Origin: Welwitschia mirabilis
Taxonomy: Eukaryota
Assembly (NCBI GenBank): GCA_051453625.1
Contig: JBOZIK010000001.1
Location: 45,280,422-45,313,743, forward strand
Length of the DNA: 33,322 nt
Reading direction: 5' to 3'
A program made the position numbers and the translations under genes. The notes under the pieces were generated by a model. The model worked only from the letters and a program-made list of their open reading frames with translations, was not told where the DNA came from and searched no databases. Positions 1 through 33,322 of the stretch are shown one piece after another. Every line of letters begins with the position of its first letter. Position 1 is the first letter of the stretch.

Positions 1-362
1 GAGGATACATCCATTCTTTGGAAGCCCTCTTTTCCTTCTAAACCTCGACCCTCTTTTGGTTTATTGTGTTACCTTCCCCCTGTCCATGAGGAGCTTCTCT
101 ACTAGGCATAGCCCCTTTGCTTCCACACTATTTCCAGGTACTCTGTACCTTGAGGGAAATTATTTCGAGTACCTAATTTCCAGTAGCCCTCTAAATCAAG
201 TCCAATACCTCACCCTAGAAAGCAGATGTTGTTGTCTCTTCCAAGCCTAAGGAAGAGAATTTGCATCAACAGTAACTTTATAACATTATTAAGGGACATA
301 CAATTTTATCCAACTTTATAACAAAGAAGAATATAATCAAAAGGAAGGAAGATTTAGCTTCA

Positions 363-712
363 TATTCTCCCTTTTAGAGAGAAATTTGACCAACCTTCAA
401 GGAACCAAGAGATGCACGATGCAAACACACATTTCTCATGTAACAGTTATCCCAAGCTTTTCCTTGCGGCAAATGTGCTTTTCAACTATTAATACCTTCT
501 TCACAAAGTCAGCAACATTCTTCTACTTTTCAACTCTTACTCCCTTCTTCATAGAGTCAGCAACACATTTTCTTTGTGTTGATCTTTTGGATACTTATAA
601 ACTCATCTTAAATGACCTCTCTGATGAGTGAAAATCAACATCAATGTGATCTGTCTTTGCATGCTAAGTTGATTCTTAAGATCACAAATCGCACTTTGGT
701 TCTCACAAAACA
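363..712 (-). mobile_element. Ty1/copia retrotransposon remnant: decayed RNase H C-terminus plus polypurine tract
   Basis: Minus-strand translation of ~709-535, with frameshifts, gives FCENQSAICDLKNQ / HAKTDHIDVDFH / IREVI*DEFISIQKINTK / VADSMKKG. This matches the copia RNase H consensus CDNQSAI...HARTKHID..YHFIRE...I.T..N.AD.LTK. A PPT-like AAAAGGGAGAAT follows on the minus strand at ~375-364, just before a TG. Confidence 0.75.
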
Positions 713-748
713 CATGATATTTCTCTCATTTCTAACACTTGAATAATA

Positions 749-1475
749 GTGATTGAATAGGGATACCAACTAAAAAATTAGTTTAACGAAAACAAATTAT
801 TTCTACAAGTTTGAATCCTTTAAAATTCAAAACATATATTGTAAATAAAATAAAAGAAATAAGAGAAATGGAAACAGCCAAAAAACACAACAGATTGATA
901 ATGGTCTAGTCCAAGCCTAGTCTACCCTCAGGAAATCAAATCTTAGTTCCCTACTTTCCTAAACTTCACAAAACTAAAACAGAGCAGTGATTTCCTAAGT
1001 ACAATCACAATTATCCTTTGCAGTGAGCAGCAGTAGTACAATGAGCATTTTCTGACTATGGCTCAACCAAAACCCTTGAGAGAAGACAAAAGAATGTGCC
1101 TAGAATACACAATTGCAAATAGTGTATTGAGAAAAAAATTAGCAAAGAGGAAAGAGATCCTAAAGAACAGCAAAAATATTATAGTAGCAAGCCTTTTGAA
1201 ATGATATTTCAAACTGCTGTACAAAGAACAAATTCGTAACTGTTTGAGATAAATGTTCCAAAAAAATGGTTCGTTGAGTCCATGAAGTGCATCTGGGCAA
1301 CACTTGAAAGGCCTTAAAAAACAAACAGCCAGAAGTACTTCAACTATAATACAACTTGTTTAAGCCCTAGGGTGTTGAATAGGGTGTAAAATTAAAGTAA
1401 TGAACATACAAAGAACATACAAAGAAGTTCTATAATGGTTTGGCTTGCTCCTTGCTCCTACTCCACCCTTAGGGA
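749..1475 (-). mobile_element. Two degenerate copia (SIRE/Maximus-like) LTR-end fragments
   Basis: The motif pair TTGAATAGGG ... ATAATGGT..G...CCTA.TC.ACCCT occurs twice (749-932 and 1367-1475). It resembles the reverse complement of copia LTR 3' ends (CTATTCACCCCC motif). Motif recall only. Confidence 0.35.
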
Positions 1476-2318
1476 ACACATGCTTTTCTAGCTAGTTCTC
1501 TTCAAGAACCACCAACAACTTCAGTCAATGGTGTTACATAGGACAGCCATGAAACCCTCTAAAACAAGGAAAACATTCTTTAAATCTGTTAAGGATAAGA
1601 TTCAAACTTTTGAGATGAAAGGAATGTGGACTAGAAATGCCTTATAACACTTGTTCCGCCTTCCTCACTCTAATGATAGGCAAAATCTATAAGCTGCTTC
1701 CCTAAGCTCCTTGACTTCGAAGGGCCTCCCATGGCATAGATGGAACTTAGCATATCAACCCAAACTTGGGTTAGCTCTTTTAGGGTTAAGTCTCAATAAG
1801 TTGTTTGTATGCAACATGACCTCCATCAAATGAAGCATCCCTCTCTAGCTTCCTTTCTTACCTATGCACTGAGTACCCTTCTCATGTTTCTTGCTTTCCC
1901 CTTCCACTACACTTTCATGTCTTTCCACCCTTCGTCCATTGATGCCTTGCCCTATTGCCTTCCCCCTTATGTCCTCCCTTGTCCTTAAATCTTCTCTACT
2001 AACTTCCACAATGTAGTCATGGAACTATCAAGTACTCCCTTGCTTTCTATGGCTTTCCTCATATCTTCATCCTTTCTCAGACCCTTTGGCACTTTCTTTC
2101 TCCCATTTGTGAGTAGTTTCTCGTTGCCTTTGTCTCACCCTTTCTTGCCTTGTCCATATCCTAGGAGTGGAATCCATCTTCCCCAACCTCACTTCCATGC
2201 CCTAAGCATAGAAAACATTCTTTTGATAACTTCCCTCATCCTTCTACTACATTTTGATCATTGCAACTCCTCCCCTAGTCAATTTGCCCTCAAGGTGTAG
2301 TAACTCTACTTTCTTCAC

Positions 2319-2392
2319 CCTCTTGTACTATGTTATCACTCGTAGCCCCTACTCTCCTTATTTCAACCTCTTGTACTATGTTATCACTCGTA
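2319..2392. repeat. Direct duplication of 26 bp, period 48 bp
   Basis: cctcttgtactatgttatcactcgta at 2319-2344 and 2367-2392. Confidence 0.9.
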
Positions 2393-2749
2393 AACCCTTT
2401 CCTTACATAGTCCCTCATCTTCCTTTTGTCCCTGGAAGGCCTTTCGTTTTTATCCATCTCTCCCTCCTCCTATTTTCCTAACTTCCCTTTGTTCCTCACC
2501 ATTCCCATGCCCAAGGCATGGAGTTCCCCTTTTATTAGATGACTTCCATGGCCTAGATTTGGAAATGGAAGACCTTTCCCTTTAGATTTCAGAACAAGTT
2601 TTCTTGGCTTAATTTGCTAGGTTTTGCCTTCTGGCATCAATTTTTCCTTGTTTGCACCTTCAATTGATGATAAAATCACCCTTATCCCTTCTCCATGGTT
2701 CCTCTTCTCTTCACTTCCATGCGAGGGATGCCTTCCTTTCTATCAAAAT

Positions 2750-4860
2750 CTAGCAAATTTGTCCTAATTTTTGCAAGGTTTTTAACACTTTATACTGTAC
2801 TTAGAGGTATTTTTATTACATTTTTAGGTAGTTGATGATGTGATTATCAAATAAGTTTATGACTATTTTGACACTTTTTGGAGCATTTCTCGATGATTGT
2901 GTTTGAAGTTGACAATGATGAGATTGAGTAAAGATGCAGTGAGATACTCATAGAGAGATGGAGACCTCTTGGATAATCATTTGACTCATCCGCTGCTTAC
3001 ATGAGACCTTGTTGATAAGCTTGATTATGTGATGAAGTGCCCTTCAGCAATCCAATATCGATTTTGACGGTGACTTCCTGGTCATCATAACTGCTGACAA
3101 TGACTCCTATGTAATTGAGATAATTTATAATGAGCTCCTACAAAGTTTACATGATTTCTACATTGTACTTGAGCTTGAAGTGATAATCCAAAACTTTTAA
3201 CACATGTTTTCAACAATTTCAGACCTTCCAATAGTGTCAAATTTGTTAATTTTTCATGTTTCGAAGTGTCAAGCATTGAAATTCGACCTAGAAAGTTATT
3301 GTATGACCTAGTAAGGTGTAAATTATAAAATTTCAAATTTTGGATGGCGCTATAGTGCCACTAGTGGCATTATAAGACCAACCACCCGACTTACTTAGTT
3401 TTCTAACTTGCAAGAGTGGTTCAAAACGAGGTTTTTCAATGTCCAATCAGTTTTAACTGAGACTTAACTCCTCCTAGCACATTATAATAAATCCTAGATT
3501 CTTTGTCCACAAACAGAAATCATCTGCAAGCCATTTAATCTCTTTTGAAGCTCAGACTCTGTTGATTTCTTCAGTTTTGGAATGAGTTTGGACCATTTTC
3601 TGTTGTTGCAAATAAATTCTACCATTCTTTCTCCACTTTCTCACTTTTTTACATCATTCTCTAGCATTGAAGTCCACTTTCTTACCCTTTGACCTAGAAG
3701 GAGGCTTCAAAAGGTTCGAGATGGACCCATTTTGCCAGTTTTGAGGCATGTTGTGGCTAAGCATCGGCTTGTAAGCATTTAAATTATTCATGATCGATAA
3801 AGAGGTATTTTTCCCTCAACTAAATGAGCTTATCACTTGCTTATCTTGCATTTTATTTTAATGTTTTCATATCTGTATTTGGCATTTGCAGCAGTTTTTT
3901 TTCTTGCTTTTTTTTTCCTGTCAAGTTTTTAGCATTAAGAGAGAGTAAATGTTAATGTTTGAAGGTTTTGCACGAACTTATATTTTATATGAGATTATTT
4001 GAAATAGAAGTAGAATAATTTTAATATAAATCTCTAAAAAAGTTAGATTGTCTATTCGTTTCTCTTGTTTTTCTGTTGTTTTACATTGAAGATTATCATC
4101 TTTCATCTTGAAATGCCACTCGATTAGTTACAAATCTTCTCTACTTTATTCTTCTAATCCATTTTATTGTAATTTGACTATCTCCATGCTTTTTCTCTTT
4201 GTTTTTATTTCTAAAAATAATTTGTCAGCCACTTTTTTGCTTTTTTCATGAAAATTATTAGTTTTAACCATGTATTTTTAACCATGTATTTCACCTATAA
4301 CTTCAATTTTAAACAAAACAAAACAAAACGGAAAAAAAAAACCTCAAAGACCATTGCAGTATATAGCTTTACTACAAGCTTAATTTCCTACAACTTTGTC
4401 TAAATAAGTCTTTTTCTGTTTCTTCTTAGAAAATTCACAAATTGGCATTGCTTCTTGATTTATAGTTTTCCTACAATTTTCTGCTTGCAATTTTTCATAT
4501 AGTTTGATTTTTTGTGTTTTATTCTTGAATCAAATTAGAGTGTTTTTCTACAAGTGAATACTTGATGTTCTAGTGAATTTTGTGAACTTTTAGAATGTCT
4601 AATTAAATTTTATTAAATGTCAACCAGTTTCTTAGTATTTGAACTTGAAACAAGTCTCTGGATATTGTTTTTGCATGTTTCAGTTAACATGCTTTTTCTT
4701 CATTTAGTTGAGCATTGCATTTCTGACTTGGAAAAACTTCCATTATGGGATGGTAGATTAGAATATTAGATTTGGAAAAGCTTTTGAATGCCAAATTATT
4801 TCTTCCTATTTTCTCTCTCATACTTTCTTCTTCCAATTGTACATAAAATGCATGTTCATA
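2750..4860. mobile_element. Probable decayed Ty3/gypsy (Athila/Tat-type) LTR sequence; boundaries uncertain
   Basis: Non-coding, T-rich stretch. It contains chained GGCGCTATAG(C/T)GCC-type palindromes at 3345-3374 and a TATA-like TTATAATAAA at ~3482. No termini or TSD could be fixed. Confidence 0.3.
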
Positions 4861-4957
4861 CAGCTAGTACGTTACACAAAATGTTGTACATAGGCTTGTG
4901 GTTGTTAGAACTACAATATACATCAATGAATGTTACTAGATGATTATTAAGATTAAG

Positions 4958-5763
4958 NNNNNNNNNNNNNNNNNNNNNNNNNNNNNNNNNNNNNNNNNNN
5001 NNNNNNNNNNNNNNNNNNNNNNNNNNNNNNNNNNNNNNNNNNNNNNNNNNNNNNNNNNNNNNNNNNNNNNNNNNNNNNNNNNNNNNNNNNNNNNNNNNNN
5101 NNNNNNNNNNNNNNNNNNNNNNNNNNNNNNNNNNNNNNNNNNNNNNNNNNNNNNNNNNNNNNNNNNNNNNNNNNNNNNNNNNNNNNNNNNNNNNNNNNNN
5201 NNNNNNNNNNNNNNNNNNNNNNNNNNNNNNNNNNNNNNNNNNNNNNNNNNNNNNNNNNNNNNNNNNNNNNNNNNNNNNNNNNNNNNNNNNNNNNNNNNNN
5301 NNNNNNNNNNNNNNNNNNNNNNNNNNNNNNNNNNNNNNNNNNNNNNNNNNNNNNNNNNNNNNNNNNNNNNNNNNNNNNNNNNNNNNNNNNNNNNNNNNNN
5401 NNNNNNNNNNNNNNNNNNNNNNNNNNNNNNNNNNNNNNNNNNNNNNNNNNNNNNNNNNNNNNNNNNNNNNNNNNNNNNNNNNNNNNNNNNNNNNNNNNNN
5501 NNNNNNNNNNNNNNNNNNNNNNNNNNNNNNNNNNNNNNNNNNNNNNNNNNNNNNNNNNNNNNNNNNNNNNNNNNNNNNNNNNNNNNNNNNNNNNNNNNNN
5601 NNNNNNNNNNNNNNNNNNNNNNNNNNNNNNNNNNNNNNNNNNNNNNNNNNNNNNNNNNNNNNNNNNNNNNNNNNNNNNNNNNNNNNNNNNNNNNNNNNNN
5701 NNNNNNNNNNNNNNNNNNNNNNNNNNNNNNNNNNNNNNNNNNNNNNNNNNNNNNNNNNNNNNN
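4958..5763. other. Assembly gap (806 N)
   Basis: N-run; the 24-mer tactagatgattattaagattaag is present on both sides. Confidence 1.
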
Positions 5764-6930
5764 GTACTAGATGATTATTAAGATTAAGTAGAAATGAAAG
5801 ACAAAAGAGAAAATGTAATGGTTGAAGCATTATAGCCTATGTTTCTTAGAGTATTGGCTGATTAGGGAGCTCTCTTGCATGACTTCCCCTCAAGCAAAAT
5901 GGCTTTAGAACCCTTGATGGGGCATATTTGATCATATCCAACGTAACAAAAAGTGTTAACCCATTGTCTTTGACTTGGTCTTATTACACTTCATGCACAT
6001 TTTCTTTAAATCCAAGGCTCTTTCTTCACAAACTCTAAACCAATAAATAGAACATGGGGCTTTATAACATTCTGATAGAGACCACACAAGAAAAGCCATA
6101 TGGAAAAACAAATACTTCTAATTTACTTATTTCATACCACTGATTTACTTCTCCTTGAATTTTCCTGTCGAAATATCTTATTCTCTTTCAAGTGTTCACA
6201 AATCTTTGTTCTCATACCATGGTTATAAAAGCAAACAACAAAAGTTTTAAGGAAAAAATAATTATTCCTAATCTATTTACTTCTTATTCAATTTTAATTC
6301 TTGAATTTGTTCTGCCACTTAGTCTCTTCTAGTTTTTCAGAAAACTTAACTCTCATACCACTTTCTTGTAGAGAACCCAACAAAAGCAAAACATCCAGGA
6401 AACAAATATTTGAATGAGAGATCTTTCTTTATTTTGAGCCAACATCAACAGAGTGGATAGCTAAGTGCCTTTCCAAGACAGTAATAAATGTTTCCTAGTA
6501 CAAATTCTCCCTCACAAAAAGGAAAGATGGTGCATGAGAGATCAAGAGTTAAGTAAATCTTGTATCAAAAATAGGGTCAAGGTTTGTCTTCAGATCCTCT
6601 TTTGCTAGCTAAGAGAAACTGGAATGTTCATCTTTTGAGGAGAGAGATTCCTGTTACTAAAAGCAGTTTCTCCCTAAAACTATCCTGGCTTTGAATTCAG
6701 ATTCTCCTTCTTGGGCACACGTTTATTTAGTTTAAGCTAAAGTTAGCATAAAAAATGTCAACATCACCTGATTCAAAATGCATGGAATAAAGGTATAAAG
6801 ATTTTTTTAACGTTTCTTAGTTTAACTGATAAGAATGCTCGTCCTATAGAAATGGACACGTAGACTTTCTGCTATCACATCTTGTATTCATTAGAAATTG
6901 ACAAATGGGGAAAAAATGATTATGCATTAC

Positions 6931-6960
6931 CTCTAAGCTGTATGTCTTCCCGGCTCCGGT
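6931..6960 (-). CDS. KIN1: Kinesin-1 exon 4, 30-nt P-loop micro-exon (TGAGKTYSLE)
   Basis: TGCAG acceptor and GAG|GTAATG donor; completes the Walker A motif GQTGAGKT. Confidence 0.9.
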
Positions 6961-7055
6961 CTGCACAGAATTGTAGCAAAAGTTAGGAGTTAGTACACAT
7001 GTCTAATTGATCATATTCAACGTAGAATAAAATATATGAAGTAGACGAAGTACAC

Positions 7056-7099
7056 CTGGCCGTAGGTCAGGATGGTCCCGTTTATTGCATTAATTGCAT
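7056..7099 (-). CDS. KIN1: Kinesin-1 exon 3 (DAINAINGTILTYGQ)
   Basis: TAG acceptor and CAG|GTGTAC donor. The phase-1 join with exon 2 restores GAT (Asp). Contains the NGTI..YGQ motif. Confidence 0.9.
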
Positions 7100-7554
7100 C
7101 TACACGCAAAGCAGTTATTCTCAAAACTCAAATGCTAGTTTTTGCTGACAAAAATCTTCACTATCAATTTGAACAATCGAATATCTTAGCTTTCTTTCAC
7201 ATTAAAGTTTTAATGTCTGAAAGAAGTAAATTTCGCTTAGACTAGAAACAAAACACCGAGTATATGCAATTATCCTTTATGCCTTGCGGAGTCTTAAACG
7301 GGGAGTTTACACTTATGAAGCGTACCGCTTGGTTCTAAGCCTTGCGGGATCTTTAGCTACAAACCTACACTTATGAAGGCTACCGCTTAGTTCGTGTTAA
7401 ATTCCCACGTAAGATTTGCGAAACCTACGGGTTATTTCTTAAGCTCTGAGTTATACATTTACGAAGCCTACGGCTTCTGTCTTTAACAAAGGAATAGAAG
7501 GTGATAAAAAATTGCACGCATCCGTGATAAAGCTATGCTTGAAACGTGAGATAC

Positions 7555-7657
7555 CTTTAACAATAGGCAAGGCCAGACATTCGAAGATCTCCTCCTGACT
7601 CGAGTCCTCGTAATAGCATTTGTCAAAAGAGAAGTAAAATTCTCCTTCTTTGTCGTC
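7555..7657 (-). CDS. KIN1: Kinesin-1 exon 2 (DDKEGEFYFSFDKCYYEDSSQEEIFECLALPIVK)
   Basis: AAG acceptor ending at 7658 and G|GTATC donor at 7554. Contains the F.FD..Y...SQ.EIF motor motif. Confidence 0.85.
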
Positions 7658-7726
7658 CTTCACGAATTATTTCGTTGCAAAATATATTACGGGATCGTCA
7701 TGCAGACACTGTACAAGAACGTCAGG

Positions 7727-7826
7727 NNNNNNNNNNNNNNNNNNNNNNNNNNNNNNNNNNNNNNNNNNNNNNNNNNNNNNNNNNNNNNNNNNNNNNNNNN
7801 NNNNNNNNNNNNNNNNNNNNNNNNNN
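7727..7826. other. Assembly gap (100 N) inside kinesin intron 1
   Basis: N-run; 35 bp duplicated across it (7692-7726 vs 7827-7861, 2 mismatches). Confidence 1.
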
Positions 7827-7872
7827 GGATCGTCATGCAGAAACTTTACAAGAACGTCAGGTAAAACAAACC

Positions 7873-7986
7873 CTTGAAAAGGAGCGAGTGATCGTCAACG
7901 CGGCTGACGCAGGTATAGAACGAGGAAAGTTGCCTTTCCCTCTCATTCGGCGGCCTGATTCTGACGTAGACGCGAGCATTACTCGT
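7873..7986 (-). CDS. KIN1: Kinesin-1 exon 1 (TSNARVYVRIRPPNERE...LLFK, 38 codons)
   Basis: VxVRIRP...E motor beta-1 motif. It starts at ACG, with an in-frame TAG at 7998-7996. The nearest GT donor (7871-7870) is 1 nt out of phase. Confidence 0.7.
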
Positions 7987-8058
7987 AATTTCTTCCTAGT
8001 AAGCGGGACTACAACCGAGCAACAACTCTCCAGAATATGTGAAAAAAAAGCACCTTTT

Positions 8059-8158
8059 NNNNNNNNNNNNNNNNNNNNNNNNNNNNNNNNNNNNNNNNNN
8101 NNNNNNNNNNNNNNNNNNNNNNNNNNNNNNNNNNNNNNNNNNNNNNNNNNNNNNNNNN
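8059..8158. other. Assembly gap (100 N)
   Basis: N-run; 8023-8058 is repeated at 8235-8270 with 1 mismatch. Confidence 1.
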
Positions 8159-9007
8159 GAGCGTAACTACCCACCCGTCTACGTATTCACCCCTCCTCAA
8201 GTTCAATCCAAGGTGTTGTGCCAGGTGGAATGTGCAACTCTCCAGAATATGTGAAAAAAAAACACCTTTTACATAAACGCTAGTGAGAACCCCGAGGAAG
8301 ATTCGGTTGAGGATATTATAATCTGAAAGCACAGGAGGGAGATGAATGGAGGAAGCCTCACCCAACGGAATTCTTTTATTTCTCCTTGAAGATTGAGAAA
8401 ATTGTATCACATATATGTGTCGTCCATTGTGAAAAGCTTAATTGATTTTTCAACCGAAAAACACCTGATCGATACTTTGTAATAAAATTCATAGAATCCC
8501 TTTGGAATATTAAGGCATGTTATAGGAGCATTCTTCCTTGTAGGATGACTACTAGCTAGTGTATCATTTTGTAGATAATTATTTGTTATAACTTTTTGCT
8601 TAGGCAACCAGTTCCAATCGTAGCTTAGGAGTTGGTCTTTCTACTATCTTTGTATTGCAAATGGGAAGCTAACAACTTTTCCATAGGCTATACCTTGTTA
8701 CTCTCACAAGGTTTATTACATTATCATTCAAAAATTTCATGGTATAGTTCAATTTCATCTAAATTTTGGAGGCATTGGTTCTAACCTAAACTATAATAAA
8801 TGAATTAAAACATCATTTTCTCAAAGAAAGCATCTACATTAATCATAAAGATCAGGTGATAAATTACGAATTTGAAAATTGTAGGTAGAGACGTCGAACT
8901 TAAAAACTTTTACTGATCATATCATCCCTTAAAGTACAACCACTATAATCATCCAAAGGAATAATTTTAATTACACACAAGACCTCATGGTATATTAAAT
9001 AAGGCAT

Positions 9008-9068
9008 TTAAAGTTCAAACCCCTGTCCTTCTAAATGCAAGACGAGCATTTCACTAATTGGATTATCA
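9008..9068 (-). pseudogene. tRNA-derived relic (tRNA-Ala(UGC)-like or SINE head)
   Basis: The minus strand reads GATAATCCAATTAGTGAAATGCTCGTCTTGCATTTAGAAGGACAGGGGTTTGAAC. This contains a degenerate A-box, a TTGCAT anticodon loop and a B-box (GGTTtGAAC). The stems are broken. Confidence 0.4.
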
Positions 9069-12000
9069 TCATTCGTGAAATTGGTAATTATTGGGGGGCT
9101 ATCACAATCACTCAAACAAATGATTTAATTATGTCTAAGGCCTCTTTGCTTACCAGTTAAAGCACGTAATGGTTCGTATCCACAACCTAGAGGACAAGTG
9201 TTTCATTAATTGGACTATTATCTCATTGGCAGAAATTAGCAATTATAAATAAAACACAAAGAAAATATAAAAAAATTAATATGTTAATGATGGCAAGAGG
9301 TAATGTTTCAATATGAAATAGAATGGAATTGATAGGTGTGTGATTGAGATAAACTAACGATGGATTAATAAGCCCTCTTTGAAATAATCACATACATTTA
9401 GAAGAAATTTATCAAAAATGTTAAAGCCACTAGATTCAAAATTTATAACATCTCACAAAAATAACTTTTCTTTTTTAAATCAACCTTCCCTTTTCTAATT
9501 TAAAAAATATTCTTGTAAATTATTTATTCATGATGACTCAATGAATAATTTTAAAGAAATAAAAGTTTATTTTCATAACAACTTCTTAAGTCAAACCAAA
9601 TTTAAAAAAAACACTTGCATATGACCACACCGATCTCAATAGTGCACTGGCATTCGACTTCTCCACTACCCAAGGACAAGTTAACTTCTTGTCGTACGTA
9701 CGTAGCCTTTTCCACTATATGTGGCAAAATGCACCATTTCTGTCAACCGAAGATGTACTTGCCTCATGGGAAACATTTTTAGCAGCAAGGCATGCATCCC
9801 ATTTGTAGCTAGGTTATCGGGTCTTGCAGTTTCATGCGTTGTTTGTCCTTGCCCTGCATGCAACTAAAGAATCTGTTGCTTGCCTTATGTTGCTGAGTTG
9901 GTAGCTAAACTTGCACCAGCACAAGATTATGTTCTGGTTTATTTGAAGGCCTCTCTCTAGGATTAGAATGAGAAAATGCAGCTATAGAAATGTTACTAGT
10001 TCTTGCATCCTTCTTTGGCTAAAGAAGACTTGCTTATGTAAAGTCATCTTCTAGTAAGCTTTGTGCGGGAACAGTTGGCAAAAGAAGTAGCCTAGTTTAA
10101 ATGGCATCCAAAATTCTTAGAATACATTGAATAAATGAAACTTGATCATGGTGTTTAAGAGAACTCAAACTAGAATGATATTTTAGTCACCTTTTTAAAT
10201 CTCAGAACTGCTTTTCAGACCCTTTTCGTCATTAAAATGGTTTTTCCTTTTTTTTGCTTCATTCATGAATCATCATCTTAAAATAAATCTTTCCAAATCA
10301 TGTTTCCCAACAAGTTTTTGATATCAGATCAAGAATCTATAGACATAAATTATTTTTCTTTCAACAATAATTCATAATTTTATCAAGAATGTGTTAAATA
10401 AAAGAAACCATGTTTCAAACTTTTCAATATCTTGATTAGAGGAAGATTTTTAAATCAGAATTTATGAGTGTCCTCTGAAACTTGGTTTGAAAGACACAAT
10501 GCTTATAACATAAATCTCTAAGTACACGATTTAAGAGAGCCGTTCAAAAGCATTTATTATGGCTAATAACTAGGAGTTAACAAGATCTTGAAATATTAAA
10601 GAGCTAAGAGATTGTAGCTTGAAATTAGAACTGACATCATAATTGCAACTTGATTTTTCTAACTATGAGTTTGCTTAGGAACCATGAGTTTGTAAATATG
10701 ATTTAATAAAAGTTTTAAAGTAAGATTTTGATACGTTCATGCAAAGATAATATGGACTTATTACATATTAGATTAAGAAAACATTAATCATTAGTTTTTA
10801 TTAGTGTTGGCAAACCTTAAGAAGCGAGCTATCAAGTTTTGAAAAAATGTATAATTTTTAATCCTGTTTTAGAACTCCAAACTCCAAATAATAATGAATA
10901 TCAAACATAATCACTCTTAGCTTTTAAAAGATATAACCTATATTAAAGTTTTAGCAATGGATTTTATCCTTAGGGAATGAATCTTAAGTTAAATTATGAA
11001 AAACCAAAGAAAAAAAGAAGCAAAAAACAAGTAACACCAAAGGATTGTAATAGTTCAATTATGTTAATGTTCACTATAATAAATTTGGTTTCCATTAAAT
11101 AAAATTCTCAATAAGGTCAAAGATTTTCCATTTGTCATGCTCTAAAATCTTTTAGTGTTCCTTTAATATTACAAGATTTTAATGGTCTCTAATTAGATAG
11201 ATGCAAAAGCACAAAGTTCAAATTTCTCTCTTTAGAATATTGATAAGAAGCTCCAGCAATGTCATCTTGACTCTATAAATAAGGATGCGTATTTTAACAG
11301 AGGTTAAAAAAGCATACTTTAATCTTCCAAATTGGAATAGTCTAGGATTTCATAGATATTCTATAGACGTTTTTTAAGATCAATTGGAATATAGTCAAAG
11401 TAGATATCTTTGGCATGATACAAGAATTATAAAAATCAAGAAAGATGTTTAAAGAATTAAATTTCATTTAGGTTTCCACATTATCCAAAAAAAAATTCCA
11501 TAAGATACTTCCATTTAGAATTATAGACACATTGGTTTCTATTCTACTATATAAAATCATATCAAAATCCTTGGTTAATAAAATAAAATAAGTTATCCTA
11601 GATCTCAGTAATGAAGAGTAGGTAGGCTTTGGTAAATATAGAGATTTTTTAGATTAGTGATTTCAGGATAAGAACATGTTTATTTAAGAGATCTCTTAAA
11701 TGCTTAGTTGATTCCTTTCCAACAACTTGTCTCGAAATGCCTTTATTTTATTGAAGAGCTACAAAGTTAATAAGGGATAAAAGTCAATGCAAAACTTCAA
11801 GGTTGATAAGCAAAATTATTAAGTTAGATTAATGAGAAGTAATTTTTAATCACCCCTCTCTATCTCATGTAATGCTACATTGGATTAAAAACAGTTTCAA
11901 AATCAATTAAAAAAATTAAAATATGATTTTATTTTGGGATCAACAAATTGTAAAAGTCTTTACATAGTTCAATAAGGGGATGGGGTTGAAAAAATAACAT

Positions 12001-12247
12001 TTATTGTGGTGTAGGGTGAGGCGTATGGTGGAAGAGGTAGGTAATGTTGAGTATAGGATAGGGACTAGGGTGGAGGTTAAGAAAATAGAAGGCAACCTCT
12101 ACAACAGTTAAAAAATTGGGGTTGTGATTTATTTTTTTTGGAAGGGTGGTCATAATAGCCACCACCAAAGACATAGAATGATAAGCTATTAGGGGAAAGG
12201 CCCACCAAATTTAAAATAGTAGAATATAGATTTGATACAATATAGAT

Positions 12248-13692
12248 ACAAAACCCTCCTTTTCATTCTTAGTCCTTATCCTCATTCTTACTTTCAATGT
12301 ATCCTACTCCATTTGCTAACAAAACCACCTAATTTTTTAATATAACAAATCCCCTCCTATTTTGTAATTTAATGGCTCCAAATCTTTTCCCTTATTCAAC
12401 ATCCCTTTTTTCTCTTCTTATATGTACCCCCTTTCATATACCTTTTTCTCATATGTTTCTCCTCTCCCCTAATCCTTTGGCCCTACCTTCCCATTTGCAT
12501 TACTCCTCTTCTTTGTCTATTAACAAGATGAGTAAGATCTTGTTCAGTAAGAGCTAAATTGCTATCTTGAAGGTAAAAAAAAAGGTCTAAGATCTTCTTT
12601 GACATGAGCTAAATTACTACCTTTTCTCGAGGACATCTACTTAAGGGTGGTATTCACCATATTTAACTACATAGATAACCTTATAATATGCTTGTGTTAG
12701 ATCACACTATTATTGTAGTCTTGAACTGAATAAATGCCTCATGGTTTTGAAGGGCTAACTATAGGATATTAACAAGAAAAAAATCATGATTGTAAACGGC
12801 ACTTGTTGAGGTCTTGTGAAAAGGAAATCGCTAGAGAGTAGAGGCAAAAGTAAAGCTTGTTGGGTCATAGCATTGGCAGACAATGAGCAAATGAGAAACA
12901 TGTCTACTAGAGGTGTTGTGTGAAGTAAGTTATTCAGTGTTTCAATGCCCAAATCTTGGACAACTACATTGTTTGTTAGCATTGAAGGAGAACAAGCCTT
13001 GGAGGTGAAGGTAGAAATAATGTTGGCGTGCTTTACTATAAGGAAAGAAGAAGGAATGTGAAGTGCCGAGAAGGACTAGCGTCAGAGGTGCACTCTGTGG
13101 CTTAGGCAAGACAAGTGAGGTGCCATGAAAAGATGTTACCTAGCATCTGCAAGGGCAGGTATTAGACATCTAAGTCACTTGCTACAGATGCTAGTGACTC
13201 ATGAGGGTTGCAGAGAAAGTGAGGAGATGGAATGAAGGAAGTGAGATCGTGTATAGGATAAGAGATGATAGGGTAAGAAGGGAGGATGATGGGTTAAGAA
13301 AAGAAGAGGAAATGGGAGGGTGAGAAAGGATGGGTTAAGGGAGGTAGGGAAATAAATTGCAGGGGGATGTGAGGAAGGGAATCGTTTAGTTAAACCAATC
13401 CCAAGAGAGAGGGTGGCTAAGGAAATTAGGGAAGAGGGAAGGTAAATGGGAAGGTGGATCCAAGGGATCAGGGGATAGAAAAAATGTATGGGAAGAAGGG
13501 AAATAGGAGGGGAAACATATAGGAAGAGAAGAAAGAAATGTTGAATAAGAGAAAAGATTAGGATCCACTAAATTAGAAAATAGGGGAAGTTTGTTATATT
13601 AAATAATTGTGTGGTTTCGTTAGAAAATGAAGTAGAATACATTAATTATGAGATTGAGGATGAGGACCAAGAATGAGAAAGGGTATTTTATG
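12248..13692. mobile_element. Non-autonomous foldback / Mutator-like (MULE) element with ~250 bp terminal inverted repeats
   Basis: 12248-12497 aligns by eye, at roughly 75-80% identity, to the reverse complement of 13443-13692. The ORF track shows the symmetry too (MAPNLFPYST... on plus vs MDPNLFSYST... on minus). No transposase and no clear TSD. Confidence 0.7.
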
Positions 13693-15196
13693 ACACCCAG
13701 TCTTTTCTTATCCTAATTAAGTACTATATTTTTTTCCTCTTTTTTTCCTTTCTCTTTCTTCATTTTTAAATATTATTACCTAATAGACACAGTGGAACCT
13801 AGGATCAAATTTCACTTATTCCTTTATTAGCATTTTCATATTTTGAGAAAAATAAATTATATTGATTTTATATATTTATCTATAATTGATTCCTAGGTTA
13901 TTTTGGTTTATAAACAATAGCGATGTCATAAATTTGTGTCCTTCATTTCTTTCTATTTTTTCATCACATAGAAAGATATCTTGTAAATTTTTGAGGAGAT
14001 GTGAACATGTTATAAACATACATGGATAAGTTTAAAGATAATACCTAACTAATATAATAGAAGATTAAAACTCCCATTAATGATAGTTCAACTTGATATC
14101 TAGTCACCCTTTAGATGTGAGCTGGTTCTACTTCAGGTTTTAAACTATACAAATATGGCTGGGCTTAATTTCATAAGATTACACTTCAGTTTAATATAAC
14201 CTCAATATAGGTAACAAGCACTATGTGAGGTGGATGCATGCTTACGTCCTTGAAACATATTTGCATAGTGCAACATGATCCATCGATGCCAAGGGCTTGA
14301 GATATTAAGTTGAAGTAAGTTCATACATGGGAAAGGATCTCTATATATAGATAAACAAAAGGTACATAGCTTAAGATCACATGACTTATTATTAATAAGT
14401 GGGATGAGTAATAAGTGACATTAGAGTATAAAAAGAGATTATATTTATGACTCATGCACCTAACTAGGATGAGTAATCTTCTTACTTTAGTTAGCAAGAT
14501 TAGTTAAATGCATCATTTTCTCATGCTAGCTCCTTCTTAATCCTTCATAGGATCATAAGTAAGTTTAATTAATTTAAGACATGTATCAAAAGAATAAATA
14601 CACAAATCTCAAAATTGTCATGTGGCATAATGAGGTGAACTCTTCAATTCCAATGATTAAAATAATAAATATACTATGAATCAAGTGTCCTTACACATCT
14701 GAAGAAGATAGAAATCATATTATAATAAATCTACTGATTTATCATTCTTAGTTCTAGGTAAGAGTGCATATACCTGTTCACATGCTTATTTATTTAACAA
14801 TGCATAAAATCTATTAATCATATAATATAAGGAAGAAAATGTCTATTCATAACAAAGTATACCTATCATATTTACCAAGAATTTAAATGAGTAAATAATA
14901 TGTAAAATATATTATTATGTCTTCTTAAAATTTTCAATTTATCAATTTTATCACGTGATTTTAATTCTTTACATAATGGGGTTATCTAATTTTAAATGTT
15001 TAAATAGATTTTCTTATAAAAACCTTCTAACATAATTATTATCATTTTTATGCTAAATTATGAAAAATACAAACTGAGGTTAGTTTAAAATACCATTTTC
15101 TTTTGATAAAGGCTTTTAAAAGAGTAATTCATCATCTAATTAAAATCTTAATATACTTAATATCTAAGTAATTAAGATATATAAAATATGATGTAT

Positions 15197-15296
15197 NNNN
15201 NNNNNNNNNNNNNNNNNNNNNNNNNNNNNNNNNNNNNNNNNNNNNNNNNNNNNNNNNNNNNNNNNNNNNNNNNNNNNNNNNNNNNNNNNNNNNNNN
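15197..15296. other. Assembly gap (100 N)
   Basis: N-run. Confidence 1.
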
Positions 15297-15342
15297 TAAG
15301 GTTTACAAAATATAGGATATGACATATTTAAAAGAGGAGTAG

Positions 15343-15344
<2 letters not shown>

Positions 15345-15380
<36 letters not shown>
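15345..15380. repeat. (GA)18 microsatellite
   Basis: Perfect GA dinucleotide run. Confidence 0.97.
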
Positions 15381-15384
<4 letters not shown>

Positions 15385-15817
15385 TAAAAGAGATTAGGGG
15401 TAAAAGGAAAATTTAACATAGTGGAATTAGTATTAGGAGGGGGAGGTATTGGTTAAAATACTCTATGTATACATCCAACTAAATGCTAATAATATACATA
15501 GCTTTACTAGTATGGGCTCTACTACTCTATTCATTTTAATCATGGAGTCTGATGTTTGAATAGTTTCTTCTTATTCATTTTTCATTTCTCATTAGGCTTT
15601 GATAGGTACTTATTTTGTTTATAAAGATGTAAAACAAAAAATAAAAAGATACTAGTAATTTGCTATAGATAAGCCAATTCATGAAAACTAATATTTACGA
15701 AAGCTTACTAAAAAACTAACTAAGATGATAAAATCTTTAACTAATTTAGTTTAGATTTTTTTGCCAAGACCATTCTTGAGAACCATTAACCTAAACATCT
15801 TAAGTTAAAGATTGATC

Positions 15818-16773
15818 TTTTTTTTTTTTTTTTTTTTTGAAAGAAAGTTATGTTTTCATTTCATATAAAAATCAGTTTATGTACAAACTCCTTCAAAACC
15901 ACAAAATAAGCTACTTATAGCCAAAACAGCTAAGGGTAAACAAAAATAAAACTATGGATAAAAAAAATGAAACTATGTGAACTGAGGCTGAATGAACATA
16001 AGCTTGCACCAAGTCATGTTCTTGCTATTCCTCTTCATTTTAGTAATCCCTGCCAATTTTAGCTTAAATTGAAATCTGAATTCAGCCATAACCTCTTGCA
16101 CATTAACAATCTTACATCTAAAAACTGCATGATTTTTGACCCTCCATACTAAATAAGGTAGACAAGCAAAGCAAGCTCTGATGATCTTGTCTATGGCATT
16201 GTTACTGCCATATTCATCAAATAACCAGCTATACAACTCATTCCATGAACATGAAGGAGGAGAGATATGCAACAAACTCATAGCTTGGGATAGCACATTG
16301 ATGGAAAACATNNNNNNNNNNNNNNNNNNNNNNNNNNNNNNNNNNNNNNNNNNNNNNNNNNNNNNNNNNNNNNNNNNNNNNNNNNNNNNNNNNNNNNGAT
16401 TCTCTCTAGTCATTATTCTATCCAAGCAGGTAAGCCAACATATAAATCCATGTTTAGGAATCATAAACTTACCTCAAGAAACTATGGTCCATCTCTGTCT
16501 AATCCCTGGAGTTATGATAACAGAATATGCTATAACAGTAGTGAAAGAAACACCTCCCGCAATCCAAATTGGGTTATGAGATGGCCGCACACACTTGAGT
16601 GCTTCATTTCTGAGTTTGAGAATCTTCTTTATGGGCTAAGAGGTCTGTTTCTTAACCTCAAAAGCCTAGAAACTAATCCTACGGAAGTAATATTAATGCA
16701 CCCACTTCACCCACAAGTTTTCCTTCCTTAAAGTGATGTCCCAGATCAAGGTAAGAATTAAAGTAGAGTTGAA
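15818..16773 (-). mobile_element. 5'-truncated L1-clade LINE (3' end of ORF2, 3' UTR, poly(A)) with target-site duplication
   Basis: T21 at 15818-15838 is the poly(A) on the minus strand. The minus frame reads IWDITLRKENLWVKWVH*YY...IPKHGFICWLTCLDRIMTREN...YLVWRVKNHAVF, typical of the plant L1 ORF2 zf-RVT region; the zinc finger itself falls in the gap at 16312-16397. Flanked by aaagattgatctt (15807-15819) and aaagattgacctt (16774-16786). Confidence 0.9.
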
Positions 16774-18834
16774 AAAGATTGACCTTATTAAAAGCAAAAA
16801 AAGTAATATTATATGTATAAAGTATAATATGAAGGAAAAAGATATACTTAAAATAATGCTAGATAACACCTATCTCTAAGTACTATTATATCCTAATATT
16901 TACTAACTATATATATAAGAGAAAAGAAATAAAAACAACCCTACTTTTTCAAAAAATGTAACAAGACATCAGATCTCAAAATAGCTTGGAATCTTGATCT
17001 TAATTTTATATTATGATTACATAAAATACTGATTACAGTGCTTTTCTTTGTAGGTGACACTAGAGTTATGGAGTCATTCGCTACTCTTTTGAGAATGTGC
17101 TAGATCTCTTCATCTTGGATCCTTAGCTTTTATGCCCTCTTTTTTCCTATTTCTAGTTACTTCTCTTTTGCCAAAGATATTTATCCTCCTCTCCTTTTTG
17201 CCTTTTATCACTGTCCTCTCCTATCTTCCCTAATTATTTTTCTTCTTACTTCTTTAAAGGAGCTACATGGAATAGGGTTCATGTTTTTTAGCTATTCTGT
17301 TATCTCTCCTATACCTTCTTACTAAGTAGCATCCTTTTACGTATCTAAAAATGCCATGATGTATATAATAAATGTTACTGATTATTAACCAAGTAAAATA
17401 TTAAGCTAATAGTAAGAAACATGGATCTATTAATAAAACAAAGTATTAGAATAACATGAATTAGGTACATAATGTTTTGGCTCATCATTGTCCCCAAACT
17501 CAAGCTTATATTAGTCCCTTAATAAAATACAAAATGTTTTACTTCTTTATTTTCCTTTTAAAAATAAGTGGTTGATCTTCAAGAGAATCTTAGTTTTCTA
17601 ACTATTTTGTAGATTGACTTGATTATTTTTATTGTTTAAAGTCCTCCATTAATTTTATTTGTTCTTCTTAGAGGGCTAGATCATTTAGATTTATAGATTT
17701 ATCTTCTACCAAAATTGGAGTTTCTTGAATCTTGATGCTTCTCCCCCTTTTTTTCTCCTTTAGAAGAAGTACTTATCACCTACGTTTCTCTTTTTCTTTT
17801 TGACACAGATGAATCCTTTCATCTAATAGCTAGGGTTGTGTAGAAGATAATATGGAGACAGGTATTAGGATGGCTTCTTCCTTGATTCCTTCTCTAGAAG
17901 TTTGCCAGTAAAAAAAAAGGGTATAAGTTTTAGAAGTATCACCTATCTCTACTTTTGAAAAGATATGAGTAAACACACTTCTTATCATATTCATATTAGT
18001 TATGATTTTTTCTCAGACAAGCCTGAGCTAATGTATATCTTGAGAAGGAAACTCCAAATAGACTTATGTCCTATTTACATTTTTCCATAATATTGCTAAT
18101 GGTCATGATATCCATGAGATATCTTGTTCTTTTCACAAATAGATTCATTATATCTTTATCAAAATCATTTTTCAATTTCTACAACTGATCACATGATGCT
18201 TTAAAATTCTTGTGTATTTTAGACCAACCATCTAAAGTTTTTTGAATTACATTTTGGAGTGGTTCTTGAAAACTATTTATACAATCATATAATTTTTGTG
18301 GATAATAATCTAAACTCCAAGGAACTACCAACTCTTGAAAATTGAAATCTATTCTTTTGTTAAGTTAAGCCTCGATCATATGATTTTGAGTAAGAGCTAC
18401 AAATTTTCTTTCTACAAATTTTGAATAATGGTTTAGATATATTCTAAAAAGATTAATATAATATTCTTTCTTAAATTAACTAAGGATTACTCCATACAGT
18501 CATTTATTTTATATCTACCCTACTAAAGCATTTTTCAAATCTTTCCTGCAATTTATAGAGAGAGAATAAAAAATTAAATCGAATTGATTTTCTTCAAGAT
18601 AATTGCTCTTTGGTTGTTTCTTTATTACTTCAGCAAAATTTTGAACTTCTTCCTTTTTTCCTTATAATATAGAGCTAAAAGTGGTATTAACACTTTATTG
18701 GGGGTGCCTGCATTTTCTTAACTTGATCATTGTTGATTTTTCCTAAGTTCATTTTTTTGTTCATTTAATTGCTAAATGAGGCTTTTGTCATCTTCTAAGT
18801 GGATTTGATAAATATCTTTAATGTTTAATGACTT

Positions 18835-18889
18835 AATAAATTTTTTTAAATAGTCCTCTGAATAAATTTTTTTAAATAGTTCTCTGAAT
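18835..18889. repeat. Short tandem duplication (~27 bp x2)
   Basis: aataaattttttt(t)aaatagt(c/t)ctctg repeated head-to-tail. Confidence 0.8.
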
Positions 18890-19344
18890 TAGCCTATATT
18901 TTCATGTATTTTTCATTAATCCCTTAAAGTCAGGATAAATCTACTTAGAATATTCTTTCTTTAGAGGTAAGAGTTCTTTATTATGAATAAATGTGGTAAG
19001 CTTTTGTTATTGCTCCATATTCTGCATCATATTTTTTTTAAGATGACCATGTTTTGTAATAAAGAGACTAGTATTTCAAATTTATCTCTTAACCCACTCT
19101 TTAGAGCATTTTTCTCCTCCAATATTATCTCCAACTTAGTTATCTTTGTATAGGCCCCTTGTAATTTTTTCATCATGTTTGTATAGAGATTTGAGAAGTA
19201 AATTTGAGATGACCTATTCTTAACCTTCTTCTCTAATCTAATATTCTTTCCATTTTTTTCCTCTAATTTTTTCCTCAAAAATTCATTTTCCATATAGATG
19301 CAAGAGTTTTGACTTTTTAGAAGTAAAATATCTTTCTTTAAACT

Positions 19345-22300
19345 ATATTTTTTCTTTAAATGAGTTTAAAGTATTATAGAAACTATCAAATTTATATTCT
19401 TCTAAAGACTTTATGAAAGATTGAAGTGAAGAAATGATTTTCAATAAATGTTTCACATTGAATTATAATATATGTAGTTATTTTGTTTCTATAGATGGTG
19501 GTTCGACACCGAGTAGATCAATTGAAGTACTAGGTTCCCCTTCTTTGTGTTGACCCTTAAAGATACTTAATTCTAGAACTACAAATAATGACTAACATGT
19601 TATTTTAATATGCCATTTATTTATCTTGGGGTTAATCCTTCTATTACTAATCCTAAACCAATAACTCCTAGAGCTCTAACTTTCCTCATTTTTATAATAT
19701 ATTTTAGAATTCCTTTAAAAATTCCTTTTGTGATATGCATGTTCTTTGTTTTGTTTATCTTTTATTGCTTCAAACATATATAATCTTGGTAACATTAGGT
19801 CTTTTTATTGTTTAAGATAAATACTAGAGTACTTACTATCATTTGACAGAGGATAAAAAGTTTAGGTTCCAAATTTTTATTTATTGGAAGTCTCCCATTA
19901 ATGGTGGTTATTGTCAACATATCCATACTCAACTTTGTATCCTCTTTTCTATTGACCTCTTTAATTGGTCTTTTTCCATTTGGTAAATTCAATATTTTTT
20001 GGAATTCCTCTTAAGAAAATGAATATTTTATGTTATAAACAACATTCTCAAGTAAATCTTCTGTCTTATTAAACTCTAAATGTTTATAGAATTCAAAAAC
20101 TATCTTAAAGTTACGCCCTTCTTACATCATTAACTAATCATACCATCCTAATTTGATTATTTGGTGTTTAAAATCTATGAGACATGGATCTATAAGGAAT
20201 TTATATAAGATATAGGGAAGATATGATTCTACATTCTAATAAATAAAAATGTTCTTTAAGATAATTAGAAGTATACTAAAACAGAGGGCTTAGGTTAGCT
20301 AACTTACTTTCAAACTAGTAGGTAAAGGTATCAGTCAGTTTTTAGTTAACCTTTTCTTTAGCCCACTGCCTTAGTAAGATAATAATTCTCAAAAATTTAT
20401 CATATTCATCAAGCTGAAATTGTAAGAATAATAACATTTTTGAGGGTTTCTGTTATAACCCACATTTTGTAAGCTTTAATTAATAAGGTTTCTAAACTAT
20501 GTAAAACATTTTGATATCAATTCTAATGAAAATCTCTTTTTATTGTTAGTGAAGATTTATGCGTAGCCCTATAATCAATAATGTATTATATACATTATAC
20601 ATACATATACGGTTACTTAATTATTTAATCTTAGTCTTGGGTAATTTATTATTTTAAGTTATAATAATGATTATAAGAATTTTAATANNNNNNNNNNNNN
20701 NNNNNNNNNNNNNNNNNNNNNNNNNNNNNNNNNNNNNNNNNNNNNNNNNNNNNNNNNNNNNNNNNNNNNNNNNNNNNNNNNNNNNNNATAAATTTTGGCA
20801 TGTCGTCATAAAGAAGGATTCATTATCTTCTATTGTAAGAAAGGTGATATATTTCCTTTGACTATTGACAACACTATTAACATATGCCCTGTCATTTGTC
20901 TTCTATGTAGTCATCCTTATTGTTATCACATGTCACTACAATGAGCTATTTTGTACTTTTACCATATGTCATTGGAGTTAAAGGTTAAATCTAATGTATC
21001 ATTTAATGGAGCCTACAAGTATAAAGTGATGAACTCCCAAAAAAGATGTAGAGATGTTAATTTTGAGTAATTATACCTTATAAAACTAGTGGCACTAGTA
21101 GTTCTTGATGATGCTAGGGTTTTGTGATAGAATTTCTTCAAGTCTTGAAATATTCTCTAGAAGCAAGCAATAAACCTACTGATGTTATGAGAAAACTCAT
21201 ATTTTTATAAAAAATAATAAAAAAACATAGAAGAATCATTTTTTGATAAATCAATGAGTTTAATGTTTCTACCTATCCAAAATTAATCAATTATACTTGC
21301 TTGGCATGTCAATTTCTACATGTAAACAACAAGAATTTTGATTTTTTTGGAGGGGGAAGCCCTTTTCTTTTAACCAAAGGAAAATTACATTTATTTTCTA
21401 AATGTGTTTAGAGCATTATAGAAACCATAAAATTTATTTTCTTCTAGAGACTTTATGAATGATTTAGATGGAGAAATGGTTTTTAGTACACTATCTCACA
21501 TTGAATTACATTGTCTGCAGTTCTTCTATTTCTATTAAGTAGGGAAGTTGAAGTATTAGGTTCCCCTTGTTCATCCTAACTCTTAAGGAGACTTAGTGTT
21601 TAAAATCCAAATAATGACTGGTATGATATCTTAATATGCTATTTATTTACCTTAGGCTGATCCCTCTATTGTTGAGAAGCCTAGTAATTACTAAGGGAAA
21701 TCCCAAACCAGTAAATCCTAAAGCTCAAACTTTTTTCATTTTTGTAACATATTTTAAAATTTCTTGAAAAACTCCTTCTGTAATATTCACATTACTTTAT
21801 TTTGTGATGTCTTTAATTTATTCATACATATATAACCTTGGTAGCATTAATCCTTTTTTCTTATTTAGAACAAGTACTAGGTCACTTGCTACCATTTGAG
21901 AGAGAATAAAAAGTTCAAGTTTTAGATTTTTATTAATTGAAATCTTTCCATTAATAGTAGTCCTTCCCAACATATTCATACTTAATTTAGTATTATCTTT
22001 CCTATTAACATCTTCAATTTATCTTTCTCCATTTAGTAAATTCACTACTTTTTGGATGTTTTCTTTATAAAAAGAATTTTTTGTGTTAAAAACAACTCTC
22101 TATAGTATATTTTCTACATCATTAAACTTTAAACATTTGTAGAATTTAAAAAATATCTCAAAGTTATGCACCTCTTGCATTGTTAGCCAATCATACCATC
22201 CTAATTTAATTATTCTGTATTTAAAGTCTATTTAATAGGAACCTATAATGATTCCTCTAAAATCTAAGGAAGACATGATTCTACATTATAATAAATAAAA

Positions 22301-22490
22301 AAATTCTATAAGAGAACCAAAAGTATATGAAACATTGGATTTAGGCTAGGTTAACTATCTCCCAAGTTGGGGTATAAGGCTATGAGTATGATTTAAGTTA
22401 ACCTTTTTGTTAGCCCACTTCTTTTTACTATTACCCAAAATGATAATCTTAAAATTTTTCCATGAAAAATGCAACATGTTTTAGGGATTT
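19345..22490. repeat. Old ~1.1 kb direct duplication (19345-20450 vs 21390-22490)
   Basis: Colinear similarity throughout, e.g. gactttatgaa, cacattgaatta, taggttcccctt, caaataatgact, aatcataccatcctaattt, atgattctacatt and ttagcccact. Offset is ~2.04 kb, with several indels. Confidence 0.9.
20688..20787. other. Assembly gap (100 N)
   Basis: N-run. Confidence 1.
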
Positions 22491-23271
22491 TAGTTAAGTT
22501 TCATTTTCTCATAGTAACACATTTTTAAAAAATAACAAAACAAAAATGGTTTTTTTAATAACTTTTTATTTTCTAATAAGTTTCATTTGCTAACAATAGT
22601 GAGCTTGAAAATATTAGTATGTGACAACAATGATAATGCATTTTTTTCATTTTCTAATAGTAGCAAACTTTAAAATTACAAAAAACACAAATGAGTTTTT
22701 ATTTTTTGTTTTTAAATTGTTTATTTTCTAATGAATTTCATTTGTTAACAATAGTCAGATTGAAAATATCAGTGCATAACAATAATAATAATGCATTTTT
22801 TCATTTTATAAATTTTGAGAATTCTATGCTATCCCCAAGAAAAAGAATTGCATAATCCAAAATGTAAGAAATTAAAGGTTCTTACCACAAGGAATTACAA
22901 TTGCTTGAACAATGATGGGAACTCATAAAGAAAAGATAAAGTATCATAAAAATGTGGAGTGCAATGTAGAATTGAAAGTTATCTAACTTTATTCCTATAA
23001 TTATAGAAGTCTACATATAATAATTAATTCACCTTATGCTAGTTGATCTCAAATCTGAATTTCCCATGTCTAATAAATTTTAAAATTATTTTATTACCAA
23101 GTTAAAATGGTAGTTAAAGAAATTAATATGCTACTTACTATGAACGAAATCGAGAAAGTCAAAGGATTCATTGAGTTTATTGTTAAGTGAAAAAGAGTTA
23201 GAAAGGGGATTGAGAAACACGACAGGGTTATTAATTTTAATGTTAAGTGGGATAAGAGATAATATGATGAC

Positions 23272-23481
23272 CATATTTAGTGGTCATCAAATCCCAACAT
23301 TGAGGAGTTTAAAAAGGTTGGGTGAAGGGGTGGGGGGAAAGGATTAAGGTCATCGAAAACTCTCGAGTTCTCAATAGGGGTCCCTAAAACAGATGTTAAG
23401 TTAGCATTCTAGTTCAAAGAGGGTCTTCAAGAACTCATGAGTTCTTAAAGGGGACTTTAAATCCATTGCCACTCAAATATT
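23272..23481. repeat. Degenerate foldback (MITE-like) containing a perfect 18 bp palindrome
   Basis: atatttagtggtca (23273) pairs with tgccactcaaatat (23467-23480). Inner arms pair around atgttaa-g-ttagcat (~23400). aagaactcatgagttctt at 23429-23446 is self-complementary. Confidence 0.45.
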
Positions 23482-25023
23482 TAACTAAGGAGAATGAGAG
23501 AATATGGTTGGCTAGAAGTAACATAAAGTGAAAACTGGAGGGGGGTCATCAAGTTTGGCACCTTCACTTTACAAACTTTAGTTATGTTAGGAGTTGATTA
23601 ATTAAAGGATTAATTCATAATTTAAGTTCTAGATTAAGGAACTACTTAATACAACAATTAATGTAACTTTAGTATTATTTTTTTTAAATGAACTGATTTA
23701 GAAGATCTAATTACTATAGAATTTTAGAAAGATCATTGATAAAAAATCATCATAGGTACTAAATTATTTCATCATACTTTATTTTCTCATTTGATTATGG
23801 ATTAGCATTTCTTTAACTTATTAATTCATTTTTGCATATAGGCTGAGATTGGAGGAGCTAAGTTTAAGGGAAAAAAGGATCCTCAACTGCTTTATTATTA
23901 ATTTAAAGTCCCTGCTTTAGATCAAACCAGAATTAGTCAAGTATTTATTTAATAAATTACTTCAATGTAATTAAGGAAGCCTTTTGCAAGGATAATCCCC
24001 TTTTTATGATCATGTTATAAGTAGTTTAACACTTGTATAAGTTTAGATAACACTTGTCAAATAGAAGGATAATTATAAAATGTCCTTCTTACTTAATTTA
24101 CTTAACACATTTCTTATCACTCATTTATTATTCTTTTTGCTTAGTGATCCATTGCATTCTTCATGGCTTCCCACTCTATTAACTTTATCCCTTTAACTTC
24201 TTCTCCAAAAGATCTATTTGATATTAGAATGGTTATATGATATTTGTTTAACTTTGACCTTACTCAAATTGATATGTACATTCAGAACATTGAGCTTGTT
24301 TCCCCAGACATAGCTATTAGAATAGAAACCGTAGTTGAGCCCTCTTTTATTCTTATAGGATTGTAGCTAAAGTACTTGATACCTTAGATTTATTTATCAT
24401 TGAAAAAGATAGAGATAAATTTTATAATCATCTCATTCCTTAATGTTTTGATCTAATGATCCATCATCTTGCCTATGAGTATCTAAGGTTAAGGAAATAA
24501 TAGATTCATTAATAGATGAATGATAAGGAATTAGCCTATGATGTTGCATTGATAAGGTTAGCTAGGTAAATATAAGAGATAAAAATAAGGATTGATTAAT
24601 TGCACTAATCTAGAGCTTAGTTTAGTGGCGCTTAGTTTTAATAAGGAAAACATTGAAAAAATAGTATGGAATATAAGAGGATTTACTGATTTTGGAGTGC
24701 ACATCCTAGTGGAATACAAATGCTATCCTCTACCCTAAATGAAATGAATCTACTACCTTCCTATTTAAGTATACCTCTAGCTAGAATATCCAAATAAGAT
24801 TTTTGACCATTTTAAGAAGTGAAATTTTTTGAAGTTATTCACTACTATTTATTTTTCTATTCCTAGGCTTCTATGTTTCAATAAGTGCTTAGAACAAATT
24901 GATGTAATAATTATATATTTTAATAAAAAGAGTTTTTATGGCTTCTCTTATAAATTTTTTCCTACTATTTTATTAGTTCATGTCAATATCCTTCAAATAT
25001 AAGTCTCTACATTGGACTCTCAG

Positions 25024-25114
25024 TTAATGGAGAATCATGAAAAGTGATTTTAAGACTAAAAGGCCTTTTTTAATGGAGAATCATGAAAAGTAATTTTAAG
25101 ACTAAAAGGCCTTT
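25024..25114. repeat. Tandem duplication, 46 bp x2
   Basis: ttaatggagaatcatgaaaagt(g/a)attttaagactaaaaggccttt repeated with one mismatch. Confidence 0.95.
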
Positions 25115-26279
25115 CATTTTGCTTAAACAGAGTTTAATGGTTATGTGTGAATTATGGTGTGAGATCCTTGTTCTATATTCCACTGTAAGATTAAAAAAAT
25201 AAATGAATAAGATTTTTATGTTGTAATATAATAATTATTTTTTGGTAACTAGCTATGACTCAGAGGATATTTGGGATCCAATTGTTCCTTAACATAAATT
25301 TTAATTTTCACAACTCACAGTGAGAAGAGTGTAATCACTATTAGAGGAGTAAGGGTCCATAATCAAATTGATGCCTAAATGGAGCTCTTGTAACTATCTA
25401 ATGTAGGACATTATGGTGTTAGCCCATTTTTACCCTTTTTTTAAAATAAATATATACACAAACAACTCATCTTATGATGGAATATTTATCAAGTTCTTAT
25501 GAAATGAATAATGCATAATATTTTGTTTAAGACTTATCATGATAGTCTGTTATTTCCAAAAGGATTCATAATTATCTCTCATAATCTGAAAGATTGAATA
25601 TGTATAAGAAATCTTTATGAGAAGCATTATCTATTTTAGTTATGCTTATGAATGAAGTGGGAGTATTCTGTCCACTCTAAAAAAGTTTTCTAAATAATCT
25701 AGTAGAGATTTAGGATCATTATAAATTATCAATCTTTGTTCATTCATGTGATAAGTTATCTTTTCATTAGAGTTATATATGTCAAAAGCTCTATTTCCTA
25801 GTACTTTAGTTACTATAAATAGCCCAAGTCAATTTAATATGTATTTCTATTTTGAGTGAAGCTTTTTGGATCATAAACTAGTACCGAATCACCTTCCTTA
25901 ATTTCTATTTTTCATAAGTTACTATCATGATTTAGCATGAGTTTTATTTTTAAAGGGCTTCTTTTCTATACTCATCTAAAATATTTATATTTTCAATATA
26001 TTTTTCTTGAGATTTATCTAAATCATATTTTATTTCCTTAGCTAATTTAAAAGTTTAATTCTAAACTCTATTGATAACATTGCCCTTTTCCCATAAACTA
26101 ATTTATATGATGTGAAATCCTATACTATGTTTGCAAGTTATTCTATAAGCCCCTAAGGCTTCTGTAAATTTTTTTGCCTAGTCTACTTCCTTAATATTGA
26201 TAGTTTTGATTAATATTCTATTTAATTTTCTATAGGTTACTTCTACTTTTACAATTTTTTTGAGGGGTTTGGCCCCAAT

Positions 26280-27380
26280 ATGGAGAAGGCTCAACTTTTC
26301 AAGTAAGAAAAATCCCTTATTTTAGACATCGATGAAGATGCCTATAATGAGACTAAGAAGAAACTCAGATACAGTCTAATTGGAAAGTTCGTCTCTTCTG
26401 GTTCTTAACTAAGGTTGGATTGGATCTATGAATGGGTTGCTACTAAATGGACAGAAGTTAGCAAAGTTGTTGTTATTGTAATTCCAGAAGGATCGGTATT
26501 ATTTCAACTAGATAATGAACAAGATCGGGATAAAATAATTGTGAGAGGATCTTGGTTTTTTAGGGTTCGTGGCCTTGCACTAGCCAAATGGACACTGGGG
26601 AAGCAATCAGACCCAAATCTATTTAAGAGAGTTTTGATCTAGAACCGCATCCACAAGTTCCTGTTGGAGTTTTGGGATGAAGATCTAGTAAGAAAAATGG
26701 CAGCTCAGTTTGGTAAGTTCATCAAACTCGACAGGATCCATATTAAACAGACAAGATTAGTGTTAGCTAGATTTTGTGTTTGGATGAGCCTAGAGGATAC
26801 CAAGTAGTTCCAATCTGTAAAGTTTAGATCTAAATGGGATATTTGTAAACTTGATGTTACTTACGAGAATCTTATGATCCCTGGCATAGTCTGTGGAAAA
26901 TTAGGACATCTCTCTGGAAAATGTAATCCTCCTAAAAAAATATGTTCACATTGTGGAAGATTAGATCATTTAAGAGAAGAAGGTAGAAAAAGATGATTGA
27001 GATTTAAAAAATCTAAAGGAAACCTGTACTTTTTGTGAGAAAACTGATCACAATCGTAAATATGCTAACATAAGCAAAGGAAGGAATAACCCGGGAAAAA
27101 GTACTACTATTTTTCCCAAGGAAACCAAGGACAAGAAGAAAAAGGAAGCACTAGAACTGGAGCATAACCACTTTAAACCTCTTGTGGAAGAGAATACACC
27201 CAAAAACCTCTAAATGATGATGAACCTAACAAAATGGAAACTCAAACAAAGGGAAGGCCCAACAATAGAACTCTCTGAGAATGAGAAATGACAGAGAATG
27301 TTACAAATAGTGCCCAAGCCATTATTAAAGATACCTTAAGGAAAGGTCAAGTGCCCAGAAAGGGGCATAAACACCCCTAA
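26280..27380 (+). pseudogene. LINE ORF1 (DUF4283-type RRM-like domain plus CCHC zinc knuckles), interrupted by stops and frameshifts
   Basis: From ATG 26280: ...YSLIGKF...WVATKW...FQLDNEQDRDKIIVRGSWFFRVRGLALAKW...VLI*NRIHKFLLEFWDEDLVRKMAAQFGKFIKLD...ARFCV...VTYENL..gIVCGKLGHLSGKC..CSHCGRLDH. Confidence 0.88.
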
Positions 27381-27382
27381 CG

Positions 27383-30300
27383 AATTATCTCATATGGAAT
27401 TACAAGGGATTAGGATCCTCCTACAAGAAAAAGACCCTACAAAACATGATTAGTCAATATAATATTGATTTAGTTTGCTTACAGGAAAAGAAGATAAAAA
27501 ATGATATGAGAAAAATAAATTTAGGGTAATAATGGACTTCTTTCATTATTGCAGCCCAAGGTAATTCTAGTGACCTTATGATTTCTACCACAAGAGAGGT
27601 AGATTTGATTCACAGTAGTAAGAACCACGTCACAATTCTCCTTAAAAAGGAAGGCTAGATTGTCATAAACCTTTATAGTCCCCAACATAATCAAGATAAG
27701 GCCTTTATCTTGAAAGAAGCTTAGAGGACAGTAGTAGAAAAATCCAAATGGCTCATCCCTGGTGACTTCAATCAATATCATCATTGCTGGGAAAAATCAG
27801 GGGGCGATAACCATAATTCCAAATGTACCTTAATACTAAAAGAATTTTAATAAGACACTCCCTCACATACATTCCTATTGCTAGGTGTAAGTATACATGA
27901 TCGAGTAAAAGAACAAGTAAAGATCTGATAATGTCCAATATTGACAGAGTTCTGGCTGGGAAGGATTTAGCTAAACTTCCATTTGAAGCCTGTGGTCTAA
28001 ACAGGATTTCTTCAAATCACCATCCTATCAAACTCAAATTGGGGGCAATTTTGCCCTAGAAAGCTTCATTTCGTATAAAACAGTATTGGATTAACCAGAC
28101 AGAAACTAAAGTGCTATTAGAAAAAATATGGGCATAATATGATGGGACTTAACCCATAACATTCTGTATAGGGGCCTTAATACCCTAATAGCTTACATAA
28201 GAGATTAGAAAAGGAAAGATAAAGAGAGGTTTGAATAAAAAACTGAGCTTGAAGAGGAAATCATAAGAATCCAAACTGAGCAAGAGGAGAGAGGTAATCA
28301 GGACAATCTATAGATCAGAGAATATCAATGCCTAATGGATATCCAAGAAATAAATGCTGATGAAGAACATTATTGAAGAGAATGCTCAATGATCAAATGG
28401 CTAAAAAAGGGTGACAAACATGCTAGATTCTTCTTTTAGTAGGTTAACCAGTACAGATCAGATAACAGGATCAAAAAACTATCCATATGAGATCAAATCA
28501 TAGAAAATAAAGAGGATATAGCTAACGAATTACATGCACATCTTAAGAGAATCTAGGAATGAAAAGATATTGCCTCTAGCTTAATTCCAAAAAATAAGAA
28601 AATCTTGAGTGTAGATAATGACATGTTGACTAAACCTCCGAATAGAGAAGAGATCTTCTTTGCTGTCAGATCCATGAAGAATAACCAAGTCCCTTGCCAT
28701 GATGGCTGGCCAGTCAAACTTTTCAAATCCCACTTCTCTGTTTTAGGGGATAACCTTCATGATGTGATGCAGAAAGTCTTCCACAACAGAGGATTCCTAG
28801 GGAAATGAATAGAATTAGGGTGGTACTTTTCATAAAAAATAGGGATGTTAGTAAACCAGAGGATTTTAAGCCTTTAGATGTTTGTAATGTTATTTACAGA
28901 ATTTTTGTGAAAATCATGATTGGTTGTATCGCCTCCTCACTTTCCAATGTGATTTCAGAGAACCAAGCCGGCTTCATCCGATCTAGGTATATCCAAAACC
29001 AAATCTTCTTGACTCATGAGACCATTCACTCTATTAAAAAATACAAATTTTCTCTCTTTATTACTAAATTGGATATCACTAAAGCTTCCGATTCGGCTAG
29101 TTGGCAAGTGTTAGGGTGTATTCTTAGGAAAACATGATTTTTTCAAGATATTATTAATCTTTAGCTAAACATGCAGACTTCTTCCGAATTCAGTGTATAG
29201 GTTAACAACCATAGATCAAATTTCTTCTCAGTAGACAGAGGGTTGAGACAAGGGGACCTCCTATCCCCATACCTTTTTCTTTTTGTGATGAATGTGTAAA
29301 GGTTTTTCTAAGAAGGAACAAAGTTATAAGAATCAGAACTGGAGGCCAAACCTTTCTCAATAATCACTATGTAGATGATACCATCATTATAACCAGGGCA
29401 TCATATCAGTAAGCAAAAGCAATAAAAAATGCTATGAACATCTTTGCAGTGGTAATAGGGCTACACACTAACTTAAACAAATCAAGAATCCATACTTTAG
29501 GCAGAAACAGTATCAGAGGTGGTGAAATCACCCAGATCCTAAGTGCAAAGTTAGGAGACTTATAGGATATCTACCTAGGTATTCCTCTTCAAAATTGGTA
29601 CAAGATCAATACCTGGAAATAGATCTTGAAATCCATCCAAAGGCGGTGTAACTCATGGCAAAATAACTTGATCTCATCTAAAGCTAAAATCATTCTCACA
29701 AACTCTTGCTTAATTTCCTCTTTCCAGTATATAGCTTTAGTTATTACCCCCTTGAGAAATATCATCTAAAAAATCAATAGAATTTTAAAGGATTTTATTT
29801 GGTCAAGAGGAAAGGATCGCCATTGAACTCATCTCTGTAAATGGGAGACTATTATTTACCCAAGAGAATCATGGGGTTGGGGGATTTAGAAACCAAAAGA
29901 TTGCATCCTCACTGAAGCACATAGAATTTTAAAGAGACTACAAGAAGGATGTCAACCCTGGTGTGATTTGATCAATTATAAGTACAAAGATTGAACTATT
30001 GATCATGGGGAGTCCTACCTAAGAAAACACCTCAGCAAAGCTCGACAACAACTCATTGACTTAAACATCATTCAATCTGATTCAATCAAGCAGATCCTCC
30101 TAAATAAGTATGGAAAATAAGATACACATAATAAGTATTGGATGGGACAAATTCCCAAAAAAACTAAGGTCTTTTATTGGTTAAAAGATCACTAGAGAAT
30201 TTTAACTAAAGACCAATTGCTCAAAAGGGGATTCCAAATGGACACTAACTGTTTCATCTGCCAGTCCAATCCAAAAACAACACAACATTTATTTCATCAC

Positions 30301-30470
30301 TGCTTTTAGAGTAAAGAATTAATTTCCATTATGACGAAGTACTATCAAACCTATAATGCCTCTGACATGCATTTATTGGATGTGATCCACTTGAAGTTTT
30401 GGTAGGTTTGACGAATCAGAAATGATCTAATTTTTAATAACGCCATCTATCCTTTCCTACAAATACAGTA
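27383..30470 (+). pseudogene. LINE ORF2 (APE endonuclease, reverse transcriptase, zf-RVT), many stops and frameshifts
   Basis: IWNYKGLG (27392); DLVCLQE; WLIPGDFN (~27749); SNIDRVL; SSNHHPI; WLKKGDK; FKPLDVCNVIYRI; ENQAGFI; KLDITKASD; RGLRQGDLLSPYLF (~29238); YVDD (29368); YLGIPL (~29572); CFICQSNPKTTQHLFHHC (~30250); RIRNDLIFN (~30412). Confidence 0.95.
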
Positions 30471-30479
30471 AGGAGGATC

Positions 30480-31735
30480 ATGCATCTTTACTTCCAAATT
30501 AGAGTCATGATGGGAGCCACACCAACAATTGAGCCTTTTGATCTAGACCTCTTCGAAGGATGCCCTATTCTATGGGAGAAGTTGTAGGTGGTAGGATGGG
30601 GACCCCTCCTTCATAAGCTTAGAGGAGACTAGGGGATGATATCGCCTCCTTTTATAGAAGTTGGAGAGAAGGAGGCACCACATTCCAAAGAATTCCAATA
30701 GAAATCACTGAAGACTCCCTCTCCAGACTATTGGAGATCCCTGTAGAAGGAGAATGGATTCCATTTAGAAGTAGAGCGTAATGCAAAGCACTCCACTTCT
30801 TCCCTGTGGGGTTCCTAAATTACTAAGCAGGCACATCAGCAGAAAGGCACTACTGCCCCCTGGGACTAGGTGTAAAGCTTATGGACCATTACTTTATCCA
30901 ATCAGGGAATTGCTCTAAACTTTCAAGTATCCATTTTGCTTTTTGCAAAGATCTTGACTTAGGGTGTTAGGTGAACCTGCCATTCTTTTATATCTAAGTT
31001 CTTAAATGGAAGGATTCCTCAAGGAACTTGGGCTTAGTCTTGGCCTTTTGGAAAGAAGCACAAGAATGTAGGGTAAGAGAAGTCGCTCCCCCTCCCTCTT
31101 GTCATCCTCCTTACCAGACTCCTCTTAGGAGAACCTCCAAAAGAAGAACCTCGCCTGAAAGGAACCCTATTCAAGAGGAAACTGCTGTGCATGAAAACCT
31201 TAGCAAAAGAGAGGTGACTTCGCCCCCAAGTCATTCAAAAGAGACGTCTTCACCCCCAGCCCAACAAAAGATAGCTGAGGAGACTAACTCTGGCACGGCC
31301 TGGGAACTGCCTTAGGATCAACCATCACCAAACTCTCAGAAGTGAGGTAGGCATGCCCAGATCTCCTTTACTCCAGCCTCGGGCCCTAGCTTTCCACAGA
31401 ACTCCACTTCAGATTTTTCATTAGTTGAAATCCGACCTCAACCACAGGAGGACATTGACATGAATGTTTTTAGATGGGAGGTTTTGCTAGTAACCATTCA
31501 GGGGCTGAAGAGATATTTCTTCATCACATTGGGATTCTCTCATAGAGCCATCCCTCAGACCATTAAATCAAGCTATAGGAAGAAAGCCCTACGAATACAT
31601 CTAGACAAAAGTCCAGCAGGTGCCGAAGAAATTAAGGAGATAAATTAAGCGTTTGAAGTCCTCTTTGATGATTTAGACAGATTCCTTCTCGACCATAATC
31701 ATGGTAACATGTTCCCATTTTGTAGAGGGCTTTAA
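30480..31735 (+). pseudogene. Extra LINE-borne ORF3: plant-transposon accessory-like N-terminal domain, P/S/E-rich linker and C-terminal DnaJ (J) domain; decayed
   Basis: ATG at 30480/30507. After a frameshift near 30632, one frame runs to TAA 31735 with scattered stops; track ORFs 31028-31315 and 31460-31648 share this frame. The C-terminus reads YFFITLGFSHRAIPQTIKSSYRKKALRIHLDKSPAGAEEIKEIN*AFEVLFDDLDR. Confidence 0.75.
31514..31690 (+). pseudogene. DnaJ/Hsp40 J-domain coding segment (HPD mutated to HLD, one premature stop)
   Basis: Colinear with the J-domain consensus Y.vLGv...A....IKkaYRklAl..HPDK.....eefkeIn.AYevL.D...R across all four helices. Confidence 0.85.
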
Positions 31736-33322
31736 TCCTCCCCCCTCAGGTCTGTTGCTTATTAAAATTGAGTTTTTTGTAACTTATGGTCTTAATGGGC
31801 ATTTTCGCCCCCAGTCTGTCAGTAGTACTATGTTTTTTTTCTATGCTTTTACTCTTCTAGATAAGCAGTTTCCTATGACTATGTCGTCGAGGGGTGATTT
31901 CACCCCCATTTTGTTTAGTTTCTCAGTTCTCCCTTTACTAGCTAGTGGACTACTTCTCTTTTTCTGAACAGTTTAATCATCATGTTATTCCTGGGCGTTT
32001 CGCCCCCTGATGTACATTTTCTAGCTTAATACATATACTTCTTAAAAAAAAAAAGGAAATTTTACTTCATATCCCAAAATGTAATACCATATTTTTTTTA
32101 ATGACATAACTACTACTAATAATTCTTTTTACATAACTGTATAATTCTATTGAGCTGCTTTGAAATTTTTGCTAATATAAGTGTAATGTCCTCCTTTAGG
32201 CGATCTCAATCTCAAGTTTTTACATGACTATGTTTGTATAATGGTCATTTTAAACATGTAAAATAGGAACAAGACATTGTAACGTGGGATGTAGTTTAAA
32301 CATATCAGATCGTAGTTATCATCATTTCTTTTGATTATTAGATTTTAATATGAATAGCTAAAATATGCATGTTTATAAGTCGTATTAATCATAAGCAATA
32401 GTATGTTAGGTTAGATAATTAGGAAGTAAGTTTAGGTGTAATTACTAGATCATGTTATATCTATAACTTGGCCTTATATTTAATGAGAATATAGTCTCGT
32501 TGTTTGCTTGGTTTACAGTATAGAGAAGTTTTGCTAATGAGACTTATTGTTATAAATAAGGCATAATATGTGCTATTTACTCTAGCTATATCAATTTTCT
32601 TCAACGTAACACCTTCATCATATTACTTCATCCATAGTTTACTTGTCTAGATAATATCTATACATACCTGTGTTAACTTAAACATGTATAAAACAATGTT
32701 TAGATTAAATAAGTTTAGTAGTTAGTACTTAATTGTCCTTTTTTAGTTATGAGTGTAAAGTGTTAAGTGTTAGAAAAGTCTTATGATTAATCCATATTAC
32801 TAATATGTACTAGGAGGGAATCAAACGCGCGACCAGTCCCCTCTCTAAGACTACCTTGTAAGTTGCTAATTTCAGTAAGTTTTAAATTCACATAAGGCAA
32901 ACCAATAGGAGTCGGACCCTAGCAATTACTGGGGTTTTTGTTGTGAAATTTTCATCGGCGGTTGAGGCCTCGGCCAGGAAGGCCGCGTCCATAGGCAAGT
33001 GCGGTTCAGAAAAGCGGAGACGTTAGTAGGAATTTCAAGCTAGACTCAGTGCAGAGGGCGGTGGTTTGTTAACAGTGCCAGAGGAACCGCGGGGGAGTGC
33101 AGTGGGTGAGAGAAGGGAAGGAATACTAATGGGATGCAAAGGCACGAAGCATTACCGGAGCGTTGCGGCATTGTGACGGGAGACCGCAGATAGGCAAGCG
33201 GGAGGCAGCGAGCAGCTGCAAGGATGGGTGCAGTCCGAGATGGTGCAAGGTAGGGCATTGGCAGGAAGGAACCACAAGCAAATGTGAAGGAGTAGCAAGG
33301 GAAGTGAGCGTAGACGAAGGAC

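Follow-up and report, generated by a model that had tools for sequence, protein, structure and literature searches.

A J-domain module behind ORF2 in a high-copy L1-type LINE family of Welwitschia mirabilis

The LINE copy at the locus

The window examined here, by which we mean the whole analyzed stretch of 33,322 nucleotides of Welwitschia mirabilis DNA, contains a dead L1-type LINE copy of ~5.8 kb, which is one member of a high-copy family. Since the retrotransposition poly(A) sits behind it, the sequence at 30507-32054 is an extra module that makes up the 3′ third of the family and is copied along with the element. The features are as follows.

26255..26279, + strand: likely 5′ boundary and short 5′ UTR; contig matches end just before 26255
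26280..26996, + strand: ORF1 remnant, with its ATG at 26280, DUF4283 at 26424-26780 and a weak CCHC knuckle at 26808-26927
27401..30510, + strand: ORF2 remnant in three frames, with endonuclease (weak, 27401-27814), reverse transcriptase (RT, 28844-29296), zf-RVT (30094-30318) and a C-terminal tail
30507..30778, + strand: ORF3-N, the conserved head of the post-ORF2 frame; its ATGATG overlaps the ORF2-frame TGA, and it matches transcript ORF P0002
30779..31459, + strand: spacer, partly Pro/Ser-rich, sharing its frame with ORF3-N; 6 stops, including the TAA at 30779, and the lowest and most indel-rich contig cover
31460..31735, + strand: J-domain cassette starting with an ATG (31460); the J domain spans 31517-31696 and includes HLD (31598-31606), a TAA interrupts the frame at 31646-48, and the TAA at 31733-35 closes it
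31736..32043, + strand: non-coding 3′ tail of the repeat unit, with 9 stops per 102 codons in the ORF3 frame
32044..32054, + strand: poly(A) tail (11 A) and sole A-run, where the repeat ends, with a drop in contig depth behind it
32060..32185, − strand: Ty3/gypsy RNase H fragment, flanking insertion context outside the element (RT_RNaseH_2 26.8 bits, RT_RNaseH 24.1 bits, both just under cut-off)

A Pfam profile search placed decayed LINE domains on the same (+) strand across ~26280-30510. DUF4283 (61.7 bits against a cut-off of 27.2), RVT_1 (48.1 against 29.6) and zf-RVT (56.1) all exceeded their Pfam cut-offs, which bears out the first-pass annotation of this DNA, made from the sequence letters, in calling an L1-clade LINE on one strand. 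Exo_endo_phos (17.7 bits, cut-off 24.5), which lies upstream of the RT as expected, Exo_endo_phos_2 (16.1 bits, cut-off 27.4), also in its expected position, and zf-CCHC_4 (16.7 bits) scored below their cut-offs. The ORF1 remnant has 3 stops per 196 codons. The same annotation had placed the end of ORF2 near 30470 with a new ATG ~10-40 nt further on, and had described ~310 nt of UTR before a sole poly(A) at 32044, with none between ORF2 and the J domain. These readings held: the ORF2 frame is stopped by TAA (30469-71) and again by TGA (30508-10), ATGs in the same frame lie behind the TAA at 30480, 30507 and 30510, the non-coding tail has the length described, and a scan of 26270-32043 found no other + strand run of at least 8 A.

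Elsewhere in the window, reading by eye indicated a second LINE-like 3′ end on the minus strand (15973-16473, with ~135 nt from frame end to poly(A)), which is without Pfam support. Rfam gave no match anywhere in the window, and there is no tandem array inside the element, the only repeat of this kind being a 12-bp double just upstream, at 26210-26233.

Family-wide linkage of the extra module

A J domain behind a LINE could reflect a single event at this locus: a mis-assembly, a nested insertion or an isolated 3′ transduction. The draft sequence of the window includes 1292 N letters, and self-comparison by BLASTN and tblastn found no second copy of the element within its 33 kb. A search for target-site duplications enclosing the unit also found no convincing one around this old and decayed copy. 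However, no N falls within 25800-32600, and ORF3-N is carried by a transcript from an independent data set. The one-off explanation is further contradicted by a contig survey of three DNA runs (X1, X2 and X3) under two organism labels, in which ~49,000-55,000 contig pieces per run matched the stretch, all of 30567-32054 included, and were mostly 80-95% alike. We therefore consider a one-off origin very improbable.

At the 5′ end of the element, 103 (X1), 68 (X2) and 75 (X3) contigs ceased to match just before 26255. At the 3′ end, summed contig depth was 2622-3745 over the end of ORF2 (30340-30566), 773-4752 across the bins of 30567-31928, and 3170-6712 in the last bin (31929-32155), and it then dropped to 194-305 in the next bin (32156-32382; X1-X3). 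Behind the poly(A), depth was 104-305, a 10- to 40-fold fall found in all three DNA runs. Over the extra module (30567-32155) depth resembled that of the ORF2 3′ end, with no step at the junction between ORF2 and ORF3-N. Contigs 81-84% alike to the window copy bridge successive parts of the unit (30286-30629, 30290-30580, 31348-31733 and 31562-31987), and the passage from J domain to 3′ tail is covered by contigs ~82-84% alike (31562-31987, 31656-31995 and 31656-31978). The junction, whose uniqueness to this locus would have refuted the reading of the first-pass annotation, is thus a repeated one: the module recurs like the ORF2 3′ end, diverged contigs bridge it, and depth collapses after the poly(A).

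We also considered whether the 1.5 kb with the J domain, or only the 3′ half of it, might be an independent high-copy element that uses or neighbors the LINE, such as a non-autonomous partner sharing its tail, or an older repeat often hit by LINE insertions. The uneven depth would fit such a composite: cover of the spacer is 773-1916, with joints that skip or replace sequence, and it dips to 773-984 at 31021-31247. Among the 24 contig pieces listed, of about 155,000, none bridges 30630-30968. The nearest named neighbors of ORF3-N by language-model features are also families from other plant transposons (PF20167 at 0.89 and ATHILA ORF-1 at 0.88, both below 0.9 and leads only). Against this, contigs ~81% alike cross the ORF2/ORF3-N junction under both organism labels, the junction lacks a depth step, and none of the 24 loose-end rows listed falls between 29296 and 31420. 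In addition, the sole sharp fall in depth lies behind the poly(A), and the ORF3 ATG overlaps the ORF2-frame stop. A composite of this kind is accordingly an improbable account of the locus. We conclude that the ORF2-ORF3-J-poly(A) linkage is a feature of the family, known from short contigs with no one molecule spanning the unit, and that the extra module is present in essentially all copies that bear the ORF2 3′ end.

The post-ORF2 frame and its J domain

The window copy of ORF3 encodes nothing. Where the first-pass annotation had read an open frame of ~410 codons, the path 30507-31735 has nine internal stops (30585, 30630, 30779, 30824, 30968, 30995, 31313, 31343 and 31646) and shifts frame by 1 nt near 30632, its longest stop-free stretch is 105 codons, and its J domain carries HLD at the HPD position. 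Of the tricistronic LINE family proposed there, the linkage survives, being common to the family in all three DNA runs, although the openness of this copy does not.

The traces of coding in this path point in two directions. The ORF3 frame has 8 stops in 368 codons, compared with 20.4 expected from shuffles (p = 0.0014), and the remaining two + frames over the segment have 19 and 30. In all three segments examined separately, no other of the six frames has as few stops, and the stop density of the ORF3 frame is 2.2%, compared with 0.8-4.4% in the LINE's own ORFs. This depletion supports a single frame that reached the J domain. P0002, a 91-aa ORF from a Welwitschia transcript, is 78% identical to the translation of 30510-30629 and 62% identical to that of 30623-30778, start included. 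It is labeled "complete" at 91 aa, so that the frame stops at codon 92 in the one other copy known at the protein level. Moreover, the majority of other copies have an A at 31302, which turns the ORF3-frame codon at 31301 into TAG; depth there is low, 243-315, and 98-100% of it has the A. The complete P0002 and the majority TAG both speak against one frame reaching the J domain.

ORF3-N matches no Pfam family, its AlphaFold model is too poor for a fold search (mean pLDDT 51.7), and the spacer has no usable match in the protein-feature atlas. By language-model features, the nearest neighbors of P0002 are three plant protein clusters of 88-94 aa, which are a lead only. Word-based and profile protein searches returned only P0002 itself, and a HMMER scan of 1.84 billion representatives found no protein that combines ORF3-N with a J domain. 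That scan gave 55 matches, of which 15 were examined; in the remaining 40 the match is confined to the J-domain region of the query (residues 205-369). Among the 15, P0001, a repeat protein from bacteria that aligned to the Pro/Ser-rich part, proved spurious, and the J-region matches looked up were ordinary J domains (CbpA, fungal DnaJ). The sole metagenome locus from the P0002 scan, L001, lies on a bacterial contig of high GC content that encodes glycosyl hydrolase 15 and alanine dehydrogenase, and was rejected for that reason.

The J domain reported in the first-pass annotation is real. It is complete and lies ~0.7 kb beyond ORF3-N, in its frame. DnaJ (PF00226) matches 31523-31681 with 33.0 bits against a gathering cut-off of 27.8 (E = 6.7e-8; profile positions 4-59 of 63), and the closest J domains are class-A, with gapless 60-residue alignments to the solved domains of dnj-12 (E = 2.3e-10) and DNAJA1 (E = 1.3e-8). 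The HPD between helices II and III is required for Hsp70 stimulation. In the window copy its place is taken by HLD, from the codons cat cta gac (31598-31606, with cta at 31601-03). In most other copies the rest of the domain looks more canonical: at 31646 they have a C that gives Gln instead of the stop (89-95% of contig depth), and at 31611 and 31631 they encode the canonical J-domain residues N and F (97-99% of depth). No RNA run is indexed as carrying the stretch. In an RNA run mapped to it, 116 of 127 reads were <90% alike, which points to other, diverged copies as their source; those covering the J domain stem from a diverged copy in which the motif is apparently HQD, with a 1-nt offset, judging from the letters of loose ends.

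Pfam found no G/F region, zinc finger or C-terminal DnaJ domains behind the J domain. Given that the cassette has its own ATG, that its J domain begins ~20 codons on, and that no further DnaJ parts follow, the source of the J domain was probably the 5′ portion of a host DnaJ gene. At its end the sequence GGTAAC includes a possible GT splice donor at 31704, followed by stop-rich sequence.

Such an origin raises the potential that the J domain is a mere passenger. A master LINE may have read through into a neighboring host DnaJ gene or switched template, picking up the promoter-proximal segment of that gene with its ATG, the J exon and the beginning of an intron that supplied a poly(A) site, and then amplified this cargo without function, in which case the true extra gene would be an ORF3 of only ~91 codons. 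The 91-aa P0002 labeled complete, the plant clusters of similar length among its feature neighbors (again a lead only) and the TAG at 31301 in most copies all favor this account. So do the separate ATG at 31460 of an N-terminal J domain placed as in class-A DnaJ proteins but shorn of their other parts, the possible donor followed by stops, as a captured exon 1 would have, and the low, indel-rich cover of the spacer; 3′ transduction by L1 is, moreover, well known. However, over the 225 codons of the spacer (30785-31459) there are 5 stops where 11.0 are expected, and this holds in exactly the frame common to ORF3-N and the J domain, two segments that would share a frame with a chance of 1 in 3 if unrelated. 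There is also no older poly(A) or A-rich relic between ORF2 and the J domain, and presence in essentially all copies with the ORF2 3′ end is unusual for transduced cargo. We regard the passenger origin as a real possibility, but a doubtful one.

Set directly against that possibility, the reading in which the master copies made a single protein extending from ORF3 through the J domain is slightly the better supported. The best explanation overall, which we hold tentatively, is that the window contains a dead copy of a high-copy LINE whose ORF3-N/J-domain module was propagated with the family, the master copies having encoded an ORF3-to-J protein.

A possible LINE co-chaperone and its parallels

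LINEs are thought to have a minimal gene set and to rely on host chaperones. If master copies did encode an ORF3-to-J protein, ribosomes re-initiating at the ORF2 stop might translate ORF3, and its J domain might dock host Hsp70 onto the complex of LINE protein and RNA. The fullest version of this idea, a gnetophyte L1 family with its own Hsp40-type co-chaperone, in which a third cistron starting from the ORF2 stop uses a host-derived J domain to recruit Hsp70 to the LINE RNP and the family reached its high copy number with it, strikes us as unlikely as a whole. The roles that the first-pass annotation proposed for ORF3, namely Hsp70 recruitment, RT activation and counter-silencing, are wholly hypothetical. 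If the co-chaperone idea is true, it would provide the first J protein encoded by a retrotransposon, and a host J domain within the transcribed unit of a whole LINE family would be a natural experiment on whether retrotransposition is limited by the recruitment of Hsp70. Even as mere cargo, a host gene fragment in an entire high-copy family would show LINEs scattering pieces of genes across a giant, methylation-eroded gymnosperm genome.

A LINE variant with a J domain of apparent host origin is new. A literature search at the level of titles and abstract openings found no description of a J domain in a LINE, and no discussion of LINEs was found in the accessible text of the Welwitschia genome paper. 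ORFs beyond the canonical set do have a precedent, in that bdelloid retroelements carry additional captured ORFs according to the accessible text of PMC5408684, although those elements are of the LTR type and the genes are different.

The element has the domain order of plant L1-clade LINEs on one strand (ORF1 with DUF4283 and zinc knuckle; ORF2 with endonuclease, RT and zf-RVT) and a poly(A) end, the endonuclease and knuckle being below cut-off here. It differs from them in the ~1.55 kb that separate its poly(A) from the ORF2 stop and contain a further conserved frame and a J domain, and in this segment there is no Pfam RNase H. As in 3′ transduction by mammalian L1, the poly(A) is separated from the LINE body by non-LINE sequence, which the element copies along with itself; unlike in that process, the extra part is family-wide, its frame overlaps the ORF2 stop, and no earlier poly(A) relic remains. 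With the class-A J domains of DNAJA1 and dnj-12 it shares 60 residues without a gap, helices I-IV and the motifs YRKxAL and KEINxAFEVL, but it has HLD, an in-frame stop and none of the G/F, zinc-finger and C-terminal regions, and its host is a transposon rather than a cellular gene. Viruses encode J domains as well, among them the polyomavirus T antigens, whose HPD is intact and whose function is proven, whereas the LINE J domain has a putative function and sits in a dead copy of a non-LTR retrotransposon. The two cases would be alike if each is a mobile parasite bearing its own Hsp70-activating module, and the LINE J domain would then parallel those of viruses.

The LINE and its surroundings

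Judged from its Pfam matches, the + strand stretch 26280-30510 is a decayed L1-type LINE, and the matches to DUF4283, RVT_1 and zf-RVT bear out the first-pass annotation, which had placed an L1-clade LINE on this strand. Because the matches occupy three frames, this copy carries many frameshifts. The window is draft DNA of about 30% G+C containing 1292 N in total, and the N count within 25800-32600 is 0.

Pfam matches in the LINE body
26424-26780, + strand, ORF1: DUF4283, 61.7 bits
26808-26927, + strand, ORF1: CCHC knuckle, 16.7 bits, under cut-off
27401-27814, + strand, ORF2: endonuclease, 17.7 bits, under cut-off
28844-29296, + strand, ORF2: RVT_1, 48.1 bits
30094-30318, + strand, ORF2: zf-RVT, 56.1 bits

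The ORF2 frame closes with TAA (30469-71) and TGA (30508-10), and the single poly(A) previously placed at 32044 was recovered as the sole + strand run of at least eight A in the element (32044-32054). Directly downstream of it lies a Ty3/gypsy RNase H fragment (32060-32185, minus strand; RT_RNaseH_2 26.8 bits, RT_RNaseH 24.1 bits, both slightly below cut-off). Upstream of the LINE, the minus-strand translation of 26060-26180 resembles by eye the C-terminal gypsy integrase core, and no Pfam match was found there. The LINE apparently lies within or next to the remains of an LTR retrotransposon; if the integrase likeness is real, several hundred bases of gypsy pol would be missing between the flanks, which would suggest a target deletion or two different elements. 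The upstream flank (25800-26253) is also highly repeated, with a summed contig depth of 1182-3351, and a second pile-up of contig ends occurs at 26115 (141, 129 and 89 contigs); either the LINE 5' UTR extends to 26115 or another repeat adjoins.

On the minus strand of 15818-16473, a further frame of 166 codons, split by an N gap, looks by eye like the tail of a plant LINE ORF2, with a run of 21 A (15818-15838) about 135 nt past its stop; it had no Pfam match and no tblastn likeness to the zf-RVT part of the 26280-30510 LINE. Other features of the window include a 46-bp unit in two tandem copies that are 97% alike (25024-25114), a G-over-C skew of +0.457 at 13001-14000 where the rest is near zero, and a low-complexity, Pro/Ser/Leu-rich minus-strand frame (13199-13567). 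The apparent 8.5% G+C at 5001-6000 results from the largest N run (4957-5766), and such runs are assembly gaps, not biology.

Linkage of ORF2, module and poly(A) across the family

Three DNA runs, which carry two organism labels between them, supplied contigs, and one RNA run supplied raw reads; we mapped both to 25800-32600 at 80% likeness. Each DNA run yielded 48,967 to 55,285 contig pieces, mostly 80-95% alike; summed contig depth is not copy number, and only the shape of its profile was used.

Summed contig depth across the three DNA runs
30340-30566, ORF2 3' end: 2622-3745
30567-31928, module bins behind ORF2: 773-4752
Last bin, half filled by the element: 3170-6712
Downstream of the poly(A): 104-305

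Depth thus stays high over the module and drops after the poly(A), and diverged contigs cross the junction, which supports the earlier proposal of linkage beyond one locus. Among the 24 of about 155,000 pieces listed, contigs about 81% alike bridge the ORF2/ORF3 junction (30286-30629 and 30290-30580), and further contigs run from the J domain into the sequence upstream or downstream of it (31348-31733, 31562-31987 and 31656-31995). The ORF2/J-domain junction is therefore not confined to this locus, and a one-off event here, whether a single transduction, a nested insertion or a mis-assembly, is contradicted by both contig depth and bridging contigs and is very improbable. If many copies carried a poly(A) right after ORF2, loose contig ends would be expected between 29296 and 31420; none fell there among the 24 of about 12,900 loose-end rows listed. 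It is also conceivable that the unit is a composite of separate repeats. No piece among the 24 listed bridges 30630-30968, and no single contig piece from the three DNA runs spans the whole LINE unit; the junction-bridging contigs lie to one side of that interval and those joining the J domain to its flanks lie to the other. We consider a composite unlikely.

Coding trace in the frame behind ORF2

The frame of about 410 codons described in the first-pass annotation (ORF3, 30507-31735) proved not to be open in this copy. It contains nine stops (30585, 30630, 30779, 30824, 30968, 30995, 31313, 31343 and 31646) and a 1-nt frameshift near 30632, and its HPD motif reads HLD. Nevertheless, ORF3 keeps a coding trace, because its stops are depleted (8 in 368 codons versus 20.4 expected, p = 0.0014). 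The two remaining + frames hold 19 and 30 stops over the same stretch, and ORF3 has the fewest of all six frames in each of three separate segments. Stops are about as dense in it as in the ORFs of the LINE itself (3 per 196, 1 per 125 and 6 per 136 codons), and downstream of 31735 stops in this frame climb to 9 in 102 codons.

A HMMER search with the ORF3 frame (stops as X) against 1.84 billion representatives gave 55 matches at E ≤ 0.001, of which we examined 15. The sole family-specific match found was P0002, a 91-aa ORF from a Welwitschia mirabilis transcriptome, with 78% identity to 30510-30629 and 62% to 30623-30778. Its alignment fixes the ORF3 start at an ATGATG overlapping the TGA of the ORF2 frame, and shows where the frameshift of the window copy lies. 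Among the other 14, those named by source were ordinary J domains, and one bacterial repeat protein was spurious; the remaining 40 matches are confined to the J-domain portion of the query. The head of ORF3 (30507-30778) matched no Pfam family, its structure model was too poor for use, and its nearest named neighbours by language-model features, below 0.9 and leads only, were plant-transposon families.

These data bear on whether master copies once coded for a single protein, ORF3-J. Stop depletion in the frame common to the ORF3 head and the J domain argues for it. Against it, P0002 is labelled a complete ORF, its frame ending one codon beyond the window stop at 30779; most copies carry a TAG at 31301 (A at 31302 in 98-100% of a low depth, 243-315); the J domain has its own ATG, at 31460, about 20 codons ahead; and a possible splice donor lies at its end. 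We tentatively favor the single protein, with somewhat less than even confidence. Alternatively, the J-bearing part of the module may be a captured DnaJ fragment carried as cargo, a doubtful but serious possibility.

The J domain and its relatives

The J domain claimed for ORF3 was upheld by Pfam. With stops read as X in the three + frames of 30450-32054, DnaJ (PF00226) matched nt 31523-31681 in the frame of 30452 (E 6.7e-8; 33.0 bits, above the cut-off at 27.8), and there was no other match. Compared with solved structures, it was closest to C. elegans dnj-12 (E 2.3e-10), then human DNAJA1 (E 1.3e-8), and on these alignments it is complete and of class-A type.

Per-position values listed for other copies include 31302, 31611, 31631 and 31646 but not the HPD site. 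At 31646, C in 89-95% of depth gives Gln, whereas the window copy has a stop; A at 31611 and T at 31631 (97-99%) encode the N and F of the canonical J-domain pattern (HxDKNP..FKEIN). Since other copies read Gln, N and F, the J domain resembled the canonical one more closely while the family was spreading. In the RNA run X17, reads align to two short segments, 31421-31466 and 31605-31689, and diverge on either side of each; they derive from other copies of the family, decayed and transcribed at a low level, and the one covering the J domain appears to give HQD, offset by 1 nt. Differences between family copies are mainly C>T/G>A, and Welwitschia transposons are described as having 28.8% G+C, by deamination (PMC8275611). 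Together with the low G+C of the window and the source of P0002, these features suggest that the DNA comes from Welwitschia or a near relative.

The copy in the window is dead, and any function is putative. ORF3-J might have recruited Hsp70, as known J domains do; such recruitment requires HPD, which the window copy lacks. With one-off events discounted, the data leave a LINE family that carries, within its transcribed unit, a frame conserved behind ORF2 and a J domain of host origin. A literature search of titles and abstract openings, largely outside subscription journals, yielded no description of a LINE with a J domain. The LINE-like tail at 15818-16473 has an ordinary 3' end without an extra module, whereas the 26280-32054 element has one. 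The J domain of the window copy aligns with those of dnj-12 and DNAJA1 over 60 residues without gaps, and it is not followed by the G/F, zinc-finger and C-terminal regions of DnaJ proteins.
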